Below, piece after piece: positions 1 to 59,827 of a stretch of DNA of 59,827 bases. The notes beneath the pieces were generated by a model. The model was not told the origin of the DNA, did not search any database, and saw only the letters and a program-made list of their open reading frames with translations. The stretch is taken from positions 1 through 59,827 of the IMG/VR virus record IMGVR_UViG_3300042292_000091; one strand, 5' to 3'. The position numbers and the translations under genes are program-made. The stretch comes from a virus. Its lineage: Duplodnaviria; Caudoviricetes. Numbering within the stretch: position 1 is the stretch's first letter; each line of letters starts with the position of its first letter.

Positions 1-765
1 GGCTTCACGGGTCTAGCCGCGCTTCAAGCGCAGGACCTTGCTAAATATCGCCCTCTTCGTCAGCGACAGTATTACCAGTCGCCGTATATGCAACAAGGCG
101 GTCTTGATCCCTACATGTCCCCGTACATGCAGGGCGTAGTTGAGCAGCAAAAGAAACAGGCAATTCAGGACTACGGTCGTCAACTTCCGGGTATGGCGGC
201 GGCTGCGGCCCGTGCTGGTGCTAAAGGCGGTACTCGTGAAGCATTGATGCAGTCTGAAGCTCGTCGTGGTCTGAATGAGCAGTTGCAGAATATCCAAGCA
301 ACAGGCCTTCAAAACGCCTACCAACAAGCAACTCAACAGGCGATGGCTGATGCTGCAACTCGCGCTCAGTATGGTCTGGCTGGTACGCAGTTGGGTGAGC
401 AGTCCCGTCAGTTCGGTGCTGGCCTTGGTCTACAAGGTCTTCAACAACAGTTGGCCGCTGCCGGGCAGCTTGGTCAGTTGGGTCAGCAGCAATATCAACA
501 GCAGTCAGGCATCCTCGGTGCTCAACTCGGTGCCGGTGCCCAACAACAGGCGCTCAAGCAGCAGATGCTTGCGTCGGACTACCAACGCTTCATTGACGAG
601 ATGCAGTATCCGTACAAGCAGTTGGAGTTCATGTCGAACTTGATTCGTGGTATCCCGTCAACGGATAAGACTACAAGTATCTACGAACCGTCCAGCACCC
701 TTGGCATGATTGGCGGTATCTTGGGTAGCGGCGGTGGTATCAATACGCTCTTCGGAGGTCGATGA
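1..765 (+). CDS. Internal virion/ejection protein, Q/G/A-rich, 5'-truncated
   Basis: Frame is open from base 1 (GFTGLAALQ...) into track ORF 88..765; YMSPYMQGVV and QYPYKQLEFMS motifs typical of podovirus pilot/ejection proteins. Confidence 0.65.
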   Translation, partial: GFTGLAALQAQDLAKYRPLRQRQYYQSPYMQQGGLDPYMSPYMQGVVEQQKKQAIQDYGRQLPGMAAAAARAGAKGGTREALMQSEARRGLNEQLQNIQATGLQNAYQQATQQAMADAATRAQYGLAGTQLGEQSRQFGAGLGLQGLQQQLAAAGQLGQLGQQQYQQQSGILGAQLGAGAQQQALKQQMLASDYQRFIDEMQYPYKQLEFMSNLIRGIPSTDKTTSIYEPSSTLGMIGGILGSGGGINTLFGGR

Positions 766-2171
766 TGGCTATCACTCCGCTTAACCCGCTTGTGCGAACG
801 ATGCTGACTTCGCTTCATGGCGCGATGGCTAAAGGTATGCCGATGGATCAAGCCATGACTTATGTGAAGAGCATGGCTCAGCAGGGCATTGCTCCGCTTG
901 TTGATCTCTCTGCCATGCTGCGTCAGTTTGAGCAATTAAAGCAGCCTGAAACTCGTCCTATGCAAACTGGGACTGTGCGAGATCAAATTAACATGGCGGC
1001 GCAAGCACGTGCTGGTGGACTGGGCGGGTTTCAAATGCAACCTACCCAAACTGCACCACAGATTGCTACTCAACCCATGATGTCTCCGCAAATGACGGCT
1101 CCTCAAATGGCTCCGCAAGCAAGTGGTCTTGCCTCGCTTGATGCTGGCAGGATGGAGAATCCGCAGGGCTTTGCCGGTGGCGGCATCGTGGCGTTTGATC
1201 AAGGTGGCGTCAGTGCGTCCACTCCGCCTATCGTGGCGGCGAACTTGCCGAAGCCGCGCTCGGATCAACAGATTTACGATTACTTCGCAAACATCATGGG
1301 ACAAGGTTATGTCCCGGCGTTTAAGAAGCAGGAAGAAGAACTGGAAGGAATTGAGAAAGAGCAAGGTATTGGCGAGTACGCCAAGTCGCTTCAGGAAGAA
1401 GCGGATTTATTGAAGCGGCAGGAAAAGCGTTCGCTTGAAGAGTTGGAGGCTGACCGGGGCAATTTACGCCGTCAGGAAGCTGCCGATATCGCAGGTTACG
1501 CCACTAAGTCTCGTAGCGCGTTGGAGGCAATGGCGAAAGCACGTAGTGCGGCTGTTACTCGTGAGCGTGACCTTGAAAAAGAGATTCGCGCTGCCCGTAA
1601 TGAACGTGAGAAAGCAGCTATTAATCTGACTAAGGCTAAAGAAACTGCTAGAACAACTCGCACCACAACTGCCATGAACCGCGTTAATCAACTTGAAACT
1701 AAGTTGGAAACGGCAGAAAAGACGCTTAATGATCGTCAAGCTCAACGCGAAAATGTTGCATTGGAGTATCAATACCGCACGGCGTTGGCTGGGTTTGAAG
1801 CAGCATCTCGTATGGCTCTGGCTGAGTATGATCGCGGTACACAGATCGCTGTTAGAGAAGCGCAGGCGAGAGTCGAGGCCGGTCGCGGTACTTCGACTGA
1901 CTACGTGCTTGGCGGTGCATTAGCCCGTGTTGGAACGCTGACGGAATCTATCGCTAAAGAAACCGACCCGGCTAAGAAAGCCGCAATGCAGCAAGAACTT
2001 AATCGTGCAAACGCTGAAGTAGATAGAGTCACCAAGTCACTTATTGCAGCTAAACCTAAAACTGGTGCGGCTCCTATTGACGTAACTCAAGCACAGCCTC
2101 AAGGTGGCGCTCCCGCTGCGAACAGTAGTATTCGAGACGAAGCGGACGCCGTTCTTGCTGCCGGGGGTTAA
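762..2171 (+). CDS. Internal virion protein, coiled-coil (469 aa)
   Basis: Long ORF coupled to both neighbours; GFAGGGIVAFDQGG motif; E/K/R/A-rich helical second half. Confidence 0.6.
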   Translation: MMAITPLNPLVRTMLTSLHGAMAKGMPMDQAMTYVKSMAQQGIAPLVDLSAMLRQFEQLKQPETRPMQTGTVRDQINMAAQARAGGLGGFQMQPTQTAPQIATQPMMSPQMTAPQMAPQASGLASLDAGRMENPQGFAGGGIVAFDQGGVSASTPPIVAANLPKPRSDQQIYDYFANIMGQGYVPAFKKQEEELEGIEKEQGIGEYAKSLQEEADLLKRQEKRSLEELEADRGNLRRQEAADIAGYATKSRSALEAMAKARSAAVTRERDLEKEIRAARNEREKAAINLTKAKETARTTRTTTAMNRVNQLETKLETAEKTLNDRQAQRENVALEYQYRTALAGFEAASRMALAEYDRGTQIAVREAQARVEAGRGTSTDYVLGGALARVGTLTESIAKETDPAKKAAMQQELNRANAEVDRVTKSLIAAKPKTGAAPIDVTQAQPQGGAPAANSSIRDEADAVLAAGG

Positions 2172-2173
2172 TC

Positions 2174-5100
2174 GTGGCAACGGCTGACGAGTACGCGGCG
2201 TGGATTGTACGTAACAAAGACAAAAAAGGTTCTCGGGAATTCGAGACGGTCGCTGCTGCGTACAGACAAGCGGTACAAGAAGAACAAAGACGGCAGACTG
2301 AAGAAGACAAAGGTGGTGTTGGCGCTGGGTTTATGCGCGGCCTTAAGTCGATGGCCTCAACCGTAAAAACGGCTGGTGAATCTTTAGCTGATGCAGAAAA
2401 AGCCGCGCTTGAAGCCGCCGAACGTAGCCGAATCATTTCTGAGAAGTATGGCGAAGGCCCAACTCTTGAGGCGGCTAAGAAAGCCTACGAAGAGCGCGGT
2501 GCATTAGGCGCTGCTGGCGAAGCTGTTGGAAGTATCCCCGAAGCTGTTGCTGAACAACTTCCTCAAATGGGACTTACGATAGCAGGTGCTAAAGCAGGTT
2601 CTGCTCTTGGTGCTATGGTTGGCGGTCCCGCTGCACCTGTAACTGCGTTAGTTGGCGGTATTACCGGCGCTGTCACTCCGTCCTTCATGCAGCAGTACGG
2701 CGCAAACATTCAGCGCCAAGCCGAAGAAGACATCGCCGCAGGTCGTGATGTTGATATCTCCCGCACAGCCGCCGCTGCCGCCGCTGTACCACAAGCTGCG
2801 CTCGACGTAGCAAGCCAAGCTTTAATTCTTGGTCGCGTCCTCCGCAAAAAACTTTTTGGTGAAGCGGGTAAGAAGATTGATGAACTCTTAGCCGAAGGCA
2901 CTGAAGAGTCTGCTAAGAAGGCAGAGAAACTAGCACGAGAAGGTCTTGCTAAAACTGTAGCCAAAGGCACCGCCGTAGGTGTAGCTGCTGAAGTTCCGTT
3001 TGAAGTTGTTCAACAAGCACTTGAACGTGCTCAAGCCGGTCTATCAGTTGCCGATAACGACGCTGTACAAGAGTATCTTGAGGTTGGATACCGTACTAGC
3101 CTTATGGCTCCGCTTGGTGGCGTGGGTCGAGTCGTTGATAGAGCCGCTGCACGAACGCAAGTTGCTCGGGCTGAACCTGCCGGTGACTTAACGCAGGAAA
3201 CTCAAGAAGAAGCCGACGCAATAAAGAAGGAAGAAGAGGAAGCGGCTAAGACTCCTCCGCCTCCGTTGCCGTCGTCGATTGACGATGCGCCCCCTGCTTT
3301 GCGCGGTGAATTACGTAGCATAAGCACGCCTAAAGAAGCTGCTGAAACTCTGCGAAATGCGGAGATGTATCTTGCTAACTTGTCAGAAAGCCTTGCTGAT
3401 CCAGAAGGCATGGAGAGAGACGCCCGTTTAATGGGCGTTGAACCGCTTGATGCTGAGCAAAGACTCATGGCTCGCGCCGAAGCTTTGCAAGAAGCCATTC
3501 CGTTCTATCGTCTAAGACTTCAAGAACTGTCGGGTACACCGACAGTTACGACTCCGGCTACACCGGTCGCACCGATTCCGCAAACTGCGGATGCTCAGCA
3601 GCAGTTAATTGAAACGCCAGCCGCCACAGTGACGGCTACGCAACCTACGGTTCAGGTTGATAAGGCTCTGGCTGAAGCAATTAACGTCCCCGGTGCAGAG
3701 ACCCTACCGAAAGGCCAGCCGGTTACGTTAACAACGCCGACCGCTGCGGTTGCTCCAATCCCGCAAACTGCGGGTGCTCAAGCGGCCCTGCCTATCGAAC
3801 CCACTGATGTTGAAGACCCTATTTACCGACAGGCTGTAGATGCGGTTCTTCAGAGTGGTGTGCCTAGTGTCGCTACCATTCAACGCGCCCTTAACGTCAA
3901 TTTGGCGAAGGCGACTGAACTTCTTAGACGTATGGAGCTTGAAGGTGTCGTTACGGCTCCGAAGAATGGCAAGCGTACAATCACGATGGGGCAACGTCAG
4001 GAGGCTCCCAGTGCAACCGTTGAAACAACATCAAGACCTGTTGAGCCAACTGTCGCTGGAGCAGTTGGAAGAAGCGCTGAACTGCCTTTACCGGGACCAG
4101 AACCCACTAGACCAGAAGTTGCAGGAGTTGCAAGTGAGGGATTGGGGACTGCTCCACGAACTGCTGTTGATGTTGCTGAAAGAGAAGGACGGGTCGAGCC
4201 TCCATTAGGCGATATCAGCACTGTAACTACCACACAAGAACAGCCATCAATTAGTTCACTGCCCCCGCGCCGTCGTGGTGTAGTGCCGCCGTCTCCTGTC
4301 ATGGCACGACAGGATGTTGAGCAAGCCGCGTCTGAGTCAATTCAAGGCTGGACCAACGCACCGGAAGTTGTTGTTCTTGATAACGAGAACGACACACGCA
4401 TTCCTAAAGGTGTGAAGGTAAACCCTGACGACAAAGGTTTTTACCATGAAGGTAAGACCTACGTTATTGCCAGCCGCGCCACTGACAAAGCCGATGTTCA
4501 CGCCACCGTTCTGCATGAAAGTTTTGGGCATTTCGGGTTGCGGCAGAAGTTCCGTACCCGACTCAACGACATCCTGAACGACATCTACGACACCAACCCA
4601 GCTACTCGCGCTGCGGCGGATGCGATCAAAACCCCCGGCATGAGCAATGCACAGGCAGTGGAAGAAGTTCTTGCTTCCAAGGCTGAAGCCGGTCCAATTA
4701 AAGAAGCCGGTATTCGTGCTGCGTTTAACCGTGTGGCTGCGTTTATTCGCCGCGCTGCTAGAGCGATGGGCATCAAGTTTGCCTACTCTAACAATGACGT
4801 TGCACAGGTCATGCGACTGGCGCAGGAGAAAGTTACGACCGGCAAACGTGAAGTTGTCGGTCTCAAATCTGTCGCTGCTGCAAAAAGAAAAGAACGTAAT
4901 TTACTTAACTCTTCGGCTCAGAAACTTCAAGACCTTAAAATAATGTCGCCTGAGCTTGCGGAAACAGCTTTGGCATTTGCAGAAGGGCTTAGCGACAAGT
5001 TACGTCCCGCCTATTTGCAACTCCGCACCATGCGGGAATTGGAAGACATCTTTGGCAAAATCGTTCCTGCTATTAGGGGGCTTACCCGAGTCGCCACTGA

Positions 5101-7714
5101 ACGTGCTGTGAAATTGCGCGAAATGCGCGGTGATATTAATAACAATGTTACTAAATGGAATGACGTACTGTCAGATAAAAAATATAAAGGCGTAATTCAA
5201 AAGTTTTACAGAATTGCGCTTGAGTCTACTGAAACGCAGACCGATTTCCGTAGGACTATTAAACTCAAGAACGGCACGGTTGTTCCTAACAAGGATTACA
5301 ATTCTTTAGACAAACTTACCGCAGAGTTTGAGAGTCTTCCGCAGCCTCTTAAAGATGTTTACTTCGATATGCTTGACGCTTACCGGCAGATGTCTGATCG
5401 GTACATTGAGCTTATTACGAAGAACCTGCCCCCCACGGCAGCTAATTTGATTCGTAAAGAAATTGAATCCCGCAGAATTAAAATTTATTTGCCGCTATAT
5501 CGTGACGGCGATTATTGGATTCGCTATCAAGATAGAAATGGTGAAACTGTTGTTGAGTCTTTTACAAGCAGAAAAGCGCGGCTGTTCGCTATCCGTGACT
5601 TAGTAAAAGCGGGTATTAACCGAAGTAGTATTCAACAGTATTCCAAGATTGAAGACGCCTTTGAAGCGCCGGGTATGGGCAGCTTTGGGTTCTTCGGTAA
5701 GGTAAACGAAGAGATAGATAAGTATTACAAAGATCAGTTCGGTCCTAGAGCGCAAATCCCTGCCGAACTGAAGCAGACTTTGTATAAGTTGTTTTTGGAC
5801 ACTATTCCTGCTTCGTCCGTACGGCAGCAGTTCCGTAAGCGTGAGGGTTATAAAGGCGCTAAGAAAGACCTTCTTAACGTCTATGCCATCGTCGCTTCTC
5901 GCATGGCGAACCAACTGACTAACCTTGAATATGCGCCGCAAATTGACGAAGCCACGAAGTTAGTCGAGGAAGACGTAGCCAAAGACGGCTCAATGACGGC
6001 GTTGCAACTTGGCAACGAATTAAAAGTACGGCTTAACTTTTTGCGTGATCCGTCTAATAGCAGTTTGGTTAACCGTTTTGTGTTCATGAGCTACGCAGAT
6101 TTTATCTTGGGCAATATGTCCTCTGCCGTAGCCAACACTACTAACTTGCCGATGATTGTTTATCCGATGCTTGGCGGCGAGTACGGCTACGGTAAAGCCA
6201 AGACTGCAATGGAAGATGCAATTGCCATGTACTTCCAAGGCGGTTGGGACGACGATGGTAAAGCAGGAAAACCGAGGAAATTTCCAGAGGCCGACCGTAC
6301 TGCGTTTGACCCGGCTTCTATTCCGCCCAATTCTCCGTTGGGACGATTGTTTGAAGAGGCTGTTAAGCAGGGTGCTATCAAGCACTCGGTTGGCTACGAC
6401 ATTATGGAGGCTCGTGACCGGGGAGCCACGCTCAGCGATTACTCTGGAATGCTTAACTACACTAAGCAGTTCTTGGGCTGGACGTTCCAAAACACAGAGC
6501 GTTTTAACCGCGAAGTGACTCTTATCGCGGCGTTCCGATTGGAGATGGAGAAGAAAAGAGCGCAGGGTCTTACGGGACGGGCTGTTGAAAAAGAAGCCAT
6601 TAACAAAGCTATTCGCCTTGCAGATGAAGCCAACGGTGAAACGCTAACTGAGCTTAGCCCGCGCATATTCCAGACTGGGGTATTAAAGGTTGCCCTCACG
6701 TTTAAACGCTTTGCTAGGGCCATGTATGCACTTCAGGTGCGACTGCTACGCGATGCTCTTGAGGGGTCAAAAACTGATACGACGGGGATGAGTCCACAAG
6801 AGAAAGCCGAGGCAGAGGCTGCTGACCGTGAGTTTAGAAAGGTTGCTATTAAGCAATGGGTGGGTACTGTTGGCGGTGCGTTTACGTTTGCGGGTATTCA
6901 GGGATTGCCGTTTTATGGTTTAGCCACTGGGTTGTCTGCGATGGCAAGTGCTGTATCGGCTGCGATGTTTGGTGAAGCAGATGATGAAATCACTGACGCA
7001 GAAGAAGACCTGAAGCAAGACGTTGGACTTGGGGCATTTAGGGGTCCGGTCAACCAGATTTTTGGTATCGACATGGCGGCTCGTACTGGCTTTAACGGTA
7101 TGTTTTGGCGCGATGACCCACGCCGTTTAGATGAAATTGGATTGGAACTGTTTGCGATTGAACAGTTTTTAGGCCCTGCGTACGCCTCTATTCGTTCTCG
7201 TACCGAAGCAGTAAAAGAATGGTATGAAGATGGGTATTCTGATCGCGTGCTTGAAAAGCTGTTGCCGATTGCTGCTAGAAACTTTGCTAAAGCGTGGCGT
7301 TACTACAGTGATGGTGTATTGACTAGAGACGGCAAACAAATCACTGAAGACCTTGATGCCTACGAAATTTTCATGCAAGCGTTTGGATTTACGCCGACGC
7401 AGGTATCGGAAGCAACGGCTCGTGCTGGCGCTAGAAAAGAAATTGTTGATAGCGTTATTGAACGCCGACAGGCGTTGTTTAAGGATGCTTATTCTGCATG
7501 GTCACAAGGCGACCAAGAAGGCTACGAAGAAGCTTTGCAAGATATTAGTAAGTGGAACAAAACTAAAACTGCCGCTGAATTTGACGCTAAAATTAATTGG
7601 GACGAACTTGAACAGTCGTTCCGTCAGCGCAGTAAGGCTGCTGAAGAAGCCGTTGATGGTATTTCAATACCAAAACGATACCGTGAAGGTGCTATCAATC
7701 GGGTAAAAGAGTAA
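2174..7714 (+). CDS. Large polyvalent internal virion/DNA-ejection protein (1846 aa) with FtsK-gamma-like and zincin-like domains
   Basis: Size and position at end of structural arm; DPIYRQAVDAV...IQRALNVNLAKATELLRRMELEGVV winged-helix; VLHESFGHFGLR metallopeptidase-like motif. Confidence 0.7.
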   Translation: MATADEYAAWIVRNKDKKGSREFETVAAAYRQAVQEEQRRQTEEDKGGVGAGFMRGLKSMASTVKTAGESLADAEKAALEAAERSRIISEKYGEGPTLEAAKKAYEERGALGAAGEAVGSIPEAVAEQLPQMGLTIAGAKAGSALGAMVGGPAAPVTALVGGITGAVTPSFMQQYGANIQRQAEEDIAAGRDVDISRTAAAAAAVPQAALDVASQALILGRVLRKKLFGEAGKKIDELLAEGTEESAKKAEKLAREGLAKTVAKGTAVGVAAEVPFEVVQQALERAQAGLSVADNDAVQEYLEVGYRTSLMAPLGGVGRVVDRAAARTQVARAEPAGDLTQETQEEADAIKKEEEEAAKTPPPPLPSSIDDAPPALRGELRSISTPKEAAETLRNAEMYLANLSESLADPEGMERDARLMGVEPLDAEQRLMARAEALQEAIPFYRLRLQELSGTPTVTTPATPVAPIPQTADAQQQLIETPAATVTATQPTVQVDKALAEAINVPGAETLPKGQPVTLTTPTAAVAPIPQTAGAQAALPIEPTDVEDPIYRQAVDAVLQSGVPSVATIQRALNVNLAKATELLRRMELEGVVTAPKNGKRTITMGQRQEAPSATVETTSRPVEPTVAGAVGRSAELPLPGPEPTRPEVAGVASEGLGTAPRTAVDVAEREGRVEPPLGDISTVTTTQEQPSISSLPPRRRGVVPPSPVMARQDVEQAASESIQGWTNAPEVVVLDNENDTRIPKGVKVNPDDKGFYHEGKTYVIASRATDKADVHATVLHESFGHFGLRQKFRTRLNDILNDIYDTNPATRAAADAIKTPGMSNAQAVEEVLASKAEAGPIKEAGIRAAFNRVAAFIRRAARAMGIKFAYSNNDVAQVMRLAQEKVTTGKREVVGLKSVAAAKRKERNLLNSSAQKLQDLKIMSPELAETALAFAEGLSDKLRPAYLQLRTMRELEDIFGKIVPAIRGLTRVATERAVKLREMRGDINNNVTKWNDVLSDKKYKGVIQKFYRIALESTETQTDFRRTIKLKNGTVVPNKDYNSLDKLTAEFESLPQPLKDVYFDMLDAYRQMSDRYIELITKNLPPTAANLIRKEIESRRIKIYLPLYRDGDYWIRYQDRNGETVVESFTSRKARLFAIRDLVKAGINRSSIQQYSKIEDAFEAPGMGSFGFFGKVNEEIDKYYKDQFGPRAQIPAELKQTLYKLFLDTIPASSVRQQFRKREGYKGAKKDLLNVYAIVASRMANQLTNLEYAPQIDEATKLVEEDVAKDGSMTALQLGNELKVRLNFLRDPSNSSLVNRFVFMSYADFILGNMSSAVANTTNLPMIVYPMLGGEYGYGKAKTAMEDAIAMYFQGGWDDDGKAGKPRKFPEADRTAFDPASIPPNSPLGRLFEEAVKQGAIKHSVGYDIMEARDRGATLSDYSGMLNYTKQFLGWTFQNTERFNREVTLIAAFRLEMEKKRAQGLTGRAVEKEAINKAIRLADEANGETLTELSPRIFQTGVLKVALTFKRFARAMYALQVRLLRDALEGSKTDTTGMSPQEKAEAEAADREFRKVAIKQWVGTVGGAFTFAGIQGLPFYGLATGLSAMASAVSAAMFGEADDEITDAEEDLKQDVGLGAFRGPVNQIFGIDMAARTGFNGMFWRDDPRRLDEIGLELFAIEQFLGPAYASIRSRTEAVKEWYEDGYSDRVLEKLLPIAARNFAKAWRYYSDGVLTRDGKQITEDLDAYEIFMQAFGFTPTQVSEATARAGARKEIVDSVIERRQALFKDAYSAWSQGDQEGYEEALQDISKWNKTKTAAEFDAKINWDELEQSFRQRSKAAEEAVDGISIPKRYREGAINRVKE

Positions 7715-7918
7715 TTAACCAACTCTCCAAACCCTAACGCCAAGGTGTCCTTCCTTGGACGAGGCATAAGCCTTCACTCGTACTTGAGCGGCCTTGGCTC
7801 GGCAGTCTATCACGTACAGCATTTCCGCAATCTTGAGGGTAGGGATGAAGAAACTGTCCCCCACCGCCATACCCTCAAACGGAAAAATCCATTCAGGTTC
7901 AAGTACTTTGATTGTCAT
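7715..7918 (-). CDS. Small phage protein, possible DNA-binding
   Basis: FPFEGMAVGDSFFIP...GVRVWRV pattern recurrent in phage proteins; abuts convergent gene end. Confidence 0.6.
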   Translation of the reverse strand: MTIKVLEPEWIFPFEGMAVGDSFFIPTLKIAEMLYVIDCRAKAAQVRVKAYASSKEGHLGVRVWRVG

Positions 7919-10715
7919 CTAACATCTCTTTGGGGATGTCGTACTGGAATGAATAGACATGAATCGGAGGCGAGTTCATACCGGCCTTCCACCCTGTCGA
8001 GAGCCGCATCTTCTTGGACTCCAACTTAACAGTGGACTTCTCTAGTGCTTTTTCAAACTCAGCGGAGCCTACGCTCTTCTCGGATAAAAACTTCTTAAAT
8101 TTGCTCTTCGACACGTATTGAGTGCCGCTACCGATCTCGACACGGGCTACAAGTTCACCAAACGGCTCGTTCACGACCCGACCCTCATCGAAAATCAACG
8201 TGCCACGCCGCCACTGATCGTTCAAGAACTCGGTGATAAGTCCTTCGTAATCCGTAATCTGATGCTTCTGGGTGCTGTCCCTCACTTTGATGGTCTCCAG
8301 TATTACCTTGTCGTAGATACGCTCTATATCGAGGTCGATGATCCCGGCTTCAATGGCAATCTCGGCTCCTGCAAACGTCGCGCTAAACGCAGTTTCATAA
8401 AACCGGAAGGCAGCGTTGCTACCTAACTTGCTTGCGACAAGCCGCTTGCTCCACTTGGCGATACGAGCCTTGATCTCTTCCTCGCCTAACGTCAAAAGGT
8501 AATCTACATACGCAGCGCCCGCGTGACCGTAGTTGTCATGCAAAGGATTAAATATGCTACGCCCGACTTCGATGGTCAGGTACGAGGGCTGAACCAACAC
8601 GTACTCCAAGAGACGCATGATCTCGCCGCTTGCGTTGGCCTTCTTCGACAGGATCAAATCGTAAAGCGATATGTTCGATGACATGAGGCAGAGCATCGAC
8701 GCGATCTCTTGTTGCTCGCGCTCGGCGTTAACCGAACTCTGCATACGCATCTTGCCCTTACCTTGCGAAATCAAGTGAACAAGTTTCGATATCTGCTCGG
8801 GCGGTTTGTCATGCACCTCGTCCATACCCATCATAATGTTCTTGAGGGACATAGCACGGCTGTTAAAAGCGTTGTCTGTAGATTCGTAAACGCTGAGCGG
8901 CTTGGGCGATCCCCATACGGAAAGTGCGGCAAGGAGCGATCCAGACTTGGCTGCGCCAGATAAGCCTGTGAAGCAGAACGACATACCGTTCGTAGACGTA
9001 AACCGCATCAACGGAGAGCCAAACGAGATGAACACGCCGAACGCTTGCATCTCCAACTCTGGCTGATTCAGTTTATTGATGCAGTCTTTCCATACTTGGA
9101 AGTCACCCTTCGGCTTCATAAGCCGCGCCACATCACGTATTAGGGGACTGGATGCCGCCCTGCGTTGCTTACCGTTACCGTAAAACTCTGTCTCGCCAAC
9201 AATGAAAGACTTTGAGTTTTGCGACCAACCCATCTGACGGCAGACGTTCTCTGCTCTGTCGCGGCTTTGTAGATAGTGTGCCCATTTCATAGTGTACTCC
9301 ACGATTTTCGGCCATAGTTTCTGGTTAGGCGGCGCGACTCCTGCCTTACCTAGAATGACTTTCATGCTTTCAACAGATTGTGCTTCGCCCATAGAAATGT
9401 ACTTCTCCCGAACTTCATGAGGCAGAACGACCCGAAGTAGGAATAACTCACCTTCCTCTTCACCGTACATACGCTGTACCGGGAAAAATTCATTAGTCGA
9501 TATCAGCACCGGTTCAGGTTGGATATTTACTCCGTCTTCGTCGGTTTCTGTGGGGGGTAGGTAATAGATTCCTCCGGTTCGCCCTCGTACATAGGGTAAG
9601 ACCGCTTTAGGAAATACTGGAATTTCTTGGGGATTCTCCGCGACCCGAACTGTGTCCTCTTGACTAACCGTCTCGACTGACGGGGCGGCAACAAACTTTC
9701 GGCCAAGGGCAAGTGGGTTGGTGATTCGTCCCTTATGGGGACATCCGTTGCATCCACCGGGGTTGCGCTGCTCGAAAATGCTGCAACTATGCGGTTTACC
9801 AACTGTTTCATTTGCCTTCCTTAAAGTAGCGTCGGGGCTGTATCCGGGGTAATCCTCGGACATCAGGTGAATTGCAGTTTCCCAATCGGTGCAGTGACGG
9901 GCGATAGACAGAGCAGAATGCCACACTGGTTCTGCCAGTGTCTTAGAGTTAATCAGTGCGTTTTTAATCTGATTGCAGCCGTCTCCATTGAGACTTAATT
10001 CCGCGATGTCTTGGAACGTAGTCTCAAAGTTGTCGAGTTTGGCAATCTGCCGAGTGTCGTCATCCAATCCTTTCGGGATAAGATCAAGAATTGACCCGGC
10101 TGGAGTATCAACTTCACCTAAATAATCTTTAAAGGCAGCAAAGTCGTACTGGTTGAACTCGTCGGTCAGCAGACTCGTTGGATTCGGAGGATCAGTTTTG
10201 AAGTTCAGCGTCTCTGGGCAACGCATGATTCGGGTGATATCAGCCGTCACCACAGGATCAATCTTCATGTGATCCAAGCAGAGTTGCTTGAACTTCTCGG
10301 CGTACGGCTTCCACTCCGCAATCGGAACGTCTTCTTCAAACGGCCAATAGGCATGGACACCGTTGCCAGAATCGACAACGATTGGAGGAGGCAGTTCAGT
10401 GACTTTTAGAAAATGATCTAAGTCTTCGATTGCCTCGACTTTGCTTTTATAGCACCCGGCTTTGTCTGGCTTTACGTCCAGATCAACGAAGAACGAACGA
10501 CAGTAAATAACGTAATCGCTCATGCGGCTATGACCGCTGAAGCTACTCAGAGCAATGAATACGTTTTTACCCGCTACGTTTATCTCTTCTACTAAAGTCT
10601 CAACTTCATCAAGGCTACTGGCAAACCGATTGACTACCTTTTTGTCCTTGGAAATCTCGGTAACACAGTAGACGCCCTGCGAAGGTAGTACTTTCTCATA
10701 AAATTGTTTTCGCAT
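7899..10715 (-). CDS. Primase-helicase (N-terminal primase-like domain, C-terminal DUF927-like P-loop domain)
   Basis: FFVDLD and VDSGNGVHAYW primase motifs; HSC...CNGC Zn motif; GLSGAAKS Walker A-like and MDEV Walker B; start moved to ATG 10715 because a terminator lies at 10736-10764. Confidence 0.8.
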   Translation of the reverse strand: MRKQFYEKVLPSQGVYCVTEISKDKKVVNRFASSLDEVETLVEEINVAGKNVFIALSSFSGHSRMSDYVIYCRSFFVDLDVKPDKAGCYKSKVEAIEDLDHFLKVTELPPPIVVDSGNGVHAYWPFEEDVPIAEWKPYAEKFKQLCLDHMKIDPVVTADITRIMRCPETLNFKTDPPNPTSLLTDEFNQYDFAAFKDYLGEVDTPAGSILDLIPKGLDDDTRQIAKLDNFETTFQDIAELSLNGDGCNQIKNALINSKTLAEPVWHSALSIARHCTDWETAIHLMSEDYPGYSPDATLRKANETVGKPHSCSIFEQRNPGGCNGCPHKGRITNPLALGRKFVAAPSVETVSQEDTVRVAENPQEIPVFPKAVLPYVRGRTGGIYYLPPTETDEDGVNIQPEPVLISTNEFFPVQRMYGEEEGELFLLRVVLPHEVREKYISMGEAQSVESMKVILGKAGVAPPNQKLWPKIVEYTMKWAHYLQSRDRAENVCRQMGWSQNSKSFIVGETEFYGNGKQRRAASSPLIRDVARLMKPKGDFQVWKDCINKLNQPELEMQAFGVFISFGSPLMRFTSTNGMSFCFTGLSGAAKSGSLLAALSVWGSPKPLSVYESTDNAFNSRAMSLKNIMMGMDEVHDKPPEQISKLVHLISQGKGKMRMQSSVNAEREQQEIASMLCLMSSNISLYDLILSKKANASGEIMRLLEYVLVQPSYLTIEVGRSIFNPLHDNYGHAGAAYVDYLLTLGEEEIKARIAKWSKRLVASKLGSNAAFRFYETAFSATFAGAEIAIEAGIIDLDIERIYDKVILETIKVRDSTQKHQITDYEGLITEFLNDQWRRGTLIFDEGRVVNEPFGELVARVEIGSGTQYVSKSKFKKFLSEKSVGSAEFEKALEKSTVKLESKKMRLSTGWKAGMNSPPIHVYSFQYDIPKEMLDDNQST

Positions 10716-10735
10716 GGACACCAACCCACTTAGAT

Positions 10736-10764
10736 AAAAAAGGCGGGGCGACAGCCACCCCGCC
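10736..10764 (-). terminator. Rho-independent terminator
   Basis: Minus strand GGCGGGGTGGCTGTCGCCCCGCC followed by TTTTTT. Confidence 0.7.
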
Positions 10765-10781
10765 AACCTTCTCATGGAAAC

Positions 10782-11093
10782 TTAAATCTTTTTGCCGATC
10801 ATTCCCTCTATGTAAGTTTTTGCGTGTTTGAGGCTTTTGACAGGCAGCACCCCGTCTCTCATGTCCTGCTCAACAAGGTGCATGAAGGCTTCAACGACCT
10901 TGCGTTTCGGCTCAAGCATGACCTGTCCACGGAACCATAAGTGAACCGTGTTACGCGAGACTTCAAGCGCGGGGGCTACGTAGGCTATAGGGAGATTTGC
11001 CTCAACACATAGGCGACCAAGCCGTACTCCTAACAGAGTAGAGTCGCCACTCTGCAATTTCAGTAACAACTTGTCGCCGTATGTGCGAGCCAT
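10782..11093 (-). CDS. HTH-like DNA-binding protein
   Basis: IAYVAPALEVSRNTVHLWFRG helix-turn-helix pattern. Confidence 0.65.
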   Translation of the reverse strand: MARTYGDKLLLKLQSGDSTLLGVRLGRLCVEANLPIAYVAPALEVSRNTVHLWFRGQVMLEPKRKVVEAFMHLVEQDMRDGVLPVKSLKHAKTYIEGMIGKKI

Positions 11094-11096
11094 GAA

Positions 11097-11957
11097 TCAA
11101 CCCTTCTTCGACCACTTCTTGATGACATCGGAAACGTCAGCCGCAGGAGCAGCGTTCTCCGTCTTCTTAGACTCTCTAACCACAGGCTCAGCCATCGCCG
11201 CCGGTCCAGTTGTAATCGGACCTTCCGGTGCTTCACCTTCGTCCTGCTGATACACGGTCAACTTGACAGCACTCTCCGCTGCCTTCGTTTCCTTCTGGCG
11301 CTGAACAGTTTCAGCGTCGCCCTCTGGCACAACCGCTGCCGGGGAGAACAGGAGTTTCGGTACAGGCGACTTCGTGTCGAACTGCATCTTCGTAACCACC
11401 CGACCCGCTGAGATGTTGTTATTGGCAAGCATCTGAATGTACGGACGGAACGGCCACTTACCCGCCTCTTCCTTACCAAAGCAAGACGTAGCCGGGAGAA
11501 CCAACTGCATCACATCGCCACCGGGGTCTTGCGGCAGAACCACCGCAGTACGCCACGACAGACGGCAAGCAGTGCCGCTACCGCCTTGACCGGAACCCTT
11601 CACCGACCACTGGCACGAATCGCAAGTAGACGCTTGCGGGTTCTTTACCTCGGGGTCAGGGGTCTTGGAGTCAGACGACCAACAGACAGGAGCGATCTTC
11701 TCGCCTTCCTTGTAAGCACCCGTGTAGTAGGTGCGACTCGGATTGTGAGCCATCTTCACAAAGATCACGTTCATGTGCCGATCTTCGATGGAACCAATCT
11801 CCTTGCCACCGGCCATCTTACGGAACACGCCGCCCTTGATGGAGATACGCTTGGATAGGCCACCACCGCCACCGGCAACGGCGCGTGTATCGTCATCGAC
11901 GCCGCCTTGGATAGCAGCAAGTTCGCTCTTCAAATTTGCAATGATATCGTTACTCAT
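11097..11957 (-). CDS. Putative ssDNA-binding/replication accessory protein
   Basis: Located between helicase and primase; CxxC/C motifs (CWS, CDSC, ACR), low-complexity tail ending DVIKKW; start taken at MSNDII. Confidence 0.55.
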   Translation of the reverse strand: MSNDIIANLKSELAAIQGGVDDDTRAVAGGGGGLSKRISIKGGVFRKMAGGKEIGSIEDRHMNVIFVKMAHNPSRTYYTGAYKEGEKIAPVCWSSDSKTPDPEVKNPQASTCDSCQWSVKGSGQGGSGTACRLSWRTAVVLPQDPGGDVMQLVLPATSCFGKEEAGKWPFRPYIQMLANNNISAGRVVTKMQFDTKSPVPKLLFSPAAVVPEGDAETVQRQKETKAAESAVKLTVYQQDEGEAPEGPITTGPAAMAEPVVRESKKTENAAPAADVSDVIKKWSKKG

Positions 11958-11961
11958 GTTT

Positions 11962-12363
11962 TTACCTACTGGCTTTACGTACTGAAACACCATACTCACG
12001 CATCACATTTACACCCGGCGGCAGACCATCCATAGCGGTCTCCGCAAGGAACTGTTTGAAGTTGCTCTGATGGATGCGTCTCTCAAGCAACTGAACGGCT
12101 TCAGCATCTAAAACAAACTTATAAAAGTTATCCCAGTCTTGGCAGAAGAAGCGTTCATTTAGCTTCCGCATGACTGTGCCGTGCTTGGTCTTGATGCTAT
12201 CGGCATTGACTGCGTTACACATCTCAAGCATCACGGCTTCCAACTTCGACATATCTTCTTTCAACTTCGCGTCGGCTACTTCGTATTCCCGCAATAGCCG
12301 GTCACGTTCGGTGCGTATCAAAAGATACGCTTCAACTAATTCGTCTGTATTTCCCACTGTCAT
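11962..12363 (-). CDS. Conserved phage protein of the replication module
   Basis: Coupled ORF; DWDNFYKFV...LLERRI...PPGVN pattern common in phage replication modules. Confidence 0.65.
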   Translation of the reverse strand: MTVGNTDELVEAYLLIRTERDRLLREYEVADAKLKEDMSKLEAVMLEMCNAVNADSIKTKHGTVMRKLNERFFCQDWDNFYKFVLDAEAVQLLERRIHQSNFKQFLAETAMDGLPPGVNVMREYGVSVRKASR

Positions 12364-13946
12364 ATCTCCTCTAACTCCTGTTTGTACAGGTCTACTAACT
12401 TTTGATGACTATCTACTTTACCTTGCAGCATCTCGTACATCTTTCGTTCGACTTCCGAGCCACGCAAATGCACCACTAACATCTTGTTGACTTGACCATA
12501 TCTTTCGATACGGGCTACGCACTGTAGATACGTTTCAACTGACATTACCGGAGACCAAAAAACTACCGTATCAGCAGCCGTCAAAGTAATCCCATGCGCT
12601 GCCGATTGCGGTTGAATAATCAACACTCTTGGATCGTTCGCAGTCTGAAAGCGGTTGATAATCTCTGATCGCTCTCTTGCCGAAACTGACCCCATGATCA
12701 CTTCATTCGACACGCCCTCGTTACGCAAGTAATCGCCTACGATTTGGATTGAATGAAGGAACGGAACGAATACTACAACCTTGTTTGTAGTTTCTTCAAG
12801 CACTTCTTTGAGCGCATGAAGTCGAGGCGAGATGTCGAACTGCACGATGTCGTGCTTGTCCGTGTACACCGCACCCGCTGATATCTGTAATAGTTTATTT
12901 AGAGACGCCGCTGCGTTGACGGCGGAGATTTGCTCTCCCGCTGCTTCTATGAGTAATTGCTTTTTTAACTCAAGGTAGTACTTCTGAACTTGTGGAGTCA
13001 GTGGTACATCACGTGTCTGGTAAACAACATCAGGCAGATCAAGACACTCTTTCTTTGTATACCGCACCGCCGGTTGCAATGCCCGATACACTTCATCGGT
13101 TGCAACATTCTTCGGAACCCACTTGAACTTACTCACCTGTACCATGACGCGATCACGCCATGCGGTTGAGAACTTGGGCACACGACCGGGGCTAACTAAC
13201 TTAGCCAAACCAAACGCATCAACCGGCGATTGCGCTGCCGGTGTGCCGGTCATCATCCACAACCACGTGGTCGGTTCAACTAGTTTGGCAAGGGTCTTCC
13301 ACCGCCGAGTCGTTGAACTCTTATAAGCGTTGGCCTCGTCCACGATAATTAGATCAAACTTGGCTTGCATCAGTTCAGGTAAGATTACCGTCGTGCCATC
13401 GTAGTTAATGATCGTAAAATCAAAGTTCTCTTCTAATATCTTCTTACGCTTCGATGATGATCCGTGTGCGACGCCACACGTTCGATGAATGGCTGTCTTC
13501 ATGATGTCGGCTTGCCATGCGGAATACATGATCGACAGGGGGCAGATCACCAGAACTTTCTTGATGATGCCCCGTTTCATTAGGTAGTCAGCAGCCCATA
13601 CTGCCGCACTTGTCTTGCCTGTACCCGCTTCGTTAAAGCAGAAGGCTCGTTGCCTAATAGACAAGAACTGCGCTGTGTCGCGCTGATGGTCAAAGGGTTT
13701 GTAGAACCCCGGCCAATCGTAGTCCCGCTCCATCGGAGAAGGAATCTTTGGCACGTTCTGACTAGGCAGGAAATGATCTAAGTATTCAGCGAGGACTTTC
13801 ATCTCGCTGTGATCCCAACAAATCAGTACGTCTTTACTGTGTTTGTTGTCCCGAATAATTTCGGTTCGTTCTAATCGCGCCGTAATTTCGGCGGCGAAAC
13901 TGTTCGACACGGTAAGTTTTACCGCTGCGTTCTCAACTAATTCCAT
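12360..13946 (-). CDS. SNF2-family (SF2) helicase
   Basis: EAGTGKT Walker A, IIVDEA Walker B, MTGTP motif III, HGITLTAA and ARIERYGQ motifs V/VI. Confidence 0.9.
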   Translation of the reverse strand: MELVENAAVKLTVSNSFAAEITARLERTEIIRDNKHSKDVLICWDHSEMKVLAEYLDHFLPSQNVPKIPSPMERDYDWPGFYKPFDHQRDTAQFLSIRQRAFCFNEAGTGKTSAAVWAADYLMKRGIIKKVLVICPLSIMYSAWQADIMKTAIHRTCGVAHGSSSKRKKILEENFDFTIINYDGTTVILPELMQAKFDLIIVDEANAYKSSTTRRWKTLAKLVEPTTWLWMMTGTPAAQSPVDAFGLAKLVSPGRVPKFSTAWRDRVMVQVSKFKWVPKNVATDEVYRALQPAVRYTKKECLDLPDVVYQTRDVPLTPQVQKYYLELKKQLLIEAAGEQISAVNAAASLNKLLQISAGAVYTDKHDIVQFDISPRLHALKEVLEETTNKVVVFVPFLHSIQIVGDYLRNEGVSNEVIMGSVSARERSEIINRFQTANDPRVLIIQPQSAAHGITLTAADTVVFWSPVMSVETYLQCVARIERYGQVNKMLVVHLRGSEVERKMYEMLQGKVDSHQKLVDLYKQELEEI

Positions 13947-13968
13947 ACTGTACCTACTGAATTAAAGA

Positions 13969-14101
13969 GCCCGTATCGTGGGCCAGACGGTTAGCGCCTA
14001 GGCAAGGAGTGGGCGGTAGCGGCCCAACCTATCGCTAACAGACGCAGTTATTGTGGGGGAGAAGTGGGTGGTAGAAACTCCCCGACAGCACACTTGCGTC
14101 T
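13969..14101 (-). ncRNA. Candidate three-stem structured RNA upstream of the helicase
   Basis: Complementary arms GCCC/GGGC, GTTAGCG/CGCTAAC, AGACGCA/TGCGTCT, GGGGAG/CTCCCC fill the intergenic gap; strand inferred from flanking genes. Confidence 0.4.
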
Positions 14102-14107
14102 TGTGCA

Positions 14108-14362
14108 TTATTTCATAGCACCGCTTGAAGTTCTACGGAAGGAACGATTTTTTGAGGGTGATTGCAATCGTGTTCCCGTTGCGTTGCTGCCACCTTTTGA
14201 CAGTGCCTTTACGTGGGCAATGTCTTTACCTTTTCGGCTAATACCTTTTTTATCGTAACTACGACGCGCACGCTGCCGCTCCATGCGGTTCTCGTGTTCA
14301 TCACGCTCAACCTGTTGCTTGTATTCTTTTTTGTAAGGCCGTGCCTTGTTTACGTATGGCAT
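14108..14362 (-). CDS. Small HNH-like endonuclease
   Basis: KDIAHVKALSKGGSN...SKNRS pattern; start taken at MPYVNK. Confidence 0.6.
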   Translation of the reverse strand: MPYVNKARPYKKEYKQQVERDEHENRMERQRARRSYDKKGISRKGKDIAHVKALSKGGSNATGTRLQSPSKNRSFRRTSSGAMK

Positions 14363-14363
14363 C

Positions 14364-15017
14364 TCATCGCTCCTTATAAAATTTGCACGTGGTGACGGGA
14401 CACCATCCACACAACCCACCGGGCTTTGCCATCCACATACTGTTTGTGAAGGCCATCTCCAGTTGGTCTAAATGCGGCAAGAAGGTTTCCCATAACTTAC
14501 CTGTCTGGTCCCGTGTGTACTCTTCATTAACGAAACTATTATGCATCACAAATAGCAGGCCAGCCTTGATCCGCTCAACCTGTGGGAAGTGAGCGTAAGT
14601 CATCAACGCCATCAACTTTAATTGCTTCGGATCAGGATAGCGGTTGCTGCCGGTTTTGTAGTCAATGATGTAAGCATCGGCTCCATCTACTACCAATAAG
14701 TCAACGATACCCCGCACCCACCTAGTATCGGAATTAAACGCGCAAGGCTCCCGATCCCGTGTGAGCGCCATCTCATATTCGCAATATCTATCACCATCAA
14801 TCTCTAGCAACGCATCGAGAGGTGGCTGAAATCGCTTATAGTTTTTAACTAGTGGCACAGCCTTACAAACATAATCCTCCAACGCCTTGTGTACTTCTGA
14901 CCCGTACAACATCTGTTCGGATGCTTTCTTGGTAAAGTCCTGCGCTACCTTGGTGTGGTAGTACTGCTTCGGGCAGTTGATAAAGTCCTTAAGACTACTG
15001 AATGACCACTGAATCAT
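14364..15017 (-). CDS. PD-(D/E)XK exonuclease (RecB/Cas4-like)
   Basis: WSFSSLKDFINCP, GIVDLL, IIDYKTG, QLKLMA, C-terminal CGWCPVTTC. Confidence 0.85.
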   Translation of the reverse strand: MIQWSFSSLKDFINCPKQYYHTKVAQDFTKKASEQMLYGSEVHKALEDYVCKAVPLVKNYKRFQPPLDALLEIDGDRYCEYEMALTRDREPCAFNSDTRWVRGIVDLLVVDGADAYIIDYKTGSNRYPDPKQLKLMALMTYAHFPQVERIKAGLLFVMHNSFVNEEYTRDQTGKLWETFLPHLDQLEMAFTNSMWMAKPGGLCGWCPVTTCKFYKER

Positions 15018-16876
15018 TAACAATCCCCGTACGACTCGCCGTACTTGGCCTCGCAAGACACAGGCAAACCCTCTGCCCAACTTGGAGGAGTAGACATGAC
15101 TTGTACTATAAAGGCAACCGCTTCCTCGACCTCTTCTTTCCGAGCCACGATTACCGCTGCGTCATGCACGGTCAAGACAGGTCGATAGCGTTCTCGTATC
15201 TTGAGCATCTGCTCACCGACGATGATCCGAGCCAAGGCTTGCACGATGTTCTCTACCATCGCGCCTCCCCATATCGAAGTTACCCCTTTACGCGATTTGT
15301 AAATGTATTTCTTGTCGCTCAAACGTAGGTCGGGGTATCGTATAAACAATTCATTTGGGAGACGGATACCCGACGCGGTAGCCCATACACACTTGTGTTT
15401 GCCCATAGCATAAGACTTTAAATTGCTAGGCCACGACGAAAAGTGCTGGAGCGCACTATCGCAATCTCGCCATAAGTCCGTGATCATGTGGTTGGAATCA
15501 CGGTAAATATCGACGATGCGCTTGCACTCTTCCTCGGGCAAGTCAGCACCCGGCGGCTGCGTCTTGAGTGTGTGCTGTAACTTTTTAGCCCCTGTGCCGT
15601 AGCCCAATCCCAAGATACAAGTCTTGCCGACGAACCGTTCAACGGGGTTCGCCTTGCTAATGGGCTTTTTATAAATCTTCGACGCAAAGATCGAATACAC
15701 ATCCTCGCCCTTGGCGAACTGTGCAGTGACATCATCCTGTCCCGCTAACCATGCAAGGACACGCGCCTCAATCTGAGAAGAGTCACAGTTGATAACGACA
15801 TGACCAGCAGGGGCCGCGATAGAGTTCTTCAGCGTTTTCTTTTTCTTATCACGGCTCGGAAGGTTTTGAAAATTGACTGAATCCGTTCCTGCCCAACGGC
15901 CTGTGTGAGCGCCGTAATACTTGAGCGGGATAGGTATCCTGCCGCCATTCCTAGCACCAATACCGATAAAGCGTTCAATGCGTGACTCCTCAATAGTGGA
16001 CTTCGTACCCAACCGGACTGAGCAGAGTTGCTGAATGAGCGGGTCTTCATGTTCTAAGAGTTCAATAAACCCCTCGTCATTTTTAGCAAGTGCATACGTT
16101 TCTTTACCGGTTGTTGGACTAATTTTCATTGGCACAGGAATGCTGAGTTCCTTCAGTATCGCTGCAAACTGCGGATTACTTGCCAACTTCGCCCGGACTT
16201 CTTCCTCGTTCCCAACTTGCAGAACGCCCATCAAACCACCAAGAAGTTCTTTCTTCTCAGCCTTGATCTCCTCAAGACGTTCAACAAGCATCGCGTCATT
16301 CACCGTCAATACCGGCTGCGTATACATACGCAGAGTCATGTCAATCAGGTCTAACTCTGACTGCGGGAAATGATCCGCGATAAAAAGGTTGAAAAGTTTG
16401 AAAGTAAGATCGACATCGTTAATGCAATAATCCCCGTAACGATTAAGATCAGCAGGAGAAAAATCCTGCCGACGCTTACCCAAGGCTTCGATAACTTCTG
16501 TTCCCTTTTGGCCCAAACCATACATTTTCACCAAGTTGGCTAGAGACCCGCTTACATCAACGCCGTGCTTAGCCCGTGCCATGCACAGGGTGTCAAAGTA
16601 GTAAGCAGGGGTAATTCCAAAAACAAACGATAAAATAGCCCCGTCAAACATCGCGTTATGGCAGAGCAGTGCTGACTCGTCCCAATTTACTTGATTAAGC
16701 CACGCCTTGATTTCATCCTTGGTCCCGCTAAACCACACGGTCTTGTCATCGTCGATCTTCATCGCCACGCCGATGACTTCAAACAACGGACTACGTATGT
16801 ATTCTTCGGTTGTGGCCCGGCTCAGACTAAACTGTTGCGAGTAATAAGTTTCAAAGTCCAATGTCACGAAACTCAT
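15017..16876 (-). CDS. polA: Family A DNA polymerase with 3'-5' exonuclease domain
   Basis: LDFET exo I, HNAMFD exo II, HTGRW, DSSQIEARVLAWL motif A, KTCILGLGYG motif B, TVHDA motif C. Confidence 0.92.
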   Translation of the reverse strand: MSFVTLDFETYYSQQFSLSRATTEEYIRSPLFEVIGVAMKIDDDKTVWFSGTKDEIKAWLNQVNWDESALLCHNAMFDGAILSFVFGITPAYYFDTLCMARAKHGVDVSGSLANLVKMYGLGQKGTEVIEALGKRRQDFSPADLNRYGDYCINDVDLTFKLFNLFIADHFPQSELDLIDMTLRMYTQPVLTVNDAMLVERLEEIKAEKKELLGGLMGVLQVGNEEEVRAKLASNPQFAAILKELSIPVPMKISPTTGKETYALAKNDEGFIELLEHEDPLIQQLCSVRLGTKSTIEESRIERFIGIGARNGGRIPIPLKYYGAHTGRWAGTDSVNFQNLPSRDKKKKTLKNSIAAPAGHVVINCDSSQIEARVLAWLAGQDDVTAQFAKGEDVYSIFASKIYKKPISKANPVERFVGKTCILGLGYGTGAKKLQHTLKTQPPGADLPEEECKRIVDIYRDSNHMITDLWRDCDSALQHFSSWPSNLKSYAMGKHKCVWATASGIRLPNELFIRYPDLRLSDKKYIYKSRKGVTSIWGGAMVENIVQALARIIVGEQMLKIRERYRPVLTVHDAAVIVARKEEVEEAVAFIVQVMSTPPSWAEGLPVSCEAKYGESYGDC

Positions 16877-17415
16877 GGATCAACGCTCCACGTTTCCGTC
16901 TGCCGCTCAAGTCTCGGCCATTCAGATGTCGTGATAAAAGACTTATCCTGCACAAGGATGTGATTAGTCGGCTGTGCTGTAAATCTGCCGTTGTCTAACT
17001 TAATAAAGTAAAACTCTTTCGATTGCTCTGGCTCCAGACTGAACCCGTCGAGCATAGGTACGGCGGTAAACATATACCGCCCAGTTAGTTCTACTTTGGA
17101 GCGCAACTTAACGCGCAGAGGAACGGCTTCAAGAAACGGGTACTCCACCATGCTGAAGTGGTATCCGTAACAGTCCCATGTTTGTGCGTCAGAAGGAGCC
17201 CAAGGCGTTTCCAAAGTTTTATGTGCTAGTCGATGCAGCGGCACATTGCGGTATACCGCTCCGCATTCAAGCATCACATGGCATCCCCACGTGCGACCGG
17301 GATGGCTGACTAAACCAAACCACGACACGCGCAGCCAATCGCCGTTACCGAAAGTGTGCGGCTGAACGTAGCAATACGTATGTCGGGGCAACGGCCCCGC
17401 GCCTGAGTAAATCAT
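16873..17415 (-). CDS. Hypothetical phage protein
   Basis: 180-aa ORF with 4-bp overlap to polA. Confidence 0.65.
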   Translation of the reverse strand: MIYSGAGPLPRHTYCYVQPHTFGNGDWLRVSWFGLVSHPGRTWGCHVMLECGAVYRNVPLHRLAHKTLETPWAPSDAQTWDCYGYHFSMVEYPFLEAVPLRVKLRSKVELTGRYMFTAVPMLDGFSLEPEQSKEFYFIKLDNGRFTAQPTNHILVQDKSFITTSEWPRLERQTETWSVDP

Positions 17416-17594
17416 CGTCTCTTACCACCCCTTTTTAACTTCGCGTTTTCATCGCGTAGTCGTTTGATCTCGTGGTAACACTCCCACAAGACGCTGCCCA
17501 CTGTCAAGAATTTGAATTCAGTCGTTGTCGATGCGTTGTTGATTTCATCTGGCAATGCCCGAATCAAATCTAAAATATCATCTTCAGTCTCCAT
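17412..17594 (-). CDS. Hypothetical protein
   Basis: Overlap-coupled small ORF, C-terminal coiled coil. Confidence 0.55.
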   Translation of the reverse strand: METEDDILDLIRALPDEINNASTTTEFKFLTVGSVLWECYHEIKRLRDENAKLKRGGKRR

Positions 17595-18369
17595 CTACCA
17601 CCTCACCCTTTTTATTTTTGGGTAGCCGCAAGTTTCTTTGGTGTGGGTAAATAAATTTATTACCATAGATATCTTCTCCCTTGTGATACCTACGTCCCAC
17701 TCCGTGCGGCTTCTTCGGATCTTCTTTAGACCTTTCTTCCCCAAATGCTTTTGCTGTGTTCTGTTCTGCTGCAATCTGTTCTTCAGTGAATAATTGCTCG
17801 GGGCCAATTAGTTTGTAGTTGTCTATGAATAGTCTTGGATAAGGCAGTACGGCAGAAAGTACATCGCCTTTCTTGACTTCGATCAACGAGTTAGCGCGTG
17901 TCACCCTAATGTTGAATGTAAAGTCTCGACGTAAGTTATCAGTTTCGATAACTCCGACCATGTTCTGAAGCCCATCAATGCCCATGTTCGGTGGCTGCAT
18001 TGTCATCAGACTGACGTTAGGCGGGGTGCGTAAAGAGAAAGCAGTCTGAACCGTGAACGTCCCCATTCCAAAGTGTGCTTTGACAGACTGAAGATTAGAA
18101 TTTTCTCTATAAAATTCGTCATCGTGAATTGCGATCTTAACGTCATCAGGATTTTTGCCGCCCGTCCACCAAACAGAGAAGTCATACAAGGACTTGACTC
18201 CGAATCCATGTTGATTGCCGATAACTAAAGGAAGGCAGCGGTAGGCGTGTTCGATAAACCAATCCCGAGTCACCATTCCGTTAAAATTAAAGAAAACTTC
18301 ATCGTGACGGTTTCTAAACCGATTGTCGTAAGGAATTGCAACAATCGTACTTTCTGGTACGACGATCAC
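17584..18369 (-). CDS. DUF6065-like protein
   Basis: HAYRCLPLVIGNQHG, HFGMGTFT, GVIETD motifs; family often beside 2OG oxygenases. Confidence 0.6.
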   Translation of the reverse strand: MIVVPESTIVAIPYDNRFRNRHDEVFFNFNGMVTRDWFIEHAYRCLPLVIGNQHGFGVKSLYDFSVWWTGGKNPDDVKIAIHDDEFYRENSNLQSVKAHFGMGTFTVQTAFSLRTPPNVSLMTMQPPNMGIDGLQNMVGVIETDNLRRDFTFNIRVTRANSLIEVKKGDVLSAVLPYPRLFIDNYKLIGPEQLFTEEQIAAEQNTAKAFGEERSKEDPKKPHGVGRRYHKGEDIYGNKFIYPHQRNLRLPKNKKGEVVDGD

Positions 18370-18971
18370 ATCGCACCTCCAAACCTGTCGTGTTTGGTTT
18401 CATCAAAGGTTAAGAAACTTGCAATCGTATGTCTCATACCTTTCGTCACCGGACGTACCCCGTGCAAATAATGAAGAGTGCCGGGGAACATAATCAGCGA
18501 CCGAGCCTGTGGCTGAAGTTCAATGCCCAGATTAGGGAAGTGAATCTTTCCACCCTCGTAGTCTTCATTCAGATAAACCACAGCCGCAAAGTGCCGCCAC
18601 GGATACGGGTGAGGACTCCCGCCGGGATTCTCTGCATCAGCATGGGGATGAAGTTCATACCCAACCGGCCATCGTGCAAAATTAATTAGGTCAGAGTAGA
18701 GCGGAGGTTGCGAGCCTAAGTGTTCTTCTAGTTTGGAACGTAGGTGTTTAGCCATTCTCGTACGCATCTGCGTAAACTTTTCTTGAATGACCGGACTACC
18801 CGACTGTTGAATAGTCATCGTACGACCAAGCCAAAAGTTGCCCTCAACTAACGCGCCAAACTTACTTTCATTGTTGGATAAAAACGTCAGCAAATCTTCG
18901 CATTCATTGTCGCTAATAAATTCTTTAACTACCAAGGGAAAACAAGGTAGCCCTACCCACGGATATGTCAT
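18366..18971 (-). CDS. 2OG-Fe(II) oxygenase (prolyl 4-hydroxylase-like)
   Basis: HAD (HxD), YLNEDYEGG, HGVRPVTKGMRHT distal His/Arg. Confidence 0.88.
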   Translation of the reverse strand: MTYPWVGLPCFPLVVKEFISDNECEDLLTFLSNNESKFGALVEGNFWLGRTMTIQQSGSPVIQEKFTQMRTRMAKHLRSKLEEHLGSQPPLYSDLINFARWPVGYELHPHADAENPGGSPHPYPWRHFAAVVYLNEDYEGGKIHFPNLGIELQPQARSLIMFPGTLHYLHGVRPVTKGMRHTIASFLTFDETKHDRFGGAM

Positions 18972-19216
18972 GGTTTTTTAACCTTCCCACTCAAATACTC
19001 TAGTTCATTCCTCAAAGTAAGAAGCTCTAATGTAAGGACTGTAGCCTCGTTGGACAACCCCGCTCTCCGTATATTCTCTAAGGATCGCTCGACGAGCGTC
19101 TGCTGACTTTGACCATAACCCCAAGGGGCAGCTTTCATTTCGTCTTTCCACGCGCCGGGCGGGGATTGGTTGTCTACTGTTACGGTCTCTGCCTTCGGCT
19201 TTGATTCGTTCGTCAT
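18968..19216 (-). CDS. Hypothetical protein
   Basis: ATGA-coupled to the downstream oxygenase; overlaps ORF 19005..19427. Confidence 0.5.
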   Translation of the reverse strand: MTNESKPKAETVTVDNQSPPGAWKDEMKAAPWGYGQSQQTLVERSLENIRRAGLSNEATVLTLELLTLRNELEYLSGKVKKP

Positions 19217-19427
19217 ACTGTCTTATCCCTCGGTGAACAGCACCTGCCATGTGGTATTGAGGAATACCCCATAGCTCCACTAGGTCTTTGTATTTCACCC
19301 GCTCGTCGAGTTCCCGCGCCTTACGTTTGCGCTCTAACAGAAACTTGTACTGCTCGAATGTCAGAACCACATTGAACCTCGACAGCCTTGTGTAGACCTT
19401 ACCCTCTTTCTTTTTGTCTCGTGCCAT
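19005..19427 (-). CDS. Hypothetical protein
   Basis: Starts 10 bp after upstream stop; C-terminal half overlaps next gene in another frame. Confidence 0.5.
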   Translation of the reverse strand: MARDKKKEGKVYTRLSRFNVVLTFEQYKFLLERKRKARELDERVKYKDLVELWGIPQYHMAGAVHRGIRQYDERIKAEGRDRNSRQPIPARRVERRNESCPLGLWSKSADARRAILREYTESGVVQRGYSPYIRASYFEE

Positions 19428-19436
19428 CTCGCACCA

Positions 19437-20075
19437 TTAAAATTCTACCCATCCCGTGATGATGTATTTGTCACCCTTTAATGGGGGATTGCCGCGATGG
19501 GTATGCGTAAAGCCAGCAGGCCAAATCACCATGCGACCGGTCTTTGGCTGAACTCGTTTGCTTAAATACAGGAACTCAGTCTCTCCGCCTTCTTCAACGT
19601 CGTTCAGATAGAGAGTAAAAACAAGTACTCGGCTACGCTGCATTCTGGCGGTGTCTTCGGCGTGCCAAATGTGATACCCACCACCCGGCACAGTCTTTTG
19701 AATTTTAATTGTGTAAATCTTGTGCGGGTCTGACGTTTGCAGGATTGAATACTTCTCTGCATAAAGTGGGTAACAGATACTCCAAAAACCTGTATTAAAA
19801 TCGCCACACTCAATTCGGAGTTCATCGTTCGTATAGATCGAGCAATTCGGAAAGTCTACAGCCTGATCCTTATTAACATGAGACGGACGATCCATGCCCT
19901 GCACTCGGGAATACGACATCCCTGCTGAATCTATCTTGTCAAAGTACTTGATCCAGTTTTGGCAGTACTCGGCGGGGAACACGCCATCAAACACGCCAAC
20001 AAAGTCATCCGTAATTTTATAATCAAGAGTCGGGATTTTCTCCCGTAACTGCTGTTCAAGACTAGGCTTAACCAT
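19437..20075 (-). CDS. 2OG-Fe(II) oxygenase
   Basis: GGGYHIWHAE, YLNDVEEGGETEF, THTHRGNPP, KYIITGW. Confidence 0.9.
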   Translation of the reverse strand: MVKPSLEQQLREKIPTLDYKITDDFVGVFDGVFPAEYCQNWIKYFDKIDSAGMSYSRVQGMDRPSHVNKDQAVDFPNCSIYTNDELRIECGDFNTGFWSICYPLYAEKYSILQTSDPHKIYTIKIQKTVPGGGYHIWHAEDTARMQRSRVLVFTLYLNDVEEGGETEFLYLSKRVQPKTGRMVIWPAGFTHTHRGNPPLKGDKYIITGWVEF

Positions 20076-20355
20076 TTAAACACTCCTTCCTTGTTTGCTC
20101 TCGCACTAGCGTTAATAACTTACAGATAACTTGGCTTTGATTGCGTTCGCCTTCGTTACCGATCTTGTCATACTCTCTGGCAAAGTTTTCTATCGCTTCC
20201 CAGTTGATGTACTCAAGATCACCCGCGTCTCCAATTTTACACCACGTAACTTCATGTACGACCTGATTTGAATTAGGTTGTTTCTGCGTAGGTAGGATCA
20301 AATAAGTCGCGGTCTCACCCTCATCCAAGGGAACTGTATCGCCGTACTCACTCAT
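20068..20355 (-). CDS. Hypothetical protein
   Basis: Tightly packed ORF in operon. Confidence 0.55.
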   Translation of the reverse strand: MSEYGDTVPLDEGETATYLILPTQKQPNSNQVVHEVTWCKIGDAGDLEYINWEAIENFAREYDKIGNEGERNQSQVICKLLTLVREQTRKECLNG

Positions 20356-20356
20356 G

Positions 20357-21028
20357 TCACATCTCCTTTGCTACTGCCAACCATTCATCGGCGTATTCAA
20401 CATCTGCCCAATCTTTAAACCACGGACCACCTCGGGTGAAGTGGACAGCGACAGGGTTCGGACAATCGTTTCTCGTATGCCATCCCTCAAGATAGTTGTA
20501 GGCTATGGGTAACTCCCCAATACAGGCGTCCCATAAGAACCGCAGTTGATGTAAGTACATCCCGCTCTCACGGTTGACTAACTCAGGCGTCACCGCCTTC
20601 ATGTGTAGATGCTCACAGTTAAAGAGGATCAGGCTCGACCAATTCTTGCGTGGATATTGGTGTTGTATCGCACCGTCCATCTTGGTTGTTTCCTTCGGCT
20701 TGTAGTCATGCTTGACCACCATCGCGCCGTAGTAGGGATTGGCATAGTCCATCAGCCCTGCAACGTCTCCTCGCCAGAAGAAGTCACAGTCCATAAACAC
20801 CGCCCACCCCTTGTATCCTGCAAGATACGGCACGAGGAACCGGGTAAACGAAAACTCTGTCGATGACAGCGCATCATGCTCACGCCAGTACAGGTTCTTC
20901 TCCCGCATCTCCTGCTGCTTGATGGGCTGTATGTCTAACGGAACAGATGTGTACCGTAGCAACGACTCTTTGCATACCTGATACGCAATGTCCTCGCGGC
21001 TATCCCAACCAATAAAAATTTTCATCAC
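20357..21028 (-). CDS. GT-A fold glycosyltransferase (GT8-like)
   Basis: IFIGWDSRE, STEFSFTRFLVP, FMDCD (DxD), YPRKNWSS, HFTRGGPW. Confidence 0.85.
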   Translation of the reverse strand: MMKIFIGWDSREDIAYQVCKESLLRYTSVPLDIQPIKQQEMREKNLYWREHDALSSTEFSFTRFLVPYLAGYKGWAVFMDCDFFWRGDVAGLMDYANPYYGAMVVKHDYKPKETTKMDGAIQHQYPRKNWSSLILFNCEHLHMKAVTPELVNRESGMYLHQLRFLWDACIGELPIAYNYLEGWHTRNDCPNPVAVHFTRGGPWFKDWADVEYADEWLAVAKEM

Positions 21029-22941
21029 GCCACCTCAAATGCTTCTTTTCGATTCGGGCCTTTGTAGTGCAGAACCTTGGGCGATCTGCCTTCCACAAAC
21101 TCGGGGAGACAGCCGTAATCTTCTTCACTCAAATATCCGACATTAAATTCTTCTGCCATTACAGCAAGTCGCTTCATGGCCTCCTGATCGCCGTACCACT
21201 TCCGATACTTCGGATCGATCTCCTCAAGCATCTCGTACATCTTTACCCACGGAGTAAAGTCTTTAGTCACGGTGAAACAAGCGATGATGGGATAGACCTC
21301 GTCAATCTTCTTCCCTGCATATTCATCAAACCGGATGCCGCGCTGTTCGGTAATAAAATCATAGTCTCGCTGAAAGAACCGGCGACAGAACAACACATCC
21401 TTGTCTCCCAGAAGTTCTTTAGCATCAAGTCTCTGCTGCACCAGCATATCAGTGTCGATGTACATAGCCGGGTGTGGGCAGCGGAGTCGAGCAAACGCTT
21501 TGAGCCTTGCTGTCATCAGTTCATTACGGTCGCACTCAATCTCAAACCGATGGGTCACGCCCTCGATGTGCGGAGTTGTCTTGTCCGTACACATCACAAT
21601 CTCTGCGTTAGGGTTCGTTGCCAAGATAGAGCCAACCGTTTTGCGGGGGAAATAAATGTCCTGCCCCACGTGGAAGAACACAAACGTTGTCTTGGGCGGC
21701 TCGATCTCTTCGATACCTAACTTCGCATTACGTAGTTTTCTAACATCATGAGCAACACGCAGAATCTGCCTTGTCCACGGCGTTGCCATGCTGTCACGTG
21801 GAAAAATCTTGACTGACGGATACCACAGGCTCTGTTGACCGCGCTTATTTCCCCAGTACCACAACTTGTTTGCATCAAACAGTAAAACTGGGATGCCCAT
21901 AGCCCCCGCGAAATGTACCGTCGCACTACTGACAGACACCACCACATCACACAAACTCATCAGTGCTGTGAGTCCGTTTAAATTTAAAAAGTTGTCAATA
22001 TCCTCGGCACAGATCAACTCCACACCATGTTTCTCTTTCAACTCTTGAATAGCCGGTTGAACCTGTCCGTACTGAAGATTGATGAACTTGACGTTCTCCA
22101 AATTAAAAACAGGTAATAGTTCATTCAGCCCCATGCTTTTATGAGGGCCAATCGCGGGAGCCATGCTTCCCCAAGAAACTCCTACAACAAAGTCTTCGGG
22201 CTTGATGCCGAATCGTTTCCGCAGTTCGTTCGCCTTTTCTTCGTCGGGCTTTAAAAAATTAACCGCTCGGTGTCGTTCAAAATCTTCTAGCCCATTGATG
22301 AAGTGACTGCCCAAACTAGCAATCGGAATGTGCGAGTCGTGATCCTCGTCCATGACTCTTGTGTTACCCGGCTCGAAATTGATCTCAGGCATAGAGCGTT
22401 GGTAAATCGGCAGCAAACGGAAATCAATCAGCATCGTGACTTTATCAACGTGCTTCGCCAACTCCCGCAGCAAAGATGAGTAAATAACCACATCACCCAC
22501 GCCTTGCTCAGGCCACACCAGCACAGACTTATAACCTTTGCCGGGCTTCCACCGTGGCTTGTTGGTTTTAAGTTTGGGAGTCGTAAACTTTACAGACTGC
22601 CATCGTCGCTCATACAACGGCCAACAATCTTTAAATCTGTTTTGCTGCAAATAGAACAGACCTAGTACCCATTTAATATCCGCGCTGTTGACAGGATCCA
22701 AATAGTCAGCGGCTCTGAAATCGGCTTCGGCTTTATCCCACCGTCGCAGTTCCCAATTACAACGTCCTCGCTGTAAGTAGAAAAACGCAAGAGGACCGGT
22801 CACGTTTGTCAACGCATTAAATACTTCGTAGCATTTCTTAAAGTCGGTGTCACCGTAAGTCGATATGGCTTGATTGCCGACATCAACAAGTTCTTTGATC
22901 AGCCGATGCGATTCCTTAACTAATTGTTCGTGATCCTTCAC
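21025..22941 (-). CDS. TPR + GT-B (GT9-like) + GT-A-like fusion protein
   Basis: N-terminal TPR-like helices; EQGVGD, INLQYG, DVVVSVSSATVHFAGAMG; C-terminal YIDTD (DxD), WYGDQ, HYKG. Confidence 0.75.
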   Translation of the reverse strand: MKDHEQLVKESHRLIKELVDVGNQAISTYGDTDFKKCYEVFNALTNVTGPLAFFYLQRGRCNWELRRWDKAEADFRAADYLDPVNSADIKWVLGLFYLQQNRFKDCWPLYERRWQSVKFTTPKLKTNKPRWKPGKGYKSVLVWPEQGVGDVVIYSSLLRELAKHVDKVTMLIDFRLLPIYQRSMPEINFEPGNTRVMDEDHDSHIPIASLGSHFINGLEDFERHRAVNFLKPDEEKANELRKRFGIKPEDFVVGVSWGSMAPAIGPHKSMGLNELLPVFNLENVKFINLQYGQVQPAIQELKEKHGVELICAEDIDNFLNLNGLTALMSLCDVVVSVSSATVHFAGAMGIPVLLFDANKLWYWGNKRGQQSLWYPSVKIFPRDSMATPWTRQILRVAHDVRKLRNAKLGIEEIEPPKTTFVFFHVGQDIYFPRKTVGSILATNPNAEIVMCTDKTTPHIEGVTHRFEIECDRNELMTARLKAFARLRCPHPAMYIDTDMLVQQRLDAKELLGDKDVLFCRRFFQRDYDFITEQRGIRFDEYAGKKIDEVYPIIACFTVTKDFTPWVKMYEMLEEIDPKYRKWYGDQEAMKRLAVMAEEFNVGYLSEEDYGCLPEFVEGRSPKVLHYKGPNRKEAFEVA

Positions 22942-23054
22942 CAGTAATCCCTCCCACTACGCTTCGCTCCCCATGCCGGGGGTGGCACGTGTGCCCATTC
23001 TTTCTTACGGAACTCATCCGCACGTTTAAAGAAACCTAATAGCCACTTGATCAC
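22938..23054 (-). CDS. Small hypothetical protein (38 aa, not in ORF track)
   Basis: MIKWLLGFFKRADEFRKKEWAHVPPPAWGAKRSGRDYW fills the gap with GTGA overlaps at both ends. Confidence 0.5.
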   Translation of the reverse strand: MIKWLLGFFKRADEFRKKEWAHVPPPAWGAKRSGRDYW

Positions 23055-23692
23055 ACAGCCTCCTGCGCTACAAAGTGCAGCATGGTGAACGGGAGAGATA
23101 CCGCCGTCTTCCTGCCTTCACGTGGGTAGATCAGTACACGTGTGCCAGATTCCAACCGCATGGCATTGACCGTACCCTTCTCAATGCCTTCAAAGTCATC
23201 AAAGACAAAGATGGTGTGGTCATGGATGATGCTCGGCAGGTACTGGAAATCTTCTTCTTGAACCCTGCCATCAAAGTAGATCAGATCAATGCCAATCTTC
23301 TTGTCGGCCAAGTTCTTGAACATCTGTGTCGATGACTGCTTGGGGTATTGGAAAATGCCCGTGTCGCTTTGACTTATCTGTATCTGATTGGATACATCGC
23401 AGGTATATATCTTTGCTGACGGCATGGCCTCACGCATGGTTCGGGTAGAGACCCCGATGAACGTGCCCACTTCGGCAATAGCCTTCGGCTTAAAGAATGC
23501 CACCAATTTATAAAGTTCTACCGCATCGTCGTACGGAACTGAACCAGTGTTGTAGTCTGCGTCAACTCGCAGCCTCTGTTGTTCTTCAATAATCTTTTCG
23601 ATGGTCTCGTACGGGAAGTCATTTACCTTCTCGTCCATGATACCCCAGAAGATATTGCTAAATCGTTGTCGTCCAATCTGTACCGGATTCAT
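23051..23692 (-). CDS. Class I SAM-dependent methyltransferase
   Basis: IAEVGTFIGVST motif I, IYTCD, DLIYFDG, FVFDD. Confidence 0.8.
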   Translation of the reverse strand: MNPVQIGRQRFSNIFWGIMDEKVNDFPYETIEKIIEEQQRLRVDADYNTGSVPYDDAVELYKLVAFFKPKAIAEVGTFIGVSTRTMREAMPSAKIYTCDVSNQIQISQSDTGIFQYPKQSSTQMFKNLADKKIGIDLIYFDGRVQEEDFQYLPSIIHDHTIFVFDDFEGIEKGTVNAMRLESGTRVLIYPREGRKTAVSLPFTMLHFVAQEAV

Positions 23693-23928
23693 TTTTTAAC
23701 CCCTGTTTTAAGTGCTGAGTCTTCTCGTTCTTTAAGCATTGCATCTGCAATGACGTAAGACATCTTAGAGACTTCTTCGGGACGTAGTAAGACACCGTGG
23801 GATATGAGATATCCCTGCATGGCTTTCGCAGCCATGTAGTCTCGCAGTGTCATGCCGTGACCCCACCACTTTAGACGTTCGCCTTCCAACTGTGGGAAAG
23901 CAAACTCATTCTTAGGCTTACCACTCAC
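23689..23928 (-). CDS. Conserved small phage protein
   Basis: AFP...GMTLRDYMAAKAMQG...SYVIADAMLKER, a common phage motif; GAGGTAG SD upstream. Confidence 0.75.
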   Translation of the reverse strand: MSGKPKNEFAFPQLEGERLKWWGHGMTLRDYMAAKAMQGYLISHGVLLRPEEVSKMSYVIADAMLKEREDSALKTGVKK

Positions 23929-23946
23929 TTTGCTACCTCAATAAAA

Positions 23947-24533
23947 ACCTTACCAAACCAGACCGTGCCCCGCCTTACCCGACCATGCCCGACCCCACCA
24001 CGCCACGCCGTACCCCACCTTGCCAGACCTAGCCTAACCCGACCATGCCTCGCTACGCCGTACCAAACCTCACCAAACCCGACCAGACCCTACCCGACCC
24101 GACCTGACCCTACCAAACCCCGCCGCGCCGCGCCTTGCCGGACCTGACCCGACCACAAATAAAAATTTCTTGCCAGAGAAACCAAACCCTACCAAGCCCC
24201 ACCTTACCGCGCCCGACCCCGCCCCGCAGGACCACACCAGATAAAAAATTTCTCGCCAGAGAAACCAAACCGAACCTCACCGCGCCCCACCATGCCCCAC
24301 CTAACCTCACCACACCCGACCGAGCCACGCCGAGCCTGACCGCGCCACGCCTCATCAAATAAAAATTTCTCGCCAGAGAAACCGTACCCTACCGAGCCAT
24401 ACCCTACCCGACACGACCTAGCCACGCCGCGCCATACCGTGCCTGACCAAACCTGACCTCACCAAACCCGACCTCACCGGGGCGCACCGTGCCAGACCCT
24501 ACCCAACCTCGCCAGACCGCGCCAGACCTGATC
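23947..24533 (-). ncRNA. Array of phased GGY-NN pentamer tracts with hairpin separators (putative guide RNAs, VIPR-like)
   Basis: Plus strand RCC every 5 nt: tracts 23947-24154 (42 units), 24181-24238 (12), 24264-24351 (18), 24381-24528 (30); 4 of 102 triplets deviate; begins right after the stop of the RAMP-like gene. Confidence 0.8.
24157..24383 (-). repeat. Three copies of separator GGTTTCTCTGGCRAGAAATTTTT(T)AT
   Basis: Plus-strand copies at about 24157-24183, 24241-24266 and 24357-24383; hairpin TTTCTC-TGGC-GAGAAA plus T tract. Confidence 0.9.
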
Positions 24534-24538
24534 TCAAA

Positions 24539-25114
24539 TTAAACTTCCTTAAAACTCGTCACTCTAAAAGTCCCAAAGGGACCACGTTTCTCTGGCCTAA
24601 AATCACCGATACCCATGCTCTCACCCGCTTCATTCAGCAGACGATGTGCGTCCTCAGACGAGAGCATTTGATCATTCAGAATTAAACGGAACTTCGCGCC
24701 CCATTTATCGAATCGGGGGCGATAACGCATCACCCGACCCTTGGTTGCAGGGATCGTGACCGGACGGCCATCAACCTCAAAGTTCCCTGCCGGTTTACCG
24801 TCTTCACCCAAGATGGTGATGGTGTCTGTGTCAATACGCACAGCAGACGGAACAACAAATTTTAGAGTCTTACGCGAACCGCGCATTTTGTGGTTCACGC
24901 CCGCGTTCGCCATCGTTGCAGGGATAGAGAAAGCATTAAAGTAGTATGTTCCATCCTGCGCGATGTAAGCATTCTTCGTCGCCTCGTCTCGCGGATTCAT
25001 ACTATCGACCATCACACGACGGGTCGCCTTGCCTTGCTCTGCCTGTTCCGCAAACTTGTGGATCAAGAGCGGAGTGTTACCACGGATTTCAACTTCAATC
25101 GTCTTCATGTTCAT
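24539..25114 (-). CDS. Stand-alone RAMP/Cas7-like RNA-binding protein (191 aa; Vipr-like)
   Basis: N-terminal strand IEVEIRGNTPLLIH, YYFNAFSIPATM, RYRPRFDKWGAKFRL, C-terminal Gly-rich loop GIGDFRPEKRGPFGTFRV; adjacent to pentamer array. Confidence 0.7.
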   Translation of the reverse strand: MNMKTIEVEIRGNTPLLIHKFAEQAEQGKATRRVMVDSMNPRDEATKNAYIAQDGTYYFNAFSIPATMANAGVNHKMRGSRKTLKFVVPSAVRIDTDTITILGEDGKPAGNFEVDGRPVTIPATKGRVMRYRPRFDKWGAKFRLILNDQMLSSEDAHRLLNEAGESMGIGDFRPEKRGPFGTFRVTSFKEV

Positions 25115-25123
25115 TACCTCTGT

Positions 25124-25519
25124 TTAAGCGCGTTCGCGGATTGCGATTTCGCGTGTCAAATAAAACTGTGCTTTCTTCAAGTCCTCGACCGGATCGGCTC
25201 CGACCTTCTTACCGGCGCGGCTCACATACTTCACCACGTTAAAAAGGTAAGCGTTCTCAGTCAGACCTTTTGCTTCTGCGTAGTCTAGAAAGTCTACGCC
25301 CCCGACTGTGTAGTGCGGCGGCTTGTTCACAAGATCAGGCTTGTTTTCTAGTACGTTGAGTGCGGCCTTTGTTTCTCGCACCGCCTCCATAATCTTTGAT
25401 GACTTATTCTTCGACCGCACGGTATACACGTACTGCGGCTTTACCTTTGCGATCTTTGCTATTTCCTTGACCGACTTCCCCGACTGCAACAACTTTAAAA
25501 TCTGCCTTGACTTCGACAT
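25124..25519 (-). CDS. HTH + DUF3310-like protein
   Basis: GKSVKEIAKIAKVKPQYVY HTH; VNKPPHY...FNVVKYVSRAGKK...EDLKKAQFYL. Confidence 0.8.
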   Translation of the reverse strand: MSKSRQILKLLQSGKSVKEIAKIAKVKPQYVYTVRSKNKSSKIMEAVRETKAALNVLENKPDLVNKPPHYTVGGVDFLDYAEAKGLTENAYLFNVVKYVSRAGKKVGADPVEDLKKAQFYLTREIAIRERA

Positions 25520-25799
25520 AACTTAATATCTCCTTGCGTAGGTTCTCTACGTTTGTCTCATCTATCACTACTGCGATGCCACCGGCTTTACGTATGTCAT
25601 CGTGATGCTTCAGTTGAAGCGCGGTGGGCTTTCCACCGTTTGCTTTACACTCTATACCATAAAACAACCCGGCGATACAAATAATAAAATCGGGTGCGCC
25701 AGAAGAAGAGAAGCCAGTTCCTATCGGCATCGTGTAGTACGCGCCGAGTTCATTGAGAATCTCCTTCACTCGTTTCTTTACTCGTCCTTCCGGTGTCAT
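25404..25799 (-). CDS. VRR-NUC nuclease
   Basis: MTPEGRVK, GAPDFI, GIECKANGGKPTALQ, GGIAVVID. Confidence 0.85.
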   Translation of the reverse strand: MTPEGRVKKRVKEILNELGAYYTMPIGTGFSSSGAPDFIICIAGLFYGIECKANGGKPTALQLKHHDDIRKAGGIAVVIDETNVENLRKEILSYVEVKADFKVVAVGEVGQGNSKDRKGKAAVRVYRAVEE

Positions 25800-26154
25800 G
25801 CTCTACCTTCCTATAAATGCCATTAGTTAATGGCATCCCTCTAAGTTCATTTAAAAGTTTTTCGCTGATGACAAACTGATACCACGTGTCATCAAGCCTC
25901 CAACCTACATCCTCTAATACTTCGGGGATGTCTACGACCTCAAACGCTTTACTGTCTATTGAATGAATCAACACCAACTTCTCTTTGATCTCGGTTGGCA
26001 AGTCCTTGAGCGGGAATTGCCTGTTATACTTTTTATCTACGTAAATAACGAAATGGTCGGACGGCGTTCTCTTCACGTAAACAACCCAATGCCCCGGCCA
26101 GATAGCATCTTTAACCGGAGCCAAGGATGTTGGATCGCCCTTCTCCTCGCGCAT
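25750..26154 (-). CDS. Hypothetical protein
   Basis: 134-aa ORF in operon. Confidence 0.55.
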   Translation of the reverse strand: MREEKGDPTSLAPVKDAIWPGHWVVYVKRTPSDHFVIYVDKKYNRQFPLKDLPTEIKEKLVLIHSIDSKAFEVVDIPEVLEDVGWRLDDTWYQFVISEKLLNELRGMPLTNGIYRKVEHDTGRTSKETSEGDSQ

Positions 26155-26157
26155 ACA

Positions 26158-27207
26158 TCACCGGGGAAGAAGTAAGCATTGGTTCATATCTACCTCGTCG
26201 GTGCTTGATGAGTACGCACCCATCTCCTGCCAGAACGTCGAGATTGTTACTTCGGGAATTATCTGAGCCGATGCTCGGTGTGTCTTCAACATCATTAAAG
26301 AGTATTCCAACTGACGCTGATACTCTTCGGGAACCTTACTCAGTGACTTGTACCATTTAAAAGGTACAGTCTCCTTGACGTAGTTAAACCGATTACCGAA
26401 CGGCAACTCGTCGTCGGCAATGAACTTGTCCATCGCTTCAATCATAGGCTCGGGGCTAATCGCGCCCAGTAGTACGCCGCCGTTAAAGTTGGGGCAATAC
26501 ATCCACTTCTCACCGTCAAAGAAGTCCTTAGACTTGTCGATAGATTCCCTAAATTTATTGCGTTTAGTCGTGTAGTTAGAGTAATGCGTGTCAAATTCTT
26601 GACGCATGGACGACGGCATCTCCAACATGGTCACTTCATTCGCTGCCAACTTAGCCAGAAATGTTTGCAGATTCTCAGTCAATTTGTTCATCGGAAACTG
26701 TGGCTGCGAACTGATGCCGTGTCCGTAGTTTCTGTCAATAAGATCATCAACGATGTCACGCAACTTTGTGGACAAACCGTTTTGTGCGTTACCAATACTT
26801 CTAATCAACGAGTCTGCGGCATCATGCGACGATTCTGGTTTGAGTTTACTCTGCAAATACCGGGGGTTCGCTGTACCTATTTGATGGCGGGTAGCACCGA
26901 CATTGAACGCACCCCAAGGGGTATATAAGTTTAGCGTACCCCCGTCTCCGACTTTGCCGGTAATACTAAATTTGCAGATTTTCATACCAAGAGAAGAGAC
27001 CATCTCTATTGCATAGACTTGCCCGGTCTGGAATGTTTCCACGTGACCGATAAATGCCTTGCCACCCGAATAGTTGTAGACACAAGCAACGCTGCCAAAC
27101 AACGGGCTTGTAGTAACTGCTTGAACTAGATCGTGAGGCAATGGGTTGTACTTCTCCTTGAAAAACAAATCACCCACATTGAACTTAACCTTCTCCTTCT
27201 TCGCCAT
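26158..27207 (-). CDS. Hypothetical protein (349 aa)
   Basis: Long ORF with GAGGTAG SD. Confidence 0.7.
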   Translation of the reverse strand: MAKKEKVKFNVGDLFFKEKYNPLPHDLVQAVTTSPLFGSVACVYNYSGGKAFIGHVETFQTGQVYAIEMVSSLGMKICKFSITGKVGDGGTLNLYTPWGAFNVGATRHQIGTANPRYLQSKLKPESSHDAADSLIRSIGNAQNGLSTKLRDIVDDLIDRNYGHGISSQPQFPMNKLTENLQTFLAKLAANEVTMLEMPSSMRQEFDTHYSNYTTKRNKFRESIDKSKDFFDGEKWMYCPNFNGGVLLGAISPEPMIEAMDKFIADDELPFGNRFNYVKETVPFKWYKSLSKVPEEYQRQLEYSLMMLKTHRASAQIIPEVTISTFWQEMGAYSSSTDEVDMNQCLLLPR

Positions 27208-27219
27208 GACTGCTACCTC

Positions 27220-27345
27220 TTAACTGATGAAGATATAGAAAACTAATACACCAAACAGACAACTAAAGAAGCCATGCCGGAAAGCAGAGTAATACACTCT
27301 CTTCACTTCATAGTTTACCTGTCTTATCAACTCTTCGTCGCTCAT
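27220..27345 (-). CDS. Small membrane protein (41 aa, not in ORF track)
   Basis: MSDEELIRQVNYEVKRVYYSAFRHGFFSCLFGVLVFYIFIS; GGAG upstream; fills gap. Confidence 0.5.
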   Translation of the reverse strand: MSDEELIRQVNYEVKRVYYSAFRHGFFSCLFGVLVFYIFIS

Positions 27346-27356
27346 GCTCTTTCTCC

Positions 27357-28550
27357 TTACGCTTTCATCACCACACGCTTGTTACCGTTCGGCGGCACGA
27401 ATGACTCGCGGCCACCCTCTTTGATCACCCAGATCGACGGGATCGGGGTCTGCCATGTCACCGGGTCTTCTACGTAACCGTCCGTGAACACGATCATGCA
27501 GTCTGCGTTAATACGATTCTTAACGATGTAGTCACTGACACAGCCCGCACGAGTACCGCCACCACCCAAAGGCTTGAGCATCCGATTGATCTCTGAGTAG
27601 TTACCCTCAAAGACTTGCTCACCATGCACCTCGGTGTCCCACCACAACACACGGATACGCTCGGGCGGCAAGGTATCGCACAGTTCTTGGATACGTGATG
27701 CGACCTTGGCAATGTCCTTGTTGTTGATCGACCCTGACGTATCGACCGCCAGAATGACCTCACCGATTGTTTCGTTGATCGTGCTAGGCAGATAGTGTCC
27801 ATCGGCTAAACGATTCTTATTGAACCGCCGCCATGTGAACTCATCCGACCCGCGCACATTGGCAGTCCAGAAGTCCTGCAACACCTCGCGCCAATCAATC
27901 TCGGGCTTCATCAAATCTTGAATGGCTCGGGGAATGTTCGCCCCAAACCGACCGGCCAACGTACCACCTTGGTGTATGGCTTCATCAACCTTGCTACCCA
28001 ATTTCTCCAAATCACCCGGCTCCATGCCTTCGACTAGATCATCTCCATGATCATCGAACGATTCTTGTGGACGACCTCCGCCGCCTCCCTGCTCTTGCTC
28101 TTGTTTAAGATAGTCATACACACGACGGACAGACCAATCGTGGAACATCGGATCGTAGTAACAACCCGCCGGTAACTTGCACAACTTCTTGTCTTGAATG
28201 TTTGTGATGATGTCGTTCACCACATAGTCCATCGCAATGTTGGCTAGTTTCTTGTCTTTCTTCATCAAGTCCTTGTGACGGGGAATGTGCTTGAGCATCA
28301 CGTGCAGAGTCTCATGCAGCACAACACCGGCAATCTCTTCGTCAGTCAGTGTCTCCAAAAACTTTCTACCGTATCGTTTGTTCAAGCCATCGGTGTACGC
28401 TGTCGGACACTGCCGCTCGTCATCAACAAGGGAAGTCTCACCCATTAGGATGACACCGCCGTATAAGCAAGTCTCAGGATGGCGAATTAGTTTAATGTTC
28501 GCCTTCTTCAACCGCGTTTCTAGATCGACTTCACGCACGACTGCGTTCAT
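27357..28550 (-). CDS. Metallopeptidase (HExxH) + VWA domain protein (DUF2201-like)
   Basis: TAYTDG, VLHETLH, DTSGS MIDAS, GGGGT, FTDGY. Confidence 0.85.
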   Translation of the reverse strand: MNAVVREVDLETRLKKANIKLIRHPETCLYGGVILMGETSLVDDERQCPTAYTDGLNKRYGRKFLETLTDEEIAGVVLHETLHVMLKHIPRHKDLMKKDKKLANIAMDYVVNDIITNIQDKKLCKLPAGCYYDPMFHDWSVRRVYDYLKQEQEQGGGGGRPQESFDDHGDDLVEGMEPGDLEKLGSKVDEAIHQGGTLAGRFGANIPRAIQDLMKPEIDWREVLQDFWTANVRGSDEFTWRRFNKNRLADGHYLPSTINETIGEVILAVDTSGSINNKDIAKVASRIQELCDTLPPERIRVLWWDTEVHGEQVFEGNYSEINRMLKPLGGGGTRAGCVSDYIVKNRINADCMIVFTDGYVEDPVTWQTPIPSIWVIKEGGRESFVPPNGNKRVVMKA

Positions 28551-28741
28551 AACTCCACCTCACTTTGTTTGACTATGATCTTGTACCCAAGTTCCTTGAT
28601 CATGAACAATTCCCGCCGACTAAATGTTCGTCGATGGGACAGCCTCGCCAGAATCGTTGACTTAGGACACTCTGGATAAAACCTTTCTGTGCCATAGACC
28701 TCACGCTTGGTGATGACTATCTGCATTTGATCGTCATTCAT
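28547..28741 (-). CDS. Small hypothetical protein
   Basis: EVYGTERFYPEC motif; ATGA coupling. Confidence 0.6.
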   Translation of the reverse strand: MNDDQMQIVITKREVYGTERFYPECPKSTILARLSHRRTFSRRELFMIKELGYKIIVKQSEVEL

Positions 28742-28752
28742 TAGTCTCTACC

Positions 28753-29835
28753 TCAGATTAAAAGTTCAATGTTCTTCATGCCCCATGCTCGTAACTCATC
28801 GTTGTTACGTGCCAACTTCGCGGTGCGCTTGGACTCAAACACCATCGAGTTGAAGCAAGCCTGTATTTCCTCAGACTTCAACCGCTTCACAAACTTCATG
28901 AACGATGTGAGTTCATCCTGCGTGTCGATGGTATCGACCGCATTGAACATGGCGTGGAACAGGACTGCCGGGTTCGTCGGTATCGCAATGTTCTCGGGGT
29001 CAGCCAGAATGTCAGCGACCTTGAGCCACTCCTTCTCCATCTTCATAAACGCATCGACCGACTCGGCAAACGCACCACCACAAAGCCCGGCCAGTGCTGC
29101 CTTCGTCACGTATTGACCTAACTTGCCAGAGTTGTTCACAACCTCATTAGCACCGACCAACGACCGGGGCGTAACGAATGATGTAATGGGCTTGGCCGGG
29201 TCAAAGATGTACGGGTTCTGCTCCTGCCCACCATCAAGATACGACGCGAGACACGACGGATTCATGGCAACCCATGTACGAATGATGCGGGAGATACCAT
29301 TATCAGTTGCCCACAGATTCCAACGCCGGGCATCGGGCTTACGCACATTGATCACACACAGACGATTCAACACGTGCGCCGACAGCGTATCGCCAACACC
29401 GTCAGAGGAATTATTACCCGTTGCGAACACGATAGATCCCGCTGGCAGTTTCACATCACCGACCGTTCGCTCAAGCATCAACCGGGTGAAGATAACTTGC
29501 AGCAACTTGTTCGCCTTGCTCACCTCGTCAAGCATGATGATCTTGGGCTTCGGGCTGTCCAACTTGAACAACTCCGACACGTAAGACTCCAACGATTTAG
29601 TCTGATGGTTCGGTATCCGCATCACTACGTCGGACACATCCAACACCGGGCAGTCTGCATAGATCGGGTCATACTCGTTACCCAAAATCTGTTTAACCAT
29701 AGTCAACACCGTTGACTTGCCGATACCCGGCTCACCGCGCAGCATCACCGTTCGATGATGACCAATCGTTGCGATCAAGTTCGGGATATCACTCAGTTCA
29801 ACAGGGTTGTTGAAGTTGATTGTCTTGTTAGCCAT
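28753..29835 (-). CDS. AAA+ ATPase (MoxR-like)
   Basis: GEPGIGKS Walker A, MLDE Walker B, ATGN sensor, NR finger, TPRS; beside VWA gene. Confidence 0.85.
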   Translation of the reverse strand: MANKTINFNNPVELSDIPNLIATIGHHRTVMLRGEPGIGKSTVLTMVKQILGNEYDPIYADCPVLDVSDVVMRIPNHQTKSLESYVSELFKLDSPKPKIIMLDEVSKANKLLQVIFTRLMLERTVGDVKLPAGSIVFATGNNSSDGVGDTLSAHVLNRLCVINVRKPDARRWNLWATDNGISRIIRTWVAMNPSCLASYLDGGQEQNPYIFDPAKPITSFVTPRSLVGANEVVNNSGKLGQYVTKAALAGLCGGAFAESVDAFMKMEKEWLKVADILADPENIAIPTNPAVLFHAMFNAVDTIDTQDELTSFMKFVKRLKSEEIQACFNSMVFESKRTAKLARNNDELRAWGMKNIELLI

Positions 29836-29871
29836 GTTTGCTACCTCTCGTTATGCCATTGGTTAATGGCG

Positions 29872-30030
29872 TTAATAATCCACACAGTCATCACATTGTT
29901 CTGAGGCTTCCGTCAGTACTTTGACCGCCTCCTCGATGGCAAGTTCCTCCTTCTCAGACAGATTCTTGCCCTCGACCACCCACAACACCTCGGCCAGTGC
30001 CGACATCAATTTCTTTTCTAACAGGGTCAT
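29872..30030 (-). CDS. Small hypothetical protein (52 aa, not in ORF track)
   Basis: MTLLEKKLMSALAEVLW...CDDCVDY; ATGA overlap with upstream gene. Confidence 0.5.
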   Translation of the reverse strand: MTLLEKKLMSALAEVLWVVEGKNLSEKEELAIEEAVKVLTEASEQCDDCVDY

Positions 30031-30944
30031 ACGCTCACCCCGAATGTCTTCAAGATGTCATCAATAGATTCTTTAATCACGACACGCTTCGTGTCTGAGT
30101 TACGCAGTTCGTCGATGGTGGTGTTACCCAGTACCTTCTCAAGTGACGACCGCGCTTGCTCCAACTTGGGGTCTTCTACGAGATTAAAGTTACGGAACGT
30201 ATCGCAAAGCTCACGGGCGCGTTCCAACGTAGAGTCATACAGTCTTCGACGACGCACCTTCACCTCGCCGTTGTCACCCACCGTTGTCTCGGTCTCGCAG
30301 CAATAACTGATCGACTCCATCACCTCGATCAACTGCTTCGTCTGCTTGCCCAAGATATCCTCGACCATGCGCTTCGCTTGTTTCTCGTAGTGCGTTGCCA
30401 TGTCATCAAGCAAGTCCTGTGCAATCTTGCAACGGAAGTCCCCGGTCGGAACCTCGCTCTGCACCAGATCAACAGAGAACTTGTAACGCAACTCGGCTGC
30501 ATCGGGATACTCTGATCGGTCGAACATATCGCCTTGCACAAACGCCATGTTGCTCACGATGGACGGATACTTGTTCAAGAAGTCTTCGACCAATTCATAA
30601 AACTTCTTCTCATGCTCACGATATTCTTTATGGAATCGTGCGATGTTCACCACGGGTAGTAGGCGTTGCGATCCCGCCCAGTCATACGTGCATCGCTGCA
30701 CCCAGTTGTACATCGTCTGCCGATAGTTCAAGACCGCCTTGTGTTCGGCATTGTTGGCAAGAAGATTCTTAACGAACTTGCCACTGTCCTTGCTCGCTTT
30801 CTTAGCGAGCGTCACCTCGTCGCTGATCTGCCGATCCTGCACCGTCGCATTCCATACGTGCGACTCGACTGACACAAGCACACACGCAGATGACAGGGAG
30901 ATGATGTGTTTCGGCTTGTTCAGAATTGTCTGACTCATTTCCAT
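30027..30944 (-). CDS. Conserved phage early protein (DUF3150-like)
   Basis: Helical 305-aa ORF; FDRSEYP, PTGDFR, FNLVEDPKLEQAR motifs; precedes AAA/VWA pair. Confidence 0.6.
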   Translation of the reverse strand: MEMSQTILNKPKHIISLSSACVLVSVESHVWNATVQDRQISDEVTLAKKASKDSGKFVKNLLANNAEHKAVLNYRQTMYNWVQRCTYDWAGSQRLLPVVNIARFHKEYREHEKKFYELVEDFLNKYPSIVSNMAFVQGDMFDRSEYPDAAELRYKFSVDLVQSEVPTGDFRCKIAQDLLDDMATHYEKQAKRMVEDILGKQTKQLIEVMESISYCCETETTVGDNGEVKVRRRRLYDSTLERARELCDTFRNFNLVEDPKLEQARSSLEKVLGNTTIDELRNSDTKRVVIKESIDDILKTFGVSV

Positions 30945-30970
30945 GATTGCTACCTCTGGTTGTTATGCCA

Positions 30971-31189
30971 TTACTTAATGGCGTTTTGATTGTTCAAACG
31001 ATCTAGTCTGTATTGCAGATACCTACGAAACGCATTCTCTACAAATATCTTAGACCGCAATTCTTCGTGTAAGTTCCGTAGTTTTTTCAACTCTTCTGTG
31101 GATTTCTCAATCCGCTCGGTTAAATCTTCAACGGTGTCTTTGATTATGTCTTGCTCGTTCATCACCAAAAGCCTCAAGAAACCAATCAT
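30971..31189 (-). CDS. Small coiled-coil protein
   Basis: ORF track; heptad pattern. Confidence 0.45.
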   Translation of the reverse strand: MIGFLRLLVMNEQDIIKDTVEDLTERIEKSTEELKKLRNLHEELRSKIFVENAFRRYLQYRLDRLNNQNAIK

Positions 31190-31316
31190 TCATGTTGTTA
31201 CCCTGCTCGATGATCCAAGCCTCTTCCGCTTGCTCAGACTTCCACTTGTTACGCTTGGCCTCGATCTTGCGGAGTAGAACTTCTAAACCTTTTGCTATGT
31301 GTTCGGGTTCGTTCAT
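31128..31316 (-). CDS. Hypothetical protein
   Basis: Start taken at MNEPEH, coupled to upstream stop. Confidence 0.45.
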   Translation of the reverse strand: MNEPEHIAKGLEVLLRKIEAKRNKWKSEQAEEAWIIEQGNNMNDWFLEAFGDERARHNQRHR

Positions 31317-31513
31317 TCGCCAATCTCCTGCACTGCGGTAAGTTCGGCATCCATCCACTCGTATTCCTCTTCAGATACGTCCGTATCTGCGTCATACCAA
31401 TCGGTATCGCGGAATTTGTCGCAAGCCTCTTCTTGGTTGTCGGCTTTAACGTATACCGTCTTCACTGCAAACATCGTGACGGGGACGGTGAAGGTATAAA
31501 GTTTCTCGCTCAT
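31313..31513 (-). CDS. Small acidic protein
   Basis: Start taken at MSEKLY with AGGAGG SD; VYVKADNQEEA motif. Confidence 0.55.
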   Translation of the reverse strand: MSEKLYTFTVPVTMFAVKTVYVKADNQEEACDKFRDTDWYDADTDVSEEEYEWMDAELTAVQEIGE

Positions 31514-31514
31514 C

Positions 31515-31760
31515 TCACGCCTCCTTCTTTGTCGGCTTGAACAAGTCTGCAAAAGATTCAGAAAACGAAAAGTCATCTCCCGGTACGATCATCGCGTCAT
31601 CTACCCATATCGCAGATGCACCCGACTCGTCGTAAACCTCGTCAAGACTCATCATCTGTGACACCCGACTCACTATCTCGTCTGCTTTGAATCCATCGGG
31701 ACTATCTACATCATCAAACTCAAACATCACCATCACTTGCAATTTCTTAGCCATCTTCAT
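31515..31760 (-). CDS. Small acidic protein
   Basis: ATGA-coupled ORF. Confidence 0.55.
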   Translation of the reverse strand: MKMAKKLQVMVMFEFDDVDSPDGFKADEIVSRVSQMMSLDEVYDESGASAIWVDDAMIVPGDDFSFSESFADLFKPTKKEA

Positions 31761-31954
31761 GTCCTCGCGTACTTGTTTAGTTGTTTCAACATCTCTTTGT
31801 CACGCACGACACCATACGCACCCTTGTGCGCTGTGATCGTCACGCACCACTTCACTTTCTTCGCATCTGCCTCGCCACAACGTAGGCAGGTAATGAATCC
31901 CACCTCGACGCGCTTGGCTGCGACCTCTTCTGTTCGACACGCTACGCACCACAT
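31757..31954 (-). CDS. Small Zn-finger protein (CxxC...CxxC)
   Basis: CVAC and CLRC; GAGGTAG SD. Confidence 0.6.
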   Translation of the reverse strand: MWCVACRTEEVAAKRVEVGFITCLRCGEADAKKVKWCVTITAHKGAYGVVRDKEMLKQLNKYART

Positions 31955-31988
31955 AGTTGCGCTACCTCCATGCCATTACCTAATGGCA

Positions 31989-32207
31989 TTACTCTCTGAA
32001 AAACTTGGCGGTCATGGCCGTCATGCCTACGACACCTGCCGTAAACGCAATCAGGTATAACCAATTACCACCCGGTATAAGTTCGACTAGGGCAACCGTG
32101 ATTAAGTTCACGCAGCACCCAAACAACACCAACTCTGAAAACTTCTTAACCCTTGCCTCGCGGCGACGGCGACCTGTGCTAGGCCATTTGTAGTCTTTAC
32201 GAATCAC
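31989..32207 (-). CDS. Small membrane protein (2 TM)
   Basis: Two hydrophobic segments; GAGGTAG SD. Confidence 0.55.
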   Translation of the reverse strand: MIRKDYKWPSTGRRRREARVKKFSELVLFGCCVNLITVALVELIPGGNWLYLIAFTAGVVGMTAMTAKFFRE

Positions 32208-32993
32208 TTGCTACCTCCATGCCATTACCTAATGGCATTTGCTTTGAATAAACACTCACGCAGGGTTGGGGTTGCCAACCCTGCTAGGCTGCTCACTCGT
32301 TGTTATTACGGCTTGCTGCTCTTGTAGGCAGATACTCGGGCGCGGGGAAACCCGCTCATGCCCTTAACGCTGCCGGGTGTATGTTGCCCACCCGTACCGG
32401 CTACGGACTGCTTGGCCTAGAACAACCTAGATGATCAGACTTGGCGCGGATAAGGTTTGATTCCCTAGCCGCAATCCCGTGAGTCCTCTTTTACGATCAC
32501 CTTTGCTGCCCGACTTGTCGCCGTGCAATCCTGACGCGCACTGGTTGCGCGTAACCGTCGCCCTTGATATGGGGACACCGGGACTTGCCATGTCCCGTCG
32601 AACCTCTTCCAGTTCGCCTTCTGCTGCTACCGGCTTTCGGCTTGCAGCGTCGCTACAGATGTAACCTTTAAGACCGTCACCGTTCGGTGGAGTTCCCGAT
32701 ATGCCATTAGGTAATGGCATTTGCCGGTCATGCTCTGCGAACGATGGACGAGGCCATCCGTATATGAATTAGACCGCCCAAAACGGAGTAAGTTCCCCAA
32801 TCCGTAAAGATTTTCTGGAAGAACTTTGCCATTAGGTAATGGCGTTTCGGGGTGATGTTCGAGAGATGGTATTTGGCTAATACCATTTTTTACTACGCTG
32901 ACACTCTCGGGTTCGTTTTTATTTTTCAGGTGGTATCGGCGTAGTGGGAAAAAATAAATTTGAGTTCTACTTGGGGGTGAAATGTGGATAAGT

Positions 32994-33379
32994 TTGTTCC
33001 AATGTTCCATTTGTTCCAAGTTTCTGGATTTGTATTATGCTACAGAATTCGGTTTTCGGGGTGGGAGTGGGGTAAGTGTAAGTGCTTGATTTTGTAGAGA
33101 AGAAGAAGAAGAAGTAATAATAATAATATATAAAAGAGAAGAAGAAGAAGGGGATTTGTTCCAATGTTCCACGATTTAGAGGGGCGAGGGGTTTTGGGCA
33201 TTGTGAGTGGGAAAATTTTTTCACTGCGTGTCCCCCATCCCGACTTGCCAATCCCGCTATATTTTCTTGGAACATTGGAACATTGGAACAAAACGTCGTT
33301 TTCTTCAACAAAATCATACACTTATCTTGTTCCAACGAATTTTTATCTTGGAACAAACGGAACAGACCGCGTGGAACAA
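32994..33379. repeat. Iteron-like TGTTCCA/TGGAACA cluster, putative replication origin
   Basis: About 12 direct and inverted copies around a (GAA)n/(TAA)n AT-rich core in a non-coding stretch. Confidence 0.6.
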
Positions 33380-33550
33380 GGTCAAACGTGGCCTTGCGCA
33401 GATTGGTGCGGCGTAGAACAAAATCTTCTGTAGGAACTGGCTTCACCATAACTGGCTTCACACAGACGGAACTGGTCTCGCACCGCGAGACCGAGAGGGG
33501 CGCGGTCGCAGGGTCGCCGTGGCCGGGGCGTGGCGTGGCGCGGAAACGAC

Positions 33551-33580
33551 AAAACCCCGCCCGGCGTGAGCCGGGCAGGG
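33551..33580 (-). terminator. Rho-independent terminator
   Basis: Minus strand CCCTGCCCGGC-TCAC-GCCGGGCGGGG-TTTT, downstream of 33608..34213. Confidence 0.65.
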
Positions 33581-33607
33581 TGGCAGGGTTGGCCTAGTCG
33601 CGTGGCC

Positions 33608-34213
33608 TTACTTGGGTTGCCGCTTGATCACCTCGCGGAAAAAGTTATCAACCAGGGTTTTGCCGGGGTTGGTTGCCAACCACGCATCGACGGCCGCAAG
33701 GAGCGCAGTCGCGTCAAGTACCGGCGGGGTCTCCACCTCACTCGATCCTGCACCCGCACCCGCTGTGGCCGTGGCCGTGGCCGTCGCACCGTGAACATCG
33801 GGAATGCAATCGGTAACGGACTGCTTGACCCCGGTATCGATATATTTCTGGATGCCGCGCCGAATCACCTTATCCGCATCGGGCATGGCCTTAACATCCT
33901 TGCGGAGAGCCGTGAACACCTTGCGCGCGTGATCATGGTCTACGGACTTACCCGCGATAATGCGGGGAGCCTTAAAGAATGCGTCGGTATAGATATCCTT
34001 GGCATCCTTGACGATATCAGCCCACAACGGCGACCCGGTAACGGCCGCGATACTTTCAGCCGATGGTTCAGCGGGGAAGAGGCCGCGCACCGTCGCGCGG
34101 AGTTCCGCACGGATAGTGTCGGTTGTGACCGTGTTATCGGCCACGCGCTTGAGGAGGCCACGCACCGTGGCGCGGATCTCCTCGTTCTGTACGATGGTTC
34201 GACCCAGTTCCAT
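33608..34213 (-). CDS. Hypothetical protein, first gene of the minus-strand arm
   Basis: AAAGGAG SD, downstream terminator, internal ATATATA/GAGAG linker. Confidence 0.7.
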   Translation of the reverse strand: MELGRTIVQNEEIRATVRGLLKRVADNTVTTDTIRAELRATVRGLFPAEPSAESIAAVTGSPLWADIVKDAKDIYTDAFFKAPRIIAGKSVDHDHARKVFTALRKDVKAMPDADKVIRRGIQKYIDTGVKQSVTDCIPDVHGATATATATAGAGAGSSEVETPPVLDATALLAAVDAWLATNPGKTLVDNFFREVIKRQPK

Positions 34214-34573
34214 TTCCGTCTCCTTTCAAAGTCCCGCGATATTGCGGGGTCTATAGATAAGACCGCCGAAACGGGGTCGAGTTCCGCATCATCCAAACTT
34301 TTTTTGACCTGACGCCATTACCTAATGGCATTTCGCCCGGCCGCACCGTGGTCAAAACCGGCAGGACTCGACCCCACCCCCACCCGACCCCCCGCGCCAG
34401 CGTTGGGACTCCTACAATCCTATACACACTAAAACTTGCACAAATTACCACCCACTTTTCAAAACTCGGTTTTTATAACACCCCCCCGGTTGTCTTTTTG
34501 GTACCATGCGTTTTATTTTCTGCTATATAGTCTCTATCCGGGGTTCGCCCCCCGCCTAAACAGTATTGGGTTC

Positions 34574-35128
34574 ATGCAAGACCTTCTCATTCCTGAGATC
34601 GACGAAAACATACCGCTCCCGGCTAACGCGGCCGATGCTCTGCCGGACCTCACTCCCGAGGCCGAAATTGAGATGCGGGCGAGGACAATTAAGCTCATAT
34701 CCGATTTAACTGGGACGCCACTGTGCCCGGACGAGAACGACATTAGCGTGGCTAAAGAAATTGCTACCCAGCACCTCGCTAATCCCAAGACCCGCATTGA
34801 CTACAGTAAATATCCAAATGAAACGATGGCTTATCTCGCGGGCCTCGTAGCGCAAAGCAACTGCGCGTTAGTCGATGATTTGGCTGAATTGAAGCTGTAT
34901 GTCGTGAATAAGCTGGTCTACGAAGTAGAACACGCCGATAGCAGCAAGACTCGCATTCAAGCCTTATCAAAATTGGGCGAAGTAGATGGCGTTGATGCCT
35001 TTAAGAAGCGCAGCGAAACGACGCATATCATCAAACCGATTGAAGAAGTGGAGAAAGAACTTCTATCGGTGCTAGAGGGCATCGAATATCGCGTGGTAGA
35101 TGAGGGTAATAGCCGTGAAGTTGGCTAG
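34574..35128 (+). CDS. Probable terminase small subunit
   Basis: Upstream of TerL; RIQALSKLGEVDGVDAF motif; start taken at MQDLLIP. Confidence 0.55.
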   Translation: MQDLLIPEIDENIPLPANAADALPDLTPEAEIEMRARTIKLISDLTGTPLCPDENDISVAKEIATQHLANPKTRIDYSKYPNETMAYLAGLVAQSNCALVDDLAELKLYVVNKLVYEVEHADSSKTRIQALSKLGEVDGVDAFKKRSETTHIIKPIEEVEKELLSVLEGIEYRVVDEGNSREVG

Positions 35129-35306
35129 GCAGTCCACGATAGATGAGCGTCTGTCGCATTGCACCGACTGCGAAAACAACAAAATGGGAATTTGTAAGAA
35201 ATGTGGGTGCATCATTCAGGGCAAAGTCCGGTTTCCAAACCAAAAATGTCCGATTGGGCTGTGGGGCCGCGAGTCTCAGGGCATTAAAGACCTCATAAAC
35301 GACTAA
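35100..35306 (+). CDS. Small Cys-rich Zn-binding protein
   Basis: CTDC, CKKCGC, CPIGLW. Confidence 0.6.
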   Translation: MRVIAVKLARQSTIDERLSHCTDCENNKMGICKKCGCIIQGKVRFPNQKCPIGLWGRESQGIKDLIND

Positions 35307-35311
35307 AAATC

Positions 35312-36820
35312 GTGCAATTAACCCCACAAAATCTGCAAAAACTAAAGTTGGCCCTGCCAACCATGCCCGATAAAGAGAAACGGCGTGTCGCAGAGCTATT
35401 AAAGACGTATCAAAGCCAACTAACGCAGGCAAAGGGGAAGGATTCTTTTCTCGATTTCATTAATCACGTGTACCCCGGCTATAAAGTTGGGCCGCATCAC
35501 CGCAAATTAGCGAAGATTTTTGAAGATATTGCCGAAGGCAAGAAGAAACGGGTGATCGTGAATATCGCCCCGCGTCACGGCAAGTCGGAGATGATCAGTT
35601 ACCTCGCTCCGGCGTGGTTTCTAGGCAAATTTCCGCATAAAAAAGTGATTATGGCCTCACACACCGCAGATTTGGCGGTGAACTTCGGTCGCAGAGTTAG
35701 AAACCTCGTAGGCTCGGAGCTTTACCGTGACATCTTCTCCAACGTCGAGCTTCAAGCAGATAGTAAGAGTGCTTCTCGTTGGGGTACGAACTTTAATGGC
35801 GAGTATTTTGCTATTGGCGTTGGTGGTGCCTTGGCTGGTCGGGGTGCTGATCTATTCATTATTGATGATCCTCATTCTGAACAAGACGCCAAGCAAGGCC
35901 GATCTGATGTATTTGATCCCGCTTGGGAATGGTTTCAATCAGGACCGGTCCAGCGACTAATGCCGGGTGGCGCGATCATCGTGGTGATGACGCGGTGGAG
36001 TAAGCAGGACCTGACCGGCAAGATTGTCGAGCACATGACCAAGGAAGACGGGGCGGATGAGTGGGAGTTGGTCGAGTTCCCTGCCATCCTGAACGATAAA
36101 CCGCTCTGGCCTGAGTTCTGGACGATTGAGGAGTTGCTGGCAAAGAAAGCCAGCATGGACATCCGGTACTGGCAAGCCCAGTACATGCAGGAGCCGACAT
36201 CCGAAGAGGGTGCGCTCATCAAACGAGAGTGGTGGCAGGTTTGGGATAGAGATAATCCCCCGTCTTGCGAACACATCATTATGTCGCTTGACGCTGCCCA
36301 AGAGAAAACGAACCGGTCGGACTTTAATGCCTTATTAACGTGGGGGGTTTTCAAAAATGAGGAAACCCAGAATTACAACATTATCTTGTTGAACGCGATT
36401 AAGGAGCGGCTGGAGTTCCCGGAGCTAAAAGCGCTTGTCCTTGAGCAGTACAAAGAGTGGAACCCGGACACCTTTATCGTGGAAAAGAAATCCAACGGTG
36501 CGGCGCTGTATCAGGAGATGCGGCGCATGGGTGTCCCGATATCGGAATTTACCCCCGGTAAGGGGCAGGACAAGATTAGCCGGGTTAACTCGGTGACGGA
36601 CTTATTTTCGGCGGGTATAGTCTGGGTGCCTGACCGCAGGTGGGCGTATGAGGTAGTCGAGGAGTGCAATGACTTCCCTGCCGGTACCCACGATGACTTG
36701 GTGGACGCCACCACATTAGCCCTTCTTCGTTTTAGGCAAGGCGGCTTTATTAGGCTCCCTACGGATGAGCCAGAACCAACGAAATGGTTCAAGAGCCACA
36801 GACGCGAGTCGTATTACTAG
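35312..36820 (+). CDS. terL: Terminase large subunit
   Basis: APRHGKS Walker A, IIDD Walker B, MTRW, VEKKSNG and HDDLVDA nuclease motifs. Confidence 0.93.
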   Translation: MQLTPQNLQKLKLALPTMPDKEKRRVAELLKTYQSQLTQAKGKDSFLDFINHVYPGYKVGPHHRKLAKIFEDIAEGKKKRVIVNIAPRHGKSEMISYLAPAWFLGKFPHKKVIMASHTADLAVNFGRRVRNLVGSELYRDIFSNVELQADSKSASRWGTNFNGEYFAIGVGGALAGRGADLFIIDDPHSEQDAKQGRSDVFDPAWEWFQSGPVQRLMPGGAIIVVMTRWSKQDLTGKIVEHMTKEDGADEWELVEFPAILNDKPLWPEFWTIEELLAKKASMDIRYWQAQYMQEPTSEEGALIKREWWQVWDRDNPPSCEHIIMSLDAAQEKTNRSDFNALLTWGVFKNEETQNYNIILLNAIKERLEFPELKALVLEQYKEWNPDTFIVEKKSNGAALYQEMRRMGVPISEFTPGKGQDKISRVNSVTDLFSAGIVWVPDRRWAYEVVEECNDFPAGTHDDLVDATTLALLRFRQGGFIRLPTDEPEPTKWFKSHRRESYY

Positions 36821-36830
36821 GAGAACTTAA

Positions 36831-39347
36831 ATGGCCGTTGATAAAAGTTTGATGGAGGCTCCCCAAGGGATCGCGATACTCGCGGCTGAGATGGAGCCGA
36901 TTGACATCATCGTTGAGACTGAAGAGGACGATGCTGTTGTTGAGTTGATGAAGGACGAGTCACGCTCGGAAGGGTTTGATGACAACCTCGCGGAGTACAT
37001 GAGCGAGAGCGACCTTCAGACTATGGCCTCCGAGTTAATCGGACAGTACGAACAGGACATCTCCAGTCGCAAGGATTGGCTCGATACCTACGTCAAAGGT
37101 TTGAAGATTTTAGGCATTCGGTACGAAGAGCGTACTGAGCCGTGGCCGGGTGCGTGTGGTGTGTTTCACCCGCTCCTCATGGAGAGTGCGGTCAAGTTTC
37201 AGTCTGAGACGATCATGGAGACCTTCCCTGCAATGGGGCCGGTCAAGACCAAGATCATCGGCAAGGAGACCCCGGAGAAGAAGGACTCGGCTATTCGTGT
37301 CGCTGATGACATGAACTACCAGCTTACCGAGGTGATGAAGGAGTATCGGCCTGAGCACGAGCGCATGTTGCTCAGCATGGCCTTGGCGGGTAATGCCTTT
37401 AAGAAGGTGTACTTCGATCCGTCGATGAATCGTCAGACGGCGGTGTATATCCCGGCGGAAGACATCATTGTTCCGTACGGTGCGTCTAACTTAGAGACGG
37501 CAGAACGTGTTACGCATCGGATGCGTAAGACGAAGAACGAGTTAGCCAAACTTCAATACGCTGGGTTCTATCGTGACGTTGATCTCGGTGAGCCGATGCG
37601 CGTCATGGACGAGGTGGAGAAACAGAAGGCTGAAGATCAAGGCTTCAGTGCAAGCATGGACGACCGGTTCCAGTTGCTTGAGATGCACGTGAACATTGAT
37701 CTGCCGGGCTACCCGGATGTGGATGATGAGAACCACGAGACCGGGATTGCTCTTCCCTACGTGGTGACGATTGAGAAGGGAACGGGAACAGTTCTAGCAA
37801 TTCGCAGGAACTGGAGAGAAGACGATGAACTCAAAGCCAAGCGACAGCACTTTGTCCACTACGGATATATCCCCGGATTTGGATTTTACTACTTCGGACT
37901 TATTCACCTTATCGGGGGACACAGTAAAGCTGCAACGTCCCTCCTTCGCCAACTTGTCGATGCGGGAACCCTCAGTAATCTCCCCGGAGGACTCAAATCT
38001 AGAGGACTACGAATTAAGGGAGACGATACTCCAATCGCTCCGGGTGAGTGGCGAGACGTAGATATCCCAAGCGGTGCGGTACGCGACAACATCCTGCCGT
38101 TGCCGTACAAGGAGCCAAGCCAAGTTCTTTCTTTGATGCTTGATAAGATCGTTGAAGAAGGACGCCGTTTCGCTGCGGTGTCGGACCTCAAGATCAGCGA
38201 TATGTCGAACCAAGCGCCGGTCGGTACCACACTAGCCATCCTAGAGCGCGTTCTCAAAGTGATGTCGGCAGTGCAGGCTCGCGTGTACTACGCGATGAAG
38301 CAGGAGTTCAAACTGCTTGCAGCCATCATCCGAGACAACACTCCGGAAGAGTATTCGTATGAACCGGAAGTGGGCAATCGCAAAGCGAAGAAAGCTGACT
38401 ACGACGATGTAGATGTCATCCCGGTATCTGATCCGAACGCGGCAACGATGTCGCAGAAGGTGGTTCAGTATCAGGCTGTAATGCAGTTAGCGCAGCAGTC
38501 GCCGCAGTTGTATGACTTACCGTATTTGCACCGCCAGATGATTGAGGTGCTAGGCATTCGCAATGCTGACAAGATTGTGCCGCTGCCGGATGATCAGAAG
38601 CCACGCGATCCGGTCACGGAGAACATGGACGCTATCATGGGCAAACCGCTCAAGGCGTTTATGTATCAAGACCACGAGGCGCATATCCGCGTCCACATGT
38701 CGCTTGGTCAAGACCCGAAGATTGCCGCGATGATTGGACAGAATCCGCAAGCGCAACAGATTACGTCGTCTCTTCAGGCGCACATCATGGAGCACGTAGG
38801 CTTTCAGTATCGCCGTGATATTGAGAAGCAGCTTGGCGTGGCTCTGCCGCCTCTGCCGCAGGACGACAACGAGGAGTACGACCTCAGTCCAGAGATGGAG
38901 GTACAGGTCGCGCAGGTCAGCGCCATTGCAGCGGAACGTCTGCTCCAGAAGGATGTGGCCGAGATGCAAGCTCAGCAGAACGCTCAGCAAGCACAAGACC
39001 CGCTTGTTCAGATGCAGATGATGGACCTCCAGATCAAGCAGATGGAGGCTCAGACCAAGCAGATGAAGGCGCAGATGGAGGCTCAAGCAAAAGCAGAAGA
39101 GCTTCGCCTCAAAGAGCAGCAGAACATCATCACTGCTTCGGCCAAAGAAGACGAGTTGCGACTGCGAGAGGCGGAAATCTCTGGGCGTCAGCAGCTTGAA
39201 GCAGCACGCCTCGGTGCGGATATCGAGAAGCACAAGGCGCAGGAAACAAACCGACAGCAACTTGAAGGCACGAAACTCGGCGTTGAGATTGCGAAAGCAA
39301 AAGACGCTGCATCACAACGGCAAACACCGCCGCCTAGAAAGGAGTAA
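36831..39347 (+). CDS. Portal protein (P22-like, long C-terminal coiled coil)
   Basis: Follows TerL; 838 aa; FKKVYFD, APVGTTLA; Q-rich helical tail. Confidence 0.85.
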   Translation: MAVDKSLMEAPQGIAILAAEMEPIDIIVETEEDDAVVELMKDESRSEGFDDNLAEYMSESDLQTMASELIGQYEQDISSRKDWLDTYVKGLKILGIRYEERTEPWPGACGVFHPLLMESAVKFQSETIMETFPAMGPVKTKIIGKETPEKKDSAIRVADDMNYQLTEVMKEYRPEHERMLLSMALAGNAFKKVYFDPSMNRQTAVYIPAEDIIVPYGASNLETAERVTHRMRKTKNELAKLQYAGFYRDVDLGEPMRVMDEVEKQKAEDQGFSASMDDRFQLLEMHVNIDLPGYPDVDDENHETGIALPYVVTIEKGTGTVLAIRRNWREDDELKAKRQHFVHYGYIPGFGFYYFGLIHLIGGHSKAATSLLRQLVDAGTLSNLPGGLKSRGLRIKGDDTPIAPGEWRDVDIPSGAVRDNILPLPYKEPSQVLSLMLDKIVEEGRRFAAVSDLKISDMSNQAPVGTTLAILERVLKVMSAVQARVYYAMKQEFKLLAAIIRDNTPEEYSYEPEVGNRKAKKADYDDVDVIPVSDPNAATMSQKVVQYQAVMQLAQQSPQLYDLPYLHRQMIEVLGIRNADKIVPLPDDQKPRDPVTENMDAIMGKPLKAFMYQDHEAHIRVHMSLGQDPKIAAMIGQNPQAQQITSSLQAHIMEHVGFQYRRDIEKQLGVALPPLPQDDNEEYDLSPEMEVQVAQVSAIAAERLLQKDVAEMQAQQNAQQAQDPLVQMQMMDLQIKQMEAQTKQMKAQMEAQAKAEELRLKEQQNIITASAKEDELRLREAEISGRQQLEAARLGADIEKHKAQETNRQQLEGTKLGVEIAKAKDAASQRQTPPPRKE

Positions 39348-39350
39348 TTA

Positions 39351-39545
39351 ATGTCCTATTCAAACGCTCTGGAGTATTTGGAATCAAAACTCAAAGAAGA
39401 GCGCGTACTAATTGTAGAAACCCTGACCCAAGGCAAATTGGATGAGGGTGAATACAAACGTCTGTGTGGGGCGCTACAGGGTCTCGACCTAGCACGGAAT
39501 CACATCAAAGACCTTGCACAACGCTTGGAGCGTGACGATGAGTAA
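39351..39545 (+). CDS. Hypothetical protein
   Basis: AGGAG SD; EYKRLCGALQGL. Confidence 0.65.
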   Translation: MSYSNALEYLESKLKEERVLIVETLTQGKLDEGEYKRLCGALQGLDLARNHIKDLAQRLERDDE

Positions 39546-39915
39546 CATTGATATTGAGAAGACGCAGGAAGAGGCTGCTAAAGCCAAACTACTGCCCGAA
39601 CCCCGAGGCTACCGAATCCTCTGCGCCGTGCCGCACGTGGAAGAAGAGTTTGAAGGGGGCATCGTAAAAGCCGAGGACACCCGCCGAGTTGAGGAGCAGA
39701 CCACTGTGGTTCTGTTTGTCATCAAGATGGGAGACCTTTGCTATGCGGATAAGGACCGGTTCCCCACCGGCCCGTGGTGTAAGGAAGGTGATTTTGTCCT
39801 TACCCGTCCGTATTCGGGTACTCGCGTGGTCATCCACGGCAGAGAGTTCCGCATCATTAACGACGACACGGTGGAAGCGGTGGTCGATGACCCCCGTGGA
39901 ATCCGCAGGGCGTGA
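39538..39915 (+). CDS. groES: GroES-like co-chaperonin
   Basis: PRGYRIL, GGIV, GDFVL..YSGT, FRIINDDTVEAVV. Confidence 0.85.
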   Translation: MSNIDIEKTQEEAAKAKLLPEPRGYRILCAVPHVEEEFEGGIVKAEDTRRVEEQTTVVLFVIKMGDLCYADKDRFPTGPWCKEGDFVLTRPYSGTRVVIHGREFRIINDDTVEAVVDDPRGIRRA

Positions 39916-39926
39916 GGTAAAATATT

Positions 39927-40922
39927 ATGGCTGTTGAACGTACTGAATATAAGTTCCCTGATGAAGTTGAGGCCGAGGCCGAACAAAAAGCCGAGGCTAA
40001 TCAAGAGGTTAGCGATGATATTGAGGTAAAGGTTGAAGATGATACTCCGGAAGAAGACCGGGGTCGCAAACCGTTATCTAAGCGTACGGTGCAAGAGATT
40101 GATAACGAGGACTTAGACGAGTACTCGGATAAGGTTAAAAAGCGTCTTTCTCAGATGAAGCGCATTTATCACGATGAGCGCCGGGAGAAAGAAAGAGCAT
40201 TAAGAGAGCGCGAGGAGGCTCTACGTTTTGCCCAAGTTCGTGAGCAGGAGATTCAAAAGCTCAAGCAACGGCTTGGTCATAGTGAGCAAGCATTTGTTAA
40301 AGAGGCTGAGAAATACGCCAATTTTGATTTAAGCTCGGCTAAAGAGCGTTTGAGACAGGCGTACGATGCAGGAGACTCTGAGCAAATAGCGAACGCTCAA
40401 GAACTGTTAACAGATGCCAAACTTAAGCTGCAAAACCTCGCTAGAGTGAGACCATCTTTACAACAGGCAGAAGAGAGAGTAGAACAAACGCAACAGGTAC
40501 AGGCACCCGAACCGGTTGCTCAACCCAAAGCTGATCCCAAAGCGGAGGCTTGGCGCGAGAGAAACACTTGGTTTGGTGAAGACGACGAGATGACCGCGTT
40601 AGCCCTTGGCCTGCATGAAAAGCTAGTCCGAAACGGCGTAGACCCGAATTCAGACGAGTATTACCGCCGAGTCGATGACACTATGAGGAAACGATTCCCC
40701 GAGGCATTTGAAGATGCCGAAGAGGAAGAAGAGAAACCTCAAACGAGTCAGGAGAAAAAACCTGCTCGCACTAACAAGCCAGCTACTGTTGTGGCTCCAG
40801 CAACGCGGAATACCGCGCCTCGTCAGGTACGCCTGACGCCTACGCAAGTTGCTATTGCCAAAAAACTTGGGCTTAGCAATGAGCAATACGCACGTGAACT
40901 TATGAAACTGGAGGCTAACTAA
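39927..40922 (+). CDS. Capsid scaffolding protein
   Basis: Acidic coiled coil; C-terminal LTPTQVAIAKKLGLSNEQYA; position before capsid genes. Confidence 0.7.
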   Translation: MAVERTEYKFPDEVEAEAEQKAEANQEVSDDIEVKVEDDTPEEDRGRKPLSKRTVQEIDNEDLDEYSDKVKKRLSQMKRIYHDERREKERALREREEALRFAQVREQEIQKLKQRLGHSEQAFVKEAEKYANFDLSSAKERLRQAYDAGDSEQIANAQELLTDAKLKLQNLARVRPSLQQAEERVEQTQQVQAPEPVAQPKADPKAEAWRERNTWFGEDDEMTALALGLHEKLVRNGVDPNSDEYYRRVDDTMRKRFPEAFEDAEEEEEKPQTSQEKKPARTNKPATVVAPATRNTAPRQVRLTPTQVAIAKKLGLSNEQYARELMKLEAN

Positions 40923-40923
40923 A

Positions 40924-41373
40924 ATGGCTGAGAATAGACTCGCTCGTGAACTCGAAAATCGAGAGTCAGCGCAACGTAAAACAACGTGGACCCCACCCCA
41001 GACGCTCCCTGAACCGGAGCCGCAGGAAGGTTGGGTATTTCGTTGGATTCGGACAAGTATTATGGGGCAGGCAGACCCTTCTAATACCTCCGCGAAATTT
41101 AGGGAAGGTTGGGAGCCGGTTAAGGCTTCTGAACAACCCAAACTGATGATGCAAGCTGATCCCAATGGACGTTTTAAAGACAACATTGAGATTGGTGGGT
41201 TGTTGCTCTGCAAGGCTCCGAAAGAGCTTATGGCTCAGCGTGACGATTATTACGCTCAACAAGCCAAGGCTCAGATTCAGTCTGTAGATAACAACTTTAT
41301 GAGGCTGAACGATGAGCGTATGCCCCTCTTCACTGAGAAGAAAACTACGGTCTCGTTTGGCAAGGGCAAATAA
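40924..41373 (+). CDS. Head-module hypothetical protein
   Basis: FRWIR, REGWEPV, GGLLLC motifs; coupled in operon. Confidence 0.65.
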   Translation: MAENRLARELENRESAQRKTTWTPPQTLPEPEPQEGWVFRWIRTSIMGQADPSNTSAKFREGWEPVKASEQPKLMMQADPNGRFKDNIEIGGLLLCKAPKELMAQRDDYYAQQAKAQIQSVDNNFMRLNDERMPLFTEKKTTVSFGKGK

Positions 41374-41392
41374 CTTATTTTTGGAGTGACAA

Positions 41393-42055
41393 ATGGCATA
41401 TCCCACTGTTGACAAGCCGTATGGCTTGAAGCCGATCAATCTGATCGGCGGGCAGGTGTTTGCCGGTGCAACTCGTCAGCGTCGTATTGCTTCCGGTGCG
41501 TCAAGCATTGGTTATGGCGACCCGCTGCAATTTGCTTCGGACGGCACCGTTGAAGTAACCACGGCCACGACTGCTGCCCCGACCTCCGGTTTTGCCGGTG
41601 TGTTTTTGGGCTGCAATTACGTGTCCTCTGTGACGGGTCAGCCGACCTACTCGCAGGCTTGGATTTCGGGTACTTCGGTCAAGGCAAATACGTTTATCTA
41701 TGCGTATGTTGTTGATGATCCGGACACCTTGTTCAAGGTTGTTGGTGTGACGGCTTCGCTGGTGGTTTCGACCACGGGCGGCTTTGTGTACAGCGATGTT
41801 GGTACCAACGTTGAATTGGTTGCTAACACGTTGAATACGACGACCAACGATTCGCAGCAGGGCGTTCGTGTTGGCTCGGTTGCTACTACACGTTCGTTGC
41901 CGATCCGCATCGTTGATGTGGTTGAGGACACGGCGTTTGTTTCCAGCGGTACGGTGTACTACCCAGAGGTCATTGTGAAGTTTAATGCTCCGTATATCAC
42001 GGACACTTCACTGATCGTGGGTGGTCACGCTTACTACAACCCGCTCGGAACCTAA
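41393..42055 (+). CDS. Putative capsid decoration/minor capsid protein
   Basis: PYGLKP, GVFLGC, VVDDP; beta-rich; immediately upstream of MCP. Confidence 0.6.
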   Translation: MAYPTVDKPYGLKPINLIGGQVFAGATRQRRIASGASSIGYGDPLQFASDGTVEVTTATTAAPTSGFAGVFLGCNYVSSVTGQPTYSQAWISGTSVKANTFIYAYVVDDPDTLFKVVGVTASLVVSTTGGFVYSDVGTNVELVANTLNTTTNDSQQGVRVGSVATTRSLPIRIVDVVEDTAFVSSGTVYYPEVIVKFNAPYITDTSLIVGGHAYYNPLGT

Positions 42056-42072
42056 TAGGGGAGTTCTAAGAC

Positions 42073-42981
42073 ATGGCTATTTCACGTGCACAATTACTCA
42101 AAGAGCTCCTTCCGGGTTTGAACGCCCTGTTCGGCCTTGAGTACAAGACCTATGGTGAGGAGCACAAGGAGATCTACGAGACTGAGACCTCCGAGCGTTC
42201 CTTTGAAGAAGAGACCAAGCTTTCTGGTTTCAGCGCCGCTCCCGTAAAGAACGAAGGTGCTGCGATTGCGTATGACAACGCACAGGAAGCGTGGACTGCT
42301 CGTTACAACCACGAGACCATCGCTCTCGGCTTTTCCATCACGGAAGAAGCGGTTGAAGACAACCTGTACGACTCGCTCAGCAAGCGTTATACGAAGGCTC
42401 TTGCTCGCGCTATGGCGTACACGAAGCAGGTCAAGGCGGCTTCTGTCCTTAACAATGGCTTCTCCTCGTCCTACACGGGCGGTGACGGTCAGCCGTTGTT
42501 CTCGGCGGTGCATCCGCTTGTTTCGGGTGGCACCAACAGCAACCGTCTGACGGCATCTGACCTCAACGAAACTTCGCTTGAGGCGGCTGTCATTCAGATC
42601 GCTGGTTGGACCGACGAACGTGGTCTCTTGATCGCGGCGAAGCCCGGTAAGCTCATCGTTCCCCCGGCTTTGATGTTCACTGCCAAGCGCCTCCTCGACA
42701 CGGAACTCCGTGTTGCGACCGCTGACAACGACATCAACGCTCTCAAGGCGATGGGTTCGATTCCGGGTGGTTACACCGTGAACCACTACTTGACCGATAC
42801 GAACGCTTGGTTCCTGACGACCGACGTTCCGAACGGCATGAAGCACTTCGTTCGCACCCCGCTGCAAAACAGCATGGACGGCGATTTCGACACCGGCAAC
42901 GTCCGGTACAAGAGCCGCGAGCGTTATAGCTTCGGCTGGTCGGACCCGCTGGGCATGTTCGGTTCGCCGGGCGCGTCCTGA
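42073..42981 (+). CDS. Major capsid protein (HK97 fold)
   Basis: MAISRAQLLKELLPGLNALFGLEY, GDGQPLFS..HP, DFDTGN.RYK.RERYSFG; strongly biased codons; terminator follows. Confidence 0.9.
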   Translation: MAISRAQLLKELLPGLNALFGLEYKTYGEEHKEIYETETSERSFEEETKLSGFSAAPVKNEGAAIAYDNAQEAWTARYNHETIALGFSITEEAVEDNLYDSLSKRYTKALARAMAYTKQVKAASVLNNGFSSSYTGGDGQPLFSAVHPLVSGGTNSNRLTASDLNETSLEAAVIQIAGWTDERGLLIAAKPGKLIVPPALMFTAKRLLDTELRVATADNDINALKAMGSIPGGYTVNHYLTDTNAWFLTTDVPNGMKHFVRTPLQNSMDGDFDTGNVRYKSRERYSFGWSDPLGMFGSPGAS

Positions 42982-43007
42982 TAGGTTGATGGCGACCTAG
43001 AGAGATT

Positions 43008-43047
43008 GGGGGGTTACAAGTAGCAATGCTTGTGGCCCCTCTTTTTT
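43008..43047 (+). terminator. Rho-independent terminator after MCP
   Basis: GGGGGTTACAAG...CTTGTGGCCCCT stem followed by CTTTTTT. Confidence 0.7.
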
Positions 43048-43058
43048 GATGGTATACA
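43030..43058 (+). promoter_or_regulatory. Candidate sigma70-like promoter overlapping the terminator
   Basis: TTGTGG-17 bp-TATACA with TG extended -10. Confidence 0.35.
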
Positions 43059-43121
43059 GTCGTTATCGGGAAAAAACCGTTTACCAGACAGACCCGACTG
43101 ACGACATGCAGACTGGTAAAC
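43059..43121 (+). ncRNA. Candidate pseudoknotted leader RNA
   Basis: Interleaved stems GTCGT..TCGGG/CCCGA..ACGAC and GTTTACCAG/CTGGTAAAC. Confidence 0.45.
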
Positions 43122-43145
43122 ACAACTCGCATGTGAGGTTTTGAA

Positions 43146-43424
43146 ATGGCTCGTACTACTTTTTCCGGCCCGGTTAAGTCTGACAACGGCTTTGAGGGCA
43201 ATTTTGTTTCTGGCACGATCAGCAGCGCATCGGCCAACATCACGGTCCTGACAGCCGCTTCTGGCACCGTTACGAACCTTCTTTGCACGACCCTGACGAT
43301 TGGCAGCACCAAGCTGACCACGGGTTCGGTGTCGGGTACGGTGTCGGTTCAGGCAGGTCGCATCCCGGTTGTCATCGGCAGCACCACGCTTTACATTGGT
43401 CTGTACGCCAGTCTCGTCCCGTAA
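43146..43424 (+). CDS. Small virion protein (T/S/G-rich)
   Basis: MARTTFSGPVKS N-terminus; GAGG SD. Confidence 0.65.
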   Translation: MARTTFSGPVKSDNGFEGNFVSGTISSASANITVLTAASGTVTNLLCTTLTIGSTKLTTGSVSGTVSVQAGRIPVVIGSTTLYIGLYASLVP

Positions 43425-43474
43425 GGATTTCGTAGGGGGGCTAACGCCCCCTTCACTCATTACAGGAGACTCAG

Positions 43475-43780
43475 ATGGGTATGCAAACAGATGTCCTTGC
43501 TAGTAAGGTCCGCACTGATGCAGGTCAGTTGTTGGACCAGAATAGCCTCGTTATTGGCCGCGCCCGTGTAAAGGCGATCTACATCGTCCCTGATTCGGGT
43601 GCCGGTACCGTTACGTTTATCGACGGCGGCGCAAGCGGCGCTACCAAAATTGTTGTTAACACTAAGGCAAGTTCGACTTCGGCGGATTACATCCTGATGC
43701 CCGGTGAAGGCTTGCTTTTTCAAAACAACATTTACATCGTCCCGTCAGCCGTTATTTCGACGATGGTCATTTATGGCTAA
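43475..43780 (+). CDS. Putative virion protein
   Basis: AGGAG SD; beta-rich; PGEGLLF motif. Confidence 0.65.
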   Translation: MGMQTDVLASKVRTDAGQLLDQNSLVIGRARVKAIYIVPDSGAGTVTFIDGGASGATKIVVNTKASSTSADYILMPGEGLLFQNNIYIVPSAVISTMVIYG

Positions 43781-44027
43781 GTCACCAGCTTGGCAGCGGA
43801 AAGAAGGGAAGTCTCCGTCCGGCGGTTTAAATGCCAAAGGCCGTGCTTCTTATAACCGTGCCAATCCCGGCAAGCCGGGTCTGAAGGCTCCACAGCCTGA
43901 AGGCGGGCCTCGCAAGAAGTCGTTCTGCGCGAGAATGTCTGGAATGAAAAAGAAGCTTACTAGCGCCAAAACGGCAAACGACCCTAACAGTCGGATCAAT
44001 AAATCCTTACGGGCATGGAAGTGTTAA
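43773..44027 (+). CDS. Basic protein (DUF6321-like)
   Basis: MAKSPAWQRKEGK..GGLNAKGR...SFCARM...LRAWKC. Confidence 0.7.
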   Translation: MAKSPAWQRKEGKSPSGGLNAKGRASYNRANPGKPGLKAPQPEGGPRKKSFCARMSGMKKKLTSAKTANDPNSRINKSLRAWKC

Positions 44028-44030
44028 GTC

Positions 44031-44276
44031 ATGGAAATGCTCATCTGGAATATGGTCCTGACTGGGATCGTGGCGATATTGGGTTTTGTTGTGAAAGAGA
44101 AGTTCGCTGAACTTCAGCGGTTGGGGATTCTCCTCAACAGAACCCGAGAAGAAGTGGCTCGTGACCATGTCACCCGTGCGGAAGTCCGAGCCGATGCCCA
44201 GATGCTCCTCGACCGGCTTGATCGGTTGGAGCAAAAAATAGACCGCTTGGTAAATCACAACACCAAGCCAATTTAA
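44031..44276 (+). CDS. Membrane-anchored coiled-coil protein
   Basis: N-terminal TM; LDRLEQKIDRL. Confidence 0.6.
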   Translation: MEMLIWNMVLTGIVAILGFVVKEKFAELQRLGILLNRTREEVARDHVTRAEVRADAQMLLDRLDRLEQKIDRLVNHNTKPI

Positions 44277-44288
44277 AGGTAAATCCAA

Positions 44289-44588
44289 ATGAAAGAATCC
44301 AAGATGATGATGAAGAAAGAAGTGGCCTTCATGAAGAAGAAGGGCGCTCCGAAGTCCATGCTCAAGCATGAAATGCGCGAAATGGCTGACAAAGGCGGTC
44401 GCGCCATGAAGAACCGTACGGCTGACAAGATGGGTCGTGCGATGGTCAAGAACAAGAAAATGGCCGGTGGCGGTATGGCTTATTCGGACGGTGGTTCTGT
44501 CTATCGCAAGGGCGCTGATGGCGTTGCCAGCAAAGGCAAGACCAAGGGCAAGATGGTTCGCATGATGAAGGGTGGCTACTGTGGCTAA
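44289..44588 (+). CDS. Small K/M/G-rich basic protein
   Basis: Shared motif ADGVASKGKTKGKMV. Confidence 0.65.
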   Translation: MKESKMMMKKEVAFMKKKGAPKSMLKHEMREMADKGGRAMKNRTADKMGRAMVKNKKMAGGGMAYSDGGSVYRKGADGVASKGKTKGKMVRMMKGGYCG

Positions 44589-45033
44589 AGCGGCCAAACC
44601 CCCGGCTCCAAAAACCGGATCGTCGGATGATTTAATCCCACGTTCCATGCTGCCCGATTCTTCGGTGATCCCGGAGTGGCGGCAGTTTGGTTATGGTGCT
44701 GAAGGCCCCGCTGTCCCGAAACCCGCTCCTAAAAAGCCGGGTGGCAAGGCTGCTGGCGGTCACATCAAGAAGATGGCTGGTGGCGGTCAGGTACCGGCTA
44801 GAAGGAGTAAAGGTTCAGGGTCTATGCAACGAGCCTCTGAACAACGATTCCGCGATAAAATTTCTACCCCAGTAATTCCCGATCCGGTCAAATATCCGGA
44901 ATACATCGAGGAAGTTGGCGAGGAGCGTACTAGCGGTCCCCGTATGCGTAAGGGCGGCGTAGCCCGTTCTTCTGCTTCCAAACGTGCTGACGGCATTGCT
45001 CAACGCGGCAAGACCCGAGGCAAAATGGTGTAA
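44572..45033 (+). CDS. Basic low-complexity protein
   Basis: C-terminal RADGIAQRGKTRGKMV. Confidence 0.65.
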   Translation: MATVAKAAKPPAPKTGSSDDLIPRSMLPDSSVIPEWRQFGYGAEGPAVPKPAPKKPGGKAAGGHIKKMAGGGQVPARRSKGSGSMQRASEQRFRDKISTPVIPDPVKYPEYIEEVGEERTSGPRMRKGGVARSSASKRADGIAQRGKTRGKMV

Positions 45034-45035
45034 CT

Positions 45036-45473
45036 ATGGATCGTATTCCCAAATATACGGCTGGTATGTTCAAAAAGAAGATGCCTCGGTTTGGGGCTAT
45101 GAGCATTAGAAAACAACGCTTACCGCTTCCGCCTAAACCGCGAGCAAAAAAATTCCAAGACGGCGGCGAGATTGAAGAGATCATCATTGGTCCCGGCGCT
45201 GCTCAGGAAGAGTACGCTGGCGAGATGGCTCAAATCGAAGAGCGTAAGAAGCAGAACGAGCAGAAACGCCGTGATGCAGAGAGTAAGGCTCTCGTTAAGA
45301 AATACTACGAGGCCAAGAAGAAACGAGCCGAAATCAACCAAGAAAACCGAGAAAAGTCTATCAAACACTTTACTCGTAACGTGCGTACGGCCCGTAGCGG
45401 GGGCAAGATGGACTCTTGCTGCCGTGGTGACGGCATCGCCAAACGCGGTAAAACCCGAGGTAAATTTGTATGA
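45036..45473 (+). CDS. Basic protein
   Basis: C-terminal RGDGIAKRGKTRGKFV. Confidence 0.65.
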   Translation: MDRIPKYTAGMFKKKMPRFGAMSIRKQRLPLPPKPRAKKFQDGGEIEEIIIGPGAAQEEYAGEMAQIEERKKQNEQKRRDAESKALVKKYYEAKKKRAEINQENREKSIKHFTRNVRTARSGGKMDSCCRGDGIAKRGKTRGKFV

Positions 45474-46138
45474 AGCGCAAGGTTCGTCGCTACGCTGAAG
45501 GCGGAGTGGGTTACGAAGAAGACCCAAAGCCGGGTGTGCAATCCGATAAAAAATCGTCGAGCAAAAAGTCGGGTAGTGGTAAGACTCCCTCCCGTCGCGT
45601 TAGTTCGATGGAGTTCATTAAAAAGTATGAGACTTCAGGTCCTTCTAGCCGGATAAAAGAAGAGGCTGAAACGACCGTAGCTCGTACTAAGTCCGGTCTT
45701 CCCGGCGACCGCAGCACCGGGTACAGCGATAAAGGCAAGAGTCCGTATGTTGATATGGACCAAGAAGATGTAGATCGCGCTTTGAAAAGAATGGGTGAAG
45801 TTGCAGGTGCCGCTGCCAGTGTAAGCGCTGCTGGGGCAAACCTACCTCTTCGCGCCAAGCAGATGCTTCGTCGTATGCAAACGGCTCGGGCTAATGCTGC
45901 TGAACGTGCTACGGATAAAGCCGGTGAAGCGGCTCGGCGTGGTTTGTCCCGTCGTGGCATTCCTCGTTATGACGAGCGGTATCGCGCTAGTTCGGAAGGT
46001 TCGGATCGTCGTGCGGCGTATGCAGACGAACTCCCGGAAGGACTTAAATTCAAGCGGGGCGGTTCAGTGAAATCGTCAGCTTCGCGGCGTGCTGACGGTA
46101 TCGCTAAGAAAGGTAAAACCCGAGGCCGATTTGTATGA
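45470..46138 (+). CDS. Basic protein
   Basis: C-terminal RADGIAKKGKTRGRFV. Confidence 0.65.
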   Translation: MKRKVRRYAEGGVGYEEDPKPGVQSDKKSSSKKSGSGKTPSRRVSSMEFIKKYETSGPSSRIKEEAETTVARTKSGLPGDRSTGYSDKGKSPYVDMDQEDVDRALKRMGEVAGAAASVSAAGANLPLRAKQMLRRMQTARANAAERATDKAGEAARRGLSRRGIPRYDERYRASSEGSDRRAAYADELPEGLKFKRGGSVKSSASRRADGIAKKGKTRGRFV

Positions 46139-46431
46139 TGGCTTCGCGTGGCATGGGTGCAATCAGTCCAAAGAAGATTCCCCGCGCCAAACGACGGGGG
46201 GATAAAAAGCCTGTGATTGGAACGGGCAAACCCATTCGTACCTTCAAGGAAGGCGGCGAGAGCAAGGTCAACCAAGCCGGTAACTACACCAAGCCCGGTA
46301 TGCGTAAAAAGTTGTTCGAGTCGATCAAGGCTTCAGCAACACAAGGTACTGCCGCAGGACAGTGGTCGGCGCGTAAGGCGCAGCTTCTAGCCAAGCGATA
46401 CAAAGAGAAGGGCGGCGGGTATAAGTCATGA
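46135..46431 (+). CDS. Basic protein
   Basis: NYTKPGMRK...GQWSARKAQ...YKEKGGGY. Confidence 0.65.
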   Translation: MMASRGMGAISPKKIPRAKRRGDKKPVIGTGKPIRTFKEGGESKVNQAGNYTKPGMRKKLFESIKASATQGTAAGQWSARKAQLLAKRYKEKGGGYKS

Positions 46432-46673
46432 AAGCTCCGCAGCAATCGTTAAAGGCTTGGACTGCCCAAAAGTGGAGAACAAAAAGTGGTAAACGATCTT
46501 CTGACACAGGTGAAAGGTATTTACCAGAGGCTGCGATTAAAGCTCTCAGCCCTGCTGAGTACGCCCGTACCACCGCAGCCAAGCGAAAAGGCAAAGCCCA
46601 AGGCAAGCAGTTCGTCCCGCAGCCCAAGGGTATATCTCAAAAAACGCGGTCCTACCGCCAAAGGGGTAAATAA
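46428..46673 (+). CDS. Basic protein (DUF5872-like)
   Basis: QQSLKAWTAQKWRTK...GERYLP. Confidence 0.65.
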   Translation: MKAPQQSLKAWTAQKWRTKSGKRSSDTGERYLPEAAIKALSPAEYARTTAAKRKGKAQGKQFVPQPKGISQKTRSYRQRGK

Positions 46674-46675
46674 AC

Positions 46676-46930
46676 GTGGCTAAAGAATTTCCAGATTTGA
46701 ACAACGACGGCAAGGTGACTCGCGCTGATGTCCTCAAAGGGCGTGGCGTGTTTAAGAAAGGCGGTTGGATCAAGGACGCTATCAAAAAGCCGGGCGCACT
46801 GCGTTCGGCTATGGGCGTTAAGGCTGGTGATAAAATCCCGGCTAAGAAACTCGCTGCTGCGGCAAAGAAGCCCGGTAAGATGGGCCAACGCGCTCGTTTG
46901 GCGCAAACGCTTAGGAAACTAGGTAAGTAA
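46676..46930 (+). CDS. Basic protein with EF-hand/dockerin-like loop
   Basis: DLNNDGKVTRADVL; WIKDAIKKPGAL...RARLAQTL. Confidence 0.65.
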   Translation: MAKEFPDLNNDGKVTRADVLKGRGVFKKGGWIKDAIKKPGALRSAMGVKAGDKIPAKKLAAAAKKPGKMGQRARLAQTLRKLGK

Positions 46931-46931
46931 G

Positions 46932-47342
46932 ATGACGCTCGGAGATTTTCTCAAGGCTCGTCTTGACGCTATGGCAGAGGCCAAGCGGATTGAAGGTGAG
47001 TCGTCTGCGAAGGATGTTGCTGGTAAATCTATCGGCAAATATGGCCTTTTCTACATCACGTTTATCGTGGTGATTGGGGTTGTTTCTAGCCTTCAGTTGG
47101 ACAACGAGAAAATCGCTGCTGTCATGGGCTTGCTGGGCGCGTCTCTGACCGCTTTGATCTCTATGCTGGCAAACATTGCCGGTGCGACGGAGAAGGAAGC
47201 CAAGCCTGAGTTTGATGTCATCAAAGACCTCATTGCCAAACTTGATAAGTTGGACCGCAAGGAACAGCCGATGCGGGTGGACGTTGAGGGCGATCATGTC
47301 ACCGTCACCAAGGGTGACGACATAGTGACAGCGAGGAAGTAA
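46932..47342 (+). CDS. Membrane protein (2 TM)
   Basis: Two hydrophobic helices; packed in operon. Confidence 0.6.
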   Translation: MTLGDFLKARLDAMAEAKRIEGESSAKDVAGKSIGKYGLFYITFIVVIGVVSSLQLDNEKIAAVMGLLGASLTALISMLANIAGATEKEAKPEFDVIKDLIAKLDKLDRKEQPMRVDVEGDHVTVTKGDDIVTARK

Positions 47343-48067
47343 TGGTAGACAAGACTACAGCTACGACAGACTTCAACCTCGACCTCAATACGATCATTGA
47401 AGAGGCGTTTGAGCGTTGCGGTGCTGAACTGCGTACGGGTTATGACTTCCGTACGTCGAAGCGTAGTCTTGCCCTGCTCCTGATGGACTGGTCAAACCGG
47501 GGTATTAATCTTTGGACGTTGGAGGAAGGCACCAAGACGCTGACCTACAACGTCGGTACGTACGACTTGCCGGTGGATACGGTTGATCTGCTTGATCACG
47601 TGATTCGCACGGGGTCTGGGCAAAACCAGCAGGACATCAATATCAGTCGTATTTCGTCCAGCACCTACGTGTCTATCCCAAACAAGAACGCGACGGGTCG
47701 CCCGATTCAGATTTGGATCAATCGGCGTACGGGTGCAACCGGCGCGGATAACGTCGTGGTCTATCCGCAGTTTACGGTGTGGCCGAAACCCGACAACAGT
47801 ACGACTTGGATTCTGTACTACACCCGTCTGCGTCGGATGTTTGACCCCGGTACGGGCGTAAACGGACAGGACATCCCGTTCCGGTTCTTGCCCTGCATGG
47901 TGGCGGGTCTGGCCTATATGCTGTCGATGAAGATTCCCGGTGCAGAAGCGCGTACGCAGATTCTGAAAGCCCAGTACGACGAGGCTTGGGATTTGGCTGC
48001 TGGCGAGGACCGGGAAAAAGCGGCGGTACGGTTTGTCCCACGTGAGAGCTTCTTGGGTGGCTACTAA
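47342..48067 (+). CDS. Head-tail adaptor/tail tubular protein A-like
   Basis: IIEEAFERCG, WSNRGINLW, PFRFLPCMVAGLAY; position in tail module. Confidence 0.6.
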   Translation: MVDKTTATTDFNLDLNTIIEEAFERCGAELRTGYDFRTSKRSLALLLMDWSNRGINLWTLEEGTKTLTYNVGTYDLPVDTVDLLDHVIRTGSGQNQQDINISRISSSTYVSIPNKNATGRPIQIWINRRTGATGADNVVVYPQFTVWPKPDNSTTWILYYTRLRRMFDPGTGVNGQDIPFRFLPCMVAGLAYMLSMKIPGAEARTQILKAQYDEAWDLAAGEDREKAAVRFVPRESFLGGY

Positions 48068-48444
48068 TGCCAAACAGGTTCGCAAGTGGCAAACATTCCA
48101 TCGCGATGTGCGACCGGTGTGGTTTTCAATACAAACTGCGCCAGTTGAAGTCAATTGTGGTGAAGACCAAGAATGTAAATATCTTGGTCTGTCCGGAGTG
48201 CTGGGAGCCTGACCAACCCCAGTTGTCTCTCGGTTTGTACCCTGTGGACGATCCGCAGGCATTACGGAACCCGAGACCGGACACGAGTTATTTTGCGGTC
48301 GGTAATGACGGTGCTAATGGCAGTCGTCAGATACAATGGGGCTGGGCACCCGTGGGCGGGGCCAGAGCGGATGATGCCGGACTGACGCCTAATGATTTAG
48401 CGCCGTTCGGTGAAGTAGGAACGGTGACGGTCGTTACGACCTAG
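48067..48444 (+). CDS. CxxC-containing structural-module protein
   Basis: CDRCG, VCPECWE, DPQALRNPRPD. Confidence 0.65.
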   Translation: MPNRFASGKHSIAMCDRCGFQYKLRQLKSIVVKTKNVNILVCPECWEPDQPQLSLGLYPVDDPQALRNPRPDTSYFAVGNDGANGSRQIQWGWAPVGGARADDAGLTPNDLAPFGEVGTVTVVTT

Positions 48445-48453
48445 GAGATTGTG

Positions 48454-48630
48454 ATGAAGAATGGTGATGCAATGAAAGCTTTGAGAAAGCACGCTTCACT
48501 TCCGGCGAGTAAAGCTCACGGTATGCGTGCTGGTGGCAAGACCAACAGCGAAATGAAGAAGTACGGTCGGAATATGGCGAAGGTTATGAACCAGCGCAGC
48601 CCGGTGCGTAAGTCTTCGGGTCCGAGGTAA
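48454..48630 (+). CDS. Small basic protein (58 aa, not in ORF track)
   Basis: AGGAG SD; MKNGDAMKALRKH...MRAGG...GRNMAKVMNQR. Confidence 0.55.
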   Translation: MKNGDAMKALRKHASLPASKAHGMRAGGKTNSEMKKYGRNMAKVMNQRSPVRKSSGPR

Positions 48631-48635
48631 GTACC

Positions 48636-48830
48636 ATGAAAGAATTGAATCCCGGCAAGATCAAGCACAACCCTGATCCGACTGGTGAGAATGGCTATCC
48701 TGAAAAGGATGTGAACAAGGGCGTCACCCACATGGAAATGAAGGGTGCTGGCGCTGCCACCAAGGGTAAAAAGTTCGTCTCGCAGATTAATTTGCAGTAC
48801 AACGGCAAAGTACGAGCAGGCTGGAGCTAA
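48636..48830 (+). CDS. Small basic protein
   Basis: GAGG SD; MKGAGAATKGKKF. Confidence 0.55.
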   Translation: MKELNPGKIKHNPDPTGENGYPEKDVNKGVTHMEMKGAGAATKGKKFVSQINLQYNGKVRAGWS

Positions 48831-49468
48831 TGAATTACACGCAGCTTTCACAATCAATTCAGGACTACTGTCAGTCCACGGAGACCTCCTTCGTGGCGAA
48901 TATCCCGAATTTTGTGCAGCTTGCTGAAGAGCGGATTTACAACTCCGTTCAGATTCCTGCTATCCGAAAGAATGTCACGGGGACGATGACAAATACGTTT
49001 CCGTACTTCCAGTTGCCTTCTGACTGGCTTTCGACCTTTTCGTTAGCTGTTATTGACCCGACTACGGGTGAGTACGAATACCTGCTGAATAAGGATGTGA
49101 ACTACATCCGAGCGGCGTATCCTCCCCCGAACAGCACGGGTAAGCCTAAGTACTACGCAATTTGGGACGACGCCACTATGATTCTTGGGCCGACTCCTGA
49201 TCAAGCATACACGGCTGAACTGCACTACTATTACTATCCGCCGTCAATCGTAAATAACTCGACTTCTTGGTTGGGAGACAACTTTGAGACGGTATTGCTC
49301 TACGGGTCATTGCGCGAAGCGTACACCTACTTGAAGGGTGAGCAGGACATGATGACTTATTACGAGCAGAAATATCAGGAGTCATTAGCACTCCTCAAAC
49401 GTCTTGGCGATGGTTTGGATCGTCAGGATGCGTATCGTTCGGGACAAGTTAGGATTCCGGTGACTTGA
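48830..49468 (+). CDS. Head-tail adaptor protein
   Basis: MNYTQL..IQDY, AEERI, GKPKYY, PTPD, LLYGSL.EA. Confidence 0.7.
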   Translation: MNYTQLSQSIQDYCQSTETSFVANIPNFVQLAEERIYNSVQIPAIRKNVTGTMTNTFPYFQLPSDWLSTFSLAVIDPTTGEYEYLLNKDVNYIRAAYPPPNSTGKPKYYAIWDDATMILGPTPDQAYTAELHYYYYPPSIVNNSTSWLGDNFETVLLYGSLREAYTYLKGEQDMMTYYEQKYQESLALLKRLGDGLDRQDAYRSGQVRIPVT

Positions 49469-49713
49469 TGTTTAGTGGAAACGTAGAAGTTGGGCAGGTA
49501 TTTGTGCAAACGACTAACCGTCGTGAGCATACTGTCGAAGAAATTGCAGAACGTGCGGTAAACCGCATACTCAGTGCTGATTCAAAGGAAGCACTGCATT
49601 ATTGGCTGGTGAAATATCTACGCGAAGCCCAAGAAGCCGAGCGCAAGATGATATGTAAGAAACTAGATCAACAAGGCTATGCGGAAATCGCACAATTAAT
49701 TGGAGACCTCTAA
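49465..49713 (+). CDS. Hypothetical protein
   Basis: Coupled ORF. Confidence 0.55.
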   Translation: MMFSGNVEVGQVFVQTTNRREHTVEEIAERAVNRILSADSKEALHYWLVKYLREAQEAERKMICKKLDQQGYAEIAQLIGDL

Positions 49714-50168
49714 TGGCTATTACTCAGGCAATGGCAACGTCGTTTAAGGTTGAAATCCTTGACGGCATTCACAATTTTGGTACCGGCGTAATCCGTGCAT
49801 CGGCTGCTGCGGATGTGTTTAAGCTGGCGCTGTTCACTTCGTCGGCTACGTTGGGCGCTGCTACAACGGCGTATAGCACGACAGATGAGGTTTCCTCGTC
49901 TGGCACGAACTACCCGGCGGGCGGTTTGACGTTGACGATCTCGCAGGTTCCCACTTCGTCTGGCACGACGGCTTTCATCGACTTCGATGATTTGACCTTC
50001 CCGAGCGCGACGATTACGGCGAACGGCGCGTTGATCTATAACGCTACGCAGAGCAACAAGGCTGTTGCGGTTCTGGCCTTTGGTGGTGATAAGACCTCCA
50101 CGGCTGGTAACTTCACCATCCAGTTCCCTGCTGCCGCTGCTTCGACCGCGATCCTCCGAATCGCCTAA
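49713..50168 (+). CDS. Tail-associated structural protein
   Basis: MAITQAMATSFKVEIL, FKLALF, FGGDKTST.GNFTIQFP. Confidence 0.7.
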   Translation: MAITQAMATSFKVEILDGIHNFGTGVIRASAAADVFKLALFTSSATLGAATTAYSTTDEVSSSGTNYPAGGLTLTISQVPTSSGTTAFIDFDDLTFPSATITANGALIYNATQSNKAVAVLAFGGDKTSTAGNFTIQFPAAAASTAILRIA

Positions 50169-50181
50169 GTAGGCTACGTCT

Positions 50182-51021
50182 GTGACGGACGTAGTAGTAA
50201 CCCTTGAAGGCTGGAACTCCATTACAGGATGGGGCGAAGGCGGATGGGGTACAGCATCTGTAAGCTTCACCGGTACCGGTGAGGTAGGGACGCTTTCGTT
50301 TGTCACAGATCAAGTTATTGTAGTCACGGGCCTTGAGGCTACGGGTGAACTCGGTACGGTCTTTGTTTCTACCGAGCAAATCCTCTTAGTCACAGGGCTA
50401 GAAGCTCAGGCGATACTCAGCGATGAAGTTGTCGTTGCTGATGCGATTGTTATTGAAGATGGCGTTGAGGGTACGGGGGAGCTAGGCGATGCCACAGTCT
50501 TCCTTGAACTCATTGTGCCGGTCACGGGCGTTTCGGCGTCTGGACAGATTGGTACGGTGTCGCTTGTCACTGAACAGATATTGTCGGTTACGGGAGTTGA
50601 AGGCACGTTCCAGATCGGTAACTTTATTGTTATCGCTGGGCACACTCAGGTCGTAACGGGCCTTGAAGCAACTAGCGAACTGGGCGATGTAGCCGTCTTT
50701 ACTGATCAAGTTCTGGTTGTAACTGGACTTGCAGCAACCGGCGCGGTTGGTACGGTGTCGCTCGTTACAGATCAGGTTCTGGTTGTAACCGGACTTGAAG
50801 GTACAAGCGAACTTGGCGTTGCGACTCAAAATTCTATTTACCCTGTTGCTGGGGTAAGTGGGACTGGACAAGTTGGGACGGTTCAGGTACGGATAGATAG
50901 AATAGTCATTGTGACCGGCGTATCTGCAACGGGTAATATTGGTTCCCAATCGCCAGCAGTGAACGTGTGGAGTTTGATTAATACAGATCAGAACGCGAAC
51001 TGGACACAAATCGCGGCGTGA
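50182..51021 (+). CDS. Repetitive beta-strand tail/fibre protein
   Basis: About 11 imperfect repeats of VTG(L/V)xxTGxxGxV. Confidence 0.65.
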   Translation: MTDVVVTLEGWNSITGWGEGGWGTASVSFTGTGEVGTLSFVTDQVIVVTGLEATGELGTVFVSTEQILLVTGLEAQAILSDEVVVADAIVIEDGVEGTGELGDATVFLELIVPVTGVSASGQIGTVSLVTEQILSVTGVEGTFQIGNFIVIAGHTQVVTGLEATSELGDVAVFTDQVLVVTGLAATGAVGTVSLVTDQVLVVTGLEGTSELGVATQNSIYPVAGVSGTGQVGTVQVRIDRIVIVTGVSATGNIGSQSPAVNVWSLINTDQNANWTQIAA

Positions 51022-51032
51022 GGTAACTAAAA

Positions 51033-52052
51033 ATGCCGTCTACATTTTCAACAAATTTGGCCCTTGAACTCCTCGCTACAGGCGAAGGAGCAGGTACGTG
51101 GGGTGACACCACTAATACCAACTTGGGAACCCTGCTTGAGCAGGCCATTTCTGGTTATGTCACTCAGGCCGTATCTACCGGTAATGACACGACCATCACC
51201 ATCCCGAACGGTGCGACCGGTGTCGCCCGTAATATGTACATTGAGTTGACAGGAACCGGTGGAGCCAGTACCAACCTGATCGTTCCTGCTAACAAGAAAC
51301 TCTACTTCATCTTTAACAACGCCTCTGGTGCGGTGACGGTAAAAGTTTCTGGTCAAACGGGCGTTTCGGTTCCGGCGGGAAGTAAGTTTATTCTCGTATC
51401 AAACGGTACCGATATTGTTGAGGCAACGAGTTATTCAGCGGGTGTTGGAAGTAGTCTTAACCTGACTACGCTAACGGCGACCTCGGCTAATATCACGACG
51501 CTAACTAGCACTAGCGCCAACATCACGACGCTAACTAGCACTAGCGCCAACATCACGACGCTGACTGGTACAAACTTTTCTGCCACAAGTTTGACGTTAA
51601 CCAACGCGCTGAAAATCGCGGAAGGCGGTACTGGACTTGATACCACGCCGACTAACGGCCAACTTCTGATCGGTAACGGTACTGGTTACGCTCTGTCTAC
51701 ATTGACGGCAGGTGACGGAATTTCGGTCACTAACAATGCGGGCAGTATCACAATTGCAGCGAGTGGCGGCGGTCTTCCTACCGTTACAGTCACAGCATCT
51801 ACTGCGATCACTGCGGCGGTTAATTTCCACTACGTTTTGACTGCTGCAACAACCGCCACGGTTACGCTTCCGGCCTCGCCTACCATTAGTGATACGATTT
51901 ACGTTACGGTTGCTAACGGCTTGGTCACGAATGTCGTGGCGCGTAATGGTAAAAACATTCAAGGTCTTGCCGAGGACCTGACGCTTAATGCGACTTACGC
52001 TTCGGTACAACTTAGATACTCAGACGCAACTGAAGGATGGATCTTCGCATGA
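51033..52052 (+). CDS. Tail fibre protein
   Basis: GTWGDTTNTN N-terminus, GGTG and NGQLLIGNG repeats, TLPASP. Confidence 0.75.
   Translation: MPSTFSTNLALELLATGEGAGTWGDTTNTNLGTLLEQAISGYVTQAVSTGNDTTITIPNGATGVARNMYIELTGTGGASTNLIVPANKKLYFIFNNASGAVTVKVSGQTGVSVPAGSKFILVSNGTDIVEATSYSAGVGSSLNLTTLTATSANITTLTSTSANITTLTSTSANITTLTGTNFSATSLTLTNALKIAEGGTGLDTTPTNGQLLIGNGTGYALSTLTAGDGISVTNNAGSITIAASGGGLPTVTVTASTAITAAVNFHYVLTAATTATVTLPASPTISDTIYVTVANGLVTNVVARNGKNIQGLAEDLTLNATYASVQLRYSDATEGWIFA
51492..51562 (+). repeat. 30-bp tandem repeat in tail fibre (ITTLTSTSAN)
   Basis: ATCACGACGCTAACTAGCACTAGCGCCAAC x2 plus partial third copy. Confidence 0.9.
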
Positions 52053-53080
52053 GTCAGTACACTCAATTTTCTGGCAATACGCCAACACAACCGGCTTGGA
52101 CCAGAGCTTTCAACTCTTCCACCACTTTTGTACCTAGTCAGTCTGGGTGGTATCAGTTCTTAGTGGTTGGTGCTGGCGGCGGTGGTGGTGGCGCAGGATG
52201 GGACACGCAAAATTTAGGTAACCTATACGCACTAGGCGCTATTGGTGGTGGTGCTGGCGGATGTGCTGTTAAAACCGCTTTTGTTGCTTCTGGTGCGTCA
52301 ATTGTTATTACGTTAGGCGCAGGGGGCACCGCAGGTACTGGCAATGCCGGTAGCTCTGGTAATGGAAATAGTGGCAGCATTACTACTGTAGTTGGTGGCG
52401 GCGTCAGTATCACATGCAACGCTGGCTCCGGTGGTAATGCTACAGCTGGTGCCGCTAACCTCAATTCCAGTGTCGGTGGTAATGCTAACGGCGGTGATTA
52501 CAACTTTACTGGCGGTGGTTCTCAATCCGCTACCATAAGCACTTATTTTACGACTCCTAGAGGCGGCGGTTCAGTTGGGTTTTGGGGCACAGGTTACACA
52601 GCGGCTGGCCAACAGGGCGCGGGAACAGGTGGCGACGGCAGACAAGGCGGTAGTAATAGATCGGGTGATGGTTACTCAGTCGCCCAGTACGGCGGCGGGG
52701 GCGGTAACAATTTCGCCGTTGGTGCTAATCTTCAGCCTTGGGGCGGTCCGGCTCCTGTTTTTGGCTTACAACATAATGGGTTTGGTCAAACCCCCGTCAG
52801 CGCCAGTAACGCTGTTGCTCTTCCATATCCCGATGTTGGTGCCGGTGGAGCAGCTGTATCAGGCTCAACTTCCAATAGCAGAACTAGAGCCGGTTTGTTT
52901 GGAGGCGGAGGCGGAGCTATTAATTCAGGCGCTACCGCTGGCGCTGCGTCTGGTGGTGACGGCGGTAGAGGCGGCGGCGCCGGTGGCGGGGTTTCTCTCG
53001 GCTACGGTGTTGGTAACGGCATAGGCGTTGGCGGTGCCGGTGGCGGTGGTTTCGCTATGATAGGGTTTTTAGGATCATGA
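52049..53080 (+). CDS. Glycine-rich tail fibre/adhesin
   Basis: [20 protein letters not shown] motifs; start taken at ATGA overlap. Confidence 0.75.
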   Translation: MSQYTQFSGNTPTQPAWTRAFNSSTTFVPSQSGWYQFLVVGAGGGGGGAGWDTQNLGNLYALGAIGGGAGGCAVKTAFVASGASIVITLGAGGTAGTGNAGSSGNGNSGSITTVVGGGVSITCNAGSGGNATAGAANLNSSVGGNANGGDYNFTGGGSQSATISTYFTTPRGGGSVGFWGTGYTAAGQQGAGTGGDGRQGGSNRSGDGYSVAQYGGGGGNNFAVGANLQPWGGPAPVFGLQHNGFGQTPVSASNAVALPYPDVGAGGAAVSGSTSNSRTRAGLFGGGGGAINSGATAGAASGGDGGRGGGAGGGVSLGYGVGNGIGVGGAGGGGFAMIGFLGS

Positions 53081-53472
53081 ACAACATTTACACAGTAACT
53101 GAACTTGACGGTTCAACCCGCGACATCATCTCTGATCAGGCGTTTGTAGACCAATATTATCCCGGCAGGTGGGTTTTGGTCGGCCCTGAGATTCAGCCAG
53201 ATCCTGTTGTGCCATACCCACCGATTACACGGCTGGCTATGATTGATAGATTCTCGGACGCTGAATACACAGGCATTTTGACTGCGGCAAAAACCGACGT
53301 TGAGGTGCAAGGTTGGCTAGATCGTTTCTATGCGGTAAGCAAAATTAACCTAAAAGACTCTCGTACTATTGACGGAATTAACATGATGGTCAGCAAAAAT
53401 TTGCTAACTCAGCCTCGTGCTGATGCGATTTTAACTGATCCAGTTCAACCCGAAGAGATATGGCAGCCTTAA
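53077..53472 (+). CDS. Hypothetical protein, possible fibre chaperone
   Basis: Follows fibre genes; ITRLAMIDRF..AE motif. Confidence 0.55.
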   Translation: MNNIYTVTELDGSTRDIISDQAFVDQYYPGRWVLVGPEIQPDPVVPYPPITRLAMIDRFSDAEYTGILTAAKTDVEVQGWLDRFYAVSKINLKDSRTIDGINMMVSKNLLTQPRADAILTDPVQPEEIWQP

Positions 53473-53475
53473 GAT

Positions 53476-54072
53476 ATGGTTTTATTCAAAGGCCATAAAG
53501 TAGCTTTTCTGTTTCCCTCTAAAACGGGGTCAACAACGGCCGCGAAGTTCTTGATGAATTGCAAAGATGCGGTTGTTTTTGACGATAGACATGCTACGCC
53601 CGAAAGAGCTATTGAGTTTGAGCCAAATTTAAGCGAGTACAAGGTTTACTCTTTTTTACGAAATCCCGCTGAACGGTTTGTCAGTGGAATATTGATGTTT
53701 AAAGAGTACAAATACACCCAGCAGTTAATAAAAGTTTTCTCAAGAAATGATATTGCCGACTATAAAGACTTTATAGAAGTTTATTACGAACGCCATAAAG
53801 ACGTTAATTTTGCGGGTTTGCTGTTTCCACAAGTTAGATATTTTAATAGTGACTTGGAAGTAACCGCTCTTGACTTTGACAATTATGAGTCTGAGTTAAG
53901 AAAAGCGACTGTGGGTCTTGGGTTAGATGATTTCCCGATAGGCTGGGAAAACAAAGGCGCGTATGACGGCAAAAAAGAAATGGCTAAGAAAGTTGTTAGC
54001 TATGTAAAAACCAAATACGCCGAAGACTGCGAACTTTGGTTTCAGAAGTTTGGTCGGAGGATAGACGCATGA
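53476..54072 (+). CDS. Sulfotransferase-like protein
   Basis: PSKTGSTT (5'-PSB-like) and FLRNPAERFVSG (3'-PB-like) motifs; YAED near C-terminus. Confidence 0.7.
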   Translation: MVLFKGHKVAFLFPSKTGSTTAAKFLMNCKDAVVFDDRHATPERAIEFEPNLSEYKVYSFLRNPAERFVSGILMFKEYKYTQQLIKVFSRNDIADYKDFIEVYYERHKDVNFAGLLFPQVRYFNSDLEVTALDFDNYESELRKATVGLGLDDFPIGWENKGAYDGKKEMAKKVVSYVKTKYAEDCELWFQKFGRRIDA

Positions 54073-54554
54073 TGACAATGATTAGTACGTTTCTGTCCTT
54101 CCTTGCGGGTGGGCTTCCCAAGATCCTGCAAATCTTCCAAGACCGGCAGGACAAGAAGCATGAGTTAGCCTTGGTCGCTGCCCAGAAGGAGCGCGAGTTG
54201 GCGCTGGCCGAACGAGGCTTCATTGCTCAGGCACGGGTAGAAGAGATCAAGCTGGAGCAGATTCAGACTCAGACGGCGGGCGAAGAGCGTCAAGCCCTGT
54301 ATCAGCACGACATGGAAATTGGTAAGGGTGCTTCGCAGTGGATGATCAATCTCCGCGCCAGCGTCCGTCCGGTTGTGACATATATCTTCGTGTTAGAACT
54401 CGTTGCCATCAATATCGCTGGAGTCTGGTACGCCTACAACACGGGTGTGCCGTTTGCCGCTGCTATGGCAGAAGTGTTCTCGGATGACGAGATGCTAATC
54501 CTGTCTTCAATTATCGCCTTCTGGTTTGGGACACAGGCTTTTGGCAAGAAGTGA
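54069..54554 (+). CDS. Holin-like membrane protein
   Basis: Upstream of lysozyme; VRPVVTY, IIAFWFG; hydrophobic segments. Confidence 0.7.
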   Translation: MMTMISTFLSFLAGGLPKILQIFQDRQDKKHELALVAAQKERELALAERGFIAQARVEEIKLEQIQTQTAGEERQALYQHDMEIGKGASQWMINLRASVRPVVTYIFVLELVAINIAGVWYAYNTGVPFAAAMAEVFSDDEMLILSSIIAFWFGTQAFGKK

Positions 54555-55039
54555 AAGTCAGCCCCGCTGCCATTCAGATGATCAAGCACCACGAAGGGGT
54601 GAGGACTAAGCCTTACCGCTGTCCGGCGCTTTTGTGGACTGTGGGCGTGGGTCACGTGATTGACCCGACTCATGCGACGGTGAAGTATGAGGAGCGCAAG
54701 AATCTACCGATACCCGCAGGCTGGGACCGGGTTCTCACGATGGACGAGGTGGATCGGATACTTGCTCAAGACCTTGGCCGGTTTGAGCGTGGTGTGGTTC
54801 GACTTTGCCCTGCTGCTGTTGGCCGTCAGGGAGTCTTTGATGCTCTCGTATCTTTTGCCTTCAACGTGGGTCTTGGCAATCTCCAACGCTCTTCCCTTCG
54901 GATGAAGACCAACCGAGGTGAGTTGGAAGAGGCGGCTGACGAGTTCCTGAAATGGACGAAGGCTGGTGGTAAAGTACTGCCGGGATTGGTAAAAAGGCGC
55001 AACGACGAACGGGCGTTGTACCTGTCAGGGGTTGTCTAA
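54551..55039 (+). CDS. Endolysin, GH24 lysozyme
   Basis: HEGVRTKPYRCPALLWTVGVGH, FDALVSFAFNVG, GLVKRRNDE. Confidence 0.92.
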   Translation: MKVSPAAIQMIKHHEGVRTKPYRCPALLWTVGVGHVIDPTHATVKYEERKNLPIPAGWDRVLTMDEVDRILAQDLGRFERGVVRLCPAAVGRQGVFDALVSFAFNVGLGNLQRSSLRMKTNRGELEEAADEFLKWTKAGGKVLPGLVKRRNDERALYLSGVV

Positions 55040-57333
55040 TGCCACTTCAGAGAGTTGATTTCAGGCCCGGCGTCAATCGAGAAACCACTAACTACGCTGG
55101 TGAGGGCGGGTTTTTCGTCGTAGACAAGGTGCGGTTCCGTGGTGGCTACGCCCAAAAGATCGGCGGCTGGGTCAACATCACTAATAACGCTAATACCTAT
55201 AACGGCGTAGCCCGGTCGCTGTGGAACTACTCGACTCTGGAAGGACTTAACCTTTTAAGCGTAGGGACCAATCAGAAATTCTACGTCGAGCTTGGCGGCG
55301 TCTATCACGACATTACCCCCCTTGCTTTCTCGGGGACGCTTTCTAGCGACCCAATCCGTACTACTGCTGGAAGTAAACTCGTCAACATTACATCGACGGG
55401 ACACGGCGTATCACTCGGTACGTTTGTTACTTTCTCTGGCGCGACCGCTGTCGGTAGTTTGACTATTAACGGAGAGTACGAGGTCATCTCGGTTTCGAGC
55501 GCCAACTCGTTTGTCATTGCAAGCCCAACGCCCGCCGGGTCAACTGCTACAGGCGGTGGCTCTCTCGTTATCGGGCAATACGACATTGATGCCGGTACTG
55601 CGGTCTATACGACTTCGGTTGGTTGGGGCGGCCCTCCGTGGGGTTCTGGTACTTGGGGTTCTAGTACTCCAGCAGGTGTACCGCTTCGTCTTTGGTCGCA
55701 GTTTAATTACGGCAACGACCTGATTTTTGCTGAAAACAACGGCGCTATTTACTACTGGACTAAAGACACTTCTACATGGTCAAGAGCAACGACTCTTGAG
55801 GCTAAAGCAAATTCTGTAGAAAAAACGGCTACGACGGCAGCTTACGCTTCGGGGTCTATTACCGTAGTTGTTGCAGATGCAACCGGAATTAATACGGGCG
55901 CGGTTGTTTCGGGTAGTGGCATTCCGTCTGGCACTTATGTTCTGGCTACGTGGGACGGCAGTACTTCGGTAACACTTTCTACGGCTACAACGGCTTCTGC
56001 TACAGCGTCTTTGCTGTCTTTTAGTTATTCGGGCCGACACGTACCGAACGAAACGGCGTTGATCCTCGACTCCCCGGTTGACGATTTCACCGTATGTATG
56101 GGGGCTAACCCGTACGATCCGACTAACTTTGATACCGCATTTGATCCGCTCGTTGTTCGTTGGTCAGATGCCGATAACCCGTACGAGTGGGTGCCTGAAG
56201 TTACGAACCAGTCAGGTGAACAACGTCTGGCTAATGGCTCTAAGATCGTAGCGGCTACGACAGCGCGTCAAGAAATTGTCGTTTGGACAGACACGGCTGT
56301 GTACTCCATGCAGTACCTCGGGCCTCCGTTTGTCTTCGGCTTTACGCTGCTTGATCAAGACATTTCTATCGCATCGCAGAACTCGGTCATTAACGTCAAC
56401 AACGCCGTGTATTGGATGGGACTGGATAAGTTCTTCGTATACGACGGTCGCGTAAACACACTGCCTTGCACGATCCGACAGCATATATTTAGTACGCTAA
56501 ATAAAGATCAAATCGCGCAAGTCACTTGCGGTAACAACGAAGCGTTCAGCGAAGTCTGGTGGTTTTACCCAAGCACCGGAAGTACCCGCAACGACACGGT
56601 AGTAATATTCAACTACCTCGAAAACGTCTGGTCATACGGCAGTTTGGGTCGAAGCGCGTTTTCACCGCAATTAATCCGTGACTACCCGTTGCTGGCGAAT
56701 AGTATCCAAGTGTCTTACACGACGGCGGATATCACAGCTTCAGATACCAGCATTACTTTGCTGAACGCCTCTTCATATCCCAGTGCTGGGACTATCTTTA
56801 TTGACTCTGAGCAGATTACGTACACCGGGGTCACGAATAACACCGTTCTGACTGGGTGCGTGCGAGGCGTAAACGGAACGGTGGCTGCGTCTCATACGGC
56901 TTACACGCCGGTCACGATGTCCTATCCGAATCAGGTTCTTTACCACGAAGTCGGTTGGGATGATGTCTCAACGGGCACCGCGCAGCCGATCAGTTGCTTC
57001 ATTGAGTCGTCAGACTTTGACATCGGTGACGGACACAACTTTGGCTTTGTGTCACGTATCATTCCGGACATTAAGTTCTTGGGATCATCGACCACGACTC
57101 CCTCTGTCAATATTTCTATCTACCCGCGCAACTATCCCGGTGCCGCATACGGCACACCCGACATAGAAACAGTGCAGGCTACGGCTGTATTGCCGTACGA
57201 GATTTACACCGAGCAGTTGTTTACGCGAGTTCGGAGTAGGCAGATGGCGGTGCGTGTAGGGTCATCGGACCTTGGCGTGTCGTGGCAGATGGGTGCGCTG
57301 CGTCTTGATATCAGGCCGGACGGTCGTCGGTAA
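55039..57333 (+). CDS. Tail nozzle/stabilisation protein (tubular B-like)
   Basis: KVRFRGGYAQKIGGW, VRWSD, EVWWFYPS, C-terminal RLDIRPDGRR; inserted T/S-rich beta domains. Confidence 0.7.
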   Translation: MPLQRVDFRPGVNRETTNYAGEGGFFVVDKVRFRGGYAQKIGGWVNITNNANTYNGVARSLWNYSTLEGLNLLSVGTNQKFYVELGGVYHDITPLAFSGTLSSDPIRTTAGSKLVNITSTGHGVSLGTFVTFSGATAVGSLTINGEYEVISVSSANSFVIASPTPAGSTATGGGSLVIGQYDIDAGTAVYTTSVGWGGPPWGSGTWGSSTPAGVPLRLWSQFNYGNDLIFAENNGAIYYWTKDTSTWSRATTLEAKANSVEKTATTAAYASGSITVVVADATGINTGAVVSGSGIPSGTYVLATWDGSTSVTLSTATTASATASLLSFSYSGRHVPNETALILDSPVDDFTVCMGANPYDPTNFDTAFDPLVVRWSDADNPYEWVPEVTNQSGEQRLANGSKIVAATTARQEIVVWTDTAVYSMQYLGPPFVFGFTLLDQDISIASQNSVINVNNAVYWMGLDKFFVYDGRVNTLPCTIRQHIFSTLNKDQIAQVTCGNNEAFSEVWWFYPSTGSTRNDTVVIFNYLENVWSYGSLGRSAFSPQLIRDYPLLANSIQVSYTTADITASDTSITLLNASSYPSAGTIFIDSEQITYTGVTNNTVLTGCVRGVNGTVAASHTAYTPVTMSYPNQVLYHEVGWDDVSTGTAQPISCFIESSDFDIGDGHNFGFVSRIIPDIKFLGSSTTTPSVNISIYPRNYPGAAYGTPDIETVQATAVLPYEIYTEQLFTRVRSRQMAVRVGSSDLGVSWQMGALRLDIRPDGRR

Positions 57334-57932
57334 TGACCGTACCTCGTGGTGTAGTTCCGCCGAGTATTCCAGTCGCACTTAGACAGTACGACCAGCGTGG
57401 CATGGAGCAGACTAATAATGTTCTGCGCCTCTTCTTTAATCAAATTGCCAACCGGATCAACTCGCCTACCGCACATGCTTCGTACTTTGACACTACAACG
57501 CAGACGAATCCGGTAGCAAGTGCAGTAAATATATTTAAATACAACTCAGTTGTGTCTGAGTTTCAGGTGACTCGCGGTACCCCAACGTCGAAAATCTACG
57601 TCAACAACACTGGGGTTTATAACTTTCAGTTCTCGGCGCAGTTAGACAAGACAGGCGGTGGCTCTGATGCGGTTTACATCTGGCCTCGCATTAACGGGGT
57701 TAACGTACCGGACTCAGCCACCAAGATTGTCATTGACGGTCCTAACAGCGAAATCGTCCCGGCTTGGAACTTCGTACTGGTTATGGAAGCAGGGGACTAT
57801 TTTGAGTTGGCTTGGCAGTCGCCAGATACGGCTGTGTTTGTCCCTTACGTAGCCCCAACCGGGAATATTCCAGCTATCCCGTCCATCATTCTGACCGTCA
57901 CTTGGGTGTCGAATTACGAGGCCAACCGGTGA
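57333..57932 (+). CDS. Tail-associated protein
   Basis: NNVLRLFFNQ; GVYNFQFSAQL; PAIPSIILTV. Confidence 0.6.
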   Translation: MTVPRGVVPPSIPVALRQYDQRGMEQTNNVLRLFFNQIANRINSPTAHASYFDTTTQTNPVASAVNIFKYNSVVSEFQVTRGTPTSKIYVNNTGVYNFQFSAQLDKTGGGSDAVYIWPRINGVNVPDSATKIVIDGPNSEIVPAWNFVLVMEAGDYFELAWQSPDTAVFVPYVAPTGNIPAIPSIILTVTWVSNYEANR

Positions 57933-57966
57933 TACCATTTAAGAAACCTTTCCCCTTGGGGGGCTT

Positions 57967-59827
57967 ATGAACCAATATCCTGCGGCGGGACTCGCGTCCC
58001 TTGTAGCCGCTCAAGGCCGTAACGGGGATTCCGCCCTCGTTCACATGACTCCCGAAGAGGTTCGCAGCCTCCAAGCCATCGCCCGTGCACAGGGTGTGGA
58101 ACTGCCGGTCAATCCGGTAACAGGGGTCCTTGAAGCGTCGGCCCTTAGTAGATTTTTAAGTTCTATTGGAAGGGGCATTGCTAACGTCGGTCGCACGATA
58201 ATCCAAAACCCTCAGACCACCGCATTGATTGCTGGCACCGCCTACGGCGCTATCAAGGGCGATCTACAAAAGGGTCTTGAGGCGGGCATGAAAGCCTACG
58301 CCGGGACTAAGTTGCTCGGTGGTATTACGAGCGCAGTACAGCAAGGTAGGAGAACCCCCGGTATCGCGGGTCCTGCTGGATACAGAGAGGCTTCTCGTGG
58401 AGCAGATGACTTTGGCGAAGTTGCACCGGGTTTGATGGATGTTAAGCCTACGGTTGAAGCTCCGTTAGGTAGAAGTCCTGCCAGTGGTGGCGGGCTTGAT
58501 GCGCTCTTACAACGAATACTAGGCGGCGGTCAGTCGGGTACTACGCAACAAGGGCAACCCTCGCAAGGACAACAGGGACAGCAGGGTATTTTCGGTCGAG
58601 GCACTGACCCGATCATGCAGGCGATTGCGCTTTATGCAATGAATCGTGCTGAACAAAAGGCGACGGGACAACGACCGGGTATTCCAACTCCGCAGCCTCA
58701 ACAGTACCGCAACGTCCAGTTTAATTACGGACGGGTCAATCCAAGGTTCCGTGAGCCGGGGCAACCGTACTTTATTGACGGCGGCTATACCGATCAGGGC
58801 TACACCACGCAGTTCCCTGATTACAGTAGGCCACCACCTACGGGGCAAGCGCCACAAGCGCCTAATCAACCGCCACAGACTCCTCCACGGAACCAACCTC
58901 CTCCTTACGCGCAGGATGATCGTCGCTACGGGCTGCAAATGGCTTCGGGCGGCGTCGCCTACGCGGATGGCGGAGTTTCTGAAACGGCGAGCAACTTGGA
59001 GCAAGACGAGCAAAGGAGGCGCGAAGAATACTTCCGTAACCTCCGCCCTTTCGCTCCCGCCCTGACTGATCAGTATCGCACCGATGCAACTCGCATCGGG
59101 TCAGTTCAGGGCGTTGATCCTTATAACCGCGATCCGCTTACCCGCCTGACGCAGCCCGCACCCAGAGGTGTAGGCACGGAAGGTATTGCCTCACTCCAAC
59201 CGTACGATGAATCGCTCGCTGAGTGGTATCGTTCGCTATTAGTCCCCCCGATTGGCCGTGCGCCGCTTGAGACGGGAGACTATTTCACGACTACGCCGAA
59301 GCGTGGTGCGACTAACTATGGCCCGGTAATTAATTACCCGCCCCCGCCACCTCCGCCAATAGTTGTCCCGCCGCCCCCGCCACCTCCGCCGCTCACCTGC
59401 CCAAATGGTGAGCCTTTTGACTTAATTCGTTTGGCACAGGGACTTGACCCGTGCGGCATTGGCGGCTGCGGCGCTAACGAATATTTTGACGTCAGCACGA
59501 AGCAGTGCGAGTGTATGCCCGGCACTACTCGTGGTGCCGATGGCGTTTGCGGTAAAGGACCTCCGGGACCTCCGGGACCTCCGGGACCTCCGGGACCTCC
59601 GGGACCTCCGGGACCTCCGGGACCTCCGGGGCCGCCTCAACCTCCGGGACCTCCGGGACCTCCGGGACCTCCGGGACCTCCGGGACCTCCGGGACCTCCG
59701 GGGCCGCCTCAACCTCCGGGACCTCCGGGGCCGCCTCAACCTCCGGGACCTCCGGGACCTCCGGGACCTCCGGGGCCGCCTCAACCTCCGGGACCTCCGG
59801 GACCTCCGGGACCGCCGGTGCCTCCGG
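57967..59827 (+). CDS. Internal virion protein with poly-Pro, Cys-rich and collagen-like regions, 3'-truncated (not in ORF track)
   Basis: Hand-translated, no stop from ATG 57967 to window end; [16 protein letters not shown]...[11 protein letters not shown]-terminal motif. Confidence 0.8.
59557..59827 (+). repeat. 9-bp tandem repeat GGACCTCCG encoding (Gly-Pro-Pro)n
   Basis: About 30 triplets, mostly GPP with QPP interruptions; runs off window end. Confidence 0.95.

Follow-up and report, generated by a model that had tools for sequence, protein, structure and literature searches.

Viral Interference Programmable Repeat (VIPR) is a CRISPR-related, RNA-guided DNA silencer that was first described in 2026; it has been known only since April of that year, and most of its characterization comes from a single coliphage and a single Pseudomonas prophage. 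According to the available text of the preprints, each repeat is bound by one Vipr protomer, which holds GGY and presents NN; together, the dinucleotides define a gapped double-stranded DNA target, and the effect is that competing mobile elements are silenced at the level of transcription (10.64898/2026.04.26.720920; 10.64898/2026.04.26.720927; 10.64898/2026.10.15.759431). The type II system of the Escherichia phage SUSP1 consists of vipr, vap1, and four vrRNAs, each with its own leader of approximately 50 nt, and its Vipr protein is represented by PDB 36pp (same three preprints, available text). As in Cas7 and other RAMP proteins, Vipr has an RRM core, a glycine-rich loop, and a thumb, and polymerizes on guide RNA with periodic base flipping (10.64898/2026.04.26.720920; 10.64898/2026.04.26.720927). 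The contacts to G1, G2, and Y3 in SUSP1 Vipr are made by H17, R138, D177, W178, and R179, and also by K33, E71, M72, and C173 (10.64898/2026.04.26.720927). Seven VIPR types and six vap families have been distinguished, some Vipr genes are stand-alone, array architectures vary and include 'staggered' and single-vrRNA forms, and some types pair with nucleases or helicases (10.64898/2026.04.26.720920). SUSP1 needs vap1 in natural infection, and solo decoy vrRNAs are known (10.64898/2026.10.15.759431).

The locus described here lies in a window of 59,827 nt (the whole stretch of DNA that was analyzed), which belongs to an uncultured, lytic-looking aquatic phage of approximately 60 kb. The terminase was ~50% identical to those of aquatic phages, Pelagibacter phages among them; the phage encodes its own DNA polymerase and primase-helicase (PHROG search) and carries no tRNA genes, and a megablast search with the locus found no match among cultured phages. 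The original prediction had described a 191-aa gene followed on the same strand by an array in which GGY recurs every 5 nt, with 98 of 102 units conforming, and a register scan reproduced this exactly. It had also proposed the name VIPR, and this was right, the system being the subject of three bioRxiv preprints of 2026 (10.64898/2026.04.26.720920; 10.64898/2026.04.26.720927; 10.64898/2026.10.15.759431). Its proposal of one subunit per GGY, presented NN, a gapped target, and transcriptional silencing of competitors coincides with what is reported in the available text of these preprints, and would apply to the present locus by homology. The locus very probably belongs to VIPR, and the best explanation overall, with high probability, is a VIPR system composed of a Vipr protein, a predicted minimal RNA-binding protein of the RAMP type, and four same-strand GGYNN vrRNA tracts directly downstream (Table 1). 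Its category is unchanged, i.e., it is a further example of the published system. The features common to this locus and SUSP1 include a Vipr of ~190 aa with the H, R, D, aromatic, and R contacts, GGYNN units on the strand of the gene, a phage-borne location, and the lack of a self-target. The locus places the pair of Vipr and GGYNN RNA in a clade of uncultured phages that is abundant and includes hundreds of near relatives; a scan of genome contigs for this clade recovered only five copies, all of them distant, from MAGs that belong to unrelated phyla.

Table 1. Coordinates of the predicted features of the locus, as positions in the window.
Feature	Positions	Strand	Remarks
79-aa protein, downstream neighbor	23689..23928	-	phrog_2201 E 1.4e-14; ribosome-binding site abuts tract D
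vrRNA tract D	23945..24154	-	42 units, 41 GGY; no tail; terminates in GGTTTTTATTGAGG, where the ribosome-binding site of the downstream gene lies
Guide module, tract D units 28-37	23970..24019	-	10 units identical, Y included, to L020 tract 3 units 12-21
Guide module, tract D units 21-31	24000..24054	-	NN = GA AT CG TA TA CT AA GG AC GT GT
Tail copy 3	24156..24183	-	G to A in putative stem; direct-repeat search
vrRNA tract C	24179..24238	-	12 units, 11 GGY; inside the published SUSP1-type 9-16 repeats
Tail copy 2	24239..24266	-	Direct-repeat search
vrRNA tract B	24262..24351	-	18/18 GGY; units 1-6 NN-identical to L020 tract 3
Tail copy 1 (GGTTTCTCTGGCGAGAAATTTTTATTTG)	24356..24383	-	First 5 nt = last unit of tract A; direct-repeat search
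vrRNA tract A	24379..24528	-	30 units, 28 GGY; units 1-9 and 21-28 are NN modules common to related phages
vipr	24539..25114	-	191-aa ORF; TAA stop
HTH and DUF3310 protein, upstream neighbor	25124..25519	-	Pfam DUF3310 E 2.8e-16; weak HTH matches
PD-(D/E)XK-like gene	25404..25799		Two genes upstream of vipr; phrog_93 'endonuclease' E 1e-16

The vipr product as a single query matched PDB 36pp ('SUSP1 Vipr protein') at E 2.3e-7, and a profile alignment of 70 diverse homologues (A1) matched the same entry over its full length (positions 1-187) at E 9.3e-23. Alignment with SUSP1 Vipr by hhalign covered 174 columns at a probability of 99.4% (E 1e-21), tblastn gave full-length matches to genes of the Felixounavirus/SUSP1 family at 24-27% identity, and BLASTP against SUSP1 Vipr showed only 37% identity over the last 65 residues. 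The product also matched phrog_4652 (E 5.8e-23), and no Pfam, NCBIfam, or PADLOC family was assigned to it. No sequence-level match to any Cas7 chain was obtained in PDB searches with either the single sequence or the A1 profile. The Vipr family comprised 2923 clusters at 50% identity (E<=1e-3). This homology to the solved SUSP1 protein identifies the product as a divergent Vipr. The true start of vipr is probably the ATG at 25108 (MKT...), which gives 189 aa, because 11 of the 12 homologues in a closer alignment (A2, also used for the related-locus search) begin at the residue aligned with M3.

The residues of SUSP1 Vipr that read G1, G2, and Y3 had counterparts in the hhalign alignment (H17 to H19, R138 to R132, D177 to D171, W178 to F172, and R179 to R173), with F172 being an aromatic residue in place of W178, and both R132 and R173 were invariant in 70/70 A1 sequences. 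On the other hand, SUSP1 K33 fell in an indel, E71/M72 were opposite F62/S63, and C173 was opposite M167. The base-specific GGY contacts are kept, whereas the steric/backbone contacts are not identical to those of SUSP1, because H19, R132, D171, F172, and R173 align and K33, E71, M72, and C173 are not matched. The G-loop contained the sequence motif GIGDFRP...GPFG, in which G168, G170, G178, and G181 were invariant or nearly so, and the C-terminal glycine-rich motif GIGDFRPEKRGPFG was present in the protein (alignment A2). The protein would be expected to adopt the RRM core, thumb, and G-loop fold.

The array begins 8-10 nt past the vipr stop, on the same strand, and all of its tracts lie downstream of the gene, whereas in SUSP1 one vrRNA is located upstream and three are located downstream. 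The register scan and a tract caller resolved four tracts in different 5-nt registers, with lengths of 12-42 units compared with the 9-16 units given for the SUSP1 type in the available text (10.64898/2026.04.26.720920). All 16 dinucleotides were present at NN; at Y, 67 units had T and 31 had C. A single site would read GGY with a probability of 0.093 under the base composition of the array and 0.033 under that of the minus strand of the window, and no other GGYNN tract of at least five units was found on either strand of the window. A conserved T-rich tail of ~25-28 nt, GGTTTCTCTGGC[G/A]AGAAATTTTT.., closes tracts A, B, and C and recurs in relatives. Tracts capped by conserved sequence (three of the four here) are also found in SUSP1, although its tail is a pseudoknot, whereas the ~25-nt T-rich motif here has no supported structure. 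The hairpin of tail copy 1 was weak (MFE -6.5 kcal/mol, z -0.6), comparison with shuffled sequences (z -0.6 and +0.5) showed no advantage for the tail hairpin, and RNAalifold returned no consensus structure for 17 tails. An Rfam scan of 23600-25300 gave nothing near the gathering score, and no hammerhead. Between 23500 and 26300, the sole promoter-like call was at 26258-26286, ~1.2 kb upstream, with none beside the array, and the strand of the array had no terminator-like call. The stretch was found in no RNA run; two runs, presumed to be RNA and represented by contigs only, matched 6% of the sampled words.

The link between gene and array in the original prediction extends to homologues. Same-strand GGYNN tracts lay beside the gene in 79 of 80 related IMG/VR loci at 41-98% identity, several of these loci being near-duplicates and therefore not independent. 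Among the closest IMG/VR loci with downstream DNA, the array directly followed the gene in 12 of 12. Long tracts were common across the 80 loci and reached 98 units. The vipr gene was 91-98% identical among relatives whose neighboring genes showed 40-64% identity. Runs of 6-10 units were NN-identical between related phages, with Y differing in 25 of the 87 units in such runs; because the runs were picked for NN identity, only the Y figure is informative. One eight-unit run had the same base at all 16 NN positions and a different Y in five of its eight units. The long tracts read as chains of 6-10-unit guide modules that are common to related phages and reshuffled among them; the guide blocks would act as exchangeable modules, with selection visible on NN and not on Y. 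Long tracts of phage-shared modules are not mentioned for VIPR types I and III-VII in the available text of the preprints. A more tentative reading, which is possible and somewhat doubtful, regards the tracts as libraries of independent 6-11-unit modules that are swapped by recombination in the GGY scaffold and aimed at invariant codon positions of conserved motifs, in this case R-Y-Y-L-N-G of phage clamp-like genes. If true, it would represent a Cas1-free acquisition and shuffling of 'spacers', and because the modules would be written against invariant codon positions, one guide could silence a whole family of highly diverged rival phages and would not be limited to a single strain. If both the module and the motif parts hold, mining such arrays could show which phages are competitors in natural settings.

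No vap1 lies between the gene and the array, in contrast to SUSP1, in which vap1 is located at 28031..28471. Neither neighbor of the locus resembled SUSP1 vap1 by BLASTP (E 0.028 for the HTH-DUF3310 protein and 0.33 for the 79-aa protein), and they accompanied vipr in only 12 (HTH-DUF3310 gene, 40-64% identity) and 15 (79-aa gene, downstream) of the 80 loci. Apart from spurious array ORFs and a recombination-type gene (24 loci), no gene family was common to the loci of the clade. An equivalent of the accessory vap gene was not found at the locus, either among the neighboring genes or among clade-wide families. This absence does not exclude VIPR membership because the papers describe stand-alone vipr genes; that a VIPR system can lack a vap gene is a testable point. 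Since stand-alone Vipr genes and varied architectures have been published, a dense array without vap may already be covered by VIPR types I and III-VII, as far as the available text of the preprints describes them. The absence of cas genes and of a canonical CRISPR, as originally noted, was confirmed by PADLOC (11 genes) and NCBIfam (4 genes), which gave no Cas hit, and no CRISPR-like array was detected; TRF and the direct-repeat search found no 20-40-nt repeats at regular spacing around the locus. Compared with class 1 CRISPR-Cas, the locus has no repeats and spacers, Cas family, or PDB Cas7 match, and the VIPR guide is gapped, with two bases read and three buried.

One guide module, formed by tract D units 21-31, reads D-[IM]-R-Y-Y-L-N-G-... 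when one base is skipped per unit. The pattern ATNCGNTANTANCTNAANGGNAYNCT gave five hits in IMG/VR; all five lay in frame in the motif K/Q-D-[IM]-R-Y-Y-L-N-G-[IM]-L, and the skipped base was the wobble base. The eight-unit core of the module matched at 16/16 bases and the 11-unit stretch at 20/22 on three of the five hits. The corresponding 11-unit guide of the related locus L018 matched at 22/22 on two of the five, in the phage-type K-D-[IM] form, and its two further units (AA GA), which lie outside the search pattern, matched 4/4 bases in four of the five. Pairwise identity across the five hit genes was 216/220 at the read positions, 44/110 at the skipped positions, and 551/1500 in the flanks; the guide may target a protein motif that stays the same in genes with a DNA identity of just ~37%. 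The hit genes are short beta-clamp-like genes in other phages, and Pfam PF02767 (DNA_pol3_beta_2) scored above the cut-off in both of the two that were tested. PF02767 genes were detected neither in the window nor in the records of five relatives (24-74% complete). The guides had no match above shuffled guides in the genome of the phage itself. In 406,865 nt of related loci and the SUSP1 locus, no match of a guide window of 9 or 11 units exceeded the shuffled null.

The chances are about even that this tract D module is aimed at the D-[IM]-R-Y-Y-L-N-G codons of a clamp-like replication gene in other phages. With a guide so aimed, the system would act as a weapon against rival phages that co-infect, and the 'codon-periodic, escape-proof' targeting of the SUSP1 satellite would, if the clamp target is right, be extended to phage replication genes. 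A single guide that reads codon positions 1-2 of a motif in another element and skips the wobble position would be common to this locus, where it is predicted, and SUSP1 vrRNA4, as described in the available text; the predicted target here is a phage replication gene, whereas that of SUSP1 is a satellite recombinase. The assignment rests on one module, which in the window is perfect for only eight units, then drifts, and is then broken by the insertion of another module. For the version exactly as it stands in the window (tract D units 23-31; R-Y-Y-L-N-[GS]-T-V-V), IMG/VR gave 0 hits. Among the guides of seven related arrays, no other guide matched the five target records; there is therefore no convergence on one element, unlike the guides of SUSP1, which are reported to converge in the available text of the VIPR preprints.

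Six other module patterns with 16.5-20 fixed bases gave 0, 0, 0, 1, and 0 hits in IMG/VR and 1 in a metagenome set. No IMG/VR hit was obtained for the patterns of tract A units 1-9, tract B units 1-9, or tract D units 28-37. The single IMG/VR hit, for tract C units 1-9, was rejected as out of frame. The metagenome hit, for tract D units 28-37, fell in frame within a sugar-isomerase-like ORF on a bacterial contig of high GC content and had no flank extension; it was rejected because approximately one chance hit is estimated for 20 fixed bases. For five other modules, the exact-pattern scans thus returned no credible target.

By homology with SUSP1, Vipr protomers would coat the vrRNA, one per GGYNN unit, burying GGY and exposing the NN pairs. 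The NN pairs would then recognize double-stranded DNA, each unit passing over one base of the target (NNxNNx...), and binding would block transcription of the bound gene; the tract D module would silence the clamp-like replication gene of co-infecting rival phages. The same machinery could instead direct the clamp-motif guide against the chromosomal dnaN of the host, the product of which contains R-Y-Y-L-N-G, and thereby shut down host replication. With its own DNA polymerase and primase-helicase and no clamp gene, the phage may not need the host clamp. The version of the guide in the related locus L020, GA GT CG TA TA CT AA, reads D-V-R-Y-Y-L-N, which is presumably the proteobacterial form of DnaN, and one Hyphomicrobium MAG gave a hit at 14/16 (E-T-R-Y-Y-L-N-G). 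However, the full match of the L018 guide is to the phage-type form, and hits with up to two mismatches in four bacterial genomes were no commoner than in the reversed control (3 against 6 for the eight-unit core). In addition, the natural VIPR targets reported in the available text are mobile elements (10.64898/2026.10.15.759431; 10.64898/2026.04.26.720920), and host dnaN is an unlikely target. It is improbable that the target is cleaved or nicked by a nuclease encoded elsewhere, e.g., the product of the PD-(D/E)XK-like gene, in the manner of VIPR types III-V, which are linked to nucleases. The original statement that no nuclease is adjacent holds in part: the phrog_93 match identifies a possible endonuclease gene two places upstream, and such pairings exist among the published types, but this gene accompanies vipr in no more than 12 of the 80 loci, the closest ones, which represent one phage lineage. 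PADLOC found no defense-system nuclease among 11 genes round the locus, and the families common to the clade are limited to the spurious array ORFs and the recombination-type gene.

Two alternatives deny the array a guide function. A decaying or decoy array, in which fused, tail-less blocks remain unprocessed and serve as a Vipr sponge or persist as a neutral remnant, would account for the 30- and 42-unit tracts, which far exceed those of the SUSP1 type, and for tract D, which lacks a tail and in which the clamp module is broken by an inserted module; the published solo decoy vrRNAs provide a precedent. Nevertheless, GGY is kept in all but four units of the array, different phages keep the same NN modules despite drift at Y, tracts of such length are common across the clade, and vipr is intact and better conserved than its neighbors (91-98% against 40-64% identity); a decaying or decoy array is very improbable. 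The possibility that the array is a DNA structural element or low-complexity coding sequence, with an unrelated gene beside it, is negligible. Spurious ORFs of 55-82 aa do cross the array on both strands, and TRF reported only weak periodicities of 10-30 nt. However, the tracts differ in register, positions 4-5 of the unit are exactly the ones that vary, the same-strand linkage to the gene recurs in nearly every related locus, and the protein is homologous to one that was solved in complex with such RNA; a non-guide reading is already contradicted by these linkage and homology data.

The spacing of tracts also varied within the clade. In the relatives L061-L081 (54-58% identity), each tract closed with a GGTAC unit and just 2 nt separated it from the next, an arrangement that resembles the one named 'staggered arrays' in a figure legend of the VIPR preprint (10.64898/2026.04.26.720920, available text).

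The phage record, at 59,827 nt the whole IMG/VR entry, is estimated to be 94% complete and encodes a DNA polymerase, a primase-helicase, a helicase, a portal, and a large terminase that is approximately 50% identical to aquatic-phage terminases. Its vipr ORF is followed on the same strand, 8-10 nt past the stop codon, by a GGYNN array. Register scanning and tract calling divided this array into four tracts, each with its own 5-nt register.

Coordinates of the vipr locus and of other features of the window
Feature	Position	Strand	Size
vipr ORF	25114 to 24539	minus	191 aa
Tract A	24379-24528	minus	30 units
Tract B	24262-24351	minus	18 units
Tract C	24179-24238	minus	12 units
Tract D	23945-24154	minus	42 units
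phrog_2201 gene, next after the array	23689-23928		79 aa
HTH-DUF3310 ORF	25124-25519
Nuclease-like ORF	25404-25799
Palindromic motif, five copies	31961-34346
Three consecutive small genes	44572-46138 (44572-45033, 45036-45473, 45470-46138)
9-nt tandem repeat	59557-59827		~30 copies

Across the four tracts, 98 of 102 units conformed to GGY plus two bases, exactly the count given in the original prediction; the chance of GGY per site is 0.093 even under the array's own base composition. All 16 dinucleotides were present at the NN positions, and most of the non-conforming units were TGYNN and were kept within modules common to relatives. The tract caller detected no further GGYNN tract on either strand of the window. 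Tracts A, B, and C share a conserved closing motif (GGTTTCTCTGGC[G/A]AGAAATTTTT..), and the last bases of tract D (GGTTTTTATTGAGG) form the ribosome-binding site of the gene that follows. The T-rich tail had no supported RNA structure and was not called as a terminator, and no promoter-like site was found within ~1.1 kb upstream of vipr or inside the array; the array would most simply be transcribed by read-through from vipr. The nuclease-like and HTH-DUF3310 ORFs have 116 nt in common, read in different frames; either one start was probably mis-called or the overlap is genuine.

The 191-aa protein matched no family in Pfam, NCBIfam, or PADLOC, and in PHROGs it corresponded to phrog_4652, of unknown function. 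As a single sequence it matched PDB chain 36pp_D ("SUSP1 Vipr protein," from an Escherichia phage) in the G-loop region (E 2.3e-7), a profile of 70 diverse homologues matched the same chain over its full length (E 9.3e-23), and an hhalign comparison with the SUSP1 vipr gene product reached 99.4% probability across 174 columns. This comparison placed the SUSP1 base-reading residues H17, R138, D177, W178, and R179 opposite H19, R132, D171, F172, and R173, of which R132 and R173 were invariant among the 70 sequences; SUSP1 K33 fell in an indel, and E71/M72 were not conserved in the window protein. Judged from these alignments, the window protein is homologous to the solved Vipr, with the predicted GG/Y-reading residues conserved. 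The family comprised 839 proteins by word-indexed search and 2923 50%-identity clusters by exhaustive search. On sequence grounds, the locus is a VIPR (Viral Interference Programmable Repeat) system and therefore belongs to a class of systems first published in 2026. The original prediction named the system correctly; a full-text search found VIPR preprints, three from one group (bioRxiv 10.64898/2026.04.26.720920, 10.64898/2026.04.26.720927, and 10.64898/2026.10.15.759431) and one from another (10.64898/2026.10.21.760802).

In the discovery preprint, Vipr is described as a minimal RAMP branching before Cas5/6/7, the system usually includes one accessory vap gene, stand-alone vipr genes are allowed, and each vrRNA has 9-16 GGY/NN repeats capped by an invariable 3' tail (10.64898/2026.04.26.720920). 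In reading dsDNA, the NN pairs skip one target base per unit, and target binding represses transcription; the natural targets are competing mobile elements, the skipped base lies mostly at the codon wobble position, and seven types with varied array layouts are described (10.64898/2026.04.26.720920). The other preprints assign one Vipr protomer to each repeat and name the residues holding G1, G2, and Y3 (10.64898/2026.04.26.720927), report that SUSP1 resistance to a satellite requires vipr and vap1 and describe a six-unit footprint whose read bases fall at invariant codon positions (10.64898/2026.10.15.759431), and recover 99 VIPR-like clusters from sequence alone (10.64898/2026.10.21.760802).

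Thirteen close IMG/VR loci with 91-98% identical Vipr were found, and in all 12 that extend past the gene, 2-5 GGYNN tracts start 7-12 nt after it. In a wider scan, in which the best 80 of 98 relatives were kept (41-98% identity), same-strand tracts of at least five conforming units adjoined the gene, on its upstream side, its downstream side, or both, in 79/80 loci, although this count overstates independence because 12 of the loci had already been counted in the first set and several are almost identical to one another. The exception, L056, carried an opposite-strand tract only. The predicted association of homologues with adjacent arrays was thus borne out. Tract lengths in the 80 loci ranged from 5 to 98 units, and long tracts are therefore normal for the clade; the tails were very diverse. 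In loci L061-L081 (54-58% Vipr identity), the arrays lie upstream of vipr, and tracts of 10-17 units are set 2 nt apart after a GGTAC unit, with a register shift each time. This layout may be the "staggered" arrangement named in the discovery preprint (10.64898/2026.04.26.720920). Between the window and loci L018-L029, Vipr was 91-98% identical, whereas flanking genes were only 40-78% identical, which suggests recent exchange of vipr between phages or unusually strong constraint.

In SUSP1, vap1 is located between vipr and the downstream vrRNAs, whereas no gene separates vipr from the array in the window. Neither the upstream HTH-DUF3310 gene nor the downstream 79-aa gene resembles SUSP1 vap1. 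Only the 12 closest loci have the HTH-DUF3310 gene next to vipr; there it was 40-64% identical compared with 91-98% for Vipr. Clustering of all neighbours within 2 kb revealed no family common to the clade; the largest real cluster contained 24 loci and, from its motifs, is presumably an exonuclease of the YqaJ type that belongs to phage recombination modules. Because no vap1-like neighbour and no clade-wide neighbour family were found, the locus was treated as a vap-less VIPR system. The 79-aa gene just past the array belongs to phrog_2201, of unknown function, which was downstream of vipr in 15/80 loci (including L061-L077, L094, and L095). Vipr identity in these loci falls into three distinct bands (45%, 57-58%, and 93-98%), a wider scatter than expected from simple synteny.

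Each tract was rewritten as an NN string, and comparison of seven distinct close-relative arrays revealed common modules of 6-10 units at differing positions in differing tracts. In their NN bases, units 1-9 of window tract A equal units 2-10 of tract 1 in the close relative L020, tract D units 28-37 equal units 12-21 of L020 tract 3, and tract D units 21-28 equal units 11-18 of tract 3 in L018, another close relative. Y differed in 25/87 units of the NN-identical runs; in the run shared with L018, all 16 NN bases agreed and Y differed in 5/8 units, the NN identity figure being circular because runs were selected for NN identity. Near-saturated Y divergence with unbroken NN identity is the pattern expected if selection acts on the NN code. 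Compared with L018, tract D resembles that relative's tract after insertion of the 10-unit module at a common GG-AC junction.

Under the published skip rule, no 8-12-unit window of any tract beat shuffled guides in the phage's own genome, and 406,865 nt of related loci contained no guide match above shuffled guides. Shared modules were used as search seeds because collection scans take exact patterns only. The pattern ATNCGNTANTANCTNAANGGNAYNCT, from window tract D units 22-30 and L018 tract 3 units 12-20, matched five IMG/VR loci; in all five the reading frame was kept and the skipped base coincided with the wobble position. The matched peptide, K/Q-D-[IM]-R-Y-Y-L-N-G-[IM]-L, occurs early in a gene of 182-216 aa. 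Both matched genes that were tested scored above the 27-bit cut-off for the central beta-sliding-clamp domain (Pfam DNA_pol3_beta_2), at 46.5 and 38.7 bits, and also matched phrog_947, "DNA polymerase processivity factor"; in L105, one of the five loci, the matched gene comes after a DNA polymerase gene labelled family-A-like by motif reading. The five matched genes are very different outside the read positions, with pairwise identities of 216/220 at read positions, 44/110 at skipped positions, and 551/1500 in the next 150 nt. The extra units AA GA (K-D) of the L018 guide, which lie outside the pattern, matched at 4/4 bases in four of the five loci. The window module was perfect over eight units (GA AT CG TA TA CT AA GG), and its 11-unit form matched 20/22 bases on three of the five. 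The motif also occurred in clamp-like genes of cultured phages (50 records); gp31 of Burkholderia phage BcepC6B and gp15 of Burkholderia phage Bcep781 each matched the 8-unit core at 16/16, and in the four cultured phages examined the 11-unit guides matched 16-20/22. No such clamp-like gene was found in the window or in the incomplete records of five relatives.

For calibration, other module patterns of 16.5-20 fixed bases were scanned likewise. Tract A units 1-9, tract B units 1-9, and tract D units 23-31 and 28-37 gave no match in IMG/VR, and the single match of tract C units 1-9 was out of frame and was rejected. A match of tract D units 28-37 to a bacterial sugar-isomerase-like gene in a metagenome set was also rejected; it lacked flank extension, and about one match was expected by chance, an estimate for a set whose size is not given. 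Against the assignment of a clamp-like target, none of the other guides in the seven arrays matched the five target records, the exact continuation of the window module (...N-G-T-V-V) was unmatched in IMG/VR, and the 8-unit core with two mismatches allowed did not exceed background in four bacterial genomes. PHROGs (phrog_3007) and RefSeq annotate the short clamp-like genes of phages as "RusA-like Holliday junction resolvase," as in GenBank records NC_005887, NC_004333, and NC_054891; yet these genes score above the Pfam DNA_pol3_beta_2 cut-off, and the name seems to be an annotation error that has spread.

The locus has Vipr homology, GG/Y-reading residues, a linked array and gene, conserved NN modules, no self-matches, and one guide that matches in frame a conserved motif in foreign phage genes. 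By analogy with the VIPR preprints, from which these steps are inferred, one Vipr protomer would bind each GGYNN unit, Vipr and RNA would form a helical filament, the NN bases would pair with dsDNA in a gapped manner, and the bound target would be transcriptionally silenced. The long tracts may be processed into vrRNAs of module size or may act as long filaments, and a helper protein may take part. Three variations may be new relative to the published VIPR types: a compact layout that lacks vap, arrays that are mosaics of modules, and a guide matching the clamp motif.

Other repeats were observed in the window. A 9-nt unit, GGACCTCCG, is repeated in tandem up to the record end (TRF score 381, with an additional 72-nt period) and may represent a collagen-like Gly-X-Y coding repeat or a contig-end assembly artefact. 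The palindromic motif TGCCATTA(CC/GG)TAATGGCA (repeat families D3 and D6) occurs where gene orientation switches and resembles a recurring operator or a site associated with promoters. The three consecutive small genes have a conserved 51-nt 3' end in common (repeat family D5) and look like tandem paralogues.

Follow-up and report, generated by a model that had tools for sequence, protein, structure and literature searches.

A lake-phage locus that is probably a VIPR system, with long mosaic GGYNN tracts and reduced U-rich tails

We analyzed a 59,827-base stretch of DNA (hereafter the window, meaning that whole stretch) from a 94%-complete virus genome that occurs in lake-water metagenomes. 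An array of GGYNN pentanucleotides on its minus strand is probably part of a VIPR system carried by the phage; the three elements that part its repeat tracts would be the constant 3′ tails of guide RNAs (vrRNAs), a reading made from sequence comparison. Taken together with the published VIPR, the identity of the adjacent gene product as Vipr, indicated by a profile match and by conserved GGY contacts, points to the separators as tails that delimit vrRNAs.

According to the available portion of the discovery preprint, VIPR was first described in 2026 as a CRISPR-like RNA-guided silencing system, closely studied in two clades, built from Vipr, a small stand-alone RAMP protein, and from vrRNAs with alternating GGY/NN motifs and a constant 3′ tail (bioRxiv 10.64898/2026.04.26.720920). 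Published work on the SUSP1 system, as far as its available text goes, assigns one Vipr protomer to each GGYNN unit (bioRxiv 10.64898/2026.04.26.720920, 10.64898/2026.04.26.720927); Vipr hides GGY and presents NN, the NN bases read double-stranded DNA while passing over one base for each unit, and in the published structure a pseudoknot caps the Vipr filament at its 3′ end.

Layout of the array

The strict (GGYNN)n array occupies positions 23945-24528 on the minus strand and holds 102 units; its four tracts have 30, 18, 12 and 42, the lengths given in an earlier note on this DNA, which our recount on the minus strand reproduced. Tracts start on this strand at 24528, 24351, 24238 and 24154. GGY recurs every 5 nt, or after 10 nt at degenerate units, which number four (GCCCC, TGTCG, TGCGG and AGCGA). 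A pattern of six consecutive GGYNN units matched 61 times in the 59,827-base window, always on the minus strand at 23947-24528, and in 0 of 100 shuffles. The features of the array are as follows.

24529..24538, minus strand: 10-nt leader from the vipr stop codon to the first unit, too short for a promoter
24379..24528, minus strand: tract 1, 30 GGYNN units; units 10 and 24 are degenerate, and units 1-9 and 21-28 are also found in other arrays
24359..24383, minus strand: separator (putative tail) 1, GG-UUUCUC-UGGC-GAGAAA-U5-AU
24262..24351, minus strand: tract 2, 18 units; units 1-10 are the same as units 1-10 of tract 3 in locus L003
24241..24266, minus strand: separator (putative tail) 2, as the first but with U6
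24179..24238, minus strand: tract 3, 12 units; unit 3 is degenerate
24159..24183, minus strand: separator (putative tail) 3, the G>A variant UGGCAAGAAA, in which the closing C-G pair is lost
23945..24154, minus strand: tract 4, 42 units; unit 21 is degenerate
23929..23949, minus strand: distal end, GGUUUUUAUU, which has no hairpin and continues into GAGGU, the next gene's ribosome-binding site

Read in RNA sense from the minus strand, tracts 1-3 each close with GGUUUCUC-UGGC-GAGAAA-U5-6-AU. The corresponding DNA element, TTTCTCTGGCGAGAAAT(5-6)AT, is 23-24 nt long and occupies 24381-24359, 24264-24241 and 24181-24159; a G>A change turns the last of these into TGGCAAGAAA. The GG of the final repeat unit directly precedes each separator. 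When the 21-nt separator core was searched with ≤3 mismatches, we obtained three matches in the 59,827-base window and none in 100 shuffles. The 5-nt register is broken at the separators, where the GG-to-GG distances are 32, 28 and 29 nt, and a gap of 2-9 nt lies between a tail and the next tract. Tract 4 ends in GGTTTTTATT, which has no inverted repeat, followed by GAGGT and then by a GTG start at 23928. All four tracts end in GGUUU and a U-run, and UUUUUAU is common to the four ends. The earlier description of three separators, one of them with a G>A change, and of a distal tract without the hairpin was thus correct in every detail.

Across 534 units from the window and six related arrays, the first two positions are G in 96% and 99% of units and the third is a pyrimidine in 100% (U in 68%, C in 32%), followed by two variable positions. 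At the first variable position of the same seven arrays we observed G in 34% of units versus C in 18%. The excess of G would fit guides in the sense orientation of target codons, where the wobble base is the one skipped; avoidance of C is an alternative.

The Vipr protein and neighboring genes

Three minus-strand genes border the array or each other.

25124..25519, minus strand: 131-aa HTH + DUF3310 gene, directly upstream of vipr
24539..25114, minus strand: vipr, encoding a 191-aa stand-alone RAMP/Cas7-like protein (family profile, hhalign, AF2 model and Foldseek)
23689..23928, minus strand: ORF of 79 aa that follows the array immediately; phrog_2201, with no assigned function, and not consistently paired with vipr

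The 191-aa gene product is a stand-alone protein homologous to the published Vipr. Our family profile A1 (42 members) matched PDB chain 36pp_D, “SUSP1 Vipr protein,” with an E-value of 6.6e-22 over 186 of 192 positions, and hhalign aligned the window Vipr with SUSP1 Vipr over 175 columns with 99.3% probability; the two sequences are only 24% identical. The protein belongs to phrog_4652 and to no Pfam family. Its AF2 model has a pLDDT of 94.1, and the predicted fold is that of RAMP proteins, with Csm3 chains as the best Foldseek matches (E 5e-7) among 115 chains at E≤0.001. Residues H19, R132, D171, F172 and R173 of the window protein align with the SUSP1 GGY contacts H17, R138, D177, W178 and R179, so that the residues holding G1, G2 and Y3 have counterparts here. 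R132 and R173 are invariant in the 42 family members, and the tryptophan W178 of SUSP1 is phenylalanine in the window. At E≤0.001 the Vipr family comprises 2,923 representative clusters. Scanning viral contigs for ten GGYNN units yielded at least 137 stretches. Flanks were fetched for 80 of these, and 62 encode a Vipr homolog. The array itself, with its tandem GGY+NN pentanucleotides, lies beside vipr on the same strand, its first unit 10 nt past the stop codon of that gene.

TRAP-like ring binding, G-quadruplex beads, a plus-strand Rho rut site and primase sites had been considered for the array and were dropped on the match to Vipr, as was a translated pentapeptide repeat, which has stops in all frames.

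The HTH + DUF3310 gene is kept in the phage clade and in locus L049, and it is a possible accessory (vap-like) candidate. The 79-aa ORF occurs in 16 loci and is missing from several close relatives. No cas genes were found among the ten neighboring ORFs scanned. A few kilobases upstream of the VIPR locus, at 27357-29835 on the minus strand, lie a DUF2201 metallopeptidase/VWA-like gene and an AAA ATPase gene (phrog_1314 and phrog_1297). At the far end of the window (59557-59827), a 9-nt tandem repeat, GGACCTCCG, is present in ~30 copies and runs off the window end; judged by its sequence, it looks like a collagen-like Gly-X-Y coding repeat.

In a related phage, viral-contig locus L049 (1940-3660) has the same flanks as the window, namely a nuclease-like gene, an HTH+DUF3310 gene (66% identical) and a methyltransferase-like gene (74% identical). 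Its Vipr is very different (62 bits to the family profile), and six tracts of 8-10 units lie upstream of its vipr gene. It appears that the complete VIPR cassette has been exchanged here while its genomic position stayed the same.

Comparison with published VIPR and CRISPR systems

The closest published counterpart is the type II VIPR of Escherichia phage SUSP1 (bioRxiv 10.64898/2026.04.26.720920, 10.64898/2026.04.26.720927), which, in the text available from these preprints, is likewise phage encoded and has a RAMP-type Vipr of ~190 aa with GGY contacts at the same positions. Both systems have GGYNN repeats beside vipr on the same strand and a constant element after each tract. Several features differ. 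The SUSP1 vrRNAs have ~11-12 units by our count, and the tracts of the window have 12-42; the available text of the discovery preprint gives 9-16 units for published vrRNAs, with guides of <100 nt (bioRxiv 10.64898/2026.04.26.720920). The SUSP1 tail is ~40 nt long and contains interleaved GTGG/CCAC and GGTAG/CTACC pairings (the published pseudoknot), and each SUSP1 vrRNA has its own leader of ~40 nt or more, whereas the window tail is ~24 nt long, consists of a 6-bp A-U-rich stem and a U-run, and is followed within 2-9 nt by the next tract. Moreover, the last tract of the window keeps only the GGUUUUUAUU end without a hairpin, and the window is without a recognizable vap1. A constant 3′ element is present on three of the four tracts, in a form unlike the published pseudoknot tail, and the window array does not fit type II as found in the SUSP1 and P. 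fulva clades, with 9-16 units and a ~40-nt pseudoknot tail.

Other published VIPR arrays (staggered with 1-nt overlaps, hammerhead-interspersed, or with a single vrRNA) resemble the window array, in the available descriptions, in having variable punctuation between GGYNN tracts. The window tracts hold one register throughout, and hence there is no 1-nt stagger. Arrays of the staggered type with GGCAAGGCAGG junctions were met in our pattern scan, for example at L020 and L074. The hammerhead-interspersed arrays, as described in the available text, differ in that the window array contains no hammerhead or other Rfam family: the whole window gave 0 Rfam matches at gathering score, and the array gave only two sub-threshold chance matches. 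No ribozymes were found in 20 other array loci. In the available part of a fourth VIPR preprint, only 10-unit repeats are mentioned, for 21 clusters of non-canonical VIPR arrays.

Type III CRISPR effectors of the Csm3/Cas7 kind share with Vipr the predicted protein fold, one protomer per fixed RNA step and a constant handle that delimits the guide. Their step is 6 nt, compared with 5 nt here, and there are no cas genes at the window locus; the VIPR target, in the available published text, is double-stranded DNA read with gaps. Because every VIPR unit carries its own constant GGY, the array has no repeat-spacer units, unlike CRISPR. With a period of 5 nt, it lacks the ~25-40-nt direct repeats, spacers and cas genes of a CRISPR array.

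The window locus is thus a system of the published kind, in a variant with long mosaic tracts and a reduced tail. Tracts of 8-46 units, tails of ~24 nt and mosaics of 6-11-unit modules, presented below, go beyond the published description as far as its available text extends, and the architecture may already be catalogued in the published seven-type VIPR classification.

Tails in related arrays

We collected related arrays from 13 viral contigs (Vipr 91-98% identical to that of the window) and from 18 metagenome stretches found by a search with the tail core; the resulting 17 arrays, of which 16 differ from one another, contain 57 tracts, 53 of them distinct. The tail-core search matched this clade only, in eight viral-contig stretches and 18 metagenome-contig stretches. 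Tail matches in the 17 arrays number 42 and always lie between tracts. The proposal in the earlier note that the separators divide the array into discrete units is borne out by these arrays, every one of which has a constant element between its tracts.

The 42 tails comprise 30 of the main form, four of the window-type G>A form (in the window, L163, L172 and L176), one with another G>A change and seven of a second type, type B, with the sequence GGYUUUUAGGG(G/U)G(C/G)AAAGAAU4-6. Both types stand side by side in L001, L160 and L165, and their presence in single arrays suggests, at the level of sequence, that one Vipr works with both. All but one of the 57 tracts end in GG[UC]UU. The last tract is without a hairpin in 15 of the 16 arrays with a complete 3′ end, and the absence is thus a conserved trait; in those arrays the last tract ends in GGYUUUU(U) and is followed by a ribosome-binding site, and the gene after it varies among phages.

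A search with a 10-sequence alignment led to more distant Vipr relatives in MAGs, and the arrays of six of these, at 44-55% identity, were read; scanning the genome collection with the single protein had given no relative. Short tails follow the tracts in five of the six (such as GGUUUCAA..UUUUC, GGUUUCAAUUUUCAAGUUUUC or GGAACCAUUUUC), and no inverted repeat was seen in them on reading of the unfolded sequences. The sixth, L192, has no short tail of this kind. Of the six, four retain the GGUUUC onset and five retain at least one U-run.

Other separators were also seen. At L014 (3066-3560), beside a close Vipr relative (257 bits), the tracts are parted by structured elements of 56-63 nt that end in GCUUUUUCAGG and have no Rfam match. 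Tails in several unrelated clades close with U5-6 and then CAGG.

Folding of the tails and transcription termination

The main form of the separator, folded with its flanks and the G-U pairs that these add, has a free energy of -6.5 to -7.8 kcal/mol, with z-scores of -0.5 to -1.2, no better than shuffles; in the G>A copy with flanks this fold is lost. The stem-loop alone reaches -4.1 kcal/mol with two G-C pairs, its two G>A variants reach -0.9 and -0.5 kcal/mol, and all three type B tail cores reach 0.0 kcal/mol. Covariation was assessed on only six distinct tail cores: one of the six pairs changes on both sides (from C-G to U-A), in four of the six cores the closing pair does not form, and 83% of cells over the six cores are paired, compared with 72-76% at a partner offset of 1-3 columns. 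Because a non-folding tail type is used in the same arrays and distant relatives have short tails, the sequences suggest that the essential part is not the hairpin, which would be a weak addition specific to the lineage.

These values bear on whether the elements are chiefly Rho-independent terminators, which would generate nested transcripts with a common 5′ end, such that termination sets guide identity. Like intrinsic terminators, the elements combine a stem-loop with a subsequent U-run (an inverted repeat and then U5-6) on the transcribed strand, and the flanking G-U pairs bring the fold to the energies given above. Their stem is far weaker, however, and they lie inside an operon that has none at its end. 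Our terminator scan of 22900-26300, in which ≥3 G-C pairs were demanded, called five sites, none at the separators; apart from the U-run, the stable G+C-rich stem-loop of an intrinsic terminator is missing. The modest z-scores and the loss of folding in the G>A and type B tails also argue against termination. Three further tracts and downstream genes follow the first element, and neither the array nor the DNA immediately before it has a promoter-like site. The likeliest place for a terminator, the array's end, is without one in 15 of 16 arrays. The word “terminator” appears nowhere in the available portions of the discovery, cryo-EM and satellite VIPR preprints, and “hairpin” appears once across those of the discovery and satellite preprints. 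We consider termination as the chief role of the elements unlikely. Among the roles suggested in the earlier note, that of guide delimiter or cap agrees with the position of the tail in published VIPR, whereas that of leaky terminator is weakened by the poor stem, the lack of a scan call and the position within an operon, and is doubtful even with the inverted repeat and U-run in its favor.

Shared modules within long tracts

Among 49 distinct uncut tracts of relatives, lengths range from 8 to 46 units, with a median of 23. Comparison of NN letters alone between tracts identified 18 runs of 6-11 units that are common to tracts at differing positions; shuffled data gave 0-2 such runs in 20 trials. 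For example, tract 3 of L003 consists of units 1-10 of window tract 2 joined to units 28-37 of window tract 4, and units 21-31, 28-37 and 36-42 of window tract 4 recur in differing tracts of other arrays. These shared modules imply crossovers in register inside tracts and an evolutionary unit smaller than the tail-delimited tract, and their differing positions fit poorly with one tract being one guide. Tentatively, and at less than even confidence, we propose that the tail-delimited tract is not the targeting unit: long tracts may be composites of 6-11-unit modules held on one Vipr filament, with new specificities arising by in-register recombination among the GGY scaffolds of tracts and phages. 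A structured tail would then not be required for loading, given that the last tract is without one.

The same arrays allow a second alternative for the separators to be weighed, namely that they have no role at the RNA level and are repeated DNA serving only as crossover points for the exchange of guide cassettes. Identical 23-nt repeats do flank variable tracts, and tract number (2-5 per array) and content vary among phages whose Vipr proteins are 91-98% identical. The crossovers that can be traced, however, lie within tracts and in register rather than at separators (the 18 shared modules); the elements have strand-specific features, with the U-run 3′ of the purine arm; and the terminal GGUUU is also found on the distal tract, which has no repeat partner. 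We regard this explanation as very improbable.

Long uninterrupted tracts were observed elsewhere. L029 (2951-3660) has a GGYNN tract of 142 units beside a Vipr homolog, and L072, L131, L133, L134 and L138 have tracts of 50-60 units, also uninterrupted and beside a Vipr homolog; tracts far beyond 16 units are thus not confined to this clade. On another viral contig (L021, 3503-4918), six tRNA genes lie between two GGYNN arrays.

Tract lengths and multiples of six

The multiple-of-six rule that the earlier note drew from the four window tracts did not extend to relatives: seven of the 49 distinct uncut tracts are multiples of 6, against 8.2 expected, and no residue class modulo 6 is enriched (chi-square p 0.33). 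When the constant terminal GGUUU unit, which overlaps the separator, is excluded, the window lengths become 29, 17, 11 and 41; since this unit can be assigned to the tail, the property depends on the counting rule. We infer that the four window lengths are multiples of 6 by coincidence. That tract lengths correspond to whole turns of a six-subunit Vipr helix, with separators marking whole-turn filaments, is barely credible: the window lengths and the six-subunit periodicity of the binary (RNA-only) filament in the available published text would agree with it, but the counts in relatives, the shift by one when GGUUU belongs to the tail, and the five subunits per turn given for the DNA-bound filament in that text all go against it. 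The rule of six offers no usable annotation signature.

Searches for targets and transcripts

The published target criterion is ≥80% NN match under the one-base-skip rule. Scanning 603,889 bases under this rule with the four full-length tracts gave best NN matches of 34/60, 23/36, 17/24 and 41/84, no better than shuffled guides, and scanning the same bases with 10-unit windows of the four tracts gave no excess over shuffled guides. Comparison of the 57 clade tracts with the window and five related phage records (228 kb) yielded 10 windows at ≥17/20, versus 12 for shuffled guides. A blastn search against the phage GenBank collection returned only a 55-nt chance match.

No RNA runs carrying window positions 23650-25150 were found; four runs were examined, and they gave no RNA contig there. 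One DNA run contains this stretch in full and may be where it came from. Two wastewater runs (labeled “RNA?” and probably DNA) contain ~200-nt pieces, including a 206-nt contig, of a relative 90-95% identical to window positions 24472-24652. The match covers the 3′ end of vipr, and the first tract then continues with different NNRCC units. This match indicates a related VIPR phage outside lakes, on the basis of a single 206-nt contig.

Proposed working and implications

We propose that vipr and the array would be carried on one transcript, because no promoter-like site lies in or directly before the array, the gaps of 2-9 nt after the tails leave no room for promoters, same-strand genes follow, and the last tract directly adjoins the following gene's ribosome-binding site. 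The tails would stop Vipr polymerization by breaking the register, such that each tract would form its own filament. The U-rich single-stranded part (UUUUUAU) could be a site of RNA cleavage or occasional termination that frees separate vrRNAs. If the tail were needed for loading or capping, the last tract, which has no full tail, would be unexplained. With tracts reaching 42-46 units, well beyond the published 9-16, filaments may behave differently from those described.

The protein chemistry appears to be the same as in published VIPR, here with much longer repeat tracts in a clade of lake phages. In this clade the tail is reduced to U-rich sequence, at times with a weak stem, and the last guide runs into the next ribosome-binding site. 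The clade therefore bears on the purpose of the tail, which may be to stop the filament or release the RNA rather than to aid loading. It also bears on how long a Vipr filament can be: the longest tracts, up to 210-230 nt, would read ~126-138 bp of DNA. Finally, it bears on how a guide repertoire may change without an acquisition machine, by in-register recombination that moves modules between tracts. If the long tracts are indeed composites of modules, this would amount to a Cas1-free reshuffling of guides, and the separators would only insulate neighboring filaments.
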